DNA from: a virus
Direction: 5' to 3' (one strand)
DNA length: 64,000 bases
IMG/VR virus record: IMGVR_UViG_3300013137_000010
Location: 1 to 64,000 of that record
A program made the translations under genes and the position numbers. This document shows positions 1 to 64,000 of this stretch, one piece after another; within the stretch, counting starts at the first letter, position 1, and the number at the start of each line of letters is the position of its first letter. Below the pieces are notes generated by a model. The model was given only the letters and a program-made list of their open reading frames with translations. It did no database searches and had not been told where the DNA came from.

Positions 1-1
1 A

Positions 2-640
2 AGTGGAGAAGAGATATTCACAAATATAACAGAGAATAATTCATTAAATGGTGAAGAAATCTTTGTCAATACAACAGAAAATAATTCATTAAACGGTGAA
101 GAAGTATTTACAAATATAACAGAAAATAATTCTTTGAGAGGCGAAGAGTTATTTTCTAATATCTCCGAAAACAATACACTCAAAGGAGAAGAGTTATTTG
201 TAAATATACCGGAAAATAATACACTCAAAGGAGAAGAATTATTCACAAATATAACAGAAAATAATACACTTAATCAAGAAGAGCTTTTTCAAAATATTAG
301 TGAAGACAACTCATTAAATAAAGAAGAATTATTTCAAAATATAAATGAAGATAATTCACTCAATAAAGAACAATTATTCGAGAACATTACCGAAGATAAT
401 TCACTTAATAAAGAAGAATTATTTGAGAACTTTACTGAAGATAATACACTCAACAAAGAAGAATTATTCAAAAATCTGGATGTAGACAACTCTTTAAATA
501 AAGAAGAATTATTTCAAAATATAAATGAAAATAACTCACTCAATAAAGAAGAATTATTTCAAAATATAAATGAAAATAATTCACTCAACAAAGAAGAACT
601 ATTTGATAATGTGAGTGTAAATAAAGAATTAAGTGGAGAA
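2..640 (+). repeat. 39-bp coding tandem repeat
   Basis: Units such as aataaagaagaattatttcaaaatataaatgaaaataac recur every 39 nt. Confidence 0.85.
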
Positions 641-1171
641 TTATTTAAGAATATAAAATCTGAAAATAGTTTAAGAAATGATGTTTTATTCAATAATGTT
701 AATTCTAATAAAACACTTAATAACGATATTCTTTTCACAAATAATACAAGTGATAATATGTTAGAAAATGATATTTTATATACAAATACAGATGTGAATA
801 AAAGTCTAAAAAATGATATTTTATTCAATAATGTGAAGACCGAAAAGAAACTTAAAAATGATGTTTTATTTAATAACATAGAAGATAGAAACGTCTCACT
901 TAAAAATGAAGTTTTATATTCAAATGTTAATATAACTAATCAATTAAATGAAGAGTTTCTATTCACCAATACTGAAAAAAAGAATGCGGTATCTAAAATA
1001 TCATTATATGATAATGATCAGAGTAGATCTAATGAATTAAAAAATGAAAGTTTATATAAAAATGTAGAAATCAACAATGAATTGAAAAAGGATGAAAAAG
1101 TGTATGACAATACACTCTCGAAAAAACAAATAGAAAAGACAAAAACATTATATGATAATAGTAATGTCTAA
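2..1171 (+). CDS. Repeat-rich hypothetical protein with 13-aa tandem repeats (5' end outside window)
   Basis: The frame of ORF 134..1171 is open back to position 2. More than 20 imperfect copies of (I/V)xE(N/D)N(S/T)LNKEELFxN, degenerating toward the C-terminus. Confidence 0.85.
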   Translation, partial: SGEEIFTNITENNSLNGEEIFVNTTENNSLNGEEVFTNITENNSLRGEELFSNISENNTLKGEELFVNIPENNTLKGEELFTNITENNTLNQEELFQNISEDNSLNKEELFQNINEDNSLNKEQLFENITEDNSLNKEELFENFTEDNTLNKEELFKNLDVDNSLNKEELFQNINENNSLNKEELFQNINENNSLNKEELFDNVSVNKELSGELFKNIKSENSLRNDVLFNNVNSNKTLNNDILFTNNTSDNMLENDILYTNTDVNKSLKNDILFNNVKTEKKLKNDVLFNNIEDRNVSLKNEVLYSNVNITNQLNEEFLFTNTEKKNAVSKISLYDNDQSRSNELKNESLYKNVEINNELKKDEKVYDNTLSKKQIEKTKTLYDNSNV

Positions 1172-1189
1172 TAAAATAATCAAAAAGTT

Positions 1190-2017
1190 ATGAATATAAA
1201 AGATATTTTTTTAGGACCAGATGAATTTTTTCCCGTTGATTTCAAAAAAACGATAATCTATCTTCACCATACGTGCGGATCACATAGACCTGATTGGGTG
1301 GTTCAAGGATGGGATAAAGATCACAATTCAGATGGTTCTGCTAGCAGAATCGCAACATCATTTGTTATCGGTGGTATAAGTACCAGAGATGGTGATACAT
1401 CTTGGGATGGTGTAATTGTTAGATGTTTTCCAGAATCACAATGGGCTTGGCATTTGGGTGCTAAAGATACCGATATCACAATTGATAAAATATCAATTGG
1501 AATAGAAATATGTAATTATGGATATTTGACAAGATCAAAAACTGGCCAGTTTTTAACATATGTCAATACACCTGTATCAGAAGAACAGGTTGTAGAATTA
1601 TCTAAACCTTTTAGAGGATATAAATTTTACCATAAATATACTGATAAGCAAATTACCAGCTTAAGAGAACTTTTAATTTATCTTGGTAATAAATTCAATA
1701 TTAATCTTAAATTAGGTTTACAGGAGTGGATAAAGAGAGAAAATTTAATCATGCCAAATAACTTATCAATTATTCAACAGCAACAATGGTTAAATAAAAA
1801 CGGATTTGTAGGTAAAAATGGTTTACCGTTGGATGAAGATGGTATTTGGGGTGAGAATTCTGCTTATGCTGTTCAATCTATTGGTAGAAGTGCATTTGAA
1901 TTTAATCCAGTAACTTTGAATGCATATCCAGGTTTGAGTACCCATACGAATATTCGTCGGGATAAAGCGGATTGCTCCCCACAACCTGCTTTATATCAGA
2001 TGATTAAATCGTTGTAA
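1190..2017 (+). CDS. N-acetylmuramoyl-L-alanine amidase (endolysin-like) with a peptidoglycan-binding motif
   Basis: IYLHHT, AWHLG, SIGIEICN and THxxxRxDKxDC amidase_2 motifs; LDEDGIWG PG-binding motif. Confidence 0.85.
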   Translation: MNIKDIFLGPDEFFPVDFKKTIIYLHHTCGSHRPDWVVQGWDKDHNSDGSASRIATSFVIGGISTRDGDTSWDGVIVRCFPESQWAWHLGAKDTDITIDKISIGIEICNYGYLTRSKTGQFLTYVNTPVSEEQVVELSKPFRGYKFYHKYTDKQITSLRELLIYLGNKFNINLKLGLQEWIKRENLIMPNNLSIIQQQQWLNKNGFVGKNGLPLDEDGIWGENSAYAVQSIGRSAFEFNPVTLNAYPGLSTHTNIRRDKADCSPQPALYQMIKSL

Positions 2018-2089
2018 TGTTGTAATGGTATATGATAACATATTAAAATAAGTTCAAAGGTAACTAGTAGAAATTATAAATTATATCAA

Positions 2090-2230
2090 ATGGATTTTAA
2101 TTCAAATATTGTAAATGTTTTTAGTTCAATAACGGAAGCTGAGAAGATTACTAAAATAAAACATATAAGTTGTGTTTTATCAGGCAGAAGAAATCATGCA
2201 GGCGGATATAAATGTATTAGAGAATACTAG
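2090..2230 (+). pseudogene. Isolated NUMOD1-like DNA-binding fragment (homing endonuclease remnant)
   Basis: Manual translation MDFNSNIVNVFSSITEAEKITKIKHISCVLSGRRNHAGGYKC fits the NUMOD1 pattern; no nuclease domain upstream. Confidence 0.55.
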
Positions 2231-2865
2231 AAATAAACTTGTTTTAGAATATCATTATGGTGTGAAAATGCCAATTTTGATTTTGATGCCCTTGTTAGTA
2301 AATACCATTTTCCAGATTTTGCATCATCTCCATATTTTAATTCAGCTGTATTTTTTATACGAACTAAGAAAGGATAAGTGTAGACATTAATTTCTCTCGG
2401 ATCATTTGCTTTGGTTAATCCAATGGGTTCCATGCTTATAATATCATCTTTTTTTGCTAAAGTTTCTTCTTGTAACTCTCTAATTGCTGCTTGTTCTGGT
2501 GTTTCACCAGCATCTATGAAACCTCCTGGAAGTGCCCATCCTTTACCATCTTTTCTTTCTATTAAATATACCCTACCTTCTTTAAGTGCAACAATATCAG
2601 TTGCAAAATTAGCAGCATATGTTATTTTATTTCTATCTGTTTCAAAATATTTTGTAATAGGATGTCCTGAATTAACAAAATTTAATAAATTATCATTAAC
2701 TAGTGATAATTTATTAACATCTTCTTTTGATAAAAATAATTCACCACGTTGAGTTGTCTTATAGATATAATTACCGTTTTTATCTTTAGTAATAGCGGTT
2801 ACCGTAACTAGTTTGTCTAAATCAAAATTGGTTAAGGATTCAAATATTTGAAATTTGGTTATCAT
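2227..2865 (-). CDS. Nudix hydrolase (ADP-ribose pyrophosphatase-like)
   Basis: WALPGGFIDAGETPEQAAIRELQEET Nudix box; GDDA motif. Confidence 0.9.
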   Translation of the reverse strand: MITKFQIFESLTNFDLDKLVTVTAITKDKNGNYIYKTTQRGELFLSKEDVNKLSLVNDNLLNFVNSGHPITKYFETDRNKITYAANFATDIVALKEGRVYLIERKDGKGWALPGGFIDAGETPEQAAIRELQEETLAKKDDIISMEPIGLTKANDPREINVYTYPFLVRIKNTAELKYGDDAKSGKWYLLTRASKSKLAFSHHNDILKQVYF

Positions 2866-2967
2866 AAGTTATATTTTAAAAATTGTACCATTTAGATTTT
2901 GATGGTTCTTTCATTGAAGACTTAAATAATCCTTCATAAGTTTTTAAGTGTTTCATAAATATATTTT

Positions 2968-3669
2968 TTATTGAGGTATTACTGAAGTTCCGATTCTATC
3001 TACTAAACTCTTTAATTCTTTAATTTGTTCATTGGTTCTAACTCCCCCAGCAAATTTAATTTTAATATCGTCTGGTAGAATTTTTCTCATAAATTTTACT
3101 TTATCAAGTTTTTCTTCAAATGAATTATCGTTAGGATATTTACCTGTGGATGTCATGACAAAATCTACACTGCTATCAATGCACATTCTACAAATTTTTT
3201 CAATTTCTTGATAGTTAAGAGCGCCAACTTCAATTATAACTTTAATAATAATTCCTTCCTTATGACAATATTCTGATAATTCTCTAATCTCTTTTTCTAA
3301 CTTTTCATTTTCTTCAGGATCTTTAATTAGTTTGTAATTAATTACAACATCAATTTCGTTTACACCATTAACAATCGCTTCATCAATTTTACTAATTTTT
3401 TTACTTACATCACTTTCACCCTTTGGAAAATCAATAAGTGCTGAAATTTTAATATCACCTTTCAAGAATGAATAAGCTGCTGCAATATATTCTGGTAGAA
3501 TACAAACAGAGTAGAAATTATTATCCTTTGCTTCTTTACAAAGTTCTTTAATTTTATCATTATCCAATCTATCTGATATTTTGGTATAATCAATTAATCT
3601 AGAATATTCTTTTTTTTCTTTGTTTTCTAGAAATTCGTATAATTTTTTGTAAATAGTCATTTTAGACAA
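2968..3669 (-). CDS. deoC: Deoxyribose-phosphate aldolase-like protein
   Basis: IDYT, SVCI, DFPKG, EIDVVIN, IKVIIE, TSTG, IKFAGGVR and RIGTS motifs. Confidence 0.85.
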   Translation of the reverse strand: MSKMTIYKKLYEFLENKEKKEYSRLIDYTKISDRLDNDKIKELCKEAKDNNFYSVCILPEYIAAAYSFLKGDIKISALIDFPKGESDVSKKISKIDEAIVNGVNEIDVVINYKLIKDPEENEKLEKEIRELSEYCHKEGIIIKVIIEVGALNYQEIEKICRMCIDSSVDFVMTSTGKYPNDNSFEEKLDKVKFMRKILPDDIKIKFAGGVRTNEQIKELKSLVDRIGTSVIPQ

Positions 3670-3802
3670 TCTTTTTTTCTTTTTTTGTATATATAAAAAA
3701 TTAAATTATAATTGTTTTCATTTTATTTGTATTATATTCTGTTAGTGTACCTATATTAGATATTTTCAACTCTTTAATTTTTTTATTAATTTCACTATAA
3801 AT

Positions 3803-4655
3803 TTATTCTAAGTCGTTTCCCAATATGATTATATTTCTTTCTCCTTCAAATATATACAGCTTATAATTTTTAAATTTTGATTTTATATTAACACCATCTA
3901 CAAATTTTGTCATACTATCAAATTTATTTTTCTTTCTGTTTAAATAAACTTTTGAATCGTTATATAAATAATTATAGATTATATTAATATCCCTCATTCT
4001 AGTCCATTGTATGTAGTAAACATTTGGTTTATTGATTGTTATTTTACAATCGTAGACATTAAGTTCCTGAGTGAATATATTTTTTATTGATTCTAAAAAT
4101 TCAAAAGACCCAGATACAAAATTTATACAATTTCTTTTTTGTGATGTGGTAATACAACCATCACCATCAAAGAATCCTCTAATGAAATGTTTTTTTAGAT
4201 TTTCATTTATTATTGGAAATTTTATAATAAATGATTTTTTATTAACACATCCATGATTAATTAAAATCATCTACTATTTTATTGGAATAGATAGAAATAT
4301 ATGAACAATGTACACCTTTATCTTCAATATTTTTTATAGTATTTGTTGATTTTATCGTATTTTTAAATAATTCTAAATGTGATAAATCTTTAGTAGAAAG
4401 TTTTAATCTTAGTTCTGATCCTTTCCTTTTTCTAACATATCCATCTGCATATAAAAAACCTAACCAATAAGCTTTTTCTTCCGTATTTATTTCTTCAAAA
4501 AATGTGTCATCCGATACATACTTTTTTTGTTTAAATTCAATATTATGTTTTTTTAATATTTCACTTAAAGTGTATCTACTGATATTATATTCATTACATA
4601 TATCATTATTTCTAACATTATATTTATATTTTTCAATTATATCTATTTCTTTCAT
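3803..4655 (-). pseudogene. LAGLIDADG homing endonuclease split by a frameshift (ORFs 4257..4655 and 3803..4270)
   Basis: YWLGFLYADG in the first ORF and FIRGFFDGDG in the second. Removing one T from gatgattttaattaat restores DDLINHG. Confidence 0.8.
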
Positions 4656-4881
4656 TTTTATTTTTTATTACTATATATAAATATTTTTTCCTCATTTTTC
4701 AACTTTTTCAGAAAAAATTAGAAAAAAATGACTTTTTCAATTTAATATATACTTATAAAAAATATTATGGAAAAGATTTATTTAATAGAAGTTATAGAAC
4801 CGAACAAAAAGTTGAGAAAATCAACTTTATGGAAACAAAGATGTAATTTTAGTATAGAAATAATAAAAATATATACGAGAG

Positions 4882-5055
4882 ATGAAAAAAGAAACAAAAA
4901 AATCTAAAGTATTTTTTAGTGTGGACGAAGAAATAAATCAAAGATTTGAAAAATACTGTGAGGACAACTTTATAAGTAAATCTAAAATTATAGAAGGACT
5001 TATGATTCTTATAGTTGAAAAATCCTCAGAAGTTAATGACTTATTAAAAAAGTAA
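4882..5055 (+). CDS. Small ribbon-helix-helix (CopG-like) DNA-binding protein
   Basis: Manual translation MKKETKKSKVFFSVDEEINQRFEKYCEDNFISKSKIIEGLM shows a beta-helix-helix pattern; lies directly upstream of the MTase. Confidence 0.6.
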   Translation: MKKETKKSKVFFSVDEEINQRFEKYCEDNFISKSKIIEGLMILIVEKSSEVNDLLKK

Positions 5056-5085
5056 TATAGTAAGTTATAAAAAATAAAATAAAAA

Positions 5086-6093
5086 ATGAAACAAAATATA
5101 AATTATATAGGTTCGAAATATTCACTTCTCGATTTTATTTATGATAAGATTAATTTATCTGTTGATAATTTATCGAATAAGATATTTTGTGATATATTTG
5201 CGGGAACTAATATAGTTGGTGCATTTTTTAAAGATAAGACCAAAAGTATAATATCTAATGATATTGAACATTATAGTTATGTTATAGCTAAAAATATATT
5301 TAATAATACAATTATAGAATATGATGATGTTGTTCAGAACTTAAACTCATTGGAGGGTGTTGAAGGCAGAATTTTTAATTATTATTCTCAGAATGGATCA
5401 TCTAAAAGATTATATTTTTCAGAAAAAAATGGTAAAAAAATAGATGCAATTCGTCTTGAAATAGAAAAATTGTTAGAATCTTCTATAATATCTGATCAGA
5501 TTTATTATGCACTTTTAACTTCTTTAATTGAAGCTGCTGATAAAGTTGCGAATACTACTTCAGTTTATGGTGCATTTTTAAAAAACATTAAGAAAACAGC
5601 ACAAACACCCATTATTTTGAAGATTTCTAATAATATAGATGTTGTCGATTCACAAATAAATTATTGTTATAACGAAGATTCTAATCAATTGATAACTAAG
5701 ATTAGTGGAGATATACTATATATAGATCCACCCTATAATCATAGACAATATGGTTCTAATTATCACATATTAAATGCTATATCTAAATATGATTTTTCAA
5801 ATGAGCCAAGTGGTATAGTTGGGCTTATGAAATATAATAAATCAAAATATTGTTATAAGAAAGAAGTAAATGAGGTATTTAGAGAACTGATTCATAATGC
5901 TGATTTTGAACATATATTTGTATCTTATAGTAGCGAAGGCATTATGCAAATGGAAGAAATAACAAAAATTTTATCATATTATGGTGAAATTAAAAGATGG
6001 GATCAAAACTATAAGACTTATAAATCAGATTCAAATCGTGATAATAAATCTTCTTCTGTTATAGAACACTTATTTTACTTGAGAAAATTTTAA
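5086..6093 (+). CDS. DNA adenine methyltransferase (D12 class)
   Basis: NYIGSK, DIFAGT, SNDIE and YIDPPYN motifs. Confidence 0.9.
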   Translation: MKQNINYIGSKYSLLDFIYDKINLSVDNLSNKIFCDIFAGTNIVGAFFKDKTKSIISNDIEHYSYVIAKNIFNNTIIEYDDVVQNLNSLEGVEGRIFNYYSQNGSSKRLYFSEKNGKKIDAIRLEIEKLLESSIISDQIYYALLTSLIEAADKVANTTSVYGAFLKNIKKTAQTPIILKISNNIDVVDSQINYCYNEDSNQLITKISGDILYIDPPYNHRQYGSNYHILNAISKYDFSNEPSGIVGLMKYNKSKYCYKKEVNEVFRELIHNADFEHIFVSYSSEGIMQMEEITKILSYYGEIKRWDQNYKTYKSDSNRDNKSSSVIEHLFYLRKF

Positions 6094-6156
6094 AAAACTT
6101 TTTCATAGTTTTTGTTTTTTATTAAAAATAGTTTTATTACATTTGTAAATAAAATT

Positions 6157-7050
6157 ATGATAATGACAAAACAAAAAAACGGAGCTGATCCACATATCAG
6201 TAGAAAAATTCTTTCAAATGAGGAAAATGCTAAAGAATATTTGATTCTTTTAGAGAAAGAAATAGGTGTTCATATACCAAAAAATAGAAATAATAAAGTA
6301 TCGCTTTCTGGTCAAAATTTGTGGGATTTCATAGAAAATACTTGGAAAAATGAAATTTCAAAAAATCTAATTCGAGATATATTCAGGCGAACGGAAAAGT
6401 ACGATAATGGTAAGAATGCATTAACAAAATTGCCTATTTTAATATCTGAATTTAAATTGCTATTTGGTAAATTACAATGGGGATTTTCTCAGGGTCAGTG
6501 TGATAATTATTTACAGAGTTTGAATAATAATAATAAAGAGTTGTCTAGTAAAGAAAAGGATGAAATCGCATCTAATGCTATAATTAAAAATAGAAGGTTG
6601 AAGGAAATAAATACTTTAAGAAATGATTATATCGAGTATTTACTTTTTGAATTGAATGATAATATTATACCGACTTTAAAGCATAATAGTGGAGTGGATT
6701 TTTTTATTGTTATGAATGATACAATAAAAAAATGGGATCAAAAGGTATCTAAGAGTGCAACCTCTCAATTTGAAAAAGATTTTTCACCAAACTGGAAGCA
6801 ATATGCTATCGAACATCCTGAAAAAGTAGCGGAATATTTATATATGTATCAAGATGAAGGTAGATTTGGTGCTGATAATAGAATTTTAGTTGTATATTTA
6901 GATGAAGAAATTAATGATAACAATATTCGTAAAACTATTTCTGGTATAAATTTGGATTCACCTTACAAAATAAATTTTACTTATAAACATTCAAAAATGG
7001 CCAATTCAACTAGTTATTGTGTCGAATGCTTTGTAATACTTCTTTATTAA
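6157..7050 (+). CDS. Hypothetical protein, candidate restriction endonuclease
   Basis: Follows the MTase and contains a PD-(D/E)xK-like GVDFF...WDQKVS motif. Start moved to ATG 6157, downstream of a TACATTTG promoter element. Confidence 0.5.
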   Translation: MIMTKQKNGADPHISRKILSNEENAKEYLILLEKEIGVHIPKNRNNKVSLSGQNLWDFIENTWKNEISKNLIRDIFRRTEKYDNGKNALTKLPILISEFKLLFGKLQWGFSQGQCDNYLQSLNNNNKELSSKEKDEIASNAIIKNRRLKEINTLRNDYIEYLLFELNDNIIPTLKHNSGVDFFIVMNDTIKKWDQKVSKSATSQFEKDFSPNWKQYAIEHPEKVAEYLYMYQDEGRFGADNRILVVYLDEEINDNNIRKTISGINLDSPYKINFTYKHSKMANSTSYCVECFVILLY

Positions 7051-7051
7051 A

Positions 7052-7368
7052 ATAGTTATAAAATTAATTGATATGTATGGTAAAGAAGGTGATTTGGTTT
7101 ATGATTCATTTATGGGTATTGGAACAACAGCTATAGGAGCAATACTAAGCAATGGTAAAATGCATTCTGATAGATCCCTACGCAAATGCTTTCAATGACG
7201 GTCCGGGCGATTAGCCGGGATTGCCCTTGCTTACCATCTGGGCCTCGGACTGTCCATCCGGTACCTATTATTATGTAATCAAAGCCGAAGTTTTATAGGA
7301 AGTGAAATAAGTATTAAGCAATGTGAATTAGCTGAACATAAAATAAAAACAAAAAATTCTAATCTATA
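7052..7368 (+). pseudogene. Truncated N4/N6 DNA methyltransferase C-terminus interrupted by a GC-rich insert
   Basis: KLIDMYGKEGDLVYDSFMGIGTTAIGAILSN ... RSFIGSEISIKQCELA is SAM-binding motif I; no start or N-terminal half; ~130-nt insert between the two parts. Confidence 0.75.
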
Positions 7369-7946
7369 ATTGTTAGTTTAGCACCAGAACGAATTAATTC
7401 CTTAATATCATCTGTCTCTAAATTTTCTTTGAATTTATCATTTTTTTTATTTTTATACTTTAATAGCCAATTATTTCCAGAGTTAGAAGTCTGATAAATA
7501 TATGTTGTATTATCATCAACTAGCTTGATGATTTTTGCAGTTAATTTTTCATAGAAGTTTTCAACAGCGCCTTTTATAGAATAGATTTCTATAGGATGCC
7601 ACTTATTATCTTTATAATATTGAAGAATTAAAAAATCAGGATTGTCTAAAATTGTTTCGTTCCTATTATAAAGAAAGAAAAATTTCATATCAATATCTTT
7701 TCTTAAAAAATTTTCAATATCTAAAGTAGATTCTAATTCACCTTTTTTAAGATTTTCTTTAAATAGTTGTTTGTTGAAATCTGCATCATCATAAAGAGTA
7801 TCAATAGTTTTATTAACATAATTATCACTTGATAAGCCAATTGAATAGAAATCCACTTTTTTATCATTGATACTATCTAAAAGTCCATCAACATCCGTGG
7901 TGATGGTTTCTTTAATATATTGTTCGTATTGTTTTAAATATTTCAT
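7359..7946 (-). CDS. Hypothetical protein with MKYLKQYE leader
   Basis: 195-aa ORF in an overlapping operon. Confidence 0.75.
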   Translation of the reverse strand: MKYLKQYEQYIKETITTDVDGLLDSINDKKVDFYSIGLSSDNYVNKTIDTLYDDADFNKQLFKENLKKGELESTLDIENFLRKDIDMKFFFLYNRNETILDNPDFLILQYYKDNKWHPIEIYSIKGAVENFYEKLTAKIIKLVDDNTTYIYQTSNSGNNWLLKYKNKKNDKFKENLETDDIKELIRSGAKLTIID

Positions 7947-8407
7947 AAATTATATTTATTTGCAGAAAGTGACATTTCTACATCGTTAATAGAAATTACA
8001 TTTTCAATATCTGATTCTTTTATCCAGACCGCCCTTTCATCTGACATTATTGGTAAATTATCTTTTATACCTATCACTCTTTTAGCATGATAAAGTGGTC
8101 CTCCATTCGACCTGCCTATAAAGGCAGTTCCAGATGGATGTTTCATAAAAGATCCAGGTGTAAAAAATTCAAAAATTCTATAAATATTACCATTACAAAT
8201 GATGTAATCGCCTTTTTTATATTTATATATTAAATTTTCAAATATTTTGAATTTTGTTATCATAAATCTTAGATCTTTTTCGTCGAGATTATCAGCGCTT
8301 CTTACTAATCTAATGAATTTTTCTAATCCGTTGCCTGGAACTCCAGCATGACTTATTAAGTTAACAAAATCATCAGCTGAATTTTCAAATGTTTTAATGT
8401 ATTTCAT
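7943..8407 (-). CDS. Hypothetical protein (two leader motifs, ANKYNL C-terminus)
   Basis: MKYIKTFE start, internal MITKFKIFE, ends ANKYNL. Confidence 0.75.
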   Translation of the reverse strand: MKYIKTFENSADDFVNLISHAGVPGNGLEKFIRLVRSADNLDEKDLRFMITKFKIFENLIYKYKKGDYIICNGNIYRIFEFFTPGSFMKHPSGTAFIGRSNGGPLYHAKRVIGIKDNLPIMSDERAVWIKESDIENVISINDVEMSLSANKYNL

Positions 8408-8712
8408 AAATTGTATTTATTTGCTTTTTGTTTCATTTCATATTCTTCCCAATTTTGTTCAGTTGAAAAAATTTTTAAAATTTCAGAAGGACTAAAATAT
8501 AGTTCTTGTCCCTTATCATCTATAATTGATATATAAAAAGGCGCAATATTTTCCTTATTATATAATTTACCTATTGTCAAGTCAAATTTATCAGTTAATT
8601 CACCTATATAATTATTTATACATAATAGTTTATCTGCTTTCAAATAATCTTTATTATCTTTGAATACTTTATCATAAAAAGTATTTTCAAATATTCTGAA
8701 CTTAGTTATCAT
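8404..8712 (-). CDS. Hypothetical protein (MITKFRIFE leader, ANKYNL C-terminus)
   Basis: ORF preceded by the TTAATATATA motif. Confidence 0.75.
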   Translation of the reverse strand: MITKFRIFENTFYDKVFKDNKDYLKADKLLCINNYIGELTDKFDLTIGKLYNKENIAPFYISIIDDKGQELYFSPSEILKIFSTEQNWEEYEMKQKANKYNL

Positions 8713-8777
8713 ATTATCTATATATTAAAAATAAACTATTAAAAATTTATACTCTATATAAAGAAAAAACTTTATCG

Positions 8778-9413
8778 ATGAATCCTTTTGATTATTTTGA
8801 AGAAATTTATTGTATTAATTTAGATGAGAGAACTGATAGATGGCAACATGCCCAGCAGGAATTTGCAAAGGCTGGAATTTTAGATAGAGTACAGAGATTT
8901 TCAGCAATTAGAGATGTTGATGGTAGAGTGGGTATAATTAAGTCTAACCTTGCAATCATAAAAATGGCTAAAGAAAAGAAATTGAAAAATGTTTTAATTT
9001 TTGAAGATGATGTTCAATTCATTGTTGATAATCCACAGGATATACTGAAAAATTCAATAAATCAAATAGGAAATAATAAGTGGTATCTTTTCTATTTAGG
9101 TGCTAACACTCATCAAAAATTAGTTAAATTTAAACCTAATCTTATTCTAATTAAGAACGCATTTGCCGCTCATTCTATGGCATATAGTGAACATATGTAT
9201 GATATCTTCATTAGAAGGTATGATGGTATTAAAAAAATCACCAATTTTAAAGATATTCTTGATGTATTTTTAGCACAACAAATACAAGAAACGTTTATAT
9301 GCCTTATGACATATCCCATGATGACAACACAAATAAACTCATATTCTGATATAGAAAAAAGAGTAGTTAATTATTCTTTTATAGAAGAAAGATACAAAAA
9401 TAATATAAAATAG
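8778..9413 (+). CDS. Glycosyltransferase family 25
   Basis: YCINLDERTDRW, RFSAI and LIFEDD motifs. Confidence 0.85.
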   Translation: MNPFDYFEEIYCINLDERTDRWQHAQQEFAKAGILDRVQRFSAIRDVDGRVGIIKSNLAIIKMAKEKKLKNVLIFEDDVQFIVDNPQDILKNSINQIGNNKWYLFYLGANTHQKLVKFKPNLILIKNAFAAHSMAYSEHMYDIFIRRYDGIKKITNFKDILDVFLAQQIQETFICLMTYPMMTTQINSYSDIEKRVVNYSFIEERYKNNIK

Positions 9414-9414
9414 T

Positions 9415-10569
9415 ATGGATAATAAATCACAAGATAAAATAAATTTCATGATATCAGATCAGGCGTTTGATTCTAGAGAAGATTTTTATGCTTTTTTTGA
9501 ATTTAAAAAAATAGCTAATAAATTTTTTATAGGTGATCAAATATACTCTATTGAATTCTGGCAATTTTTAAAAGATAATTTTAGCGTTAAGAAAGAGAAT
9601 ACAACCGTCTTTTGTGATATTATGACTGATGTTAAGAATAGAATTGAAAAGAGATATAAATATATCATTAACATAGATAAACCTTATAAAATACAATTTC
9701 AATTTTACGACGAGGATAAAATAGTAGATAAACAGATATATGAAACAGAAGGTGAGCAAAAAAATAAAATAACAGCCTTAACAATATATTTTGATTCCGA
9801 TGCACTAGAATTTGTCGAAAAAACGGTAGAAGAAATCAGAAAACTTTCATACCTACCCCCTATTGATAAAACTTTCTACATCATATCATCATCGTCTATG
9901 GGTTATGAACTAAGACCTGCAACAATAAAAGAATTCGAAATATCTTTAAATCTAAATTATGGAGAAAACTTCGTAGATCATTATAATGATATCATCAATA
10001 AATTGAAAAATAATAAGCATGGATTATTTGTCTTTCATGGTGATCCAGGTACAGGTAAGACCAGTCTTATTAGAAAAATAATATCTGAATTATCAGAAGA
10101 AAAAACTATAATCTATGTACCCTCATATTTAATGTTTGATATTGCAAATCCAGAACTAATTTCTTTTATATCTAAATTTAGAAATTCTATACTTTTATTA
10201 GAAGATGCTGAAATGATATTATCTTCTACCGAAGATGAAAGAAATCAGGCTGTTAGTAATATTCTTAATATTAGTGATGGATTGCTGAATGATCATATGG
10301 AAATGCAGATTATAGCAACTTTTAATGCGAAAAAAAGAATCTTAGATCATGCATTGTTAAGAAAAGGTAGATTAATGGTTAATTATGAATTTAAAAAATT
10401 GAGTGCTATACAAGCAACTAAATTATCAAAGCATATTGGATTAAATAAGGAATATACTGAACCTAAAACTCTAGCTGAAATTTACGAAGAAAAAATAGGA
10501 AAACAATTAGTTGATATAGAATCAACTTCTAAGAAAATTGGATTTGAAATTAATAATAAAAAAGCCTGA
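9415..10569 (+). CDS. AAA+ ATPase
   Basis: Walker A GDPGTGKT, Walker B LLLED, LNISDG and ALLRKGRL. Confidence 0.85.
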   Translation: MDNKSQDKINFMISDQAFDSREDFYAFFEFKKIANKFFIGDQIYSIEFWQFLKDNFSVKKENTTVFCDIMTDVKNRIEKRYKYIINIDKPYKIQFQFYDEDKIVDKQIYETEGEQKNKITALTIYFDSDALEFVEKTVEEIRKLSYLPPIDKTFYIISSSSMGYELRPATIKEFEISLNLNYGENFVDHYNDIINKLKNNKHGLFVFHGDPGTGKTSLIRKIISELSEEKTIIYVPSYLMFDIANPELISFISKFRNSILLLEDAEMILSSTEDERNQAVSNILNISDGLLNDHMEMQIIATFNAKKRILDHALLRKGRLMVNYEFKKLSAIQATKLSKHIGLNKEYTEPKTLAEIYEEKIGKQLVDIESTSKKIGFEINNKKA

Positions 10570-10586
10570 TTAAATCAGGCTTTTTT
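10558..10586. terminator. Bidirectional intrinsic terminator
   Basis: aaaaagcctgat-taa-atcaggcttttt between convergent genes. Confidence 0.8.
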
Positions 10587-10886
10587 ATTAATTTTCTTTA
10601 ATTTATCTTCCCTTAAACAAATTGGATAATTAAGTATTTTGAGATTTTTGTATGAAGATAAATAGCTAATATGCGTAATAAAATTCTCATTCATCCAAGT
10701 TAGAGTTCTATCATTTTTAATGACGATGTAAAAATTTTCATCACCGCTATCAATAATATTTCTATTCTTTTTTACTTCTCCAAAACCATTTTTGACAAGA
10801 TAATAATATTTTAATCTGAAAAGATACCTTTGTAGATCTTCACCATATTCTTTTGAGCATTTTATTATGACATTATGATACTTCAT
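10575..10886 (-). CDS. Hypothetical protein (REDKLKKI C-terminus)
   Basis: 103-aa ORF with a shared C-terminal motif. Confidence 0.7.
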   Translation of the reverse strand: MKYHNVIIKCSKEYGEDLQRYLFRLKYYYLVKNGFGEVKKNRNIIDSGDENFYIVIKNDRTLTWMNENFITHISYLSSYKNLKILNYPICLREDKLKKINKKA

Positions 10887-10994
10887 TTAACTTATTTAAT
10901 TTGTTCTTTCTTTTTAGTTGATCTTCGGAAATCACATTGCTTCTATGATTTTTCAAGTGTTGTTAAAAAGTATAACCTTTTTAACAAAACGATA

Positions 10995-11978
10995 TTAGTG
11001 TCGTAGTTCATTAAGTTCTACAATGTTTTTAAATTCTTCTAAAATTTTTTGTTTATTCTTTGATTCTGATTGATTAATATAATCTACAATCATCTCATTT
11101 AAAGATAATGAATTTGATTTCAATTCTAAAATTTCTTCTTTATCTTTTAAAATTTCATCATCAGAATAGGTGATACTAATAATATCATATTGATTAATTA
11201 TCATTTCTATTTTTAATTTGTTGTCTAACAGAAGTCTTTTATTAATTGTTAGACTTATATGATTATTTTTCAATGTTTCTGGTGATATATTAAAATCAGA
11301 TTCACTACTGATAAATATTTTTTTGAAATTAGGACTCAATTTATTTTGAATAAATTTATCTTTATCTGTATGAGTCTCCAAAACAATAAATCCTTTTTTC
11401 TCATCACTTTCTATGTTGTATGGTGCACCTAAATTTTTTATATTTGAGGTGACACTATTCTTATCATAATAGCCGTTATAACACTTTTTGAATTTTTTGA
11501 GTTTAGAAATAATCAAATCTTTTTTAGGTGAATTAAGATAATCTAAATTGAAAAAACAATAATCAGACTCAAATGTCTCAACATTGTCTAATTTCGTATC
11601 AAAAGGTATCATAGCAAATTTTTGATCAACTAATAATTCTATTTCTTTTGCTTCTCTTATGATCTCAATATTTTTGAAATTTTTAAGTATGTTAAGTCCT
11701 AAATTATCATTTTCACCTTGTATGATATATACCGGAAGTATTTCGGATATTTTTTCAAAAAGATTTTGAATAAATTTCAATATATTAAGATCAATTATTT
11801 TTGTTTTATACAAAAAATTACCTAAATGAACTAATATATCATTCGGTCTAACATTTTGTGTTAAATAAGGAATGAACTCATTATAGAAATAATAATCCAT
11901 ATTTTTTTGCCATTCTTTAGTAGAAAGGTTTTTTGATATACCAAAATTAGTATTACCGATTATGAAGATTTTTGACAT
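10995..11978 (-). CDS. gp47/SbcD/Mre11-like phosphoesterase fold protein, apparently catalytically degenerate
   Basis: gp47-like layout (IFIIGNTNFG, LVHLGNF, IIQGEND, NGYYD, NLGAPY...KGF) with the metal ligands substituted. Confidence 0.7.
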   Translation of the reverse strand: MSKIFIIGNTNFGISKNLSTKEWQKNMDYYFYNEFIPYLTQNVRPNDILVHLGNFLYKTKIIDLNILKFIQNLFEKISEILPVYIIQGENDNLGLNILKNFKNIEIIREAKEIELLVDQKFAMIPFDTKLDNVETFESDYCFFNLDYLNSPKKDLIISKLKKFKKCYNGYYDKNSVTSNIKNLGAPYNIESDEKKGFIVLETHTDKDKFIQNKLSPNFKKIFISSESDFNISPETLKNNHISLTINKRLLLDNKLKIEMIINQYDIISITYSDDEILKDKEEILELKSNSLSLNEMIVDYINQSESKNKQKILEEFKNIVELNELRH

Positions 11979-12017
11979 ATTTTTTTAAATTTTTTTTTCG
12001 ACAATTATTATCAAAAT

Positions 12018-12452
12018 TTACATCGTTTTAATTTCTAGTAATTTTTGAAAATAGTTTTCACTTAAATATTGTTTGCCTTCTAGAATATAGTTTTTATATT
12101 CTTCTGTAGTTTGTAATTCTTCTTTAGTTGTCCAAGAGTCGTTAGCAATATAAACGACACATTCTTTATTATTGATGATGTGATTTTCTCTACGGTAGTG
12201 ATTTGATTTTACACCTTCAAATTTATCTAATAAAAGTAAATCTTTCTCATTAATTTCATAAATAATACCTTCAACTTCAGAAGTATCGTCTTTAATTATA
12301 TTGGCAAAACCAATATCAGGCATTTTTTGTGATTTTTTATTAATGATAAATTTGTATCCTTTGAGAATACCTTTTTCACTTGATAAAAAATTTACACCTC
12401 TTTCAGTTAATCTTTTTGAAGACATATTACTTCCGTATGCAAAGTATTTCAT
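12018..12452 (-). CDS. Gamma-glutamylcyclotransferase (AIG2-like)
   Basis: YFAYGSNM, VEGIIYEI and LDKFEG motifs. Confidence 0.85.
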   Translation of the reverse strand: MKYFAYGSNMSSKRLTERGVNFLSSEKGILKGYKFIINKKSQKMPDIGFANIIKDDTSEVEGIIYEINEKDLLLLDKFEGVKSNHYRRENHIINNKECVVYIANDSWTTKEELQTTEEYKNYILEGKQYLSENYFQKLLEIKTM

Positions 12453-12811
12453 AATCCTATTTTTTGCAATTTTTCTTTTCTAATTTTTTTCAGATAATTT
12501 TTATCTTCGTCTTCATACCATCTAGCGTAGAATTTATCAATTTGATAAATGTAAAATAAATGTGAACTATTTATACTTAGATGATTTAGAGTATCTATTC
12601 TAAGAGTTGCTACTTGTTTATTAATACTTATTAATTTGTCATCTATAATAAAAACTGGTGATTCAACTATTTCAATATTTTTAAGATGTGCGATTTTTTC
12701 TAAAAAATCTAAGTCTATTTTATTTAGATCGGAAATAGATATTTTGTTTTTAGTTGCCTGATTTATAAAATTAAATAGAGTACCACCATTATATTGCGTA
12801 ATCAATGACAT
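12449..12811 (-). CDS. Hypothetical protein (RKEKLQKI C-terminus)
   Basis: 120-aa ORF overlapping the next gene by 4 nt. Confidence 0.7.
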   Translation of the reverse strand: MSLITQYNGGTLFNFINQATKNKISISDLNKIDLDFLEKIAHLKNIEIVESPVFIIDDKLISINKQVATLRIDTLNHLSINSSHLFYIYQIDKFYARWYEDEDKNYLKKIRKEKLQKIGL

Positions 12812-13024
12812 ATTTTTTATTAACCTAGTAGATTACAATAATTTTTGTTATACTGCGCATTTAAGTGTGAAATAATTGAACTGCGGTTCAGGCGGCCGCT
12901 AGTATTTTTATTATTTAGTGATTTGTTTATATCTCTAACGATTTTAATTTTGAGACAATCGTCCATTAGTTTTTATTTTTATATAAAATTTAAACTTAGA
13001 AGTTTTATTTTCATACATGAAACT

Positions 13025-13834
13025 ATGAAATATAAAATTTTTATTGTATCAGGTGGTACGGGTAGAACTGCTAAGCAAGTTCTTAGAGCAGCATTAACTC
13101 AATTTTCAGAACATAAACCAGAAATTATTGTTTTTTCTGATGTAACAGACTTTAATAAAATTAAAAATATCTTAGATGATGCCAAAAAATACAATGCTCC
13201 AATTGTACATACAATTGTTGAAAATGATTTAAGAAATTTTATAGAGGAGCAATGTCAATCTATGAATATTAAATCTATAGATTTGATGGGAAATATGATA
13301 AATAAATTATCAGACCTATTTAATGAAGAACCACTTGAGGCACCAGGATTATTTAATAAAATAAATCATGAATATTTTCAGAGAATAGATGCAGCCCAAT
13401 TTGCATTTAAACATGATGATGGTGCAAGAGTCGAAGAAGCAGAATCCGCTGAAATAGTTTTGTTGGGTGTATCAAGAACTTTTAAAACGCCATTGAGCGT
13501 TTATTTAGCATCTAAAGGTTATTTTGTTATCAATATTCCAATTGTAGAAGGTATTCAACCACCAGAAATTTTAAATAAAATTAATCCTAATAGAATTTTT
13601 TGTTTAAATACAAATGCTGTTAAGTTATCAGAGTTAAGACAATCTAGAAATGAGAAGTTTGGTGGTTATGCTAATAATTACATAGATGTTGACGCAGTGA
13701 AGAAGGAATTGCAATTTGCAATGAGATATTATACGATGCATCCCGAGTGGAAGATTATTAATGTAACAGGTAAATCAATAGAAGAAATTGCAACTGAAGT
13801 TTTAGATGATTTGTCTAAAAATGGTCTTCTCTAA
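13025..13834 (+). CDS. ppsR: Pyruvate,water/phosphate dikinase regulatory kinase/pyrophosphorylase (DUF299)
   Basis: IVSGGTGRTA, YFQRIDAAQFAFKHDDG, LLGVSRTFKTPLSVYLA and KSIEEIA. Start set at ATG 13025. Confidence 0.9.
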   Translation: MKYKIFIVSGGTGRTAKQVLRAALTQFSEHKPEIIVFSDVTDFNKIKNILDDAKKYNAPIVHTIVENDLRNFIEEQCQSMNIKSIDLMGNMINKLSDLFNEEPLEAPGLFNKINHEYFQRIDAAQFAFKHDDGARVEEAESAEIVLLGVSRTFKTPLSVYLASKGYFVINIPIVEGIQPPEILNKINPNRIFCLNTNAVKLSELRQSRNEKFGGYANNYIDVDAVKKELQFAMRYYTMHPEWKIINVTGKSIEEIATEVLDDLSKNGLL

Positions 13835-13835
13835 G

Positions 13836-14084
13836 TCATAAAATTCCTTCGTTTTTTGCTTCTTCTTTAGCAATTCTTTGTCTTTCTTCAATTTCTTTTC
13901 TATATGCAAGTGCATCTCTTTTTAATTGCTTAGAAGCTTGAATGACATACTCTAAATTTTGTCGCAATCTAATAGATGCGACTTTATAGTTCTTTTTATA
14001 TAGATTATAATAGTCTCTTCTGCAATAGTTCAATCTATCAATAATGTCTTCAATAGGATTATTTTCATCTGAATACTCTTCCAT
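13836..14084 (-). CDS. Small basic helical protein, histone H1-like Hc1 family candidate
   Basis: KNYKVASIRLRQNL...SKQLKR resembles the NKAAxxRxRK pattern of Hc1-like proteins. Confidence 0.45.
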   Translation of the reverse strand: MEEYSDENNPIEDIIDRLNYCRRDYYNLYKKNYKVASIRLRQNLEYVIQASKQLKRDALAYRKEIEERQRIAKEEAKNEGIL

Positions 14085-14098
14085 AATTTCTATTTATT

Positions 14099-15154
14099 TT
14101 ATATAATTTTGTTAATTTGATTTATTTCTTCTAGATTAGGAAAAATAAATCCTTTTAAATTTTTTGCACTGATAGCAACGTCATAATTTCTATTTAATTC
14201 ATTTAGTAATATTTTTATTTCATTAGGTATGAATAATTTATTATCTATAATGTTTTTTGCGTGATCAAAATTAAATTCTACTTTTGATGTTATCAAGTCT
14301 CGAAGATGGAAATAATTTTTATCTTTTAACTTTAGTAGATTTTCTATAATACCGTGTATTCTTTCATCTAATGAATCATAGTTATCAAAAGAATAATCAA
14401 AAATTTCATCATATAATTGAAAACCATATTCTACCAATAATTGATGTATATTTCTAGCACCTAATATTAGAAAAGGTTGTTTTAATAATATTGATACAAA
14501 CGTTTTTTCAGTTAGAAATAACGCTGATATACTAGTTTCTGATATAATATTTACTAAAACTTTTTTATATTCTAAGGGAGTTTCATATTGTTCAAGATGC
14601 TCTTTAATTATTTCTTTGTCTAAATTTATAATTTTTTGTTCCCAGCAATTCCATTTATAACTATTATTTATTTTCAACCAAGAAATATATCCATATTTCA
14701 AAAGATTATTTTCACATAAACTATCTATTAACATCGCTCTGTGATATCTATCATTATTATTAAGTGATATATAAAGTTTATCTATATTATAATTAGAGTT
14801 AGGATTAAAATTTTTACTATCTGACAAATGTGAATATGTTTTATATAACCAAAATAATGGAAAAAAGAATCTTCTACATTTTATTCTACTCGAAAAGTCG
14901 TTCAGATAAAAATTTGTTTTAGTTGAGCCAAAGATAAATATGAAATCAATTTCATATTTATCAATTAGAATGTTAAGTTCTTCAATAAGATCTGGATAAT
15001 CGGAAGGATATTCACATTCTTCCATATCGCTAAAAAGAATTCTATTTGGCTTTTGTTCTTCTATATCTCTAATGATATAAGGTAAGCCTGGAAATATATT
15101 TGACCAGGTATAATAGTATAATGTTCTTATTATTTTATCATGTATTTGATTCAT
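14099..15154 (-). CDS. Putative glycosyltransferase-like phage protein
   Basis: NIISET...FLTEKTF...QPFLILG...GFQLYDEIFDYSFD motif, common in T4-like phage glycan islands. Confidence 0.55.
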   Translation of the reverse strand: MNQIHDKIIRTLYYYTWSNIFPGLPYIIRDIEEQKPNRILFSDMEECEYPSDYPDLIEELNILIDKYEIDFIFIFGSTKTNFYLNDFSSRIKCRRFFFPLFWLYKTYSHLSDSKNFNPNSNYNIDKLYISLNNNDRYHRAMLIDSLCENNLLKYGYISWLKINNSYKWNCWEQKIINLDKEIIKEHLEQYETPLEYKKVLVNIISETSISALFLTEKTFVSILLKQPFLILGARNIHQLLVEYGFQLYDEIFDYSFDNYDSLDERIHGIIENLLKLKDKNYFHLRDLITSKVEFNFDHAKNIIDNKLFIPNEIKILLNELNRNYDVAISAKNLKGFIFPNLEEINQINKII

Positions 15155-16109
15155 ATTCCTTTAGAAGTTTCATTTTATCGATTGGAACTACTCCTACCTC
15201 TTCACATACAATTCCACCAGCTATATTTGCGATTTTTGCTATTTCTTCAATATGTATATCATTAATAAGCATTGATATCACAGAAATAACTGTATCACCC
15301 GCTCCTGATACATCTACAACGTCTCTAACAATACCCGGAACCATTTTATATATTATATCTTCATTTTCTTTGTAAGATAAGAATATACCATTTTCTGAAA
15401 GAGTCACAAATACTATATCTATATTTTTATCATGTAAAATTTTAGAACCAGCAACAAGATACTCTTCCTTACTAATACCATTATTTATAGAAATACTTTC
15501 TTTGAATTCCTTGTAATTTGGTTTGAATAGAGTTATATTATTGTAATTAGTAAAATTTCTTTTTTTAGGATCCACTAATATAGGGATATTTAGTTTTTTA
15601 GATTTTTTAGTTACTATATCTATTATTTCTTCATTTATGATACCCTTATCATAATCTTGAAATAAAACACACTCAATTCTTTCTTCATCAAAAATTGTAT
15701 TAATAGTATTAATAAAAAACTCCTGTTCTGCACCGAGATTTGTTTTAACCTCTTCATCCACTCTTAACATTTGATGATTATTACCAATTATTCTTATTTT
15801 ATTAGTGGTTATTCTATTTTTTGATTGAAATATATATTTTGTTGAGATATTTGAACTTTTCAATAATGACAATAAGATTTCACCATTACTATCATTACCT
15901 ATTACAGAACATAATATAGGAGTACCTCCTAAATTTTTTATATTGGTTGCAACATTTGCTGAGCCACCTAATTTATTTTTTTTATTTAAAATATCAACGA
16001 CTGGTACTGGAGCCTCAGGTGATATTCTTTCAACATTTCCAAAAAAATAAGAATCTAGCATAACATCACCTATGATAAGTATTTGTTTATCTCTAAAAAG
16101 TTTCATCAA
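15138..16109 (-). CDS. rfaE1: D-glycero-beta-D-manno-heptose-7-phosphate kinase (HldE/RfaE domain I)
   Basis: IGDVMLD, RISPEAPVPV, GGSANVA, QDYDKG, VDPK and DVSGAGDTV. Confidence 0.92.
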   Translation of the reverse strand: MMKLFRDKQILIIGDVMLDSYFFGNVERISPEAPVPVVDILNKKNKLGGSANVATNIKNLGGTPILCSVIGNDSNGEILLSLLKSSNISTKYIFQSKNRITTNKIRIIGNNHQMLRVDEEVKTNLGAEQEFFINTINTIFDEERIECVLFQDYDKGIINEEIIDIVTKKSKKLNIPILVDPKKRNFTNYNNITLFKPNYKEFKESISINNGISKEEYLVAGSKILHDKNIDIVFVTLSENGIFLSYKENEDIIYKMVPGIVRDVVDVSGAGDTVISVISMLINDIHIEEIAKIANIAGGIVCEEVGVVPIDKMKLLKEYESNT

Positions 16110-16176
16110 TAAAGTTAATTATTTTATCTTTTTATATAATAAACTGAGAAAAAAGTTTTTCTGAAACTAATAATAA

Positions 16177-18315
16177 TTAAGCACAACCATTTGATTGATC
16201 TCTAGCAGATTTCATAGATAACTTTATATCATCATCAGATGTTCCGACCTTTTGATTATATCTAGATTTACCAGTTTGTGGATCAGCAATAGACGCCCAT
16301 TCTTTTGCTAAACCTGTCTGAAAATCTTGATCAGATACTGCAGGCTCACCATTTTTATTTTTAGATCCGGATATCCACTTATTAAATCCTCTGCGATCTA
16401 ATAATTTTGTACCTAGCATATCCTGAATCTCAGGAGAAAAAATAGTATCATCACTTAATCCACATGCTGCTTGAATTTCAGGAAGTGTTTTTGATATAAT
16501 CTGATATTTACCCATTGCAGTTGACATAGAATTGTTAGTCTTCATTATTTCTTGAACCTGTTTTATTTCACCTATTGTTAGATTTGTAATAGGATCTGTT
16601 GGCTTACCATTTATTGTGTCAGGCATACCATTTTTACCATAATTGAAAGTAACATCATATCCACTTTCGTAACCTTTTGCAATTGCTTTGGCATCATCTG
16701 TACCTTCACCTTTAGCGATTCTATCTAATATTGACTTAGCTGCTACTTGTGTACATTCATTAGTATTTGTTTTTGCTGATGTCTCTGCTTTTGCGGCATC
16801 AGCTTTCGCTGCTGCATCTTCTTCTTTTTTAGAAGATGCTGGTTCTCTCTCATCACTTTGGCCATTTGAATTATTCTTAATCTTTTCAGCATCTGTTCGA
16901 TTAAATTTATCCATACCCTTACAAGGATCATTAATTGAACTTGAATTAGATGCAACATCAGAATTTATTAAATAGTCTTGACCGTTTAATTGTTGATTTC
17001 CAGTCAAGTTTTGCTCTGGAACTATACTTGGACCTAGATTAACGTATCCATCTATAACATCACCTCTATCTAATTTTTGTCTAAGTTCTGCTGTAGTATG
17101 ACCAAATCCCATATCAAAATGCCATCTTTCACTTCTAGGTGATCTAAAATGTTTACCCCATCTAAAACCTAAGGATTCGCCAATTTTTCCAACTGTGTCC
17201 CAGTCATTAGAATTAACTAGCTTAATATCTATTGCTAATCCGTAATTGTGATAACTAAATCCAGGTTTAGCAGCGTTTCCAGTACTTTGTAAAGCTTGTT
17301 GTGACTCTATAGATCTAATACCACTAGTAACTTCTATTTTTATACCAGCAGATTTACACTTATTTACAAAAGCTGCGGCATATTGCTTCATATTAGGATG
17401 TAATCCTTCTATTTTATTTTTAGTTTGCCTACCTGGCCAGATATAATTTATAATTTTTGGATCACTATTTACACCATTTAATGGTACTATATCACTAGCT
17501 GCGGCATTCTTTAATTGGTTGCAAGCCTTTTCGTTTTGTGATTGTATAGCATTTATTAAAGCGTTTCTATGTTCTGCTAATTCCTCTTCTGGTACAACTA
17601 AATCTATATCATTTTTATTATTAACTATACCTGGATCTCTACTAAGTTTTTTTACCTCACCATTATCTACTACTTTTACATTATTTGAAACAAAATCAGG
17701 TCTTAATAATTGATATTCTTGACATAATGCGTCCAACATAGGCTTAAGAACAGGTGCACCAAGATTTCCTATAAATGCTGATGGATTCATCACCTCTTTT
17801 ATAAATTTATCCATCCATTCAAAAAATCTGGTTCCTAAAACAGCATCTTGATCTGCACCTCTTGAGCCCAGATTTAAAATTTGTTGATTGTCTTTCAATT
17901 CTAAATTAATAGAAGTATTATTAATTGTCATTTTGTTAAGAAGTTGATCAACAGTAAGTTCTTTTCCTTTAACAAATATATTAGTGGATTCATCAAATAT
18001 TAATGCTGAAAAATCAACATACTCATCATCACTTAAACTTTTAAGTTTTCTTTGTAAGTTTTCATTATAATTTTCAGAATAAATATAATAAGGAGAATAT
18101 AGATCATCGGATAAGAATAATACGTTAACCAACTTTCCAATAGCTGGAACCTGAAATTCTTTTCCAGCTAAACTTGTAAATGGATACGCATATGGTATAT
18201 CTTCAACTGGTATATTATGATAAAGAGTTTGAACTCTAACTTTTATTCTACCTTTTCTGTTTGGATCCTTATTATCTTCAACAATGCCTACATAAAAATC
18301 TCTTTGAAGTTCCAT
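16177..18315 (-). CDS. gp5/VgrG-like baseplate hub with M15 peptidase and lysozyme-like domains
   Basis: N-terminal GIVEDNKDPNRKGRIKVRV OB-fold; TSGIRS...SYHNYGLAID...ERWHF (M15); STAMGKYQI...LAKEWASI (lambda-type lysozyme). Confidence 0.85.
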   Translation of the reverse strand: MELQRDFYVGIVEDNKDPNRKGRIKVRVQTLYHNIPVEDIPYAYPFTSLAGKEFQVPAIGKLVNVLFLSDDLYSPYYIYSENYNENLQRKLKSLSDDEYVDFSALIFDESTNIFVKGKELTVDQLLNKMTINNTSINLELKDNQQILNLGSRGADQDAVLGTRFFEWMDKFIKEVMNPSAFIGNLGAPVLKPMLDALCQEYQLLRPDFVSNNVKVVDNGEVKKLSRDPGIVNNKNDIDLVVPEEELAEHRNALINAIQSQNEKACNQLKNAAASDIVPLNGVNSDPKIINYIWPGRQTKNKIEGLHPNMKQYAAAFVNKCKSAGIKIEVTSGIRSIESQQALQSTGNAAKPGFSYHNYGLAIDIKLVNSNDWDTVGKIGESLGFRWGKHFRSPRSERWHFDMGFGHTTAELRQKLDRGDVIDGYVNLGPSIVPEQNLTGNQQLNGQDYLINSDVASNSSSINDPCKGMDKFNRTDAEKIKNNSNGQSDEREPASSKKEEDAAAKADAAKAETSAKTNTNECTQVAAKSILDRIAKGEGTDDAKAIAKGYESGYDVTFNYGKNGMPDTINGKPTDPITNLTIGEIKQVQEIMKTNNSMSTAMGKYQIISKTLPEIQAACGLSDDTIFSPEIQDMLGTKLLDRRGFNKWISGSKNKNGEPAVSDQDFQTGLAKEWASIADPQTGKSRYNQKVGTSDDDIKLSMKSARDQSNGCA

Positions 18316-18331
18316 TAATTTATTTTAATTT

Positions 18332-19873
18332 TTAAAAATTGAGAGTTCTTCTTGTACCTTCTTCTAATTCATTTAATAATGTCGAACCAAGACCTTTCGC
18401 AGCATTTTTAACACTAGCCCTATTATTAAAATCTGGCTTATATACGTTATCTGGTTCTATTTTATTTATATTAGTAGTATTTCTAAATTGTTGTAAAAGA
18501 CCATTAACCGCGCTACCTCTCACTTCTCTTAATTTAGTTTCTAAATTGTCCATATAATTTGCAGCAGCACTAACCACTGTTTGAGAACCCTTACTTAGTA
18601 ATTGATTAAGAAATCCTTTTTCTTCTGGTGATTTTTCTGCATTAATTCTGGCTAAATCATTTTCATATTTAGGTAAACCTTGTGTATCTTTAGATATAAT
18701 ATCTATTGTGTTCGGTGTAATTATGAAACTATCCCGTATCAAAGGATTTTTATTTGATCTAGTTACAGATTTATAATAGATATCAAAGGATAAACTTTGG
18801 GCATTAAATGGTGATGAAGAAGTGTAACCTCCTATCTCAATTTCATCTCCGTAATTTCTACTCTCAAAGAAATTAAAAGTACAATCATGTAAAGTATATA
18901 ATATATATGATTCTGGTGAGATGACATTTTTAACATTTTTGACATTAATCTTATCTTTATTATCAAATACATTTGGTGCTGGTGGATTACTACCTTCAGG
19001 TATTTGAAATTTTCTAATATCATTTATTTTAATAGTCATATTGAATCTAATTACATTTTCAGGAAACGCATATCTTTGATTTTTATAACTATAAACTAGA
19101 TTATTATATAATTCTGAAATATAGTAAGCAAACATAGAAACATCTTCGTTTAGGGTTATTGTTATTTTATCTTCACCATATTTTATCATTTTCTTATTTA
19201 GATTATTAAGTCCTCCTATTTTACTAATATAATACGATTTTATATTTTTGTCTCTAGTGTGTTCTTTTTCAAAAATTTTAAAAAATACTTTTTTAAACTC
19301 TCTCCACAAGTTAAATCTAGCTAGATAACCATTTGTGTCTATCGATCTATAATCAAAAATGAAACTTTTTAGACTATTTTGTTTAGGTGTTTCAGAAACG
19401 GTATCATCACCAACGAATAATGGTGAATCCTCATCAAAGAATAACTCAAATGATGGATAAAAGGGGTCTTCGTACCAATAATCAGTCTGTCTATATCCGC
19501 CCAATTCTGGATTAGAATATAAACCTCTTTTAAACACATCTGTATCCCTATCATATTGTCGTTGAATTATTTTACCATCTGTTTTTTTATCACCCGAATA
19601 CCAAAATTCTTCCTTCTTAGCATCTGATGTATGATAAGGATCATATTTGTCTAGTTGCTTATTCTCTATACCCATTGCTCTTCTAAAAAGATCCAAACTC
19701 ATATTGGGATCTATTTTATTTGCTAAGGCTTCAATAGCACTTTGTTCAGCATAACCTCTGACATATTTTGCAATATTTTGATTTTTCTTTTTAATAACTT
19801 TTGAAAAATCACCGGTTGTGAGTGCATCGGCTAGTTGATTGGTGTCTATAATATTTCTAAAACTTGCTGGCAT
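18332..19873 (-). CDS. Hypothetical virion (tail/baseplate region) protein
   Basis: 513-aa ORF in the baseplate operon. Confidence 0.6.
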   Translation of the reverse strand: MPASFRNIIDTNQLADALTTGDFSKVIKKKNQNIAKYVRGYAEQSAIEALANKIDPNMSLDLFRRAMGIENKQLDKYDPYHTSDAKKEEFWYSGDKKTDGKIIQRQYDRDTDVFKRGLYSNPELGGYRQTDYWYEDPFYPSFELFFDEDSPLFVGDDTVSETPKQNSLKSFIFDYRSIDTNGYLARFNLWREFKKVFFKIFEKEHTRDKNIKSYYISKIGGLNNLNKKMIKYGEDKITITLNEDVSMFAYYISELYNNLVYSYKNQRYAFPENVIRFNMTIKINDIRKFQIPEGSNPPAPNVFDNKDKINVKNVKNVISPESYILYTLHDCTFNFFESRNYGDEIEIGGYTSSSPFNAQSLSFDIYYKSVTRSNKNPLIRDSFIITPNTIDIISKDTQGLPKYENDLARINAEKSPEEKGFLNQLLSKGSQTVVSAAANYMDNLETKLREVRGSAVNGLLQQFRNTTNINKIEPDNVYKPDFNNRASVKNAAKGLGSTLLNELEEGTRRTLNF

Positions 19874-19881
19874 ATTTTATA

Positions 19882-21318
19882 TTATTTTGATAATTTTCTT
19901 AAATCACTTTTCTGGTCGTTTCCTTTACCATAATCTATACTCAAATCTCTTCTCATAAGAGTTATTTCTTGTTCAGCACCACCGCTTCTTTTATATATGT
20001 AATTTATACCTGTAACAAACCAAAAACCAGATAATCTACTATTTATATTGTCTGAAGGTTTATTTGTATCTCCGGCATTAGAAGATGTTATATCTTGTGG
20101 ATTATATATATCTACTCTAATATTTTGAAACCTTTTAATTGAAAAATTGATTTGGTTTAACGTAACAATCATTTTCATTTTTTCCAGATTATCCAGATTA
20201 TACTTATTAAGAAGTTTAGCAAATGCATAATTCTTATGAACGTTGTTCTGTGTATCAATTTTACCTATGAAATATTCATCGTTTAAATTTCTAACAAATA
20301 AAGTGGATTCTTTATCGTAAAGTTGTCTTAGTGTACCCTCATCTTTTTGGAGCTTTTGATCATCATTCTCTAAATGTTTTAATAATTTCTTTATTACTGT
20401 GTTATCATTCTTATCATACCAAGTACCTTTCATTTTATAAAATTTCTGTAAATTGACTTTAAAAGATTGATTAACAAGATTGAATCTGCTAATGAATTTA
20501 TTTGACATTGTAAAAGCTCTATTATTAGTTAAATATTGTGTAACAACTTTTTCTTCCGCATCTTTATCTATTTTCTTATCTGTTATAGTTCCTTTCTCAT
20601 CTCTATTAAATTCATTCATTTCTTTTTGAACATCTACATAATTTAGATTATAATAAAAATCTATAAATGTCCATATAAAAGAATCTTCTGAAATATATGC
20701 ATATTTAGTTATATCTTTAATAAATTCTAAATTGGTATTACTAGGATTAATCCAGGTCATTTCGTCATCACTAGATTGAATGTTAGAGGCGAAACCAAGA
20801 CTCATTGATAATGCCAGATCTTGTAATATTTTATAACTTGTACCTCTATATGAATTATAATTTGTATAATGCAAATCGTCGACATTCAATATACCTTTGA
20901 TAAGATATTTAAATATGTCTTTATTTTCATCTGGTTTAACAGTTTCATATTCAGTAACCCTGAAATCCATTCTTATAGGCATAGTGATTTCTGAATTTGA
21001 TTTTATAAAAATACATAAAAGAGTATCATGATCAAAAGGATATAAATCGTTAAATAGTATACCTTTTGAATCATAACAGTATAATTCTATTTCTGGTAAA
21101 AACCTACTATTAAACAATTTCACATAAATAACATCTCTTGGATCAATAGATGTACCGTCTATCGGAGGTGAATTTATAGTATCATTAACTTTTTTAATAT
21201 ATAAATATGGAACATAATCAAATGATTGTACCATTAAATCTACGGATTCTTTGTCATTTAATTTAAAAGCGATTGGCTCTGTTTTAATTTTAGATGCTGA
21301 TATAACTTCAATTGCCAT
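19882..21318 (-). CDS. Putative baseplate hub protein
   Basis: C-terminal LSGFWFVTGINY...QEITLMRR typical of hub proteins; located between the gp53-like and gp5-like genes. Confidence 0.6.
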   Translation of the reverse strand: MAIEVISASKIKTEPIAFKLNDKESVDLMVQSFDYVPYLYIKKVNDTINSPPIDGTSIDPRDVIYVKLFNSRFLPEIELYCYDSKGILFNDLYPFDHDTLLCIFIKSNSEITMPIRMDFRVTEYETVKPDENKDIFKYLIKGILNVDDLHYTNYNSYRGTSYKILQDLALSMSLGFASNIQSSDDEMTWINPSNTNLEFIKDITKYAYISEDSFIWTFIDFYYNLNYVDVQKEMNEFNRDEKGTITDKKIDKDAEEKVVTQYLTNNRAFTMSNKFISRFNLVNQSFKVNLQKFYKMKGTWYDKNDNTVIKKLLKHLENDDQKLQKDEGTLRQLYDKESTLFVRNLNDEYFIGKIDTQNNVHKNYAFAKLLNKYNLDNLEKMKMIVTLNQINFSIKRFQNIRVDIYNPQDITSSNAGDTNKPSDNINSRLSGFWFVTGINYIYKRSGGAEQEITLMRRDLSIDYGKGNDQKSDLRKLSK

Positions 21319-21336
21319 TATTAATCTAAATGTTTT

Positions 21337-21825
21337 TTATTCAAAGGTATTTATAATTTGAACACTATTATCATTACCAACTTTAATTTGTTCTAATCCT
21401 GATGGTTTGATAGTAGGTGCGAGAAGTTTATTTTTATCTCCAGCTGTAACTTCTCTTTTTGGTTTAGATGCCTTCATTAGTTCTTGACGTTTAATTTCAT
21501 TCTGATCAGATAGTTCATCCCTAGTATATAAATTATATAAATAATTTACATCACAATAATAAATATATTGACCTTCTTTTACAGAGTATGGACTAATAAT
21601 ATTATTTAATGTCATTAATTCTTCAACATAATCGGGTACACCATATATATACTCAGATATTCTATCCAATCTCATTTCAAATTCTCTTGGAACAATATAA
21701 ACATTTAACGGTATGGTCTGATTATTAACGATATTTTTTTGAAATACATCAAAAAGAGTTTCTTGTTTAGGATCTCTTTTTAATCTACTGTTAGCAATAC
21801 TTGAATCAAATGAGTATATTTTCAT
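21337..21825 (-). CDS. Baseplate wedge protein, gp53/LysM-like
   Basis: YIVPREFEMRLDRISEYIYG...LMTLNNIISPYSVKEG. Confidence 0.7.
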   Translation of the reverse strand: MKIYSFDSSIANSRLKRDPKQETLFDVFQKNIVNNQTIPLNVYIVPREFEMRLDRISEYIYGVPDYVEELMTLNNIISPYSVKEGQYIYYCDVNYLYNLYTRDELSDQNEIKRQELMKASKPKREVTAGDKNKLLAPTIKPSGLEQIKVGNDNSVQIINTFE

Positions 21826-21847
21826 GTTTTAATCTATTTTTTTTTTA

Positions 21848-23440
21848 TTAAATTGGTCTACCATAAATATCGGTTTTAGTTTCCTGATCACTAGAATCTA
21901 GCGGTTCAGAATATGTCCTTCTATAAGTATTATTAAACATTCTCATCAATTCTTGTTTACCTAATGATCTTGAAAATTCGCAGTTAAAAGTTGCTGTTAT
22001 CCATTGAGGTTGATCGTTAAATGCTAATTCAGTACTAGTTTCAACATAACAACTTTTCACAATTATATGATTGGTTGATAACCAAGGTGAGTAAGGATTA
22101 CCTATAGTTAAGTGCCAAGGTGTAGAACTATATTTACCACCAACCATCAATTCCAATGTGCCTCTAGTTTGAAATCTGTATATGGATAGTGTACTGGTTA
22201 ATAATGTTTGTAAGAAGCCTTTGGTTATTCCAATAAGTCCTTTACCTGCATCACTTTTTGCACCACTGACTGCATTTTGAACATTGTCAGCAATATTATT
22301 TAATGTGCTATTTTTATTTTCTTCTGTTTTTTGTGAAGATTTAGATTCTTCTGCACTCTTTTTAGACTTTTCTACTACTTTTTCTATTTCTGTTCTTACG
22401 TCATTAAATAAATCTTTTAATCCTTCCCAAAAACTCTTCAAAACTTCTTGCATAAATTTCCACCAAGCAGCAGGACTATTAGCTTCACCACTATTTGCTA
22501 TTCTTGCTTTGTTTATTATCGGAGATTCATCATTCCAATAAAATAACATATTCGATGTACCCATTGCAAAAATATTATCTATTATATCTAGCATGGCGGA
22601 ACCAGGATCAACAGATCCTAATAATTTTTGTTCATATGTAGTTTTTAATTCAAATGTAAAATCAGATTGAATATTTTGACTAAATGGATCTCTATAAGGT
22701 GCTTCTTGTAACACATTTGGATCACCAACCGGTATATTACTTAATCCCCAATTATCTCCTTGTAATTCACCACTATAACTTTCAATAACTTCATCTACGC
22801 TATCTTGATTATTACCACCAGCTAATCCAGCTCTTTTGTAGAATTCAAAAAGAATACCTTGTGCAAAGTCTGGTATTGGAACCATAGCCGATATATTAAT
22901 ACCTCCAAAATTTCTTTGAACCAATTCATTCAATAACACATCAAATCTTTTGTTGGTTTTTGTCCAGGTTTCGTTAAAATTAATTTTACCGAAATTTTCA
23001 TCAGCCTTAACCCAACCTACAATTGTTGATATTGGTGATGTATTCATTTCTTCTAAATTCTCTGTAACAAATGAACCTTCAGGAAATCTTCTTAATATAG
23101 CTAATCTATTTATAGGATATACTCCTAATTCTCTTAGATAGGCTAGATCAGCTGCATTGATTCTTAATCCTGGACTACTTTTGAAATCATCCAATAATCT
23201 TAGATAAGGATTTCTTTCTCCTCTATTTCCAGTGTTTTCTCTCTTATATATGGAATCACCTAGGTATTGTTTAATTTCATTTGTATTTGTATTTTTCTTA
23301 TTCTTATACACAACATAATGATAATCATCACCTCTAACAACATTAGATGTATTATCCATGCTATTAGCATCTAAAATTTGGGTTACACTTTCTGCACCTG
23401 AACCATCAAAAAGAAAAGACATTTCAGAGTAATGAGCCAT
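21848..23440 (-). CDS. Hypothetical baseplate/tail-tube initiator-like protein
   Basis: First gene of the baseplate operon; C-terminal WHLTIGNP...QPQWITATF segment. Confidence 0.5.
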   Translation of the reverse strand: MAHYSEMSFLFDGSGAESVTQILDANSMDNTSNVVRGDDYHYVVYKNKKNTNTNEIKQYLGDSIYKRENTGNRGERNPYLRLLDDFKSSPGLRINAADLAYLRELGVYPINRLAILRRFPEGSFVTENLEEMNTSPISTIVGWVKADENFGKINFNETWTKTNKRFDVLLNELVQRNFGGINISAMVPIPDFAQGILFEFYKRAGLAGGNNQDSVDEVIESYSGELQGDNWGLSNIPVGDPNVLQEAPYRDPFSQNIQSDFTFELKTTYEQKLLGSVDPGSAMLDIIDNIFAMGTSNMLFYWNDESPIINKARIANSGEANSPAAWWKFMQEVLKSFWEGLKDLFNDVRTEIEKVVEKSKKSAEESKSSQKTEENKNSTLNNIADNVQNAVSGAKSDAGKGLIGITKGFLQTLLTSTLSIYRFQTRGTLELMVGGKYSSTPWHLTIGNPYSPWLSTNHIIVKSCYVETSTELAFNDQPQWITATFNCEFSRSLGKQELMRMFNNTYRRTYSEPLDSSDQETKTDIYGRPI

Positions 23441-23484
23441 TTTGAAATAATTTTTTATTTATATATAAAAAAATTATTTCTCTG

Positions 23485-23886
23485 TTAGTAGTCTCTTATT
23501 ATCTGAATAGCATCGAACAAAGAAATATTTGATAAAAGATTTTCGTAAAGTTTTTGATTATCTTTAAAATCCTCAAAAAAGAACAAGAGATTAAAATTTA
23601 TTTTTCCTATTAAATTTTCTTTTATTTGAAAAATATCATCAATATCTAAAGTATTTATTTTATTTAAATTGGGTATGTAATATACATCCTTATTCTTTCT
23701 AATAGTTTGTGTTATTTTAGTATAAATTATGAGATTAAAATATTCTCTCCATTCAGAAACATCTTCTAAACCATGATCATCTAACTGTTGTTTTATATCA
23801 ATAATGGTTTTGCTTCTTATTCTATTGATTTTTATGTACTTATCTAATTTTTTCCTATTTTTAACGAATACTATGTAGAAATCCAT
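23485..23886 (-). CDS. Hypothetical protein
   Basis: 133-aa ORF with an upstream TATATA motif. Confidence 0.7.
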   Translation of the reverse strand: MDFYIVFVKNRKKLDKYIKINRIRSKTIIDIKQQLDDHGLEDVSEWREYFNLIIYTKITQTIRKNKDVYYIPNLNKINTLDIDDIFQIKENLIGKINFNLLFFFEDFKDNQKLYENLLSNISLFDAIQIIRDY

Positions 23887-24089
23887 ATATTAAAAGATTA
23901 TATTTGAAATTATATATATTTGAAATTAAGTTTCCTACTAATAATAAAAACTTTTTATTTTTTATTTTCTAAATAATAAGCATTAGTTTGAAATATATGA
24001 AAATATAGATTATATATTTAAAACTTTTTGTTATCTTTTATTTATAATACATTATAGATAAAAGATTGTGCAAAAAATAATTAATTAGT

Positions 24090-25343
24090 ATGGCTAAAAT
24101 TCAAAAAACTTCTCAAAAAAAGTCTAATGAATTTAATTTTTCTAATATATCAAATCTAATTGATAATATTTCTAAAAAAGATATTATTTCAATAGAAGAT
24201 TTTGATAAAGAAAAAACTTTCATTTCAACCGGAATCCACGTATTGGACGCATTATTATCAAAAAGTATATTAAAAGGTGGAATTCCAAATAATAAAATTA
24301 CAATTATTGCTGGTCCAAAACAGACTGGTAAATCATTTATTTCATTGAATATAGCGAGAAATGCTCAAAAAATGGGATATAATATTGTTTGGATTGATAC
24401 AGAATATTCAATTGAAAAAACGGATTTTGATATGTACGGTATTGATACATCAAATCCTGATAAATTCATGCTAATCAGAACTAATATTGTAGAGAAAATT
24501 AAAATGTTTATGATGTCATTTCTGGATGCACTTCAAAAATTAAAAGATACAGGTGTTGATGTTTCAAAAACAATTTTCTTTATTGATTCTATTGGTATGT
24601 TATCTTCTGAAAAAGAAAAAGAAGATACGCTTAAATTAAATGTTAAGCAAGATATGACTCGTGCTAAACAGATTAAATCTCTTGTTAGACTTATTACAAA
24701 TGATTTAGGATATCTAAATATTCCTTTAGTAGCAACCAATCACGTTTACTTAACCCAAGATATGTTTCCACAAACTATTATGTCTGGTGGTGAAGGTTTA
24801 TATTATGCAGCTAGTGTAATTTTATTATTAAGTGATGCAAAATTGAAAACTGGAGAAGAAGATGAAATGGATCTCGGAAGATCAGGTTCAATTATTACAG
24901 CAAAATCAGCAAAGAATAGACTAGCAAAACCTAAGAAGGTTAAATTTGAAATTGATTACAGCAAAGGTATTAATCCTTATAAAGGTTTAGATCTTTTCTG
25001 TACACCAGAAAATTTCGATAAAGTAGGTATAGCTCAGGTGAAAAAAGTTATAGATAAGGATACTGGTGAAATAACCTATCAACCATCTAATAGATGGTTT
25101 GTAAAACATTTAGATACAACACTTGCTGAGAAACAACTTTTTAATAGAAAGGTGTTTAATTCTGATGTATTAAAATCTATGGAGCCAATTATTTATGAAT
25201 ATTTTAAATATCCCTCTTATGATGAATGCTTACGCGAATTGGAAGATATTGATATGAGGTTGAATGAAATAGAAGATAAAGATTCAGATATGTTGTCTTC
25301 TGATGAATTTAATCTTAGTTCTGACGATAAACTTTTTGATTAG
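24090..25343 (+). CDS. uvsX: RecA/UvsX recombinase
   Basis: ISTGIHVLDALLS, GPKQTGKS, IDTE, FIDSIGML, TNHVY and SGGEGLYYAAS. Confidence 0.92.
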   Translation: MAKIQKTSQKKSNEFNFSNISNLIDNISKKDIISIEDFDKEKTFISTGIHVLDALLSKSILKGGIPNNKITIIAGPKQTGKSFISLNIARNAQKMGYNIVWIDTEYSIEKTDFDMYGIDTSNPDKFMLIRTNIVEKIKMFMMSFLDALQKLKDTGVDVSKTIFFIDSIGMLSSEKEKEDTLKLNVKQDMTRAKQIKSLVRLITNDLGYLNIPLVATNHVYLTQDMFPQTIMSGGEGLYYAASVILLLSDAKLKTGEEDEMDLGRSGSIITAKSAKNRLAKPKKVKFEIDYSKGINPYKGLDLFCTPENFDKVGIAQVKKVIDKDTGEITYQPSNRWFVKHLDTTLAEKQLFNRKVFNSDVLKSMEPIIYEYFKYPSYDECLRELEDIDMRLNEIEDKDSDMLSSDEFNLSSDDKLFD

Positions 25344-25386
25344 TTTATTGTAACTTTTGTAAAAATATTTTATACAATAATTTCAT

Positions 25387-26109
25387 ATGGCAGAAGCAAT
25401 GAATACAAATATGGAAAAGCACTACTTTATCCATATATTAGATAATCCAGAGCAGTTTTCTAAGGTTGAACCATTTTTCTTTAGAAATTCTGATATACAG
25501 TTTATATACACAGTTATTAGAGATGAGTATATCAAAAGCGAAAGCCATATAATACCCAGTCCACAGCAAATTTATTCAATGGTTAAACTTGCTGATCAAG
25601 ATAATAAAATTAATGATAAAGTTATTAAGTTACTTCTTCAGTCAGATAATGCAGATATTAGCCAAGAATGGCTATCACCTAGATTTAAAGCGTGGAAAAT
25701 CAAAAATCAATTAAAAGGCGATGCGTTAAAGATGATCGATATGATTCGTGGAATAGATGAGATTGATTATGATGATGTTACAGAAATTGCACAAAAAACC
25801 AAAACTATGTTTAATAATGTGCTTTTAGTTGATGATGATGATCAAGATTTGGGTGAAGATTTTGATGATCCTGAATCACATAAACAACAAATAAGTAAAA
25901 ATAGTATTCCAACTGGTTGGTCTAGTATAGATTCTATATTAGGTGGTGGTTGGAGTAAATCAACATTAAATGTGATAATGGGAGAAACTAATGTTGGTAA
26001 GTGCTCAAAATCAGATACTCCTATAAGAATTAAAAGCAAAAAAACAGGTGAAATAAAGGAAATTACTATCGGTGATTTTTTTAATTTAATGAAAAATAAA
26101 AAATCCTAA
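25387..26109 (+). CDS. gp41: gp41/DnaB-like replicative helicase, N-terminal part plus 35-aa N-intein
   Basis: IPTGWSSIDSILGGG...GETNVGK Walker A is followed directly by intein block A, CSKSDTPIRI (Cys codon at 26002). Confidence 0.9.
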   Translation: MAEAMNTNMEKHYFIHILDNPEQFSKVEPFFFRNSDIQFIYTVIRDEYIKSESHIIPSPQQIYSMVKLADQDNKINDKVIKLLLQSDNADISQEWLSPRFKAWKIKNQLKGDALKMIDMIRGIDEIDYDDVTEIAQKTKTMFNNVLLVDDDDQDLGEDFDDPESHKQQISKNSIPTGWSSIDSILGGGWSKSTLNVIMGETNVGKCSKSDTPIRIKSKKTGEIKEITIGDFFNLMKNKKS

Positions 26110-26151
26110 ATTGGTCTCTCTTATTTTATATATAGAAATAAAAATATAGAT

Positions 26152-27270
26152 ATGAAATGTAAATTATGTGATAAAAAATTTGATTCTATTGTTGGTTTGT
26201 CTGTTCATTTATCTAAAGAACATAAAGAAGTATCTAAGAAAGATTATTATGATAAATATCTTAAAAAGGAAAACGAAGGTAAATGTTATTTTTGTGGAAA
26301 TGATGCAATATTTAAAGATATATCTAATGGATATCACAGAATATGTAAATCTAAAGAATGTTTAGGAAAAACAAGAGCAACTGGAACTCCAGAATTTTTA
26401 ATGTATAAATATGGATTATCTAAAAAAGATGCCTTACTATTAACAATTCAAAACGCAAAAGAACGAGGTGAAAAAATAAAAAAATCATTGGATCAAAGTT
26501 TTAGTAGAAATAAAAATTTTTTTAAGGAAAAATCTCATCAATGTATTGAATTTTGGTTAAAAAGAGGATATACAGAAGAGGAGGCAAAGAAAAAAGTCGA
26601 AGATATTTTTAATGATATACATCAAAAAACTTGGAATAAAAGAAGGAATAATCCAGAATTATATCAAGATATAAATACAACTCAAATAGGATATTGGACT
26701 AAAAAAGGTCTTTCCGAAGATGATGCAAAAGAAAAAATAAAGGAAAGACAAAGAACTTTTACATTAAAAGGATGTATTGATAAATATGGTGAGGAAGAAG
26801 GATTAAAAATTTTTAATAATAGGCAGGATAAATGGAGTGCTAAGGTTGAAGATTTATATAAAAATGGAAAATTTACAAGATTTACTAAAGAACCATATTC
26901 TAAAAATGAAATAGAATTATTTGATTACTTATCAAATAATTTAGATATAAAAGATAAAGTTCATTATGGTGATGATCAATTTTTCAGATATTTTTCAGAT
27001 TTAGGCAGAACTTTTTCTTACGATTTTGTTTTTGGTAAAAAAATAATTGAATTCAATGGAGATTATTGGCATTGTAATCCTAATTATTATAATTCAAATT
27101 ATTTTCATAAGTATCTTCAAATGTTTGCTTATGAAATTTGGGATAAAGATAAGTTAAGGATAAATTCTATTAAAAAAGTTGGATTTGATGTATTAATAAT
27201 ATGGGAAGACGATTTTAATAGAAAAAAACAACAAATTTTACAGCAATGTATAGATTTTTTGAAAAATTAA
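26152..27270 (+). CDS. Free-standing Vsr/EDxHD-like homing endonuclease between the split-intein halves
   Basis: N-terminal C2H2-like zinc motif; C-terminal YDF...IIEFNGDYWH...WDKD...LIIWE. Confidence 0.8.
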   Translation: MKCKLCDKKFDSIVGLSVHLSKEHKEVSKKDYYDKYLKKENEGKCYFCGNDAIFKDISNGYHRICKSKECLGKTRATGTPEFLMYKYGLSKKDALLLTIQNAKERGEKIKKSLDQSFSRNKNFFKEKSHQCIEFWLKRGYTEEEAKKKVEDIFNDIHQKTWNKRRNNPELYQDINTTQIGYWTKKGLSEDDAKEKIKERQRTFTLKGCIDKYGEEEGLKIFNNRQDKWSAKVEDLYKNGKFTRFTKEPYSKNEIELFDYLSNNLDIKDKVHYGDDQFFRYFSDLGRTFSYDFVFGKKIIEFNGDYWHCNPNYYNSNYFHKYLQMFAYEIWDKDKLRINSIKKVGFDVLIIWEDDFNRKKQQILQQCIDFLKN

Positions 27271-27279
27271 ATTAATAAA

Positions 27280-28356
27280 ATGATATTTGATAGAAAGTTT
27301 ATAGATACAATAGAATTAGATGAATGGGAAGTTGAGACTGATACTGGCTGGTCTGATATTAAAGCTATTGGTAAAACAATAGAGTATGATGAATGGTTGT
27401 TAAAAACCGATAAATTAGAACTAGTTTGTGCTGACACACATATAGTTTTTGATGAATATTTTAATGAAGTTTTCATTAAAGATTTAAAAATTGGTGATAG
27501 AATAATAACTAAAAATGGAATAGAATCAGTTCAAATATGTTATAATACTAACATAAAGTCTAATATGTATGATTTACAATTAGACGATATAAATCATAGA
27601 TTTTATACTAATGATATATTAAGTCATAATAGTATGTGGTTGCATAATATTGCAACTAATGCTGCAAATGCGGGTGCTAATGTTTTAGTAATAACATTAG
27701 AAATGGCAACAAGAAAGGTTATGAAAAGATTGGGTTCAATGCGTCTTAAGATTAATTCAGATGAATATGATGAAAAATCTAAAGACGCAGTTTTTATGAA
27801 GCAAAGATTAAATAATCTTAAATCTCAGTCTAGTGTTGGAAATTTATTTGATTCTCAACCTGGTAAAATTTTTGTTAAGAAATACAATACTAGTGATTGT
27901 ACTGTTACTGATATAGATAATTATGTTAAAAAATTTGAGGAAGTTAAAAGGATTAAAGTAGGAATGATTATTGTAGATTATATAAACATTATGGCAATTG
28001 AAAAAGGCTTTGATATTACTAATATGCTTTATTTAAAAGGAAAACATTTAGCAGAAGGTTTAAGAAAAATTGCAGATAAATATGAATGTGCAGTAGTAAC
28101 TGCAACACAAACAGACAAAGCAGTTTGGGGTGCATCCGATATTAAACTTGGTGACATACCTGAAAGTAAAGCTATTGCTGATACAGCTGACTCTGTGTGG
28201 GGTATTATTAGAAATCCAGAAATGAAAAAGAATAACATATATAGATTAAAAATTTTAAAACTTAGAGATGGTGAACATCACGAAGAGCAAGTTAGATTTG
28301 ATTTTAATACTAAATTTTTAACTATGGAAAATGATCAATTAGTTGGAACTAAATAA
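27280..28356 (+). CDS. gp41: 117-aa C-intein plus gp41/DnaB-like helicase C-terminal part
   Basis: CADTH (block B), MYDL (block F) and ILSHN|S (block G, ends 27630), then ITLEM, IVDYINIM, TATQ and ESKAIADTAD helicase motifs. Confidence 0.92.
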   Translation: MIFDRKFIDTIELDEWEVETDTGWSDIKAIGKTIEYDEWLLKTDKLELVCADTHIVFDEYFNEVFIKDLKIGDRIITKNGIESVQICYNTNIKSNMYDLQLDDINHRFYTNDILSHNSMWLHNIATNAANAGANVLVITLEMATRKVMKRLGSMRLKINSDEYDEKSKDAVFMKQRLNNLKSQSSVGNLFDSQPGKIFVKKYNTSDCTVTDIDNYVKKFEEVKRIKVGMIIVDYINIMAIEKGFDITNMLYLKGKHLAEGLRKIADKYECAVVTATQTDKAVWGASDIKLGDIPESKAIADTADSVWGIIRNPEMKKNNIYRLKILKLRDGEHHEEQVRFDFNTKFLTMENDQLVGTK

Positions 28357-28382
28357 TATCTAAAAATTAACTTATTTAATTA

Positions 28383-29090
28383 ATGAAGAAAAAGGATGTA
28401 GATGAAATAGAAGATAATTTAGATAATGATTTGGAAGATGAGTTAAATGATATTGATGAAGTTATTATAGAAGATGAATATGTAGATGAATCTTCAGATG
28501 AATCTTCAGATGAAATAGATATAGCTGAGATAGATGAAGAAATAGAAGGTGAGGATGAAGAAGATGAAGATGATGATGATGATATCATGTTTAAGTTTAA
28601 TACCAACAATCATAAACTTGAAGGTAAACATTCTCTTGCAAGAGATACTATTTTTAAAGGAAAATTAGAGGATAATGCAGAAGAATCAGAACATCTAATA
28701 CATCAGGATGACTTTAATATAAGTGACGGACTACCTATAGAGATGGGAACCACTTATGAATTTGAAAGTAAATATCACGAAGAATATGTAAATAGATTGA
28801 ATCTTCAAAAGGATGTTTATGATTTACTAAATGATAAGACTGATTTAGATTTTTCTTCTAATAGAAGAAAACCGAACAGGCAGGCATTTAATGACTATTA
28901 TAAAATGCTGCTAGATCATATCGGTAAAGATTATACCAAATCAGAAATCTTTGTGGAACTTTCATATTATTTTACAGATAATATTTTTAATATGTTTAAA
29001 CTACTTGATAAAGAATGTGCAACTCAAATAATAGTAGAGTTAAAGCAGAGTGGTTATTTAACTAATTTGAATAATATAAATTTTATATAG
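28383..29090 (+). CDS. Hypothetical protein with a very acidic N-terminus
   Basis: About 70-aa D/E tract followed by a globular region. Confidence 0.75.
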   Translation: MKKKDVDEIEDNLDNDLEDELNDIDEVIIEDEYVDESSDESSDEIDIAEIDEEIEGEDEEDEDDDDDIMFKFNTNNHKLEGKHSLARDTIFKGKLEDNAEESEHLIHQDDFNISDGLPIEMGTTYEFESKYHEEYVNRLNLQKDVYDLLNDKTDLDFSSNRRKPNRQAFNDYYKMLLDHIGKDYTKSEIFVELSYYFTDNIFNMFKLLDKECATQIIVELKQSGYLTNLNNINFI

Positions 29091-29110
29091 AAAAAATAAT
29101 TAAAAACGGT

Positions 29111-31657
29111 ATGAATTATAAAAGAGACGATGTATATGAAGCAACGTTGAAATATTTTAAGGGTGATACTTTGGCAGCTGATGTTTGGGTAAATAAGTAT
29201 GCTCTTAAGGAAACAGTGAATGGTGAAACTGTTTATCACGAATTAACACCAGATGATATGCATAGAAGAATTGCAAAAGAACTGAATAGAATTGAAAATA
29301 AATATGAAAATCCGCTTTCAGAAGATTTGATTTTTGATCTAATAAAAAACTTTGAATATATCATTCCTCAGGGTTCACCAATGTCAGGTATTGGTAATGA
29401 TAAGCAAGTTGTATCTCTATCAAATTGTTTTGTTATTGGTAATCATCCATCTGATTCGTATGGTTCTATTATGCAAATTGATGAAGAACAAATACAATTA
29501 ATGAAACGTAGAGGTGGTGTTGGACATGATCTTTCACATATTAGACCTGCAGGTACACCAGTTAAAAATTCAGCATTAACATCAACTGGCTTAGTTCCTT
29601 TTATGACAAGATACTCTAACTCTACCAATGAAGTTGCACAAGGCGGACGAAGAGGTGCACTAATGCTAACTTGTTCTATTAAACATCCGGATTCAGAACA
29701 TTTTATTGATGCAAAATTGGAACAAGGTAAAGTTACTGGTGCAAATATTTCAGTTAAAGTAACTGATGAATTTATGAAAGCTGCAATGAGCACCAAAGTA
29801 TTTACTCAGCAATTTCCAATTGATTCTGATAATCCTTTGTTTAAAAAAGATATCGATGCACAAAAATTATGGAAAAAGATTATTCACAATGCTTGGAAAT
29901 CCGCTGAACCAGGCGTGCTATTTTGGGATACTTTGATTAATGAATCTGTACCTGATTGTTATCGGGAAGAAGGTTTTGAAACTGTATCAACAAATCCTTG
30001 TGGTGAATTGCCATTATGTCCATATGATTCTTGTAGATTATTAGCTATTAATTTATATAGTTATGTAGTTAACCCATTTACAGATAAATCTTATTTTGAT
30101 TGGAAAAAATTTAAACAGCATGTGATATATGCTGAAAGATTTATGGATGATATAGTTGATTTGGAGTCTGAAAAAATTCAAATGATATTATCTAAAATTG
30201 AGTCTGATCCAGAGCCAGAAAATATTAAACGAGTAGAGAGAGAAACATGGAGTAAAATAATGGAAATGACATTAAAAGGTCGTAGAACTGGTTTAGGTGT
30301 AACATCAGAGGGTGATATGTTAGCTGCACTAGGTTTAAGATATGGAACACCTGAAGCAACTGATTTTTCAACTGAAGTTCATAAAAATTTAGCTATTAGT
30401 GCATATAAATCATCAGCAATTATGGCTAAAGAAAGAGGAACATTTTCAGTTTATAATTATGAAAAAGAACTAAATAATCCATTTATTCAAAGATTAAAAG
30501 AAGCAGATCCTGAATTAGACAGAATGCTTAAAGAATGTGGTAGAAGAAATATTGCATTGCTAACTATTGCGCCAACAGGCTCAGTTTCTATTCTAACTCA
30601 GACAACTTCTGGTATTGAGCCGGCATATCTTGTTTCATATAAAAGAAGAAGAAAAATCAATCCAACCGATAAATCAGGTAGAATTGATTTTATAGATGCT
30701 GAAGGTGTGAAGTGGGAAGAATATAATGTCTTTCATCATAAATTTGAGACCTGGTTGAAAGTTAATGGTTATAATGTGAATGAAGTTAAAAATATGAAGG
30801 ATTCTGAGTTAAAACCAGTCATTGAAAAATCACCATATTATAAAGCTACATCAAACGATGTTGATTGGGTTGAAAAAGTTAGAATGCAAGGTATGATTCA
30901 AAAATTCGTTGATCATTCAATTTCAGTAACTGTTAATTTACCAAATAATGTAACCGAAGAAATTGTATCTAAAGTTTATGAAACTGGTTGGTCGAGTGGA
31001 TGTAAAGGTTTAACAATTTATCGTGACGGATCTCGCCAAGGTGTTATTATGTCAAATGAAGGTACTACTCAGAATGTTGTTAAAGAGCCTGAAGAAAATA
31101 ATGCAAAACCAAGACCTAAGCGTCTTGAATGTGAGGTTGTTAGATTTACTAATAATAAAGAAAAGTGGGTTGGTTTCTTAGGATTAATGACTGATGATAA
31201 AGGTGAGAAATATCCATACGAACTTTTTACAGGTTTATTGGATGAATTTTACGTTCCACCAAGTGTAGAAAAAGGCGAAATTGTTAAATTTAAAGAGGGT
31301 GGTGAGAAAAGCAGATATGACTTTGTTTATAAGGATAAAGATGGTTATCATGTAACAATGGAAGGCTTAAATAGAGCTTTTGATAGAGAATTTTGGAATG
31401 TTAGTAAATTTTTATCTGCATTTTTGAGACATAGAATACATTTACCTAGTGTTATTAATCTTATAGATAGTCTCCAATTAAGTTCAGATGTTGCTGCGTT
31501 TGGAACCTGGAAAAGTGGGGTAAAAAGAATTATTAAGAAGTATATTAACTCAACAGTTGCCGGTGAATCGTGTCCTGAGTGTGGTTCTACAGATTTAAAA
31601 TATGAAGCTGGCTGCAAAACTTGCAACAACTGTGGATGGAGTAAATGTTCTGATTAA
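29111..31657 (+). CDS. nrdJ: Class II (adenosylcobalamin-dependent) ribonucleotide reductase
   Basis: SNCFV, RRGGVG, QGGRRGALM, TNPCGELPL, TIAPTG, YRDGSR and a C-terminal CPECG...CNNCGWSKC. Confidence 0.92.
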   Translation: MNYKRDDVYEATLKYFKGDTLAADVWVNKYALKETVNGETVYHELTPDDMHRRIAKELNRIENKYENPLSEDLIFDLIKNFEYIIPQGSPMSGIGNDKQVVSLSNCFVIGNHPSDSYGSIMQIDEEQIQLMKRRGGVGHDLSHIRPAGTPVKNSALTSTGLVPFMTRYSNSTNEVAQGGRRGALMLTCSIKHPDSEHFIDAKLEQGKVTGANISVKVTDEFMKAAMSTKVFTQQFPIDSDNPLFKKDIDAQKLWKKIIHNAWKSAEPGVLFWDTLINESVPDCYREEGFETVSTNPCGELPLCPYDSCRLLAINLYSYVVNPFTDKSYFDWKKFKQHVIYAERFMDDIVDLESEKIQMILSKIESDPEPENIKRVERETWSKIMEMTLKGRRTGLGVTSEGDMLAALGLRYGTPEATDFSTEVHKNLAISAYKSSAIMAKERGTFSVYNYEKELNNPFIQRLKEADPELDRMLKECGRRNIALLTIAPTGSVSILTQTTSGIEPAYLVSYKRRRKINPTDKSGRIDFIDAEGVKWEEYNVFHHKFETWLKVNGYNVNEVKNMKDSELKPVIEKSPYYKATSNDVDWVEKVRMQGMIQKFVDHSISVTVNLPNNVTEEIVSKVYETGWSSGCKGLTIYRDGSRQGVIMSNEGTTQNVVKEPEENNAKPRPKRLECEVVRFTNNKEKWVGFLGLMTDDKGEKYPYELFTGLLDEFYVPPSVEKGEIVKFKEGGEKSRYDFVYKDKDGYHVTMEGLNRAFDREFWNVSKFLSAFLRHRIHLPSVINLIDSLQLSSDVAAFGTWKSGVKRIIKKYINSTVAGESCPECGSTDLKYEAGCKTCNNCGWSKCSD

Positions 31658-31818
31658 TTTTAAAATAATCCACATATTTTACATTTTTGACAACCAATAT
31701 TTTACAAGGTGGTGAAAATGTTATAAATATAAAGATGTGCTGTTGAAAGAGCAGGTAAAAAATATTTATTGATTCTTGATAAAGATTATTCTGATTTTGA
31801 AAAAATTATGAATTTAAT

Positions 31819-33009
31819 ATGACACAATTTGTTACTAGATTTAGAGATGATCACGTTTATTTAGAAATCGTAGGTGATGTAGATGATACAAATGAATATT
31901 TTGTTGAATTTATAGACGAAAATTCTGGAACGATTGAATATTCCACCATAATTAAAGTTAATTATTGGTCAAAAATTAATACTAATGAAGATAAAAATAT
32001 AACAATTAGAATAACATCTAATGATACAGTTATATTTGAGAGAAATCAAAATTACAAATATAATAGAGTCTATATTTTGATAGGTTCAACATCTCTCGGA
32101 GATAGCATTGCATGGATTCCTTGTGTTGAAGAATATAGAAAATTACATAATAATGTTAAAGTTGTATTATTTACATATCATAATTATCTATTTAACAAAG
32201 CATATCCTGATATTGAATTTACTAATGTATCTAATCCTGATTATATCAACGATGTAGACAAGAAATTTAGGATTGATTATGGACCTGAACTTTATAGAGT
32301 TAATAATATTCTGGCTCCTGAGCTTTGGAAAGTGGCTAATCAAAAGTATGATAATGTTATCAAATATTTTGATTATAGAACTTGTTCATTGCAATCTATA
32401 GGCAATATGATATTAGGTTTACCTAATATTGAAATTATACCTAAGGTAAATATACCTGATGATAATGGTCCTAAGATAAAAGGTAAGTATGTTGTTGTTG
32501 CAATTCAATCTACATCTCAACTAAAATATTGGAATAATCCTTTTGGCTGGGAGAGGTTGTTTGATTTTTTAGGTAGAAATGGTTATAAGGTTGTTATTAT
32601 TGATAAATATAAGAATTTCGGTGTAACTGGATATTTTAATCAAGCACCTAAAAGTAAATATGTGATAGATAAAACTGGAGATTATCCACTAAGCGATAGA
32701 ATAACAGATATTAAATATGCTGAAATGATGATTACAATTAGTTCTGGTTTGGCTTGGCTATCCTGGGCTGTTGGAACTTCTGTGGTTATGATAAGTGGAT
32801 TCACCAAACCATCAAATGAGTTCCAGAGTAATATTATTAGAATTCATAATCCAAATGTTTGTAATGGATGTTGGAATGACACATCTATAACTTTTGATGC
32901 AGTAGATTGGTTATTTTGTCCTAGGAAGCAAGATTTTATTTGCTCTAAAGCTATATTACCTAAAGATGTGATAGATGCTGTTAAGAGATTTATGAAAAAA
33001 GAGAGCTAA
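31819..33009 (+). CDS. Aah/TibC-like protein O-heptosyltransferase
   Basis: SLGDSIAWIP, QSTSQLKYWNNPFGW, SSGLAWLSWAVG, ISGFT and CNGCWN...WLFCP...CSK. Confidence 0.85.
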   Translation: MTQFVTRFRDDHVYLEIVGDVDDTNEYFVEFIDENSGTIEYSTIIKVNYWSKINTNEDKNITIRITSNDTVIFERNQNYKYNRVYILIGSTSLGDSIAWIPCVEEYRKLHNNVKVVLFTYHNYLFNKAYPDIEFTNVSNPDYINDVDKKFRIDYGPELYRVNNILAPELWKVANQKYDNVIKYFDYRTCSLQSIGNMILGLPNIEIIPKVNIPDDNGPKIKGKYVVVAIQSTSQLKYWNNPFGWERLFDFLGRNGYKVVIIDKYKNFGVTGYFNQAPKSKYVIDKTGDYPLSDRITDIKYAEMMITISSGLAWLSWAVGTSVVMISGFTKPSNEFQSNIIRIHNPNVCNGCWNDTSITFDAVDWLFCPRKQDFICSKAILPKDVIDAVKRFMKKES

Positions 33010-33389
33010 ATGGCTCTCTTTTCTATTTTATTGAGTTTATCTATTCTGGTTTCTCTTAGATATCTTGGACGATCTACCTCTATTAGTATTTTATTTCTAT
33101 TTTGAATATCTTTTGTGATCTGAATTTTATATTTTTTAATAGATTTACGAGAAAAAAATAATCCCCAAGACCAAATAATGAAACAAAGATTCCATGAAAT
33201 AAAATTAATAAGATTAATTGTATCTGATAGATCTTTGTTTATGATAATCATTTTAATTATTAAAAATAAATAAAGCAGAGAAAATATTATAGAACAAATG
33301 AAATAAAGTTTCATTCTTTTTAACGCTTTTTTTGATCTTTTTATAGAATATTCATAATATTCTAATATTTCACTATTAAGTTTATTCAT
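33006..33389 (-). CDS. Small membrane protein (2 TM; RIDKLNKI C-terminus)
   Basis: Two hydrophobic segments. Confidence 0.7.
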   Translation of the reverse strand: MNKLNSEILEYYEYSIKRSKKALKRMKLYFICSIIFSLLYLFLIIKMIIINKDLSDTINLINFISWNLCFIIWSWGLFFSRKSIKKYKIQITKDIQNRNKILIEVDRPRYLRETRIDKLNKIEKRAI

Positions 33390-33409
33390 ATTTTTTGTTT
33401 TATAAGAGT

Positions 33410-33446
33410 AAAAAGTAAAGCCACCTTTAAGGTGGCTTTACTTTTT
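33410..33446. terminator. Intrinsic terminator
   Basis: aaaaagtaaagccacctt/aaggtggctttacttttt perfect inverted repeat after the AAA gene. Confidence 0.85.
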
Positions 33447-33458
33447 CTTTGTTAATGA

Positions 33459-34733
33459 TTATTTTTCATCATCATCAACATGCTTCATTATGGCATCACG
33501 GAATTTATTGAATCTCTTATCAGCCAAGAATTTTTCAGCTGCTTTGTTGTCTTTAGTATCCTCGGAGAGTGTATATTCAACATCAAGAACGTGAAGCAGG
33601 TAACCTACAATTTCATCATCAGAGATAGTCTGAAGGAACCTGACAAGGTTTTCCTGCTCTTTTGGTTTCAACTGAGAGATCTTCCTTTCTTTCATGTTAG
33701 TAAGAAGTTCGGATTTCTTATCACGGTTGAAGTTTTTAATATCATCTTCAATTTCATCAAACCTGTTAAGAACATCATCAAGAGTGATTTTGAGAGTATC
33801 TTCACAGTATCGGATAAATCGAGCGTTAGATGCACCAACATAACCATGTCCGATTTCTTTAATATCGTTGATCCAGACACGAATATTCGGAAATTTCTTA
33901 ATCATAATCGGAGCTTTGGTATTTTCATCAAGAATATCATTTCCCCTCGGGTCTTTTTTAGTTACCCATTCGCCATAGTTTTCAAAGATATAATCTGAGA
34001 GAAAAGTCCAGGAACGAGGTGTTGCATAGGCTTTATTCCTCTGATTTCTTTCATCTGGTTTTTTGTAATAGTGTTCAGTGTGTGTTTTCAAAAACTGAAC
34101 AATTACCGGACAAACATTTTCATTGGCATACTGCTCAACCCATTCTGGATAAGGCAAAGTATGTTCAATGTGGATCAGACGGTTGTTAAGAGCCTGGTCA
34201 AATTCTTCAACATCAGTACCATCTTCTTCACCAAGGTTACCTGATGCACACATCATTACATTTGAATTAAATTTGAAGAAAGCACCGATTTCACGTTCAA
34301 GAAGCATCTGAAGTGCAGCGTTACGAACAGCAAGAGTGGAACGGTTCAATTCCTCAAAGTGAATAATTGACGGTTTTTCATTTGCAATATAAGCCCATTT
34401 TGGTGCAACGTGAGCAAGCATTTTCTGCTTAACAATATTACCTTCACTATTAGTGATGTCGCACTCATCAACAGCAGGAAATAGACCCACATCAGTTTCA
34501 TCCACCATTGAAAGTCGAATATCAAAATACTGAAACCCCATCTTATTTGCGATAGATCTCATAATTGCGGATTTAGCATATCCAGGAGCAGATTGAATGT
34601 AGAGAACACCACTTTTAGCATTCATCATCTTAAAATACCTTTTTTCTCTGTCGGAGAGAGATTCAAAACCTTTCGGGAACTTGTTCGCACCTTCGAAAGA
34701 AATACCTTTACCGATTTTGTTTTTAACTGCCAT
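33459..34733 (-). CDS. MoxR/AAA_5-like ATPase
   Basis: SAPGYAKS, DIRLS, FEELNRS, SGNLGEEDG, ALNNR and TPRSW. Confidence 0.85.
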   Translation of the reverse strand: MAVKNKIGKGISFEGANKFPKGFESLSDREKRYFKMMNAKSGVLYIQSAPGYAKSAIMRSIANKMGFQYFDIRLSMVDETDVGLFPAVDECDITNSEGNIVKQKMLAHVAPKWAYIANEKPSIIHFEELNRSTLAVRNAALQMLLEREIGAFFKFNSNVMMCASGNLGEEDGTDVEEFDQALNNRLIHIEHTLPYPEWVEQYANENVCPVIVQFLKTHTEHYYKKPDERNQRNKAYATPRSWTFLSDYIFENYGEWVTKKDPRGNDILDENTKAPIMIKKFPNIRVWINDIKEIGHGYVGASNARFIRYCEDTLKITLDDVLNRFDEIEDDIKNFNRDKKSELLTNMKERKISQLKPKEQENLVRFLQTISDDEIVGYLLHVLDVEYTLSEDTKDNKAAEKFLADKRFNKFRDAIMKHVDDDEK

Positions 34734-34767
34734 AATGAATTATTATTTATGTTTCTTAATTAGATTA

Positions 34768-34798
34768 CAAATATACGGTTTTATTTTTTATCACCAAA
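34768..34798 (-). promoter_or_regulatory. Bacteroidota sigma-A type promoter
   Basis: TTTG-N19-TATATTTG on the minus strand, about 35 nt upstream of the start. Confidence 0.75.
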
Positions 34799-34816
34799 AC
34801 AAATTATATATTTTTT

Positions 34817-35722
34817 TTATTTTTTTATGATTTTTCGAGCCTCATTATTGTTCACGATAATGAAATATAATCCTGATGAAATGTTCATGTTCATTTTATA
34901 TTCTTTAGTTAGTTCATCTTTAAATGTTTTATAAACCAGGAGTTTACCAGTCGCATCAAAAATTTTAATATTTTCAATTGGATGCCCACTACTAATATTT
35001 AGCACACTCGTAACTGGATTTGGATAAAGATTGAGTGAATTTTCTGCGATGTTATTCTCAATTCCTGTAAATGTTGATCTAATTGGTATTTGAGATATAC
35101 CAATTACTTTTCTATTTGAATCCTCAATAATTATTGTTAATTCACTATTATCAAGTGTCCAGTTACTTTTAAATGCGATAGAATATTTGATTTCAGTGCC
35201 ATTATATAGTGTGTCATACATAATTTGTCGCATTACATGCATATATTTCGTACCTGGAAAATTTTCCGTTACCATAGCAACAATATGCATCTCACCTGTA
35301 TATATACCCGATAAATTAACATAAGTAGTAAAAACATTAAGAGGTGGATTCATATATGCAAACCTTTCTATTTTGCTTTTTACTGATGGTGTTATACAAA
35401 AACGAGTAGAAATAGAATCTATTTCTTTCCATTTATCTAAACTCAATAGATCATTATCACTGAGTTTGTATCCTTTAATAAATACACTAGGAATAACATT
35501 TGCACCGAGTTGAGTCATACGTTTACTAACATCTGGATTTTTCAAAGTATCAGAACTCCAAAAATGATTCATGACATAAGCCATATTTAGGCTTGCACAT
35601 AAAGTCTTAAGACTATCATATTCCTGTGTGAATTTATTTACAAAGAACTCACCGAAACTTTGCTGAGCGAATGCTGATGTAATTGTCAAAAAAGCAATTA
35701 CTGTTAAAAATACTTTTTTCAT
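34817..35722 (-). CDS. Secreted protein with an Omp28-like region and a T9SS type A C-terminal sorting domain
   Basis: Signal peptide MKKVFLTVIAFLTITSAFA; C-terminal LNLYPNPV...IKIFDATGKLL...GLYFI...KIIKK. Confidence 0.85.
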   Translation of the reverse strand: MKKVFLTVIAFLTITSAFAQQSFGEFFVNKFTQEYDSLKTLCASLNMAYVMNHFWSSDTLKNPDVSKRMTQLGANVIPSVFIKGYKLSDNDLLSLDKWKEIDSISTRFCITPSVKSKIERFAYMNPPLNVFTTYVNLSGIYTGEMHIVAMVTENFPGTKYMHVMRQIMYDTLYNGTEIKYSIAFKSNWTLDNSELTIIIEDSNRKVIGISQIPIRSTFTGIENNIAENSLNLYPNPVTSVLNISSGHPIENIKIFDATGKLLVYKTFKDELTKEYKMNMNISSGLYFIIVNNNEARKIIKK

Positions 35723-35741
35723 GTTATTTATATTAAATTAT

Positions 35742-36767
35742 TTAATTGTTATCATTATTATCATTATCATTTTCTATATCATCATCTTCATTCTCTGAAG
35801 AAATTTTATCAATATATTCTTTTTCTTTTCTTTCTCTTTCTGCTTTAAATATCGGAACCAAATAGTCAATTACATAATTAAATCTATCAGTGCTATTTTT
35901 GAATTCCCATTCTGAAACATCAGATAAATCAACATCATAGAGATTTGCTAAAAATTCATAATCTGGCATACAGTTTGGTGTTTCATTCTTTTCGATTTTA
36001 ATTACGTTTTCAGTAATCAAAACAGTTTTATCAAATCTTAGAATTGCAGTATATGAATGTTCGTTATTATCTGTTAAAAAAACATCTAATTTATCATTGT
36101 CAAGTGAAATAGGCTCAACTCTACACACAAAAGGATTATCATTAACTTTAATCCAAGTATTTGGATCTATCAAATTCGAGATAATTCTTTCCAATACTTC
36201 TTCCAAATTAAAATCTCTCTTCTCATATTCAACAACACTTTCTAAATTATCTTTTAATAATTTAAATAGATTATTTTCATATTCTAAAAGAGCTTCTTCC
36301 CTTTTTTTCTTTTTACTATTCATTTGTTCAATCAATTCTCCCCATAACTCTTTCTGATGCTCTTCATGTTCTTTTTGTTTAGCATCCTCATAAGCTTCAG
36401 GATCTTTTTTATAAAGAAGAGAATCCTTTATCTCCAAAATACGATATTCATCTTTAATTTCTTCGATAAAAGAAGAAAAATCAGTATCTTCTGTCAATTT
36501 GTCATTAAGTTGATACTTGAGTTTTTCTGTATTCTCTTCTTCTGTAAAAAAGATACATGGTGCAAATTTTTCAATTTTTACATCACAACCCTTAATAAGA
36601 TTTTCAGCAATCAGTGTAGGATAGAATTCATAAAGTTCCCTATCTAATTTAGAACCGTTCTTAATAAGATAGATTAAGTGTCCATTAGGTTCTTCTGTTT
36701 TAATAAGATGATAATTATATTTTACATCTTCTGTAAAAAGGTTCATTAGATTTTTTTTCTTGTTCAT
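35742..36767 (-). CDS. Hypothetical acidic protein
   Basis: 341-aa ORF. Confidence 0.75.
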   Translation of the reverse strand: MNKKKNLMNLFTEDVKYNYHLIKTEEPNGHLIYLIKNGSKLDRELYEFYPTLIAENLIKGCDVKIEKFAPCIFFTEEENTEKLKYQLNDKLTEDTDFSSFIEEIKDEYRILEIKDSLLYKKDPEAYEDAKQKEHEEHQKELWGELIEQMNSKKKKREEALLEYENNLFKLLKDNLESVVEYEKRDFNLEEVLERIISNLIDPNTWIKVNDNPFVCRVEPISLDNDKLDVFLTDNNEHSYTAILRFDKTVLITENVIKIEKNETPNCMPDYEFLANLYDVDLSDVSEWEFKNSTDRFNYVIDYLVPIFKAERERKEKEYIDKISSENEDDDIENDNDNNDNN

Positions 36768-37082
36768 AATTTAATATTAATTATTATTCGTTAGCATGAT
36801 ATAAAATCATAGCACCAGATTCTAAAATTAGAGGTTCTTTATTTAAACAGATATAACTTCAGTATAATGAAGATTCTCTAATTCTTTTCTCGCATCTTCT
36901 AGTGTTTCTGATAATGAAAGCAAAATTTCATATTCTGTTGTCCAGATATATAATTTTTTCATATTCTTATTTTTTACAAATATAATCATTTCTTTTTAAT
37001 AAAAAAATTTTGGAAAGATTAAAAAAGATAAAAAAAGATAAAAAAAGATAAAAATGACTTTTAAATATTTATATATAACATA

Positions 37083-37226
37083 ATGAGAAATTTAAAAAAT
37101 ATAAAAATAGATGAGAATTTGCATATAGAATTAAAGAAATATGCAAAGGAAAATTCACTTAAGTTGAATGAATGGATTGAGAAACTTATTAAAATGGAAT
37201 TTGAAAAAATAAAGAATAAAGAATGA
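37083..37226 (+). CDS. Small ribbon-helix-helix DNA-binding protein
   Basis: MRNLKNIKIDENLHIELKKYAKENSLKLNEWIEKLI; ATGA overlap with the downstream endonuclease. Confidence 0.65.
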   Translation: MRNLKNIKIDENLHIELKKYAKENSLKLNEWIEKLIKMEFEKIKNKE

Positions 37227-38245
37227 TAATAGATGAATATGTTTTTGTTAAGCCAAACAATCATAGTATAATGCATTATATAAATAAAGGTTATGATGCA
37301 AAGTGTAGAAAAGAATTATTAATTAAAGTAGATGATTTGACACCTTCATCTAGAGTGAAAGTTAATTGCAAATGTGAGAAATGTGGAAATATTAAAAGTA
37401 TAAGATATCAAGATTATTATAAATGTTTAAAATTGAATAATATATATTTATGTAGTAATTGCAAATTCGAAAAAACAAAAATTACAAATAATGAACGATA
37501 TGGAAAAGATGATTCTTTTAATATGGAAAAAACGATTAGGACTATGAATATTAAATATGGTTGTAATTATTCTTTACAAAATAAAGAAATAAAAAATAAA
37601 AAAGAAAATACTTGTGTAGAAAGATATGGTTATAAAAATGCTTCTGAAAATTACGATATTAAAAATAAAGTAAAACAAACTAATATTAGAATATTTTTAG
37701 ATATGGATAAGAAACAGTCTATTTTAAATAAAAGAAAAGAAACATGTATAGAGAAATATGGTGTTGATAATTATAGTAAGACTGAAGAATATAAATTAAA
37801 ATCAGAAAGTACTTGTATGAAAAAATATGGTTATAAACATAATGGATCTGTACCAGAATTAATAAAAAAAAGATTAGAATCTAGAAATATAATTAATTCA
37901 CAAGAACGAAGTTTATTTTTTTTGTATAAGAAAGATGTGAATAAAATTAGTAGAAGGTTCAGTAAAAAATTACTTGAAGAATGGAATGGTTATGATTATT
38001 ATGATGGAGAATTAATAATAAATAATTTTTTATTAAAGAAAAATTCAAGATTATATCCATCAATCGATCATAAGATTCCTATTTATTACGGATTTGTTAA
38101 TAACATCAAACCAGAGATTATTGGTGAAATAGATAATTTATGTATTACAAAAAAATATATAAATTCTAGAAAAAAGAATATGATATATGAGCCAAAATTA
38201 TTAATTAAAATCAAATTGAAAATAGTTGATGATATAATTAAATAA
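37223..38245 (+). CDS. Putative HNH-type homing endonuclease with KxTxxxKYG repeats
   Basis: Zinc ribbon CEKC, repeated TCxEKYG units, SIDHKIP...NLCITKKYINSRK. Confidence 0.75.
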   Translation: MIIDEYVFVKPNNHSIMHYINKGYDAKCRKELLIKVDDLTPSSRVKVNCKCEKCGNIKSIRYQDYYKCLKLNNIYLCSNCKFEKTKITNNERYGKDDSFNMEKTIRTMNIKYGCNYSLQNKEIKNKKENTCVERYGYKNASENYDIKNKVKQTNIRIFLDMDKKQSILNKRKETCIEKYGVDNYSKTEEYKLKSESTCMKKYGYKHNGSVPELIKKRLESRNIINSQERSLFFLYKKDVNKISRRFSKKLLEEWNGYDYYDGELIINNFLLKKNSRLYPSIDHKIPIYYGFVNNIKPEIIGEIDNLCITKKYINSRKKNMIYEPKLLIKIKLKIVDDIIK

Positions 38246-38272
38246 AAAAGCCAGTTTTTAACTGGCTTTTTT
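38244..38272. terminator. Bidirectional intrinsic terminator
   Basis: aaaaaagccagt-tttta-actggctttttt between convergent genes. Confidence 0.8.
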
Positions 38273-38274
38273 AT

Positions 38275-39885
38275 TTAATCTTGCTTATCTATGTCTGTAA
38301 TTTGTTTAACACGACCATTATCGTGATCTATCGGACATTTACTTGCGGTGGACAAAATCAAGGTTTTTGTTTTGATCTTACTGAAATTTAAAGAATCTGT
38401 ATAGCCATCAGTAAGAATCACCGTGTTATACATATAGATTTTATTTTTCTTTTCCGCAATAAAATCAAGTCCTGGCATTAGGGAAGTCCCGCCCAATCCC
38501 CTGATCCTCATCTTTTCAAGCTCTTTTTTTTCTTTAATTTTAAGAACCTGCTGAATTTGAGCATCACACTGAATAAGATTAATCTGAATGTCATTCTGGA
38601 AGATATAAGAGAGAACTTTTTCAAAACTTCCCCCCATACTTCCACTAGTATCTAGAAGAACGTTAATTTCATTCTTATATTTTTTGTGACCTTTAAGACC
38701 AGAAATACCTCTACGGTTAGGACGAACGATGGTTTTTTCTTTCTTGGAGCCAAAGATATGATTACTCATAGTTCTTTTAATTTCTTTTAAGTAATCTTTT
38801 TTGGTTTTACGAAGTTTATTAAGAATAGATTCAACATCACCAGAGTTTAAACCTCTATTTTTCAATTTAGTCATTGCATTCTCAACAATTTCTCTTTTTA
38901 ATTCCTGAGGAATTTCATCACCAAGATGTGCATCAAGAGTATTCTGTTCTTCACGTTCTTCACCTTCAAAAATGGTTTCTAACGAATAGCATTCGGCATC
39001 ATTTTTACCATATTTACCATATCTATCATTACCTGAAGTATCTTTCTGACCCTGACGAGATTTATTATTATGATTTTCGTGACCGCAATTTGGACATTTA
39101 TTACTCTGGCTATTATCACCACTTTCACCGCCACTTCCATCATTACCATTTTCATTATTTTCGTTAGATTTTTCTTTTCCTTTTCCTTTTCCTTTCTGAT
39201 CTTTCTGATCTTTCTGTTCTTTACCCTCTCCCTCTCCATTTTCATCACCTGATTTATCTCCAGACTGATCACCTGGCTGATTCATTGGTGAACCACATTT
39301 TGGACATTTGTTCGATTCGTTGCGCATTTTCTGAATAGCTTCTTTATTTTTTTCCTGCCATTCACGTTTCTTATTAACATACCATTCATATAAATCTTCA
39401 AAGATTGCTTCACCTTTGTATTCTTTAGGAATAAATAAGGCACTGTTTCTTTTAAATTCATCTTTAGGAATACTAAGAAATGGCTTAGAACCCTGACCTA
39501 ATCCCTGCTGCTTCATAATTTCATCATAAATAATTTGATTGATAATCATGTCTTGAACAATATTAGCAGAGCGTGCATCATAACCAACACTTCTTTTAAC
39601 ATGATCAAATAGAAGATGAAATTCCTCGTGAATTAAGAGGAAATTAATCTCAGATTGAGGTAATTTGTCAATAAATTTACGATCCCAATAGAAATTCATA
39701 CCTTTTGATGTAACATTAACACCAGCAGTTGGAATATACGGATTATTTTTTGATTCGTAAAAATTGATGAACAAAGCAAATTCACCATAATAAGGTAAAT
39801 TACCAGTCGCCATCATTGCTACTACGGCTTCTGTGAGCTTTTCGTGCATCTGTCCAGGAATCACATGTTTATAGAAATCAACCAT
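38275..39885 (-). CDS. Metallopeptidase-like plus VWA domain protein (DUF2201-type, MoxR partner)
   Basis: LIHEEFHLLFDH; DTSGSM MIDAS, GGT and LTDGY. Confidence 0.85.
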   Translation of the reverse strand: MVDFYKHVIPGQMHEKLTEAVVAMMATGNLPYYGEFALFINFYESKNNPYIPTAGVNVTSKGMNFYWDRKFIDKLPQSEINFLLIHEEFHLLFDHVKRSVGYDARSANIVQDMIINQIIYDEIMKQQGLGQGSKPFLSIPKDEFKRNSALFIPKEYKGEAIFEDLYEWYVNKKREWQEKNKEAIQKMRNESNKCPKCGSPMNQPGDQSGDKSGDENGEGEGKEQKDQKDQKGKGKGKEKSNENNENGNDGSGGESGDNSQSNKCPNCGHENHNNKSRQGQKDTSGNDRYGKYGKNDAECYSLETIFEGEEREEQNTLDAHLGDEIPQELKREIVENAMTKLKNRGLNSGDVESILNKLRKTKKDYLKEIKRTMSNHIFGSKKEKTIVRPNRRGISGLKGHKKYKNEINVLLDTSGSMGGSFEKVLSYIFQNDIQINLIQCDAQIQQVLKIKEKKELEKMRIRGLGGTSLMPGLDFIAEKKNKIYMYNTVILTDGYTDSLNFSKIKTKTLILSTASKCPIDHDNGRVKQITDIDKQD

Positions 39886-39960
39886 CTTGTTATAATTTTA
39901 TTTGATTTGAGTACAAATATACGATTAATAATTAAAATAAAAAAATATTTTCAATATTTT

Positions 39961-40686
39961 TTATGCTGTTTGAATAAGTTTTTTCTTTGACCAATATAAC
40001 GTAATTAGATAACCACCAATCAATCCACCCAAATGTCCAAAGTGTCCGATTCCAAATCCTAATACTGGATCTATCAGAGATAGTATACCAAATATGAGTG
40101 AGAATAATGCAAATCCATAAACCAGACTCTTAACTTTTACAGGTAATACAAAGAAAAGATATACTTTTGTTTCGGGTGAAATAAAAACAAAAGTGGATAA
40201 TAGTCCACATAATGCTCCGGATGCACCAATAGCAGCACCAGTTCCAAATAACATCCAAAGAATACCAGATACTAATCCACTTACAAAGTAAATAAATAGA
40301 AACTTTCTAGTTCCAATAATTTGTTCAAGTGGGTTTCCAAATGACCATAGCATTATCATATTAAATAGTATATGAATAATACCGGCATGAAGGAACATTG
40401 ATGTTAGTGGCTGATAGAAGGCAAAGTTTTCATCTGAGATATTGTAACTAGCAAAGTTAGTTACAATTGAAGGTACTATATAGCTTATAATAAATATAAG
40501 AATATTAGAGAGAATTAAAAATCTAACTGTGTTGGTAGAATTACCAATAGAAGTAACTTTATAAATATCTTCTTTTCTCTTCTGTTTTTTCTTCTGTTTT
40601 TCTCTATATTCTTGAAAGTCTGTAGTATTAAAAATATTTTTTATTTCATCTTTTTTTGACGAAAAATCATAATTTTTATTTTTCAT
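39961..40686 (-). CDS. Rhomboid intramembrane serine protease
   Basis: TSMFLH...HILFNM, GASG and GHLGG. Confidence 0.92.
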   Translation of the reverse strand: MKNKNYDFSSKKDEIKNIFNTTDFQEYREKQKKKQKRKEDIYKVTSIGNSTNTVRFLILSNILIFIISYIVPSIVTNFASYNISDENFAFYQPLTSMFLHAGIIHILFNMIMLWSFGNPLEQIIGTRKFLFIYFVSGLVSGILWMLFGTGAAIGASGALCGLLSTFVFISPETKVYLFFVLPVKVKSLVYGFALFSLIFGILSLIDPVLGFGIGHFGHLGGLIGGYLITLYWSKKKLIQTA

Positions 40687-40741
40687 TTTATTATTTTTTA
40701 ATGTGAATACAAAGATAACGTTAATTTCTCATTTGAGAAAA

Positions 40742-40993
40742 TTAAATATCATTTCTATCAATTATAGTTTTTGCCGAAAATTTATGCATTTTACTTAATT
40801 CTACATGACGCTTTATATACTTCCACTCTTTATTAAGATCTTTTTTACTGCTTTCTTCAAGTTGCTTATCCAAGAGAAGTTCTATAAAAAAATTTACATT
40901 TATAAGATTTTTAAAATGAAGCAAGATAGCATATAAATACCATCTTTGTCTCCATAATTTAACATACCATTTTGAACTTTCGTAAGAGATCAT
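40742..40993 (-). CDS. Hypothetical protein
   Basis: 83-aa ORF overlapping the sigma factor stop. Confidence 0.65.
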   Translation of the reverse strand: MISYESSKWYVKLWRQRWYLYAILLHFKNLINVNFFIELLLDKQLEESSKKDLNKEWKYIKRHVELSKMHKFSAKTIIDRNDI

Positions 40994-41625
40994 ATTTCAT
41001 CTTCGTTACCGTTATGATCTATTTCTTGAAATTTCTTCATTACTTTTTTCTTAATGATATTCCTACCTTTTTTTATCTGAGATTTAATGGTAGAAAGATT
41101 TATATTTAGCTCTTCTGAAATTTCTTTATAGGCCATACCTTCTATTTCTCTCATAATAAGAACTTTCTTATATTTAGAGTCTTTTTCTGATAAATTATAA
41201 ATGGTTTCTTTTATAAGATTTGCTTTTTTTACAAAAATATTATATTCATCATTATTTCTTTTACCATCATCGTATGGTATCAAGTTAGATAACTTGAAAT
41301 TCTCTGCCATCTCTTTATCCAATGAGTTGGTTGGTATTCTTTCACTATCTTTATGTGCCTTTTTCACAATGTTTTCTGCGATCTTATATATCCAAGTGTT
41401 AACCTGTGCACCACCTTCTTCGGGTCTTTTGTATGTGTTAATATTTAACAGGGCTTGGATGAAAGCATCTTCAACATGATCTTCAGCAATTTTCGTATCT
41501 TTAGTATATCTAGCAATATGCCACATTAATTTTGGTTTGTTATTTTTGTAAAAGTTTTGGAAATTCTGACCGGTGCGTTCTTCGAACCTAAGTTCGAGTT
41601 CATTGATTTTATCGTTTTTCTTCAT
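40990..41625 (-). CDS. ECF-type sigma-70 family sigma factor
   Basis: AEDHVEDAF, TWIYKIAEN and region 4 EGMAYKEISEELNINLSTIKSQI. Confidence 0.9.
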   Translation of the reverse strand: MKKNDKINELELRFEERTGQNFQNFYKNNKPKLMWHIARYTKDTKIAEDHVEDAFIQALLNINTYKRPEEGGAQVNTWIYKIAENIVKKAHKDSERIPTNSLDKEMAENFKLSNLIPYDDGKRNNDEYNIFVKKANLIKETIYNLSEKDSKYKKVLIMREIEGMAYKEISEELNINLSTIKSQIKKGRNIIKKKVMKKFQEIDHNGNEDEI

Positions 41626-41726
41626 ACTTGTTATTTGAACTTATATATAGTAAATCTATAACATTTTGTTTATTATTTTTAATTCAAAAAGTTTAAGATT
41701 TTTATTTTTTTTTTTAATGCTTAATA

Positions 41727-41758
41727 CAAAGTTAATGCCCATTTTTTTATTCTCCAAA
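41727..41758 (-). promoter_or_regulatory. Bacteroidota sigma-A type promoter
   Basis: TTTG-N20-TAACTTTG upstream of the sigma factor gene. Confidence 0.7.
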
Positions 41759-41770
41759 TTATTTAAAAGA

Positions 41771-41803
41771 AAAAAAGTACTAATTCTAAAATTAGTACTT
41801 TTT
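41771..41803. terminator. Intrinsic terminator
   Basis: aaaaagtactaatt...aattagtacttttt. Confidence 0.7.
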
Positions 41804-41817
41804 CTGAGAATTTAGTA

Positions 41818-42690
41818 TCATAAACTATCAATAGCTTCTATTACCCTTCTTGATTCTCTTGCGATAATAGAAGTGTCCGAATCTTTGAACAGTTCAATAT
41901 AAGCGCTATAAATAGTTTTGGCATTAATTTCAAAATCATCAATTCTATCGATATTTGATGCTGTCATATTCATGAGAGTACTGTAGTTCTTTTTGAAACC
42001 ATATTCATAATAAAGTTTTTTACCGAGTGCACGAAGTTTAAGTTCCATAGATTTAATTACCTTACCATCTTTATCAAAAAGAAGTGATTTGGCAAAATCA
42101 ATAATAGAGAAATTTTTATTTTTCAAATCTTCAATAGTTTTAATATGAAAATCAATATCCATATTGAAATTGATGAGATTATCAGAAAAAGCCTTAATTT
42201 TATCAGGAAGAGATGCTTTATAATGTTTGTTACTGAAATTGGTGAGAATGGTATAGAACAGAGGTCTTTCACCTTTATTACATCTGATCAAGCCAACATT
42301 CATTGAAAGAGCTTTGGATTTGTCAGTTGAATTAACGATACTAATCATTTTTTCATACCTTTCGTTATCGATATATAATTCATCACCAACAAGCCTAATT
42401 TCCTGTACACCACTAGCAGCCTTGAGTGCATATTTTTCAGGATTGAAATAATTCAGAATTTCAGAAACAATAGTTTTTGAAAAATTTGTAAAATCAAAAT
42501 TATAATAAATTTTAGATACTTCAACTCTGCAAATTTCACGACCATCATAACTAGTTATTAACCAACCGTCTTCAATTTTGTTGGAAAATTTATCAAGATC
42601 TTCGTTAATTTTAACTGAATCAAAAACTTTAGTGATTGCTACTGACCTGTTGTAGAAGTAATTTTTTCTCATAGTTTTATTTTTTATCAT
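41818..42690 (-). CDS. Hypothetical protein (possible DUF932-like)
   Basis: ISIVNSTDKSKALSMNVGLIR resembles the NSxDGS motif of DUF932. Confidence 0.6.
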   Translation of the reverse strand: MIKNKTMRKNYFYNRSVAITKVFDSVKINEDLDKFSNKIEDGWLITSYDGREICRVEVSKIYYNFDFTNFSKTIVSEILNYFNPEKYALKAASGVQEIRLVGDELYIDNERYEKMISIVNSTDKSKALSMNVGLIRCNKGERPLFYTILTNFSNKHYKASLPDKIKAFSDNLINFNMDIDFHIKTIEDLKNKNFSIIDFAKSLLFDKDGKVIKSMELKLRALGKKLYYEYGFKKNYSTLMNMTASNIDRIDDFEINAKTIYSAYIELFKDSDTSIIARESRRVIEAIDSL

Positions 42691-42700
42691 TTTGATAACA

Positions 42701-42731
42701 CAAAGATAACGTTATTTTTTTATCTGGCAAA
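42701..42731 (-). promoter_or_regulatory. Bacteroidota sigma-A type promoter
   Basis: TTTG-N19-TATCTTTG. Confidence 0.75.
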
Positions 42732-42844
42732 ATTTAAATGGTATATCTTGCATGTTTTTTTAACTTTTTTTTTAAAAATAGAATTAATATATAATAGAAG
42801 TAAAAAGAAGCCAGCTAAAAATTGATTTTTTTTACAAAAATATT

Positions 42845-42854
42845 TTAATATATA
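42845..42854 (+). promoter_or_regulatory. Putative phage late promoter TT(A/T)ATATATA
   Basis: 22 nt upstream of the sheath gene; the same motif precedes many structural genes. Confidence 0.6.
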
Positions 42855-42876
42855 CATAAAAAATAATTTTTAAATT

Positions 42877-45800
42877 ATGCCAATTAAAGACAAAGATTTC
42901 GGAAAATACAAAAGGCCAGGTGTTTTCATTAATGAGATTGATGACAGTATTATAGAACTTCCAGTACAGGATGTTCTTATTAATCTTGTCCCAGGGTTTT
43001 CTAAAAAAGGACCTTTTAACGCACCAATTTATGTAACAAATCCAACTGATTTTACTGCTATTTTTGGTGACGATGATAGACGATTAGAAAACAAAGGATC
43101 ATTTTTTCACAAAACAGTAAAACAAATGTTGAAAAGTGGACCAGTTTGGGCACTTAATCTCCTAGCAACCAATCCAAATAGAGATAAGGTTGAATGGCAA
43201 ACTATTTCAGTTTCTTCTCAGTATCAGAATAGTGATGTTAAAAGCTCAGCTTACGAATCATTTTTCAATAGACAAGATTTCTGGGAAAGAGATCCAGATG
43301 CTTTTATGAATGTTGTAAAAGCTAATAACTATGGTGTTCAAGATAATCAAAGACTTTTACATATTACTAACATGGGTGATAAAGATATCACTGTTTTTAT
43401 GTATAAGTCAGATATAACTGGTTTTGACGTAACCGCAGAAGAATGGTACGGTGATAGAACAAAAGTTCCAGCGTATATCGATTATAGAGAATGGATTTCA
43501 GATTATATGGTAACTGTGTTAGTGTTGGCTGGTGATTGGTCAGATTATAGAACCTTATCAAATGATACTACTTATGGTAACTATTTCAATAGAAATGGTT
43601 TAATTAAAACTGAGGTTGATAATTTTATCAATGAGAGAACCGTAACCGTTCTTGCTAAATACGATTGTTCATTAATACCTTATTTCAAAGATTTGAACGA
43701 TAGAGACATGTACATTAAAAATATCGTAAATAATAATACCGATAAAACTGGTTTATTCTGTACCTATAATGAAGACTCATTATTAGAAGCAGATTTCAAA
43801 CTTGGTAACCTTGATATTATTGGTGATGTTTTAGTTGGACAAGATATTAGTAGTATTAAATTTATGTCTTACGAAACTACACTTAAAGAAGAGTTAACAT
43901 ACTCACAAAAATATCTAGATTCAAGCAATAATGTTATTACTAACGATATTAATAGCTATAATCAAGATTATTTAAATAGTGGTGTTAATGATAGATCTGG
44001 TGTATTCACTAATGGACATACATTTGATATATATTTTAATTCTGGCTCAACCGTAACTGGAACGACAACTTGTACAATTGAATTCGCAGACGGTGGAACT
44101 GATACTTATTATGTTATTAATGGTTCCGTTGTTAGTGGATTTACTACCACTTCAATTGAATTAAGTAGTGTAACATATACCGTTGGATCAAGATATGATG
44201 TTTTATATCTTACTAACGATAATTCTGTTAACATACTCTACGGTACATCTTCTAATCTATATACTGGTGCAGTTAAACCAGATTACAATTATAGTTTAGC
44301 AAGTACTATTATATTAGGTTATGTACATCATCTTAAATCAGGTACAACCTATACTCTTGATTATTACCCAGTAACTGTTAATTCAACAGCAGGTTCAGCT
44401 TCATATGTAGCACTTGGTAAAACTACAGGTTACCAAACCACTATAACAGATAGTTATGATACATTAGGAACCTATATGCTTATTGAGTTTCTTGGTACAT
44501 CAGGACAAACAGGTGTATATAACGATTATGAATATCTCAGACTAATGCAAGGTTTTACTGAAATTTATGATAATATCTCAACTCAGAGTGTTATGATTAA
44601 AACAACTGGTGGTACTTTTGATACTGGTGATAAGGTTCCAGTTGTTTCGGTAATTCCAATTGAGGCAACCACAACATCAAACTCAAAAATTAAAATTTAT
44701 TGTGATACTCCATCTTCATGCTATTCAGGAACCTCATTCTTACTTTACTATGTTGATAATGAGTTCTTATTACATGATAGTGTTATAAATACAGATACAT
44801 TATTAACCAGATATGATGTTTTAGGTACAACTACTAAAAATGGTATCGTTGCAACTTATTCACAATTATATCAAGATTATTATAATGGTGTAATTAATAA
44901 CTTGGATTATTTCTATGTAAATAACAATAGCGGAACTACTAATAAGGTATACTTAAAAATGTATCTTGATCAAAACAATCTTCTTACTGTTAACTTCTTA
45001 TCAGCTTTAGATCCAGATGTTGCTTATGAAGTTATCCAGTCAGATTGGTCAGATGTAACCAAATATGATTACGATTTAATCTTACATTCAAATAAATCAA
45101 ACTGGCAACAATCAGTAGAAATTGAAGAATGGTATGGTGATGATCTTACAACTTGTCAACAAATTAAAGTTGATAAAAATAGATACTCAGAAGTTACTAA
45201 GGGTAGTTTCTTAGCTGCTTATTATGATGAATCATATTGGGCTGCACCTAGTGGACCAGGTTATCTTGAAGGATCAGTTCCAAGAAAATTCACTAGAGTA
45301 ATCAAAGTACAAAACGATCCAACCGATGTTAACGCTAAGATCCTTTATGCTGATGCTCCAATTAGAATTGTTGATTATAATATCGTAACTGGTACAACTG
45401 AAGTAGATTATCAAACATTCACATACCCATCAATTGATGTTTATGTTGATGAATATAAAGCTTTGGTAATTTCACCATTCGTTGTTCACACAGATTCAAT
45501 TCCAAACGGTACAGATGAAAGACAAAATTCGATTCTTAATGTTATCGCAAAAGATACAAATCTTGCTAAAGGCTTAGCTGATAAGAATAAAATATCTTGG
45601 AGATACCTTGTAGATTCTTTCGGTTTAGGACTTGTACCTATGGACGGATTCGGTTCAAAACAACAACTTGCTGATATTTGCGGTATGAAAATGAACTGTT
45701 TAGGTTTCATCAATATGCCAAGTGCAAAAATATTCAGAGAGTCAACTAATCCATCGTTTACTAATGATGATGGTACTCTTAATCTTGAATATGTTAAAGA

Positions 45801-46518
45801 TGGTGCCGATGATAGCAAAAACCCAGATTTCTACTATCAATTTGCACAAAAACATGGTGAAATCAATGGTAGTAGCTGTGTTGGATACTTCTTCCCATAT
45901 ATTAAAATATATGACAATGGTATTCCAAAATGGGTTCCACCAGCAATGTTCGCAGCAACAACTTATATGAATAAATTCGTATCTAATGTTGCTGGTATGT
46001 TGCCTTGGACAATTGCAGCAGGTATTACAAACGGTAGAGTTAATAATATAACTAAGACCGAAATGGACTTCACAAATACCGATCTTGAGAACTTACACGC
46101 AATGGGCGCTAACCCAATTGTATATAAGATTAATAACGGTTATTGTATTAATGACGAATCAACCGCTCAAATCTTTCCATATAGTTCACTTAGTTTCATG
46201 CATTCAAGAGAAGTTCTTATCGAACTTGAAAATAGACTGTATGATATGTTATTGAAATATCAATGGAGCTTCAATACACCTGAGATTAGAGCCGAGATTA
46301 AATATCGCGCAGATAAAATCTGTAAAGATATGTTAGATAACGACGCATTCTACGATTTCTGGAACGTTTGCGACGAAACCAATAACACAGATTATGTTAT
46401 TGACCTACAGATGGGTGTGTTGGATACTTACGTGGAAATAATAAAAGGAATGGGTATTATTGTAAATAATATCACAATCTTGAAAAAAGGTGATATTCAA
46501 TCAATGGGATTTAGATAA
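42877..46518 (+). CDS. Contractile tail sheath protein
   Basis: RPGVFINEID, GFSKKGPFNAP; C-terminal WTIAAG...NPI...VCDETNNT. Confidence 0.93.
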   Translation: MPIKDKDFGKYKRPGVFINEIDDSIIELPVQDVLINLVPGFSKKGPFNAPIYVTNPTDFTAIFGDDDRRLENKGSFFHKTVKQMLKSGPVWALNLLATNPNRDKVEWQTISVSSQYQNSDVKSSAYESFFNRQDFWERDPDAFMNVVKANNYGVQDNQRLLHITNMGDKDITVFMYKSDITGFDVTAEEWYGDRTKVPAYIDYREWISDYMVTVLVLAGDWSDYRTLSNDTTYGNYFNRNGLIKTEVDNFINERTVTVLAKYDCSLIPYFKDLNDRDMYIKNIVNNNTDKTGLFCTYNEDSLLEADFKLGNLDIIGDVLVGQDISSIKFMSYETTLKEELTYSQKYLDSSNNVITNDINSYNQDYLNSGVNDRSGVFTNGHTFDIYFNSGSTVTGTTTCTIEFADGGTDTYYVINGSVVSGFTTTSIELSSVTYTVGSRYDVLYLTNDNSVNILYGTSSNLYTGAVKPDYNYSLASTIILGYVHHLKSGTTYTLDYYPVTVNSTAGSASYVALGKTTGYQTTITDSYDTLGTYMLIEFLGTSGQTGVYNDYEYLRLMQGFTEIYDNISTQSVMIKTTGGTFDTGDKVPVVSVIPIEATTTSNSKIKIYCDTPSSCYSGTSFLLYYVDNEFLLHDSVINTDTLLTRYDVLGTTTKNGIVATYSQLYQDYYNGVINNLDYFYVNNNSGTTNKVYLKMYLDQNNLLTVNFLSALDPDVAYEVIQSDWSDVTKYDYDLILHSNKSNWQQSVEIEEWYGDDLTTCQQIKVDKNRYSEVTKGSFLAAYYDESYWAAPSGPGYLEGSVPRKFTRVIKVQNDPTDVNAKILYADAPIRIVDYNIVTGTTEVDYQTFTYPSIDVYVDEYKALVISPFVVHTDSIPNGTDERQNSILNVIAKDTNLAKGLADKNKISWRYLVDSFGLGLVPMDGFGSKQQLADICGMKMNCLGFINMPSAKIFRESTNPSFTNDDGTLNLEYVKDGADDSKNPDFYYQFAQKHGEINGSSCVGYFFPYIKIYDNGIPKWVPPAMFAATTYMNKFVSNVAGMLPWTIAAGITNGRVNNITKTEMDFTNTDLENLHAMGANPIVYKINNGYCINDESTAQIFPYSSLSFMHSREVLIELENRLYDMLLKYQWSFNTPEIRAEIKYRADKICKDMLDNDAFYDFWNVCDETNNTDYVIDLQMGVLDTYVEIIKGMGIIVNNITILKKGDIQSMGFR

Positions 46519-46539
46519 GATCATCTAAATATGGTTAAT

Positions 46540-46570
46540 AAAAAGAGGAAGATTAATCTTCCTCTTTTTT
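46540..46570. terminator. Bidirectional intrinsic terminator
   Basis: aaaaagaggaagat-ta-atcttcctcttttt. Confidence 0.8.
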
Positions 46571-48290
46571 ATTGCTTTTTCCAGATAAATTTAATCTGTC
46601 CTGAATCATATATTCTATAAATTTTTCTTTCCAACATTATTTGATGTTCAGTTTTAGTAGGATCAAAACCATCATTAATAAGTTTATTTTTTCTATATGT
46701 AAAACGATGTTTTCTTATTTTATCCACAATGTAATAATAATTTGGATTTGTAATGTGGGAATAATTAAAATTTAATTTTTTATATAAATTTCCATTTGAG
46801 TAACTTCTATTTGCGTATGTAATAATTTCATTTGGATTATAATTAATTGTAAAATAATTAAATAATTTTGATGCCCCTCCAATAACATTAGTATTTAATT
46901 TATTACAAAATCTACTTAATTCCCATTCATTTTTTATATTTTTATCATTCATCACAATTCTTTTATTTCCAAATGTCATTAAACTAATTAATTCCTCATT
47001 GTAGTATAGACCTAAACCAATTTTATTTGTTATATAACCTTGAATATGATTTTTTTCTAAAAATTCCTTAATTACTTTATTATCTGATATTTCTTTTATT
47101 TTACATTTTCTGGCAAAAATTCTATTAGTTGTTTTATTTAATTTGTTTAATATCATAGATTTAATAATATTTTTTTTATGAATCCAATCATCTTCCCATA
47201 TGTGGATTAGCTGAATATTTTTTTCTACACATAGATTTGTTTTATCTAAATGATAGTTATCGGTTTTATTAATTTCATTGTGCCACCATAAACCATTAAA
47301 TTCAAATGCTAGATTTAAATCGGGTAAATATATATCTAATTCTTTACCAATAATATCTTTATCATTAAACGAAATTATTTTATTATAATTTTCTTGAATA
47401 AATTGTTTCATTTCAATTTCTAATCCAGAGATACCTTTATTAATTGGATTACATTCTGTGCATATTAAAGTGCTGGTTTTTCTTCTAGAATTTAATAAAA
47501 CGTAATCAATATCAAATATATGACCATTATCGCATTTCATTGTATATTTTCTGTTTTTATTGTCAATATTTAATATATTATATTCTTTATAATATTCTTT
47601 AATATTTTTTGCTAATGTTAATAATTGATTTTCTTTTGATTTAATTTTAATTTTTTCATTTTGTAAAGCATGTTCTACACCATATTTTAATAACATAGTT
47701 TCTTTAATTTTATTATTTATTTCTTTGCTTTTTTTTGGATTATCAACGCCATAATTTTTCATTAATGTTTTTATTGATTTTATCCTTATTTCTTCTGATT
47801 TATTTGGATTATCAACGCCATAATTTTGTAATAAGGTATCTTTAGATTTCTTTAGTATATTTTCATTTTGCATTGGACTATTTGAACCATATTTTTTATT
47901 ATTAGTTTTAATAATTTTAGCTTTGATATCACTGTTCATGGCAGGAGCCTTGGTGCCGTATTTTTCATAAGATTTATTTTCTTTAGTTTTTTTGATATTT
48001 GGATCACTACTTATGCAAGCTGTACAACAATATTTATAATATCCCAAAGTTGAATTTTTAAATTTTGTTGTATTATCACAATTTATATTTGCACATTTTA
48101 CAATTTCTTGCAAATTATTAACATAATGATATACTTTTTCTTTAAAAGGCAAATCTGATAAATTATCTTTACAAAATTCAATAATATCATTAAATATATC
48201 AGGATAATTACTTTTTACATACTTTTCAACATACATCCTACCAGATGGTCCATTTTCTTTTTTTATTATTTCTACGAAATTGTTTTTCAT
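46569..48290 (-). CDS. Hef-like free-standing homing endonuclease
   Basis: KYG/NYGVDNP repeats; ELDIY...AFEFNGLWWH...IHIWEDDW; RIFARKC...NHIQG...ELSRFC. Confidence 0.8.
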   Translation of the reverse strand: MKNNFVEIIKKENGPSGRMYVEKYVKSNYPDIFNDIIEFCKDNLSDLPFKEKVYHYVNNLQEIVKCANINCDNTTKFKNSTLGYYKYCCTACISSDPNIKKTKENKSYEKYGTKAPAMNSDIKAKIIKTNNKKYGSNSPMQNENILKKSKDTLLQNYGVDNPNKSEEIRIKSIKTLMKNYGVDNPKKSKEINNKIKETMLLKYGVEHALQNEKIKIKSKENQLLTLAKNIKEYYKEYNILNIDNKNRKYTMKCDNGHIFDIDYVLLNSRRKTSTLICTECNPINKGISGLEIEMKQFIQENYNKIISFNDKDIIGKELDIYLPDLNLAFEFNGLWWHNEINKTDNYHLDKTNLCVEKNIQLIHIWEDDWIHKKNIIKSMILNKLNKTTNRIFARKCKIKEISDNKVIKEFLEKNHIQGYITNKIGLGLYYNEELISLMTFGNKRIVMNDKNIKNEWELSRFCNKLNTNVIGGASKLFNYFTINYNPNEIITYANRSYSNGNLYKKLNFNYSHITNPNYYYIVDKIRKHRFTYRKNKLINDGFDPTKTEHQIMLERKIYRIYDSGQIKFIWKKQ

Positions 48291-48391
48291 TATATGTATC
48301 TTTTATTCCTATATATTAAAATATTTATATCATGTTTATCAACTATACATTAATTTTTTGATATATTTTTTATCAAAAATAATCCAATATT

Positions 48392-49066
48392 ATGCAAATT
48401 GCAATAGAATCCACAGTTGGCGCTGGCAAAACTACACTTGGAAAATTTCTCTCAGAATACACTAATATACAACTTTACGAAGAACTTACCAGTAACGACA
48501 CCTCAGTTTTATTAGATAAATTTTATGCAGATCAAACCCGATGGTCATTCGCACTTCAAATTCACTTTCTAAATGAAAGATTTAGAATGATTAAAGAAAT
48601 TAATAAATTATCAGAAGGCATTCTAGATAGAAGTATATATGGTGATAAAATATTCGCAGAAATGCTTTACGAAGATGAAAAAATGACAAAAGAAGAGTTC
48701 AATACCTATAAAACATTGTTCGATAATATGATACAACATATTAAACCACCTCATCTTATGATATATCTAAAATGCTCAACTGAAACCGCAGTTCAAAGAA
48801 TAGCAACCCGCAATAGAGGTATAGAAACTAGCGTACCTATTAAATATTGGCTAAGATTAAACGATAAATACGAATCATGGTATAATAACTATAACCAATC
48901 TGAAAAAATGAGTTTAGATGTAGATAATTTTAATATTTACGATGATAACCAGCGTAAAGACTTTTTAGATAAGATAGTAAATAAATTAGATAGTTTAAGA
49001 TCACCGGAATATGTTAAAAGAAAGAAATTTGTTCAGGAAATTTCTAAAAATATAAGATCATTTTAA
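48392..49066 (+). CDS. Deoxynucleoside kinase
   Basis: IESTVGAGKTT, LQIHFLNER, LDRSIYGD and RIATRNR. Confidence 0.9.
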   Translation: MQIAIESTVGAGKTTLGKFLSEYTNIQLYEELTSNDTSVLLDKFYADQTRWSFALQIHFLNERFRMIKEINKLSEGILDRSIYGDKIFAEMLYEDEKMTKEEFNTYKTLFDNMIQHIKPPHLMIYLKCSTETAVQRIATRNRGIETSVPIKYWLRLNDKYESWYNNYNQSEKMSLDVDNFNIYDDNQRKDFLDKIVNKLDSLRSPEYVKRKKFVQEISKNIRSF

Positions 49067-49229
49067 AAACTGGTATATATAAATTTTTTTTAATCGTTTT
49101 TTGTATTTTTTGTTAAAAACCTTATTAAATGTGTTAAAATTTAAGAAAAAAAGTTTTTCTTCTTAATTTTCAGAGGGAAAGGATATATTATTTATATATA
49201 TAAAAAAATATAAAAAATAATATAAAAAT

Positions 49230-49793
49230 ATGCCATTAGCACATTTCACTGCCATTGATTCTCACAGAGAAAAATGGGAACCCATTCACAAGAATCTATA
49301 CGAAGTTACGATTATTTTACCAACCGTACTTCAAACGATTCACCCAAATGCAACTCATTTATTGATGGAGAATACCAAATCGGCTAAGTTCCCAACTTAT
49401 CCAGATTTACAATCTCAAACACAAAGATTTAAATACTCAACTAGAGTATTCGTCATGATGCCTGCACAAACTCACGTTGATGATTTAACTATGACATTCA
49501 ATCTCAACCAGAATGATGACTATCAAATTTTTTGCTTCAAAATGCTTAAAGATTGGTATGATTTAGGATGGAACAATGAAACAGGTACACTTCATTACAA
49601 GAAAAATTTAGTTGGTGATATTATCATACACCTACACGACAAAGAAGGTAAAGTTATCCGTAGAGTTACTTACCATAATGCAATGCTAAGACAATTTACA
49701 GGGTTTGAAGAAGTCAACTGGGACGATTCAACAGCAATCTTCGATCTTTCTTGTACTTGGGTAGCAGACTACTGGGAAGATTTCTACTATTAG
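49230..49793 (+). CDS. Tail tube protein (gp19-like)
   Basis: Size, position after the sheath and the WYD...K...GDIII...TWVADYWE pattern. Confidence 0.8.
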   Translation: MPLAHFTAIDSHREKWEPIHKNLYEVTIILPTVLQTIHPNATHLLMENTKSAKFPTYPDLQSQTQRFKYSTRVFVMMPAQTHVDDLTMTFNLNQNDDYQIFCFKMLKDWYDLGWNNETGTLHYKKNLVGDIIIHLHDKEGKVIRRVTYHNAMLRQFTGFEEVNWDDSTAIFDLSCTWVADYWEDFYY

Positions 49794-49821
49794 GCTATAA
49801 TGCTTATAATCAATAGATTAC

Positions 49822-49853
49822 AAAAAAAGATACAAGAAATTGTATCTTTTTTT
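49822..49853 (+). terminator. Intrinsic terminator
   Basis: aaaaaagatacaa-gaaa-ttgtatcttttt after the tail tube gene. Confidence 0.75.
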
Positions 49854-49906
49854 GTTTTTATGACTATTGGGAACGATAAATATTTATATATACAAATAAA
49901 AAGATT

Positions 49907-50608
49907 ATGGAAAAGCAATGTAGAATTTGTGGAAAAATTAAATATGTAAATGAATTTCACAAGAAGAAAGGAACATCTGATGGCTATAGAAATGAATGTA
50001 AAGAGTGTGTGAAAGATATCCAAAAAAAATATAAGGAAGCACCTGGATTTAAAGAAAAACAAAAAGAATATGATAAGAAAAGATATGATGAAAATAGAGA
50101 AAGTGTTTTAGAAAGAAAAAAAGAGTATCATAAAGAAAATAGAGAAAAAATATTAGTTCAAAAGAAGCAATATAGAAATGATCCTGATAATAAAGAAAGA
50201 ATTAAGGAATATTTAAATGAATATAGGATTAATAATAAAGAAGAGTTGAAAGAGTGGAGAAAAAATAATCGACATATTTTAGCAAAGAACCAAGAAAATT
50301 ATAGATTAAATAATCCTCATATAATCGCTTGGCGTTCTGTTTTATATTCAACTCTTAAACGACTTGATACTAAAAAACAAGGACATACCATAGATATGTT
50401 AGGTTATTCTGCATTAGAATTAAAGCATTATATTGAGAAACAATTCACAGAGGGTATGACTTGGAAGAATCATGGTGAGTGGCATATTGACCATATACGT
50501 CCTGTAACTAAGTTTGCAACAACTGAAGATGTTAAAATTGTATGTGCTTTGGAGAATTTACAACCTTTGTGGGCGGATGAAAATTTACATAAAAATAATA
50601 AATTTTAA
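49907..50608 (+). CDS. HNH endonuclease
   Basis: CRIC...CKEC zinc motif; GMTWKNHGEWHIDHIRP...NLQPLWADENLHK. Confidence 0.88.
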   Translation: MEKQCRICGKIKYVNEFHKKKGTSDGYRNECKECVKDIQKKYKEAPGFKEKQKEYDKKRYDENRESVLERKKEYHKENREKILVQKKQYRNDPDNKERIKEYLNEYRINNKEELKEWRKNNRHILAKNQENYRLNNPHIIAWRSVLYSTLKRLDTKKQGHTIDMLGYSALELKHYIEKQFTEGMTWKNHGEWHIDHIRPVTKFATTEDVKIVCALENLQPLWADENLHKNNKF

Positions 50609-51243
50609 TAAACTCTAATTTCTGATATTAGAATATCTAAGGTATTGGGATACTTAATTTTCTCATTAATCCATGCTGAATAAAATGTTATATAAGCTGG
50701 TCCTGGTTTAAACCAGGAAATATCTATCATTGGATTACCTGTAGGTGGTATTCCCCCATAAAATTTAAGTATTCTTCCGTTTTTTATTTCAAACTTATAA
50801 CTATTCGGATCTGTGATATATTTAGGTGAATGTCCAATTTGCTCGTATTGTGGTATTATTGTATATGTTTCTATAGTTGGCGTGTAGAGACCTCTGAATT
50901 CATTTATTTTTGGATTTTTATTTCCTAATATTTTCCATTGTGGACCGTGTTGATAATATAAATTATAATATTCTTTTTCGTCATCCGCATTTAATGTAAG
51001 GATACTAGAATTTATTGGTTCTATTTTTGTTGATACTTTTGGCATTAGTTGGCATACTATACTTGGTGAACCTTGTCCTGATATAATATGAAAAGGTGGT
51101 TCTACTGTCCATAGATATGAATTCTTTTTTGCACCCTCATAATGTAATTTATAAAGAATTTGTGGTTGTGAATAGCCAGGTGGTTTATTTGGATAGGAAT
51201 GCTCTAGTGTCGTGTTGGATATAAAATTTTCAGATATAATCAT
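50605..51243 (-). CDS. Hypothetical protein (Ig/PKD-like beta-rich)
   Basis: YLWTV...IISGQG motif. Confidence 0.6.
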   Translation of the reverse strand: MIISENFISNTTLEHSYPNKPPGYSQPQILYKLHYEGAKKNSYLWTVEPPFHIISGQGSPSIVCQLMPKVSTKIEPINSSILTLNADDEKEYYNLYYQHGPQWKILGNKNPKINEFRGLYTPTIETYTIIPQYEQIGHSPKYITDPNSYKFEIKNGRILKFYGGIPPTGNPMIDISWFKPGPAYITFYSAWINEKIKYPNTLDILISEIRVY

Positions 51244-51337
51244 TTTAGCACATTTTCTTTTATATATTAATTAATTAATCTAATTTTTTTAAGGGGACGG
51301 GATTGTTTTAATATATAAATAAAAATAATATTTTAAT

Positions 51338-52297
51338 ATGAGTGATAATTTTAAAAATAAAAAAGAAGAAGATGCACTAAATTACTTAGAAAAAAATTTT
51401 GTTGGTGGTGAGCAAGATAATTCTATTGAGTCGGTTAAGAAAGTAGATTTATCTTATTTTGATAGTGTACCTTCTAATGAATATATTGCTATACCGTTGG
51501 ATGTTTTACCGTGTGGTACATTTTATAAACAAGGAACAAAGATTAGTATTAGAGCCGCTAGAGTTCAAGAAGTTCAGGCTTATTCTGTTGTTGATGATAA
51601 TAATTATCTAGATATAACTGAGAAGATGAATGGTATTTTGGCTTCTTGTATAAAATATTATTATCCTAATGGTATGCAAGGATCTTATAAAGATATTAAA
51701 GATGGTGATAGATTATTTTTAATTTTTATGATTAGAGAATTAACTTTTCCTGGTGGTAAAAATTTATCGAAAGAAGTAACTTGTGGTAACTGTGGTAATG
51801 AATTTAAGATGGAATTAAGAGCCACTGGAACTGAAGCAAATGGTAAAACTTTTGTTAATTATGAGATGCCAGAGAAACTTTTTAAATTTTTTGATCCTAC
51901 TGAAAGAGTTTTTTCTTTTAATATAGAAGGTGCAGATTATAAATTAGCACCTCCTACTATAGGTATACAGGAGATATTTTTCGGTGATATTAAGAATAAG
52001 ATTCAGGTTGATAAAAATCCTAATGTTGCATTTTTAAAAGTTGCTTCATTTATGCTACATGATAGAAATAGAATCACCGAAGATGGTATTAAAGTTAAGG
52101 AGCAAGAATTTAAAAAATTGAGTATGTCAACTTTTCAAATTTTGAATAGTGCTGTAAATCAGATGGTTTTTGGTATAAAGGAACTTAAGTGTAACTGTCC
52201 ATCGTGTGGAGTGGAGGTCCGCACTGATATGTCCTTTCCCACAGGAGCCTCAAATATTTTCGTTATTCCAGATGCCTTTGACGAATATTTTGGATAA
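51338..52297 (+). CDS. Baseplate hub assembly protein, gp26-like
   Basis: DRLFLIFMIRELTF, CGNCG and CPSCG; follows the tail tube gene. Confidence 0.7.
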   Translation: MSDNFKNKKEEDALNYLEKNFVGGEQDNSIESVKKVDLSYFDSVPSNEYIAIPLDVLPCGTFYKQGTKISIRAARVQEVQAYSVVDDNNYLDITEKMNGILASCIKYYYPNGMQGSYKDIKDGDRLFLIFMIRELTFPGGKNLSKEVTCGNCGNEFKMELRATGTEANGKTFVNYEMPEKLFKFFDPTERVFSFNIEGADYKLAPPTIGIQEIFFGDIKNKIQVDKNPNVAFLKVASFMLHDRNRITEDGIKVKEQEFKKLSMSTFQILNSAVNQMVFGIKELKCNCPSCGVEVRTDMSFPTGASNIFVIPDAFDEYFG

Positions 52298-52520
52298 TAA
52301 ATTTGGATTCATGGATATTGATCATATTCCACCTAGATATATGAATGAATTGGCTTGGTGGGAATTTGAGGAATATGTTAAAAGACTGAATGATAGAATA
52401 GAAAGAGAAAATAAAGCGCATAAGGATTCTGAGAAAAATCAACCTAAGATACCTGATTATTCAAACAAAATACCGAATGTTGGTTCAATGATGAGCAATT
52501 TAGGAAAATATAAACCATAA
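52272..52520 (+). CDS. Small baseplate/tail assembly protein, gp51-like
   Basis: ELAWWEFEEYVKRLNDRIERENK; likely start at ATG 52272, overlapping the upstream gene. Confidence 0.6.
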   Translation: MPLTNILDNKFGFMDIDHIPPRYMNELAWWEFEEYVKRLNDRIERENKAHKDSEKNQPKIPDYSNKIPNVGSMMSNLGKYKP

Positions 52521-52527
52521 TCTTCAG

Positions 52528-52554
52528 AAAAGTTCACAAAATGTGAACTTTTTT
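52528..52554 (+). terminator. Intrinsic terminator
   Basis: aaaagttcaca-aaa-tgtgaactttttt. Confidence 0.75.
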
Positions 52555-52595
52555 GATTTTAAAATTAAATATATAAGAAAAAATAATTTAACACT

Positions 52596-52802
52596 ATGAA
52601 AAATATTAAGTCTTATAATGAATTTAATCAAACACCTGTAAATGAATCTTTTACAATAACATTAGATCAATTACCAAGCATTGGTGATATAGTAGATAAG
52701 GTAAGTTGGAGAGAGGGTGAGAAGATTGCGTTTATAGATTTTAAGGGAATTAAAAATATACCTGTTCAAATTACAAAAAAAGAATCAAGTTCAGAAATTT
52801 AA
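52596..52802 (+). CDS. Small hypothetical protein (MKNIKSYNEF leader)
   Basis: ORF behind the late promoter motif. Confidence 0.7.
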   Translation: MKNIKSYNEFNQTPVNESFTITLDQLPSIGDIVDKVSWREGEKIAFIDFKGIKNIPVQITKKESSSEI

Positions 52803-52823
52803 GATTTAGAGACCGCCTAATTT

Positions 52824-53291
52824 ATGATTAGTTTTTATGAATATATAATGGAAGCTGTAAGTCATCATAGACTTTCAGGTGTCGTACTTATTTATAATAA
52901 TAAGATTTTATTGGTTAGACCTAAGAAATTTAGAAGAAATATGAGAAAATGGTCTATACCAAAGGGTCATATTGAGGCAAAGATGAATAAAATGGAAACT
53001 GCTCTAAAAGAATTAAGAGAAGAATCTAGAATAAAATTAAATAAACAAAAACTAAAAAAGTCTGAAAAAATTACAATTAAATATTTTAAAGCTGGTTACA
53101 ATAAAGAATTAACATGTTATGTTGTTAAAGTTGAAAGGTATGAAATTAACGTTAGATTATTTAATGATATGATATTAAGTAATTTTTTAAAAGGTGAGAC
53201 TGTGGAGGCTGGTTTTTTTAATAAAAATGATGCAAAAAGAATTATAGAAAGACATCAATTACAATTATTGAATTTTTTAGATTATGAATAA
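52824..53291 (+). CDS. Nudix hydrolase
   Basis: WSIPKGHIE...ETALKELREES. Confidence 0.85.
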   Translation: MISFYEYIMEAVSHHRLSGVVLIYNNKILLVRPKKFRRNMRKWSIPKGHIEAKMNKMETALKELREESRIKLNKQKLKKSEKITIKYFKAGYNKELTCYVVKVERYEINVRLFNDMILSNFLKGETVEAGFFNKNDAKRIIERHQLQLLNFLDYE

Positions 53292-54162
53292 AGAAATTGC
53301 TTTTTTTGATTTGGATAATACTCTTTGGTTTATAAAGAGTGATATTTGGGTAATTGATAAGAATGATCCATCTAAACCGATTTTAAAAATTTCACCTATT
53401 GAATTTGCTCTTATTAAAAGTGGAATTTATGTTAAGGATGATATTTTAATTGAATTCAATGGTGATAGTTTTTATATTTCTAAAGATATGGTTGAAAGAA
53501 TTCAAAGAAAGAAAAATATTAGATTGGGTAATATTGGTATTTCTTATGCTGAATTTTTTGATGAAGATATACTCAATAAGAAAGAGGTTCAATTGTTGCT
53601 TAATAATATTAGGCATTTAATAGGTAAAAATATTGAAATTGGTGTTTTAACTGCTAGAAGTGATAGAAAAAAGCATGCAAATTTACTTAATAAATTGAGA
53701 TTAAAATTAAAAGAATATGGTTTCGAAATAAACAAGATATATTTTGTTTCTGAATCAATTAAATTGGTCGGACATTTAGATAAAGTTTTTTATGATAAAA
53801 ATAAAATTCTATTAGAACATTTAGTTGGTTTAACAATTGAAAAAGATAGATTTGTACCCATTAAAAAAGAAGCATATAATACTGTTTATTTTTACGATGA
53901 TATTAAATCAAATATAGTAAATGCTAATAATTTACAAGAGTATTTTGATATTTTAGTTAGGAATAGTGATGATGAGTGTCAGGAATATATAAATAATAGA
54001 TTGGAAAATAACAAATTAATCTTGACTACCAATTTAATTACTAATAATGAAGAAAATCCATTTGAAATAGAAACCATAGAATTAAAATTTCCTATTAAAT
54101 TTCCTCTTAAAGTTTCAGATAATAAACTTACTATTAAATTTCAAGATTTCAAAAATAAATAA
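53284..54162 (+). CDS. HAD-superfamily protein
   Basis: FFDLDNTL, VLTAR and FYDD motifs. Confidence 0.7.
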   Translation: MNKEIAFFDLDNTLWFIKSDIWVIDKNDPSKPILKISPIEFALIKSGIYVKDDILIEFNGDSFYISKDMVERIQRKKNIRLGNIGISYAEFFDEDILNKKEVQLLLNNIRHLIGKNIEIGVLTARSDRKKHANLLNKLRLKLKEYGFEINKIYFVSESIKLVGHLDKVFYDKNKILLEHLVGLTIEKDRFVPIKKEAYNTVYFYDDIKSNIVNANNLQEYFDILVRNSDDECQEYINNRLENNKLILTTNLITNNEENPFEIETIELKFPIKFPLKVSDNKLTIKFQDFKNK

Positions 54163-54163
54163 C

Positions 54164-55816
54164 TTATGGTGATGGTGTAGTTGTTGTAGTAGTTGTTCCA
54201 CAAGCAAGAACACAACTAACATAACCAGTTAATAATGTATGCTCTGGATAAGCTCCAGATGTTGTTGGACCTTGAATTTGTAATGCAACAGAGCCAGATA
54301 GATAATATTTACCATAATCACCAGGTGCCACATAATCTAATGTTTTTATATCATAAGTGCTATTCAATGTACATCCTGGACAACTAAATTCTTTAACAGT
54401 ATAATAATTATAAGGATCTGGTGCTGGTGTAGTAGTTGGTAATGATGTTGTTGGTGAAAATATGGTTGTAGTTGTTGTTGTTTCACCACCGTCTGTAGTA
54501 GTTGTTGTAGTTTCGGATGATCCTGTTGTTGTGGTTGTTGTCTCTGATGAACTTCCGGATGGACTAACACCGCTACTTCCGCTTGCTCCGCTTGTTCCAC
54601 TTGTGCCAGGTTTTCCACTAGAACCGCTAGTACCACTAGTTCCAGATGCGCCTTTTTCTGGCATAGGTCTTATTTTAATTCTGACTGTTCCTTCTTTAAC
54701 CTCGCCAGTAGTTTTATCTGTAACTTTAGCCGTATAGATTGTTGTTTTTTCAGGAGCTATACTAACATTTCTATCTGTTCCGATTACATTACCTTGATCA
54801 TCAGTCCATTGATAATCATAATCCCAACTTCCACCACTTGGATATGCATCTAATTTTGTAGATTCACCTGGTTCTAAATTCGTATCACTTGCTCTTGGAT
54901 CTACTTCTAGCTTCTGTTCATCTTTTTTCTTCATTAATTTTTTGAATGCTTCAACTACTTTATTTAATAATCCTAATATTGAAGTTAAAGAACCTATTAT
55001 ACCTAAAATTACAGTTATTACAGCGATAATTTGAGAAATTATTGCTTGAGCTTGTTTTGAAAGTACTATACCTAATTTTTTTAATACACTTAAAAATGGT
55101 AATAATTCTGCTACCTTTTCTTGAAGTGCTTTAATAGTTCTAAATACTGTTTGAACAGCGGTTAATGCTGTCGGTACACCTGAACCTGGTGGTATTATGA
55201 TTATTGAAGAAATTAGAGATAATAATGCAAGTACAATTTGAATAATAGCTTCAGGTAAAGCAAGTATGAATTCTGCAATTTTAATTGCCAATTGCTTTAA
55301 ATCTTCCTTTAATCCTTTGACCAAATCTTTTGCATCTTTAAACATAGGATGCTTAGTATCCATAGGTGGCATATAATCTTCTTCACCAGGATGAGCAACA
55401 CATTCTATATTACTATCATCATAATTTGCATTCTTATACCATACCCATGCGGATCCTTCATAATCTTTGTCGTATAGCTTACCATCTTTATAAAAAACTT
55501 TACCATATACAATTAATTGTGCTCTTTCTTCATCAATCGGTTCTGCACCTGGAAACCAACCAGGATTGAATTTACTGCCTTGAATAATTAACATTTTTTT
55601 AGAGATCTGTCTAGGTGATAATAAAAATTTATCTTGGATTAATTTCCAAATCATATTTGCTACATCTTTAATTCCAGGTAGACCTATTTCTTGTAGTTTA
55701 TTTATTTTATCTTTAGCATCATCAATAATTTTTTCAAAATCATCCACATTGGGACTATTAAAATTTTCCTTGTCCAAAGGATTAGGAATTAATTGTTTTA
55801 AAAATTCGATTGGCAT
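54164..55816 (-). CDS. Putative virion/surface protein with hydrophobic helices, Ig-like domain, GTSGSS and Thr-rich repeats
   Basis: Likely start MPIEF at 55816; YDYQWTD...TTIYTAKVTD Ig-like segment; low-complexity C-terminus. Confidence 0.7.
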   Translation of the reverse strand: MPIEFLKQLIPNPLDKENFNSPNVDDFEKIIDDAKDKINKLQEIGLPGIKDVANMIWKLIQDKFLLSPRQISKKMLIIQGSKFNPGWFPGAEPIDEERAQLIVYGKVFYKDGKLYDKDYEGSAWVWYKNANYDDSNIECVAHPGEEDYMPPMDTKHPMFKDAKDLVKGLKEDLKQLAIKIAEFILALPEAIIQIVLALLSLISSIIIIPPGSGVPTALTAVQTVFRTIKALQEKVAELLPFLSVLKKLGIVLSKQAQAIISQIIAVITVILGIIGSLTSILGLLNKVVEAFKKLMKKKDEQKLEVDPRASDTNLEPGESTKLDAYPSGGSWDYDYQWTDDQGNVIGTDRNVSIAPEKTTIYTAKVTDKTTGEVKEGTVRIKIRPMPEKGASGTSGTSGSSGKPGTSGTSGASGSSGVSPSGSSSETTTTTTGSSETTTTTTDGGETTTTTTIFSPTTSLPTTTPAPDPYNYYTVKEFSCPGCTLNSTYDIKTLDYVAPGDYGKYYLSGSVALQIQGPTTSGAYPEHTLLTGYVSCVLACGTTTTTTTPSP

Positions 55817-55904
55817 TGATAAAAATATTTTATGATATATATTAAATTCTTTATTCTCAAAATGATTTTGAAAAATTAATATATAAAAAAAAATATTTAA
55901 ACAA

Positions 55905-56936
55905 ATGAAGAATTTATATACAAGAAATGAGTTCAAAAATCTTGAAAATTTAGATAAATTAAATGAAGGATTATTTCAATTCATGGGAAATATTTTTAAG
56001 AAAATCAATGCCGTCATTAATAAGGTTAAGGGTGCCAAAGAGGTTGATGTAATTTTCAAAGAATATCAAACAATTATAGATAACGAATTTAAGAAAAAAT
56101 TTAATATTGATTTAGGTATAACAGCCGAAGAACAATTACAAGATATGAAAGATTCTGGAAAAAATCCAGTAAAGGAAGCTGTTGATACAGAACAAAAACA
56201 AACTACTCAACCTGATCAAACTGATAATACAGAAGAACAAGAAAAAAATACTAAATTATCATTAAAAACATTAAAAGAGAAACAGAAATTAATTCAAAAT
56301 CTTATTAATCAATATCGAGATAAGGCTTTACTTAAAATGGATAGAGTTTTACAAAAAATGGGAGGAAAAGAAAAAAATCCTAAATTGGCCTTGTATATAG
56401 AAACTAAAAAAGATGAATTTAGATTAATGTTTTTGAATGCTGAAATTTCTGCCCTTGAAAAAGGTGGTGATAAAACCACTGCATCTAAACTTGCGATAGA
56501 AAGAAATAAATTAGCTAAAGAAATAAATGCAAGACTTGATAATATAGTAAAGAATAAGGATGTTGAGATAAATGTAGGTGGTAATTTATTTAGAGTTGGC
56601 GTTCCATATAGATACAAAAAGAAAGATGGTAGTATTGCAATTATTAAAATTTCAGATAAAGCTAAAGATCCAGATGAAGTTATTGCTAGATATATTTCAG
56701 ATGAAATGGGTAAGACTGAACTTCAGCCATTTAGAGCTGAAAATATAGATAAGGACTTTACTCCGGAGAAAGGTAAAGATTACAATTTTTATAATTCGAA
56801 AGGTGAGATAATTAAAGTAAAAGTAAAATCAGATAAACCAAACGATAAAGGACTAGTAACTGTTATTGGACCTAAAGGTGGAGGCGGATTTATGATTAAT
56901 AAAAATACTTTAATGGATATAACTGAAGGTGCTTAA
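55905..56936 (+). CDS. Hypothetical protein (MKNLYTRNEF leader)
   Basis: 343-aa ORF with the late promoter motif upstream. Confidence 0.75.
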   Translation: MKNLYTRNEFKNLENLDKLNEGLFQFMGNIFKKINAVINKVKGAKEVDVIFKEYQTIIDNEFKKKFNIDLGITAEEQLQDMKDSGKNPVKEAVDTEQKQTTQPDQTDNTEEQEKNTKLSLKTLKEKQKLIQNLINQYRDKALLKMDRVLQKMGGKEKNPKLALYIETKKDEFRLMFLNAEISALEKGGDKTTASKLAIERNKLAKEINARLDNIVKNKDVEINVGGNLFRVGVPYRYKKKDGSIAIIKISDKAKDPDEVIARYISDEMGKTELQPFRAENIDKDFTPEKGKDYNFYNSKGEIIKVKVKSDKPNDKGLVTVIGPKGGGGFMINKNTLMDITEGA

Positions 56937-57773
56937 ATGAATAATATAATTTCATATTACAATTTTTTAAATGAAGAATTATCTTCTGTGTCAAAGTTTT
57001 TAAAGACTTATTATAAAAACATTTTCAAAGAACCTAATCAATCATTACATAATTTATTTGTTGATTTTACTAAAAAAGTAGATACAGATAAAAATGTTTC
57101 TAATCTATATCAAAGATATATCAAAGCTAATCAAACTAATATTCAAAATGAGATTAATCAAGCAGAATCTATTGATGCTGTTAATAAAATTGTTACAGAT
57201 TCTTTAAAATATTTCTATTATTCTCTAAAACCGATAGTAAATAAATTACAAAATGATGAATTTACTATGGATGAAATATTTAGTAGAGCAAGAGATAAAA
57301 GATTGAAAGTTTTAATGACATATCCAGAAGATCAATTTGCAAATGCCGCACCGGAGTATATTGGACAGGTTGCTGTACCACAAATAAAAGAATTATCTGG
57401 TCTGGATAAAGAAAAAGAAAACGAACCAGCTCAAACAGAGAATACAACTGAAAGAATAAAGTATAATATACAAAAGATATTAGAAGCTGATAATCCAAAT
57501 GAACAGGCCGATTTAGTCGCATATAAAAAGGCAGCTACTAATTGGATTAATACGACCTTATTTGATTTACTAAAACCTAAAATGCAATTATTAAATCAAT
57601 TAGGTGCAAATACATCTAATGCAGTTGATCAAATATCGGATCAGATAAAAGGCTCAGCTAATGATAATGCAAAAAAAATGATTCTTAATAAGATAATTAA
57701 CATGAACGCAAAAGAATTACAAAATTTAGCTAAAACACTGGGCCTGTCTGAGGACGAAACGGGAAGAATATAA
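56937..57773 (+). CDS. Hypothetical protein (MNNIISYYNFLNE leader)
   Basis: 278-aa ORF abutting the previous gene. Confidence 0.75.
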   Translation: MNNIISYYNFLNEELSSVSKFLKTYYKNIFKEPNQSLHNLFVDFTKKVDTDKNVSNLYQRYIKANQTNIQNEINQAESIDAVNKIVTDSLKYFYYSLKPIVNKLQNDEFTMDEIFSRARDKRLKVLMTYPEDQFANAAPEYIGQVAVPQIKELSGLDKEKENEPAQTENTTERIKYNIQKILEADNPNEQADLVAYKKAATNWINTTLFDLLKPKMQLLNQLGANTSNAVDQISDQIKGSANDNAKKMILNKIINMNAKELQNLAKTLGLSEDETGRI

Positions 57774-58235
57774 ATGATGACGGAAAAAATTATACAAAAA
57801 ATTATAAAATCAATAGGATCCACTGGTTCGTTGATAATTCATTCTATAATATTTATTATAGCCTTTTTTCTATACTTTTCAGAAATATTTGATAAAAATA
57901 CAATATTGCTAATCTTAACAACGATCGTATCATTAGAAGCAATTTATCTATCTATACTTATTCAAATGAGTGTAAATTTTCAATCCAAAAAATTTGAAGA
58001 AATTAAAAAAGATGTAGAAGATATACAAGAGAATGTTGAGGATATTCAAAAAGATGTTGAGGATATACAAGAGAATGTTGAGGATATACAAGAGAATGTT
58101 GAAGAAATCCAAGAAAATGTGGCGGAAGAAGATGAAGAGGATGATGAGTATGAATCAGCATTAACAGAAGTTAGAGAAACGCTTAAAAAACTTTTGTTAA
58201 ATTTCGATGAATTAAAAAACAAAAAGAAGAAATGA
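57774..58235 (+). CDS. DUF1003-like membrane protein with heptad coiled-coil repeats
   Basis: Two TM helices, LTTIVSLEAIYLSILIQMSVN, repeated VEDIQEN. Confidence 0.75.
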   Translation: MMTEKIIQKIIKSIGSTGSLIIHSIIFIIAFFLYFSEIFDKNTILLILTTIVSLEAIYLSILIQMSVNFQSKKFEEIKKDVEDIQENVEDIQKDVEDIQENVEDIQENVEEIQENVAEEDEEDDEYESALTEVRETLKKLLLNFDELKNKKKK

Positions 58236-58495
58236 AATACTTAAATAAAATAAATGAGACAATAGAAAATAAAAAACTCGTAATAATTTCTGGAGATGAT
58301 TGGGAAGGTATTTATATTGATGGTAAATTAATTGATGAAGGACATAGTATAGACTGGAGATTTGTATTAAAAGTATTGGGTTATAATATTAGTGGTACTT
58401 ACATAGAGGATGAAGAATTTTGGGAGATTGGTAATTTACCAGATAAATTAGAAGATTTAGAAGTAATATTAAATTCTAAAAAATATAATTTATAA
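58232..58495 (+). CDS. Small hypothetical protein (MKYLNKINE leader, SKKYNL C-terminus)
   Basis: 87-aa ORF; DDWEGIYIDGKL. Confidence 0.75.
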   Translation: MKYLNKINETIENKKLVIISGDDWEGIYIDGKLIDEGHSIDWRFVLKVLGYNISGTYIEDEEFWEIGNLPDKLEDLEVILNSKKYNL

Positions 58496-58710
58496 AAACA
58501 CCGCAAAAAATAAACTTTTTTTATAAATTTGCGTATAAAATAGAAATTAGAAAAAAACGACATTTTTTGAGTAATATATAAGAAAAGAAAAAAATTATAA
58601 AAATTATAAAAAAATTACATTTTTAGTTTTTTATTTCGGAAAATATTTTTATCTTTGTAAAAGATTAAAGATGATAAAACAGAAACAAAAATTTTTAATA
58701 TATAAGTAAT

Positions 58711-58806
58711 ATGAAAAACTTTAGGAAAAATACAGCAGTAGCCACGACAACCCCCGTAACAGGAGGCAGACCAGTCGGATTATGCTCGGGCGTATACCTA
58801 AAGTGA
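58711..58806 (+). CDS. Putative attenuator leader peptide of the tRNA operon
   Basis: MKNFRKNTAVATTTPVTGGRPVGLCSGVYLK*, downstream of TATCTTTG (58650) and TTAATATATA (58695); overlaps the antiterminator arm. Confidence 0.75.
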   Translation: MKNFRKNTAVATTTPVTGGRPVGLCSGVYLK

Positions 58807-58869
58807 AGTATGTTTTATAGATTATAGGTAGAAACCCGAGGGCGCTAAGCGACTTCGGGTTTTGTTTTT
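58785..58869 (+). promoter_or_regulatory. Mutually exclusive antiterminator and terminator hairpins
   Basis: CTCGGG(58785)..TACCTA pairs with TAGGTA..CCCGAG(58840); alternatively AAACCCGAGG/CTTCGGGTTT (58832-58862) followed by TGTTTTT. Confidence 0.75.
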
Positions 58870-58895
58870 AATAGTGTGTTCTTTGTAGAAAATAT

Positions 58896-58970
58896 CTAGG
58901 TGCGATCCATGTGGTGTGGTTACCCGGCTTGGAACCGGGGTTATTGGAGGTTCGACTCCTCTCACTTAGA
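58896..58970 (+). tRNA. trnP: tRNA-Pro(UGG), irregular D-arm
   Basis: CTAGGTG/CACTTAG acceptor, CCCGG-CTTGGAA-CCGGG, GGAGG-TTCGACT-CCTCT. Confidence 0.8.
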
Positions 58971-58975
58971 CAACT

Positions 58976-59052
58976 GGTCCTGTAATGGCGGAGTCTTCTA
59001 AACTCTATGTGCATAATGGATGAAAATGAGAGTTCGAATCTCTCCTGGATCA
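58976..59052 (+). tRNA. Non-canonical D-arm-less tRNA-Arg(UCU)-like RNA
   Basis: Acceptor GGTCCTG/CTGGATC, 7-nt linker, GGAGT-CTTCTAA-ACTCT, 21-nt segment, canonical T-arm. Confidence 0.7.
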
Positions 59053-59058
59053 CAAATT

Positions 59059-59138
59059 GGCCCTGTAATGGCGGAGTTTCCTAAACTCTATGTGCATAAT
59101 TGGAATGAAAAATGAGAGTTCGAATCTCTTCTGGGTCA
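59059..59138 (+). tRNA. Non-canonical D-arm-less tRNA-Arg(CCU)-like RNA
   Basis: Near-duplicate of the previous RNA with loop TTCCTAA. Confidence 0.7.
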
Positions 59139-59152
59139 CAAAAATAAAGATT

Positions 59153-59374
59153 ATGAAAACAAAAAAAGTAGCAGTAAAAAAAGTAGAATCAAAAGTTTTA
59201 GCAGTAGAAATATTCTGTGAAAACTTAGAGAAAAATGTGACTGTGGATATATCTAAGTTATATTTTTTGGGTAGTGAAAGTGAGTGTGAATTGTGTGGTT
59301 CACACGGTTCTGTGAATGTTTCAGTAAATTGTGAGTGTGGTAAAAATCACAGTATTGAATTGAGTAGTTGGTAA
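59153..59374 (+). CDS. Small Cys/His-rich (zinc-binding) protein inside the tRNA array
   Basis: MKTKKVAVKK...CELCGSH...CECGKNH; start set at ATG 59153. Confidence 0.65.
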   Translation: MKTKKVAVKKVESKVLAVEIFCENLEKNVTVDISKLYFLGSESECELCGSHGSVNVSVNCECGKNHSIELSSW

Positions 59375-59406
59375 GAGTAGTTGTTCTTTGACATGTTGGA
59401 AAATTA

Positions 59407-59479
59407 GGGGGCGCATGTACCAAGGCTGGCGAGAGACATTTGCAATGTTTCTGGGAGATTTCGATTATATTCGTCTCCA
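59407..59479 (+). tRNA. trnA: tRNA-Ala(UGC), atypical D-region and weak T-stem
   Basis: GGGGGCG/CGTCTCC with G3:U70, AGACA-TTTGCAA-TGTTT, discriminator A. Confidence 0.6.
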
Positions 59480-59558
59480 CTATTTTATTATAGGGTAAAT
59501 ATTATGATACTGAAATAAAAATATTTATAGATTTAAATGAATTAAAAGAAATTTATAT

Positions 59559-59632
59559 GGGTTGTGTAGTGTAACCTGCTTAGCACGAAACACTTGCAAT
59601 GTTTAAGAGGAGTTGAAATCTCACACGATCCA
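59559..59632 (+). tRNA. trnA: tRNA-Ala(UGC), 8-bp acceptor stem
   Basis: GGGTTGTG/CACGATCC with G3:U70, AAACA-CTTGCAA-TGTTT, T-stem G-GAG/CTC-A. Confidence 0.8.
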
Positions 59633-59676
59633 CATATCCGGGATGATCCTCTGTTGTATCGCAGAGCCCGGTCCAT

Positions 59677-59749
59677 GCGATTGTAGTTCAGTTGGTAGAA
59701 TACTTCCTTGGTAAGGAAGAGGTCGTGAGATCGTAACTCACCTTTCGCT
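59677..59749 (+). tRNA. trnT: tRNA-Thr(GGU)
   Basis: CTTCC-TTGGTAA-GGAAG; tandem U:U in the acceptor; T-loop ATCGTAA. Confidence 0.85.
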
Positions 59750-59757
59750 CTAAGATA

Positions 59758-59896
59758 AAGAATACATACAGCAACAAAAAAATGCATGGTTAGCAAAAAA
59801 AGTATTCTGTTCTTAAAAAATTATCTAAAGATTACATACAGCAATCTTAAAAAAGGACCAAACTTGTAATTTGAAATTCTGAAAAAATGTAATCTG
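59758..59896 (+). ncRNA. Two ATACAGCAA-containing stem-loop elements with Thr anticodon-like hairpins
   Basis: AGAATAC..GTATTCT and AGATTACA..TGTAATCT closing stems; inner loops ATGGTTA and CTTGTAA. Confidence 0.5.
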
Positions 59897-59905
59897 TGAT
59901 AAAAT

Positions 59906-59978
59906 GCGAATGTATATCAGCGGTAGATAGTCTGGTTGCCAACCAGAAGGTTCGTGGGTTCGAATCCCATCATTCGCT
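59906..59978 (+). tRNA. trnG: tRNA-Gly(GCC)
   Basis: Canonical cloverleaf, TCTGG-TTGCCAA-CCAGA. Confidence 0.92.
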
Positions 59979-59987
59979 CAGTAAATT

Positions 59988-60061
59988 GCGAAATGTAGCT
60001 TAACGGTAAAGTATCTGGCTTCCAACCAGAGGAAGGGGTTCGATTCCCACATTTCGCTCCA
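59988..60061 (+). tRNA. trnG: tRNA-Gly(UCC), 8-bp acceptor stem
   Basis: GCGAAATG/CATTTCGC, loop CTTCCAA, T-stem G-GGG/CCC-A, encoded CCA. Confidence 0.88.
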
Positions 60062-60062
60062 T

Positions 60063-60140
60063 GCGAGCATAACTCAGTAGGTTCAGAGTACTTGTCTTAC
60101 AAACAAGAAGTCGATGGTTCGACTCCATCTGTTCGCACCA
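60063..60140 (+). tRNA. trnV: tRNA-Val(UAC)
   Basis: Canonical cloverleaf, CTTGT-CTTACAA-ACAAG, encoded CCA. Confidence 0.93.
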
Positions 60141-60142
60141 AT

Positions 60143-60226
60143 GCTGATGTAGTATAGCGGCTATTACACTGGCTTTGTAACCCAGCGTCTGAGAAGACAT
60201 CGTGAGTTCGAGTCTCACCATCAGCT
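60143..60226 (+). tRNA. trnT: tRNA-Thr(UGU) with a long variable arm
   Basis: GCTGATG/CATCAGC, loop TTTGTAA, variable arm GTCT-GAGA-AGAC. Confidence 0.82.
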
Positions 60227-60236
60227 CAAAATGAAT

Positions 60237-60403
60237 GGGAAATCAACGATGAAAAGGCGGATCGTACAGGCAACGAAAGTAATCCTGATTGGATAACGAA
60301 TTGCGGATGCACCTATAGCGACCTTATTGAGGTGGTGAAAAAATGAGCAAGGGAAGCGCGTTACTAGTTACCAACGTCGCGGGTTCGAATCCCGCATTTT
60401 CCA
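60237..60403 (+). ncRNA. 167-nt tRNA-like RNA with an Ala-type acceptor and an expanded body
   Basis: GGGAAAT/ATTTTCC-A (G3:U70), perfect T-arm GCGGG-TTCGAAT-CCCGC, several internal helices, no anticodon arm. Confidence 0.7.
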
Positions 60404-60447
60404 CAAAAAAATTAAAACTTTTTTTTTCATATTATAAAAGTAAATAT

Positions 60448-60520
60448 CGAGGATATGGTGTAACCTGGTAACACGGGGCATTTGGGATGCTCAGAAGCCG
60501 TTCAAATCGGATATCTTCGA
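60448..60520 (+). tRNA. trnP: tRNA-Pro(UGG), 8-bp acceptor stem
   Basis: CGAGGATA/TATCTTCG, GGGCA-TTTGGGA-TGCTC, T-stem G-CCG/CGG-A. Confidence 0.85.
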
Positions 60521-60546
60521 CAACTCTGATAATCAGGTATTTATAA

Positions 60547-60633
60547 GCCGAATTCCCATAGTGGTTGATTGGGCGTGACTTGTAATCACGAGGGTTTTTA
60601 TACCCCGCACTGGTTCGAATCCAGTATTCGGCT
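60547..60633 (+). tRNA. trnT: tRNA-Thr(UGU) with a long variable arm
   Basis: GCCGAAT/ATTCGGC, CGTGA-CTTGTAA-TCACG, variable arm GGGT-TTTTAT-ACCC. Confidence 0.85.
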
Positions 60634-60652
60634 CTCATACCTAATAAAAAAT

Positions 60653-60684
60653 AAAAATTCATTTCTCTCTCGAAATGAATTTTT
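60653..60684 (+). terminator. Intrinsic terminator
   Basis: aaaaattcatttc-tctctc-gaaatgaattttt. Confidence 0.7.
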
Positions 60685-60719
60685 GACTTAAAAATATTTA
60701 TATATACAAATAAAAAAGT

Positions 60720-61391
60720 ATGAAGTGGTCTGAAGAAGAAGAAAATGATTTAATTTCTTTATTAGAAAATGGATTTACATATTTGGATATATCTATTAAA
60801 TTAAATCGAACTAAAAAAAGTGTTAAAGAAAAAGCTAATAAGTGTGGACTTAATTTTAAGTCTTTCCTTAAAAAGGAGGCAAATAAATGCTTAGAGTGTA
60901 ATAAAGATATTGAAAAAAATAAAAAATTCTGTTCATCATCATGTTCTGCAAAACATAACAATAAAAAAAGAATTCACAAAGAATCAAATTGTATAGTTTG
61001 TGGAAACAAAACCAAAAAGTTTGGATACAAATTTTGTTCTAATAAATGTCAAATAGAACATCAATATGCTGTATATATTCAGAAGTGGAAAAATGATGAA
61101 GTTGATGGTGTGTCTGGTGAATATGGAACATCAAGATATATAAAAAAATATTTATTTGAAAAGTTTAATGGAAAATGTACGAGATGTGGATGGGGTGAAA
61201 AAAATCAATATACAGGTAATATTCCATTAGAGATAGAGCATAAAGATGGCAATAGTAAAAATAATAAAGAAGAAAATTTAACTCTATTATGTCCTAATTG
61301 TCATTCTTTAACAGAAACATATAAGGGTGCAAATAGAGGAAATGGTAGATATAATAGGCGAGAAAGATATAAAGATAAAAAATCATACTAA
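60720..61391 (+). CDS. HNH homing endonuclease inside the tRNA array
   Basis: Zinc motifs, CTRCGW and LEIEHKDGNSKNNKEENLTLLCPNCHS. Confidence 0.9.
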   Translation: MKWSEEEENDLISLLENGFTYLDISIKLNRTKKSVKEKANKCGLNFKSFLKKEANKCLECNKDIEKNKKFCSSSCSAKHNNKKRIHKESNCIVCGNKTKKFGYKFCSNKCQIEHQYAVYIQKWKNDEVDGVSGEYGTSRYIKKYLFEKFNGKCTRCGWGEKNQYTGNIPLEIEHKDGNSKNNKEENLTLLCPNCHSLTETYKGANRGNGRYNRRERYKDKKSY

Positions 61392-61672
61392 GGTCCCGTA
61401 GCTCAGCTGGATAGAGCAACAGCCTTCAAAAGGAGCTTCATAGATGAAAATGTGTGTCGAATGGTGTAAATTCAAAGAATGCTTAACAGGTAATGCTGAT
61501 GTTAACTTTGAGCGAAGTTCTTGTATAAGAAAACGTGCAGAGACTATAATCACCCACCTAAGATAGAAATATTAAGGTGAAGGCATAGTCCAGACCACAA
61601 ACAATAATTGGCAGTGAAAACTGTAGTGGTAGGCTAAGCTGTGGGTCATAGGTTTGAATCCTATCGGGATCA
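61392..61672 (+). tRNA. trnR: tRNA-Arg(UCU) interrupted by a group I intron (exons 61392-61426 and 61634-61672)
   Basis: The spliced product GGTCCCG..ACAGC-CTT|CTAA-GCTGT..CGGGATC-A is a normal cloverleaf with A20. Confidence 0.88.
61427..61633 (+). mobile_element. 207-nt group I intron (IC3-like), no ORF
   Basis: P AAATTCAAAGAA, Q AACTTTGAGC, R GTGCAGAGACTA, S AAGGCATAGTCC; U:G pair in P1 at the 5' splice site; terminal G. Confidence 0.88.
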
Positions 61673-61698
61673 CATATATTTTATATACATTTTATAAT

Positions 61699-61771
61699 GC
61701 CTTCTTAACTCAATTGGTAGAGTAGTTCTTTCGTAAAGAACAAGTTATCGGTTCGAATCCGATAGTTGGCT
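61699..61771 (+). tRNA. trnT: tRNA-Thr(CGU)
   Basis: GTTCT-TTCGTAA-AGAAC; tandem U:U in the acceptor. Confidence 0.88.
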
Positions 61772-61833
61772 CTTAAAATTCCTTAATTTTTTTATTTCAG
61801 AGTTTTTCCTTATCTTTGTAGTATTAAAACAAT

Positions 61834-61910
61834 GCCCTTGTATTGGCGGAGTTTCCTAAACTTTGTGTGCATAATGGATTAAAATGTGGGTTCAAGTCCC
61901 ATCAAGGGTA
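61834..61910 (+). tRNA. Third D-arm-less tRNA-Arg(CCU)-like RNA
   Basis: GCCCTTG/CAAGGGT, GGAGT-TTCCTAA-ACTTT, GTGCATAATGGATTAAAAT, T-arm GTGGG-TTCAAGT-CCCAT; own TATCTTTG element at 61811. Confidence 0.7.
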
Positions 61911-61956
61911 CAATTAAAAATTAAACAATTGGATTTTTTATACTATAATATAGTAT

Positions 61957-62667
61957 ATGACAAAATTCGAAAAATATTTTATAGAACAAATAGAAAATTT
62001 TAAAACTTACCACTCCAATCTTGTTACACAGATAACAGAAGATGATGTTCATAAATTGAGAACAACACTGAAAAGATTAAGAACGTTAAATATTATATTA
62101 GATGGTTTACTTTTCAGAGAAAAAGATTTTCCAACAGAACTTTCTAAATTATTCAAATCAGCAGGTGATATTAGGGACATTCATATTCAACAATCTATAT
62201 TTAGAGAATATGATGATGAGTATAATAATTATTTAATGGAGTCTTACAAAAGTAAGATTGCTAAGTTTAAAATAAATTCCACTTATCAAAAAGAACTAGA
62301 ATATCTAACGGATAAATTAAATAAAGTTAAAAACTATCACATAGAAGATGAGATAATAGGTAATATTGAGGCTAGAATAGATATTGGTCTTGATGAGATT
62401 CGTGATTTTTCAAATATTACACCAGAGAATTTACATGACATAAGAAAAAAAATTAAGCATATATTTTATATTTTTATGATGTTAGGTATAGATAAAGTGA
62501 GTAACAATTTGGATGAGTTACAGGAAACTATTGGAACTTGGCATGATTATGATGTAGCAATTAATAATATTAAAAATTTCGATAATAATTTAGAGATTAT
62601 AAAATCTCTAGAAAACAAAAGAGATTCACTATATAGCAAATCTCTTAAATTACTCAAAAAAATATAG
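61957..62667 (+). CDS. CHAD domain protein (polyphosphate-binding)
   Basis: VHKLRTTLKRLR, AGDIRD, LHDIRKKIK and LQETIGTWHD. Confidence 0.88.
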   Translation: MTKFEKYFIEQIENFKTYHSNLVTQITEDDVHKLRTTLKRLRTLNIILDGLLFREKDFPTELSKLFKSAGDIRDIHIQQSIFREYDDEYNNYLMESYKSKIAKFKINSTYQKELEYLTDKLNKVKNYHIEDEIIGNIEARIDIGLDEIRDFSNITPENLHDIRKKIKHIFYIFMMLGIDKVSNNLDELQETIGTWHDYDVAINNIKNFDNNLEIIKSLENKRDSLYSKSLKLLKKI

Positions 62668-62670
62668 AAT

Positions 62671-63471
62671 TTATAAGATACTTTCTCCTAAGAAATAATG
62701 GTTTCTTTTAGCTACTTTAATTTCACCTTTATATGATTCCTTATCAAAAAGGAGAATAGTTTGAGAACCCCATACAAAATATCCTAGTTTATCGGCAATT
62801 TCTATTTGATCACCTTTTTTAACGTAAAAATTAAAATCTTGAATAGCTGATTCTCCAACTAATAAAAAGAATACAGGCTTTTTTTCTGTTTCAAATTCTA
62901 AAAACCAAAGAGAATTCTTTCCAAATAATCCTAATTTTCTATCAACAGGTGTAATTTTTTTAAGTCTACCTGAAATTGGTGAATGAATGTTATGATAATA
63001 GCTGAGATATAATTTCATATTAATGAACCAATAGTTTTCTGGTACTCCTAAATTCATTAAGTCTTTTGCGACTTCTGTAGCACTTTTTTTTAATCTAATA
63101 ATACTTGATGTATCTTTAATTTGTCCTATTGATTCAATATTACATTCATTTGGAATTATAATTTCAGATTTTAAGGATTGTTCTTTAATATCTTTGAATT
63201 TTTCTGATGTTAAGCTTCTGTTGAAAAAATCCATAAAATTTTCGTAACCATTTGTGAACCACTCCTGGTTTACTTCTTTGGTTTTTATTCTCCAGCTCTT
63301 ATTATTTTTTGCATCTTTTTCTTTAAAACATTGAATCAGATTATTTATATTTTGTTCTCCTATTTCTTTATACTTAACATGTTTAAGTTTTCCAAGTATG
63401 TATCTTTCGTGTCCCCTTTTAGATACTAACTCAAATAACTCTTCAAGAATTTTTTCTTCTGTCATCTTCAT
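62671..63471 (-). CDS. psd: Phosphatidylserine decarboxylase-like protein
   Basis: NFMDFFNRSL, YHNIHSPISG and KKGD...LGYFVWGSQTILLF (self-cleavage GS). Confidence 0.8.
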   Translation of the reverse strand: MKMTEEKILEELFELVSKRGHERYILGKLKHVKYKEIGEQNINNLIQCFKEKDAKNNKSWRIKTKEVNQEWFTNGYENFMDFFNRSLTSEKFKDIKEQSLKSEIIIPNECNIESIGQIKDTSSIIRLKKSATEVAKDLMNLGVPENYWFINMKLYLSYYHNIHSPISGRLKKITPVDRKLGLFGKNSLWFLEFETEKKPVFFLLVGESAIQDFNFYVKKGDQIEIADKLGYFVWGSQTILLFDKESYKGEIKVAKRNHYFLGESIL

Positions 63472-64000
63472 TTGATTTTTTTTGTTATACTGATAGGTCT
63501 TTTTAAGGAATAAGGACTTATTCCAGATTTTAAAGCTAATAGAATACCAGCGGCTTCCAGATAGCTTTTAGCTTTGAAGAATTGATTGTCATTCCAAGGT
63601 AAAAGGTCTAAATCATTCTTCATTAAGTTTGTTTCATCTTCTATTGCAACAACTGGAATGTTTTGTTCTAAAGCTGCAATCAAAGGTAGACCGATACATC
63701 TATCAGGCGTTACTAATGCGCTTATGTTTCTATTTGTGATTATTCCAGATTCGTATGTCGGTGTAACTATTTTAGGCGTTAAATACATACCTTTAATAGT
63801 ACAAAATAATTCGGTGGTAGAAAGTATTTCTGGTGTTTTTCTAGGATCCACTATTTCAAAAGGATATTCTAGAAACATTTTTTCGAGAACTGGCGCATGC
63901 GCGCAAGGTATATCATAAAGATTTGATATTGTATGAGTTAAAAGGCTTTCTGCGGATCCCCACGGATTAGCCATATTTTTTTCGCTATAATAATCATCTA
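63468..64000 (-). CDS. DUF3326-like protein (5' end outside window)
   Basis: NPWGSAESLLTH, PCAHAP, VDPR and SYLEAAG; the frame stays open to the window edge. Confidence 0.7.
   Translation of the reverse strand, partial: DDYYSEKNMANPWGSAESLLTHTISNLYDIPCAHAPVLEKMFLEYPFEIVDPRKTPEILSTTELFCTIKGMYLTPKIVTPTYESGIITNRNISALVTPDRCIGLPLIAALEQNIPVVAIEDETNLMKNDLDLLPWNDNQFFKAKSYLEAAGILLALKSGISPYSLKRPISITKKIK

What the first reader, a model, noticed from the sequence alone, without database searches (positions are those of the whole stretch)
60237..60403. 167-nt RNA with an alanine-type acceptor end and a large structured body (mini-tmRNA-like)
Seen: GGGAAAT/ATTTTCC-A with G3:U70 and A73, plus a perfect T-arm. 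The interior has hairpins ACGAT/ATCGT and CAGG/CCTG and a long nested arm (TTGG/CCAA, TAACG/CGTTA, TTGC/GCAA, CACC/GGTG, ACCT/AGGT), with no 7-nt anticodon loop. Established: G3:U70 is sufficient for AlaRS, and Ala-charged tRNA-like RNAs without an anticodon include tmRNA (usually over 300 nt). Inference: a compact tmRNA-like or tail-adding RNA, or a new tRNA-mimic class. A short frame GCA CCT ATA...TGG TGA (APIATLLRW*) is present, but a tag role for it is speculative.
Basis: partly seen in the sequence, partly recalled or inferred. Interest (0 to 1): 0.75.

Follow-up and report, generated by a model that had tools for sequence, protein, structure and literature searches.

The report
tRNA-shaped non-decoding phage RNA gene
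A giant lake-water phage carries, among its tRNA genes, a conserved 167-base RNA that has the ends and elbow of an alanine tRNA but no anticodon and a large extra folded domain; it belongs to an uncatalogued RNA family shared with other huge phages and Deinococcus bacteria, is not a tmRNA, and its job is still unknown.

Summary
Window 60237-60403 (+) is a real RNA gene in a phage tRNA array. ARAGORN and Rfam do not call it.

I found 35 copies with the same nearly invariant core. They come from huge-phage contigs and from 13 of 151 sampled Deinococcota genomes.

In 30 distinct full-length sequences:
- The acceptor stem is canonical in 209 of 210 cells, and all 7 pairs show two-sided changes.
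- The T stem is canonical in 149 of 150 cells.
- G3:U70 is kept in 25 of 30 and A73 in 29 of 30.

It is not a tmRNA. No tag frame is conserved, it scores 14-21 bits against a cut-off of 47, and true tmRNAs coexist with it, often right beside it. It is not an intron-bearing tRNA.

My best reading is a processed, probably alanine-charged tRNA mimic whose giant variable-arm domain is a binding handle. It may act in RNA repair or quality control. One Deinococcota copy heads a tRNA/YrlA-rsr-rtcB operon, but most copies stand alone, so function is inferred.

Earlier agents of this scan found the same family on other DNA.

The parts
60237..60403 (+). whole tRNA-shaped RNA gene (167 nt, ending at discriminator A; CCA not encoded)
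   Evidence: Sequence. Homologues with the same ends. Not called by ARAGORN or Rfam.
60237..60243 (+). acceptor stem, 5' strand (GGGAAAU; G3 of the G3:U70 pair at 60239)
   Evidence: family acceptor is canonical in 209 of 210 cells, with two-sided changes at 7 of 7 pairs. G3:U70 in 25 of 30.
60246..60265 (+). D-arm analogue (ACGAU - GAAAAGGCGG - AUCGU; the loop keeps GG)
   Evidence: Searches show compensatory ACGAU/AUCGU versus ACAGA/UCUGU; 4 of 4 pairs have two-sided change, but the stems were located by a best-hairpin search, which favours pairing.
60267..60287 (+). hairpin in the anticodon-arm position (CAGG - 13-nt loop CAACGAAAGUAAU - CCUG); not an anticodon loop
   Evidence: loop length is 7-20 nt across the family, always with AAC(G/A). 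The stem covaries (same best-hairpin caveat).
60289..60374 (+). giant variable-arm domain, closed by UUGG-A-UAAC / GUUA-CCAA
   Evidence: the inner pair is A-U in 3 sequences and G-C in 5 of the 8 group-A sequences. The outer helix also changes compensatorily (UUGG/CCAA versus UUGAA/UUCAG).
60292..60371 (+). nearly invariant family core (UUGC-GGAUGC-ACC-UAUAGCG-hairpin-GGU-A-rich-AGCAA-GGGAAGCGCGUU)
   Evidence: Alignment A1. Model R1 scores 84.3 bits here; 99.2% of cells paired, but only 1 of 8 modelled pairs shows two-sided change.
60379..60395 (+). T arm (GCGGG-UUCGAAU-CCCGC)
   Evidence: canonical in 149 of 150 cells, with two-sided change at 3 of 5 pairs.
60396..60403 (+). acceptor stem 3' strand (AUUUUCC; U70 at 60399) and discriminator A73 (60403)
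   Evidence: A73 in 29 of 30.
60143..60227 (+). upstream neighbour tRNA-Thr(UGU), 9 nt before the RNA (same strand, same array)
60448..60521 (+). downstream neighbour tRNA-Pro(UGG), 44 nt after the RNA

Best explanation
The element is a gene for a stable, non-decoding, tRNA-shaped RNA.

Shown:
- It has a complete tRNA body: a 7-bp acceptor, a D arm with GG, a T arm with UUCGAAU, and A73.
- The anticodon arm is replaced by a short hairpin with an AACG-containing loop.
- An 86-nt, almost invariant domain sits where a variable arm would be.
- It belongs to one family found in huge phages and in Deinococcota chromosomes.

Inferred:
- It is transcribed with the phage tRNA array, cut out by the tRNA-processing enzymes (RNase P at the 5' end, 3' trimming) and given CCA.
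- In most members it is charged by AlaRS through G3:U70 and A73.
- It cannot read codons.
- The tRNA part lets it engage tRNA-binding enzymes. The conserved domain acts as a handle for a partner protein or RNA.

The most likely field of action is tRNA/RNA damage control. It would be an adaptor or decoy of the kind proposed for YrlA Y RNAs with Ro60 and RtcB, used by the phage while host and phage fight over tRNAs.
For: Family and structure:
- There are 35 core matches of 33-87 bits, one per source.
- In 30 distinct full-length sequences the acceptor is canonical in 209 of 210 cells with 7 of 7 pairs covarying, and the T stem in 149 of 150.
- The variable-arm closing helix covaries.

Alanine identity: G3:U70 persists in 25 of 30 sequences while pairs 4-7 change freely. 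A73 is present in 29 of 30.

Processing context:
- The RNA lies 9 nt after one tRNA and 44 nt before the next, on the same strand.
- In three contigs a relative starts 5-6 nt after a tmRNA.
- Many relatives encode CCA.

The family has a cellular life of its own. It is in 13 of 151 sampled Deinococcota genomes, one copy each.

Hints of an RNA-repair link:
- In Deinococcota genome G061 a member is the first gene of a run of tRNAs and YrlA-like RNAs followed by rsr (TROVE + vWA_Ro60) and rtcB.
- Contig L004 has a 'Swiss Army Knife RNA repair' HAD gene 1 kb upstream on the same strand.
- This phage record has a DUF2828/DUF7788 (vWA-like) gene 5.7 kb downstream on the same strand.
- The two other group-A phage records checked have DUF2828 next to RtcB.
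- 9 of 13 Deinococcota carriers have a TROVE gene, against 43 of 138 non-carriers. This comparison is confounded by relatedness.
Against: - There are no expression, processing or charging data of any kind.
- Only 1 of 13 Deinococcota copies is in an rsr-rtcB operon. A second lies 5.7 kb from a TROVE fragment, but with unrelated metabolic genes between them.
- The other neighbourhoods I annotated vary: purF, isocitrate lyase, trehalose-phosphate synthase, DUF4062.
- 4 of 13 carriers have no TROVE match.
- A sister operon (G151) lacks the RNA.
- 0 of 7 phage loci with a DUF2828 relative hold the RNA within 10 kb. This includes two close relatives with the same tRNA array order.
- The complete 306-kb phage G003 carries the RNA but has no TROVE, DUF2828 or RtcB match.
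- The YrlA Ro-binding motif, as quoted in PMC4201824, is not present in its defined form.
- 5 of 30 members lack G3:U70.
- The fold of the core rests on conservation, not covariation.
Confidence: 0.45

Rival explanations
1. A trans-translation-related RNA. Once charged with alanine it would enter stalled ribosomes, or bind SmpB/EF-Tu. It would act either as a tag-less rescue factor or as a competitor that modulates the tmRNA system, like the coding-sequence-less tmRNA form of a mycobacteriophage reported to inhibit host tmRNA.
For: - G3:U70 and A73 are conserved.
- The RNA lies directly 3' of a bona fide tmRNA in L015, L022 and L027 (5-6 nt apart). It is 121-286 nt from one in L019 and L021, and about 950 nt from the tmRNA of the complete phage G003.
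- The only Rfam model that aligns end to end is tmRNA, though weakly (19.6 bits in Deinococcus).
- A precedent for a CDS-less phage tmRNA form is quoted in PMC11915505 (passage).
Against: - Scores of 14-21 bits fall far below the cut-off of 47.
- The RNA has a true D stem and a hairpin in the anticodon-arm position, which the tmRNA tRNA-like domain lacks.
- No reading frame is conserved.
- Five members lost G3:U70.
- In Deinococcus the gene is nowhere near ssrA.
- Closeness to tmRNA may only reflect that both sit in tRNA arrays.
- I did not look for SmpB genes.
Confidence: 0.2
2. A dedicated, ribosome-evading alanyl carrier for an aminoacyl-tRNA-dependent transferase (cell-wall, lipid or peptide modification). 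The big domain would keep it off EF-Tu and the ribosome, or dock the transferase.
For: The AlaRS identity pair is kept in 25 of 30 sequences although the RNA cannot decode. Non-proteinogenic tRNAs of this kind are established knowledge (recalled, for example staphylococcal tRNA-Gly used in cell-wall synthesis).
Against: No Fem/MprF-type gene turned up in any neighbourhood I annotated. An 80-nt nearly invariant domain is more than such a role needs. Five members lost G3:U70.
Confidence: 0.08
3. An ordinary tRNA gene interrupted by an intron or a mobile insertion. It would be spliced to a normal tRNA.
For: The ends are those of a tRNA. Group I introns do occur in these arrays: there is one right beside a relative in L017.
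Against: - There is no group I or other intron match in the element.
- ARAGORN in intron mode finds nothing in the window copy. In 4 of 20 relatives it gives mutually inconsistent calls (Ala, Ser, Arg, Leu, with different intron sites).
- The 'insert' is the most conserved part, and it keeps its place in cellular and phage copies.
- No 7-nt anticodon loop can be assembled consistently.
Confidence: 0.02

Closest known systems
tmRNA (SsrA; Rfam RF00023)
   Same: Alanine-type acceptor end (G3:U70, A73), a T arm, no anticodon, a large body between the two halves of the tRNA-like part, and a location among phage tRNA genes.
   Different: The element has a real D stem and a hairpin in the anticodon-arm position. 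It has no conserved tag frame. It scores 14-21 bits against a cut-off of 47. It coexists with true tmRNAs in the same genomes.
YrlA / bacterial Y RNAs bound by Ro60 (Rfam RF02553; Chen et al. 2014, PMC4201824, passages seen)
   Same: A non-decoding tRNA mimic with D and T arms. One family member shares an operon with YrlA-like RNAs, rsr and rtcB.
   Different: In YrlA the RNA termini form the Ro-binding stem and the tRNA-like part is internal. Here the termini form a 7-bp acceptor stem and the extra domain is internal. The element scores 13.9 bits against a cut-off of 69. The quoted motif GNCGAAN0-1G is absent in that form. Most copies are not near a Ro60 gene.
b7a-tRNA (band-7-associated tRNA predicted by Burroughs and Aravind 2016; known to me only through the passage in preprint 10.1101/312249, and an earlier scan note)
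   Same: A predicted, untested tRNA-like RNA tied to RtcB RNA-repair operons.
   Different: That passage describes it as strongly resembling an authentic tRNA and lying beside a Band-7 gene. Here Band-7 genes are 16 kb or more away, or absent. The original paper is not held, so I could not compare sequences. Identity with this family is neither shown nor excluded.
Coding-sequence-less tmRNA form of mycobacteriophage DS6A (as quoted in PMC11915505, passage seen)
   Same: A phage-encoded RNA with an alanine-type tRNA-like end and no usable tag frame.
   Different: That form is described as a very short tmRNA relative. This RNA is 160-250 nt, carries its own conserved domain, and is not recognisably tmRNA-derived.
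Class II tRNAs (Leu, Ser, Tyr, Sec) with long variable arms (established knowledge, recalled)
   Same: The extra helix emerges between the anticodon arm and the T arm.
   Different: Their arms are about 10-25 nt and they keep a decoding anticodon loop. Here the arm is 86 nt (more in relatives) and the anticodon loop is gone.

Membership tests
tmRNA (RF00023) | Score at or above the curated Rfam threshold (47 bits) | tested here: not met
   14.3 bits for a truncated alignment, 21.1 bits, and 19.6 bits for the Deinococcus relative. ARAGORN makes no tmRNA call.
tmRNA (RF00023) | Alanine-type acceptor (G3:U70, A73) and T arm | tested here: met
   Across the family, 25 of 30 and 29 of 30.
tmRNA (RF00023) | Conserved tag reading frame with resume codon and in-frame stop | tested here: not met
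   The frame from GCA CCU gives 24 distinct peptides in 30 sequences, 9 without a stop. The second frame (AREARY*) is closed only in the 8 closest relatives, and 16 of the other 22 have no stop.
tmRNA (RF00023) | tRNA-like domain without a D stem; helix 2 takes the place of the anticodon arm | tested here: not met
   A covarying 4-5-bp D stem and a separate hairpin follow it.
tmRNA (RF00023) | It is the genome's tmRNA (normally one per genome) | tested here: not met
   The phage's own record has a separate tmRNA at 81134-81507 (-), 59.2 bits. The Deinococcus genome has one at 163.7 bits. Neighbouring tmRNAs score 117-155 bits in five contigs.
tRNA (RF00005), with or without intron | tRNA model match, 7-nt anticodon loop, consistent anticodon after removing an intron | tested here: not met
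   No tRNA match over the element. ARAGORN intron mode gives 0 genes in the window copy and inconsistent calls in 4 of 20 relatives. No intron family match.
YrlA / Y RNA (RF02553) | Score at or above the Rfam threshold (69 bits) | tested here: not met
   13.9 bits, covering the T-arm region only.
YrlA / Y RNA (RF02553) | Terminal stem carrying the Ro-binding motif GNCGAAN0-1G (as quoted in PMC4201824) | tested here: not met
   The termini form an acceptor stem. The nearest strings are AACGAAAG (loop) and AACGAAUUG (arm) in the window copy. 5 of the 8 closest relatives have GACGAAUUG, with two bases rather than 0-1 before the G.
YrlA / Y RNA (RF02553) | Lies within about 4 kb of a Ro60 (TROVE) gene on the same strand | tested here: not met
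   No TROVE match in the phage's own 83-kb record (a fragment), the 735-kb phage, G002 or the complete G003. The feature is met in 1 of 13 Deinococcota carriers (G061).
YrlA / Y RNA (RF02553) | tRNA-like D and T arms | tested here: met
b7a-tRNA (Burroughs and Aravind 2016) | Encoded beside a Band-7 gene and RtcB | tested here: not met
   No Band-7 match in the phage's own record or G002. In G003 and the 735-kb phage, Band-7 lies 16 kb and 90 kb from the RNA. RtcB is 24 kb or more away, or absent.
b7a-tRNA (Burroughs and Aravind 2016) | Sequence/structure as defined by its authors | not testable with these tools
   The paper is not held. I saw only a citing passage.

The most novel reading that the evidence does not exclude
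This is a new class of chargeable but non-decoding tRNA-like RNA, used by both huge phages and Deinococcus. Alanine on its 3' end would be functional: either delivered to a stalled ribosome or to a non-ribosomal acceptor, or read as a charge sensor. The invariant 80-nt domain would replace the anticodon arm as the specificity element. That would make it a third kind of aminoacylated non-tRNA beside tmRNA and the viral tRNA-like ends.
Probability: 0.15. Interest if true: 0.85.

Novelty: new variant of a known kind. Interest (0 to 1): 0.6.

Why it matters
The family is absent from Rfam and is missed by tRNA and tmRNA finders. It is nevertheless conserved almost base for base between lake-water and groundwater megaphages and Deinococcus chromosomes, and it keeps the one base pair that AlaRS needs.

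If it is charged, it is a rare case of an aminoacylated RNA that cannot decode. If it is a handle-bearing tRNA mimic, it extends the Y RNA/YrlA idea to a new architecture, and it may explain part of what the large tRNA arrays of huge phages are for.

Deinococcus carriers make it testable in culture.

Tried and rejected
- **Rfam at permissive thresholds.** Nothing beyond weak tmRNA/YrlA hits driven by the T arm.
- **Single-sequence folding.** Not better than shuffles, so uninformative.
- **Ro60 linkage.** TROVE is absent from all four phage records tested. Model R1 with filters off found nothing credible in 12 loci around TROVE, RtcB or Band-7 genes (best 12.4 bits).
- **DUF2828 linkage.** 0 of 7 phage loci hold the RNA within 10 kb. 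tblastn found no DUF2828, Rsr or RtcB in the held flanks of 28 loci.
- **DUF2828 as a Ro60 relative.** A sequence search of the DUF2828 protein against solved structures gave no Ro60 match.
- **Other phyla.** 1 weak hit in each of two samples of 151 genomes (the phyla of the Syntrophomonas and the Legionella MAGs). On inspection both were coding sequence without tRNA-like ends. The family was not found in those searched, which is not the same as absent.
- **Named phages and plasmids.** blastn of group B, group C and Deinococcus representatives found nothing at E <= 1e-6.
- **AACG loop / CGUU bulge pseudoknot.** No compensating change where the bulge reads GAGUU (5 of 8 group-A sequences), so it is unsupported.
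- **Sequencing runs.** No RNA holder listed. Read laying was not used. DNA holders are lake-water metagenome runs.
- **Promoter/terminator scan.** Not above shuffles for promoters. The terminator-like hits are T arms read on the other strand.
- **3:70 pairs of the window's other tRNAs.** Uninformative, because three tRNAs have shifted ends in the coordinates I used.
- **Literature.** I searched and saw listings only. I read passages. None describes this family. The one paper that might (Burroughs and Aravind 2016) is not held. I did not open any supplementary files, and those of Chen et al. 2014 may bear on membership. The origin of LR756501 in a huge-phage survey is my recollection and was not checked.

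**Rows dropped**
- L016, L020, L030, L032 and L033 are pattern-only false matches, judged by eye.
- L073 is a false positive.
- Duplicates L005, L011, L018, L024 and L028 were removed.
- Partial copies L023, L026 and L027, plus L070 and L072 (no 7/7 acceptor found by my script), were left out.
- L065 was left out of the D-arm and hairpin counts.

Full report
**What is there.**
- Window 60237-60403 (+) lies inside a same-strand array of ten tRNA genes at 58896-61772. The host is a phage: it has a baseplate spike with a peptidase, ribonucleotide reductase and a RecA-like gene, and an HNH gene inside the array.
- The record is an 83-kb IMG/VR fragment that CheckV rates 12% complete.
- DNA of this stretch is held by lake-water metagenome runs. 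Beyond two possible sources, three further runs from three studies of the same year hold it, and these may be one campaign.
- The 167 nt read as follows: acceptor GGGAAAU/AUUUUCC with G3:U70 and discriminator A; CA; a D-arm-like hairpin ACGAU-GAAAAGGCGG-AUCGU; A; a hairpin CAGG-13 nt-CCUG; A; an 86-nt arm; CGUC; the T arm GCGGG-UUCGAAU-CCCGC.
- ARAGORN and Rfam (gathering thresholds) call the nine or ten neighbouring tRNAs but not this element.
- At permissive thresholds the best same-strand hits are tmRNA at 14.3 bits (cut-off 47) and YrlA at 13.9 bits (cut-off 69). Both are carried by the T arm.
- Folding energy alone does not separate the sequence from shuffles (z -0.85).

**It is a family.**
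- blastn against phage records found the element only in the two copies of a 735-kb uncultured phage, at 83% identity.
- Exact and degenerate core patterns then found:
  - 3 and later 5 IMG/VR contigs;
  - 22 metagenome contigs, of which 20 are relatives and 2 are pattern-only matches;
  - 4 genome contigs, of which 1 is a relative, a Deinococcus chromosome.
- The copies fall into four groups:
  - group A, 161-167 nt, which includes the window copy;
  - group B, 217-221 nt;
  - group C, 217-247 nt;
  - a Deinococcus group, 202-209 nt.
- All share the core UUGC-GGAUGC-ACY-UAUAGCG-hairpin-(G)GGU-A-rich-AGCAA-RGGAAGCGNGUU (alignment A1).
- A covariance model of that core (R1) finds exactly one copy in each of five records: this phage record, the 735-kb phage, two other viral records and the Deinococcus genome.
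- R1 also finds 14 hits in 151 sampled Deinococcota genomes. Of these, 12 are intact, 1 is decayed and 1 is false.
- R1 finds no true copy in two samples of 151 genomes from two other phyla.
- In all, 35 sources gave 35 matches of 33-87 bits.

**Structure.**
- I analysed 30 distinct full-length sequences.
  - The acceptor stem is canonical in 209 of 210 cells, with two-sided changes at all 7 pairs.
  - The T stem is canonical in 149 of 150 cells, with two-sided changes at 3 of 5 pairs.
  - A D stem with a GG loop and a following hairpin can be placed in every sequence tested and they covary. I located them by a best-hairpin search, which favours pairing.
  - The loop in the anticodon position is 7-20 nt and always contains AAC(G/A), so there is no anticodon loop.
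- The big arm is closed by a helix that covaries within group A: the inner pair is A-U in 3 sequences and G-C in 5.
- The core is so conserved that only 1 of its 8 modelled pairs shows a two-sided change. 99.2% of cells are paired, against 25-55% in slid controls.
- Larger relatives add hairpins capped by GUAA/GCAA-type loops.

**Not a tmRNA and not an interrupted tRNA.**
It then diverges through indels in a hairpin loop: 24 different peptides in 30 sequences, 9 with no stop.
- A second frame is closed only in group A.
- True tmRNAs coexist with the element:
  - 117-155 bits in five group-B contigs, three of them ending 5-6 nt before the element;
  - 189.9 bits about 950 nt from the element in the complete 306-kb phage;
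  - 59.2 bits elsewhere in this phage record;
  - 163.7 bits elsewhere in the Deinococcus genome.
- ARAGORN in intron mode finds nothing in the window copy. It gives inconsistent calls in 4 of 20 relatives.

**Alanine identity.**
- G3:U70 is kept in 25 of 30 sequences across three divergent groups, while the neighbouring acceptor pairs change by Watson-Crick covariation. A73 is present in 29 of 30.
- That a G:U wobble at 3:70 suffices for AlaRS is established knowledge. Its persistence here argues for selection.
- Five members have A-U, U-A or G-C instead, so charging with alanine is not a family-wide requirement. Charging itself is untested.

**Context and function.**
- *Deinococcota.* The gene mostly stands alone, next to purF, isocitrate lyase, trehalose-phosphate synthase or DUF4062.
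  - The exception is genome G061. There a divergent member (248 nt, no G3:U70) is followed on the same strand by tRNAs and YrlA-like RNAs, then rsr (TROVE + vWA_Ro60) and rtcB.
  - A similar operon in G151 lacks the RNA.
  - 9 of 13 carriers have a TROVE gene, against 43 of 138 non-carriers. Relatedness confounds this comparison.
- *Phages.*
  - No TROVE gene in the four records tested.
  - RtcB is present in two, 24 kb or more from the RNA.
  - A DUF2828/DUF7788 (vWA-like) gene is present in the three group-A records. In this phage record it lies 5.7 kb downstream on the same strand, just outside the window.
  - However, 0 of 7 phage loci with a DUF2828 relative hold the RNA within 10 kb. Two close relatives have the same array order but lack the RNA.
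  - The complete phage G003 has the RNA but none of TROVE, DUF2828 or RtcB.
  - Contig L004 has an RNA-repair-type HAD gene 1 kb upstream and an R2K ATP-grasp gene downstream.
- I read these as hints, not proof, of a link to RNA repair or quality control.

**Comparison with known systems.**
- *YrlA Y RNAs* mimic tRNA and sit beside Ro60 and RtcB (PMC4201824; preprint 10.1101/312249; passages). Their termini, however, form the Ro-binding stem, and their quoted motif GNCGAAN0-1G is not present here in that form.
- *A phage Ro60* binds Y-like RNAs with a CGAA bulge (PMC12135203, passage). The window copy has CGAA at the junction of the arm's inner helix and its internal loop, but groups B-D do not keep it there.
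- *The b7a-tRNA* predicted in 2016 may be related. I could not read that paper.
- *A coding-sequence-less phage tmRNA form* that inhibits host tmRNA is on record (PMC11915505, passage). It is the model for my main rival reading.

**Earlier work of this scan.**
- Earlier agents met the same family on other DNA. They reached similar verdicts: tRNA-shaped, not tmRNA, uncatalogued, sometimes in rsr-rtcB operons.
- I re-derived the family independently. I confirmed one operon case myself.
- I found that the link is facultative.

**Verdict.** This is a real, conserved, uncatalogued tRNA mimic with a probable alanine end and an unexplained invariant domain. The function is open.

Noticed in passing
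L090 6119-7525 (+) = own record G000:C1 66118-67524, outside the window: A 468-aa DUF2828 + DUF7788 (vWA-like) gene lies 5.7 kb downstream of the element on the same strand. Just upstream (L090 about 6054-6100) is a hairpin AGATTAC/GTAATCT whose loop begins TA-ACAGCAA. That is the 'handle' motif an earlier scan note tied to such genes.
   Followed up: partly
own record G000:C1 81134-81507 (-), outside the window: This phage record carries its own tmRNA gene (Rfam 59.2 bits, above the cut-off), 21 kb from the element on the other strand.
   Followed up: no
window 60143-60227 and 60547-60634: Two tRNA-Thr(UGU) genes of 85 and 88 nt carry a long extra arm (a 15-nt insertion in the Rfam alignment), which is unusual for tRNA-Thr. 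Long Thr(UGU) genes recur in related arrays (L002, L006, L093).
   Followed up: no
window 60720-61391 (+): An HNH endonuclease gene sits inside the tRNA array. A GIY-YIG/NUMOD3 gene lies at L090 4721-5431 (-), and a TnpB-like gene (OrfB_IS605 + Cas12f1-like TNB) at L090 13997-14863 (-).
   Followed up: no
L015 771-1381 (-), L022 1656-2246 (+), L027 1035-1836 (+): In group-B phage contigs the family member starts 5-6 nt after a full tmRNA (tag ADDY(Y/N)TDLALAA). This suggests one precursor transcript.
   Followed up: partly
L091 about 3230-7752 (+) (Deinococcota genome G061): The operon order is: family member, tRNA, YrlA-like RNA, two tRNAs, further YrlA-like modules carrying GCCGAAG-type motifs, rsr (TROVE + vWA_Ro60), rtcB. 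The sister locus L108 (G151) has the YrlA-like RNAs, tRNAs and rsr but no family member.
   Followed up: partly
L017 527-714 (-): A group I intron (Rfam 59.7 bits) lies about 50 nt 3' of a family member, apparently inside the next tRNA gene.
   Followed up: no
L065 (Deinococcota genome G148) and L072 (G110): One Deinococcota copy carries an insertion of about 70 nt in its D loop. Another copy is decayed, with a broken T arm and core.
   Followed up: no
L008 4500-4589 (-), L021 95-170 (+): Arrays that hold relatives also hold suppressor-type tRNAs (anticodons UUA and CUA by ARAGORN). This hints at stop-codon recoding in those phages.
   Followed up: no
L004 1728-2312 (+) and 5392-6153 (+): A HAD domain of the 'Swiss Army Knife RNA repair' type lies 1 kb upstream of a group-A family member, and an R2K-clade ATP-grasp gene lies 1.9 kb downstream.
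   Followed up: no
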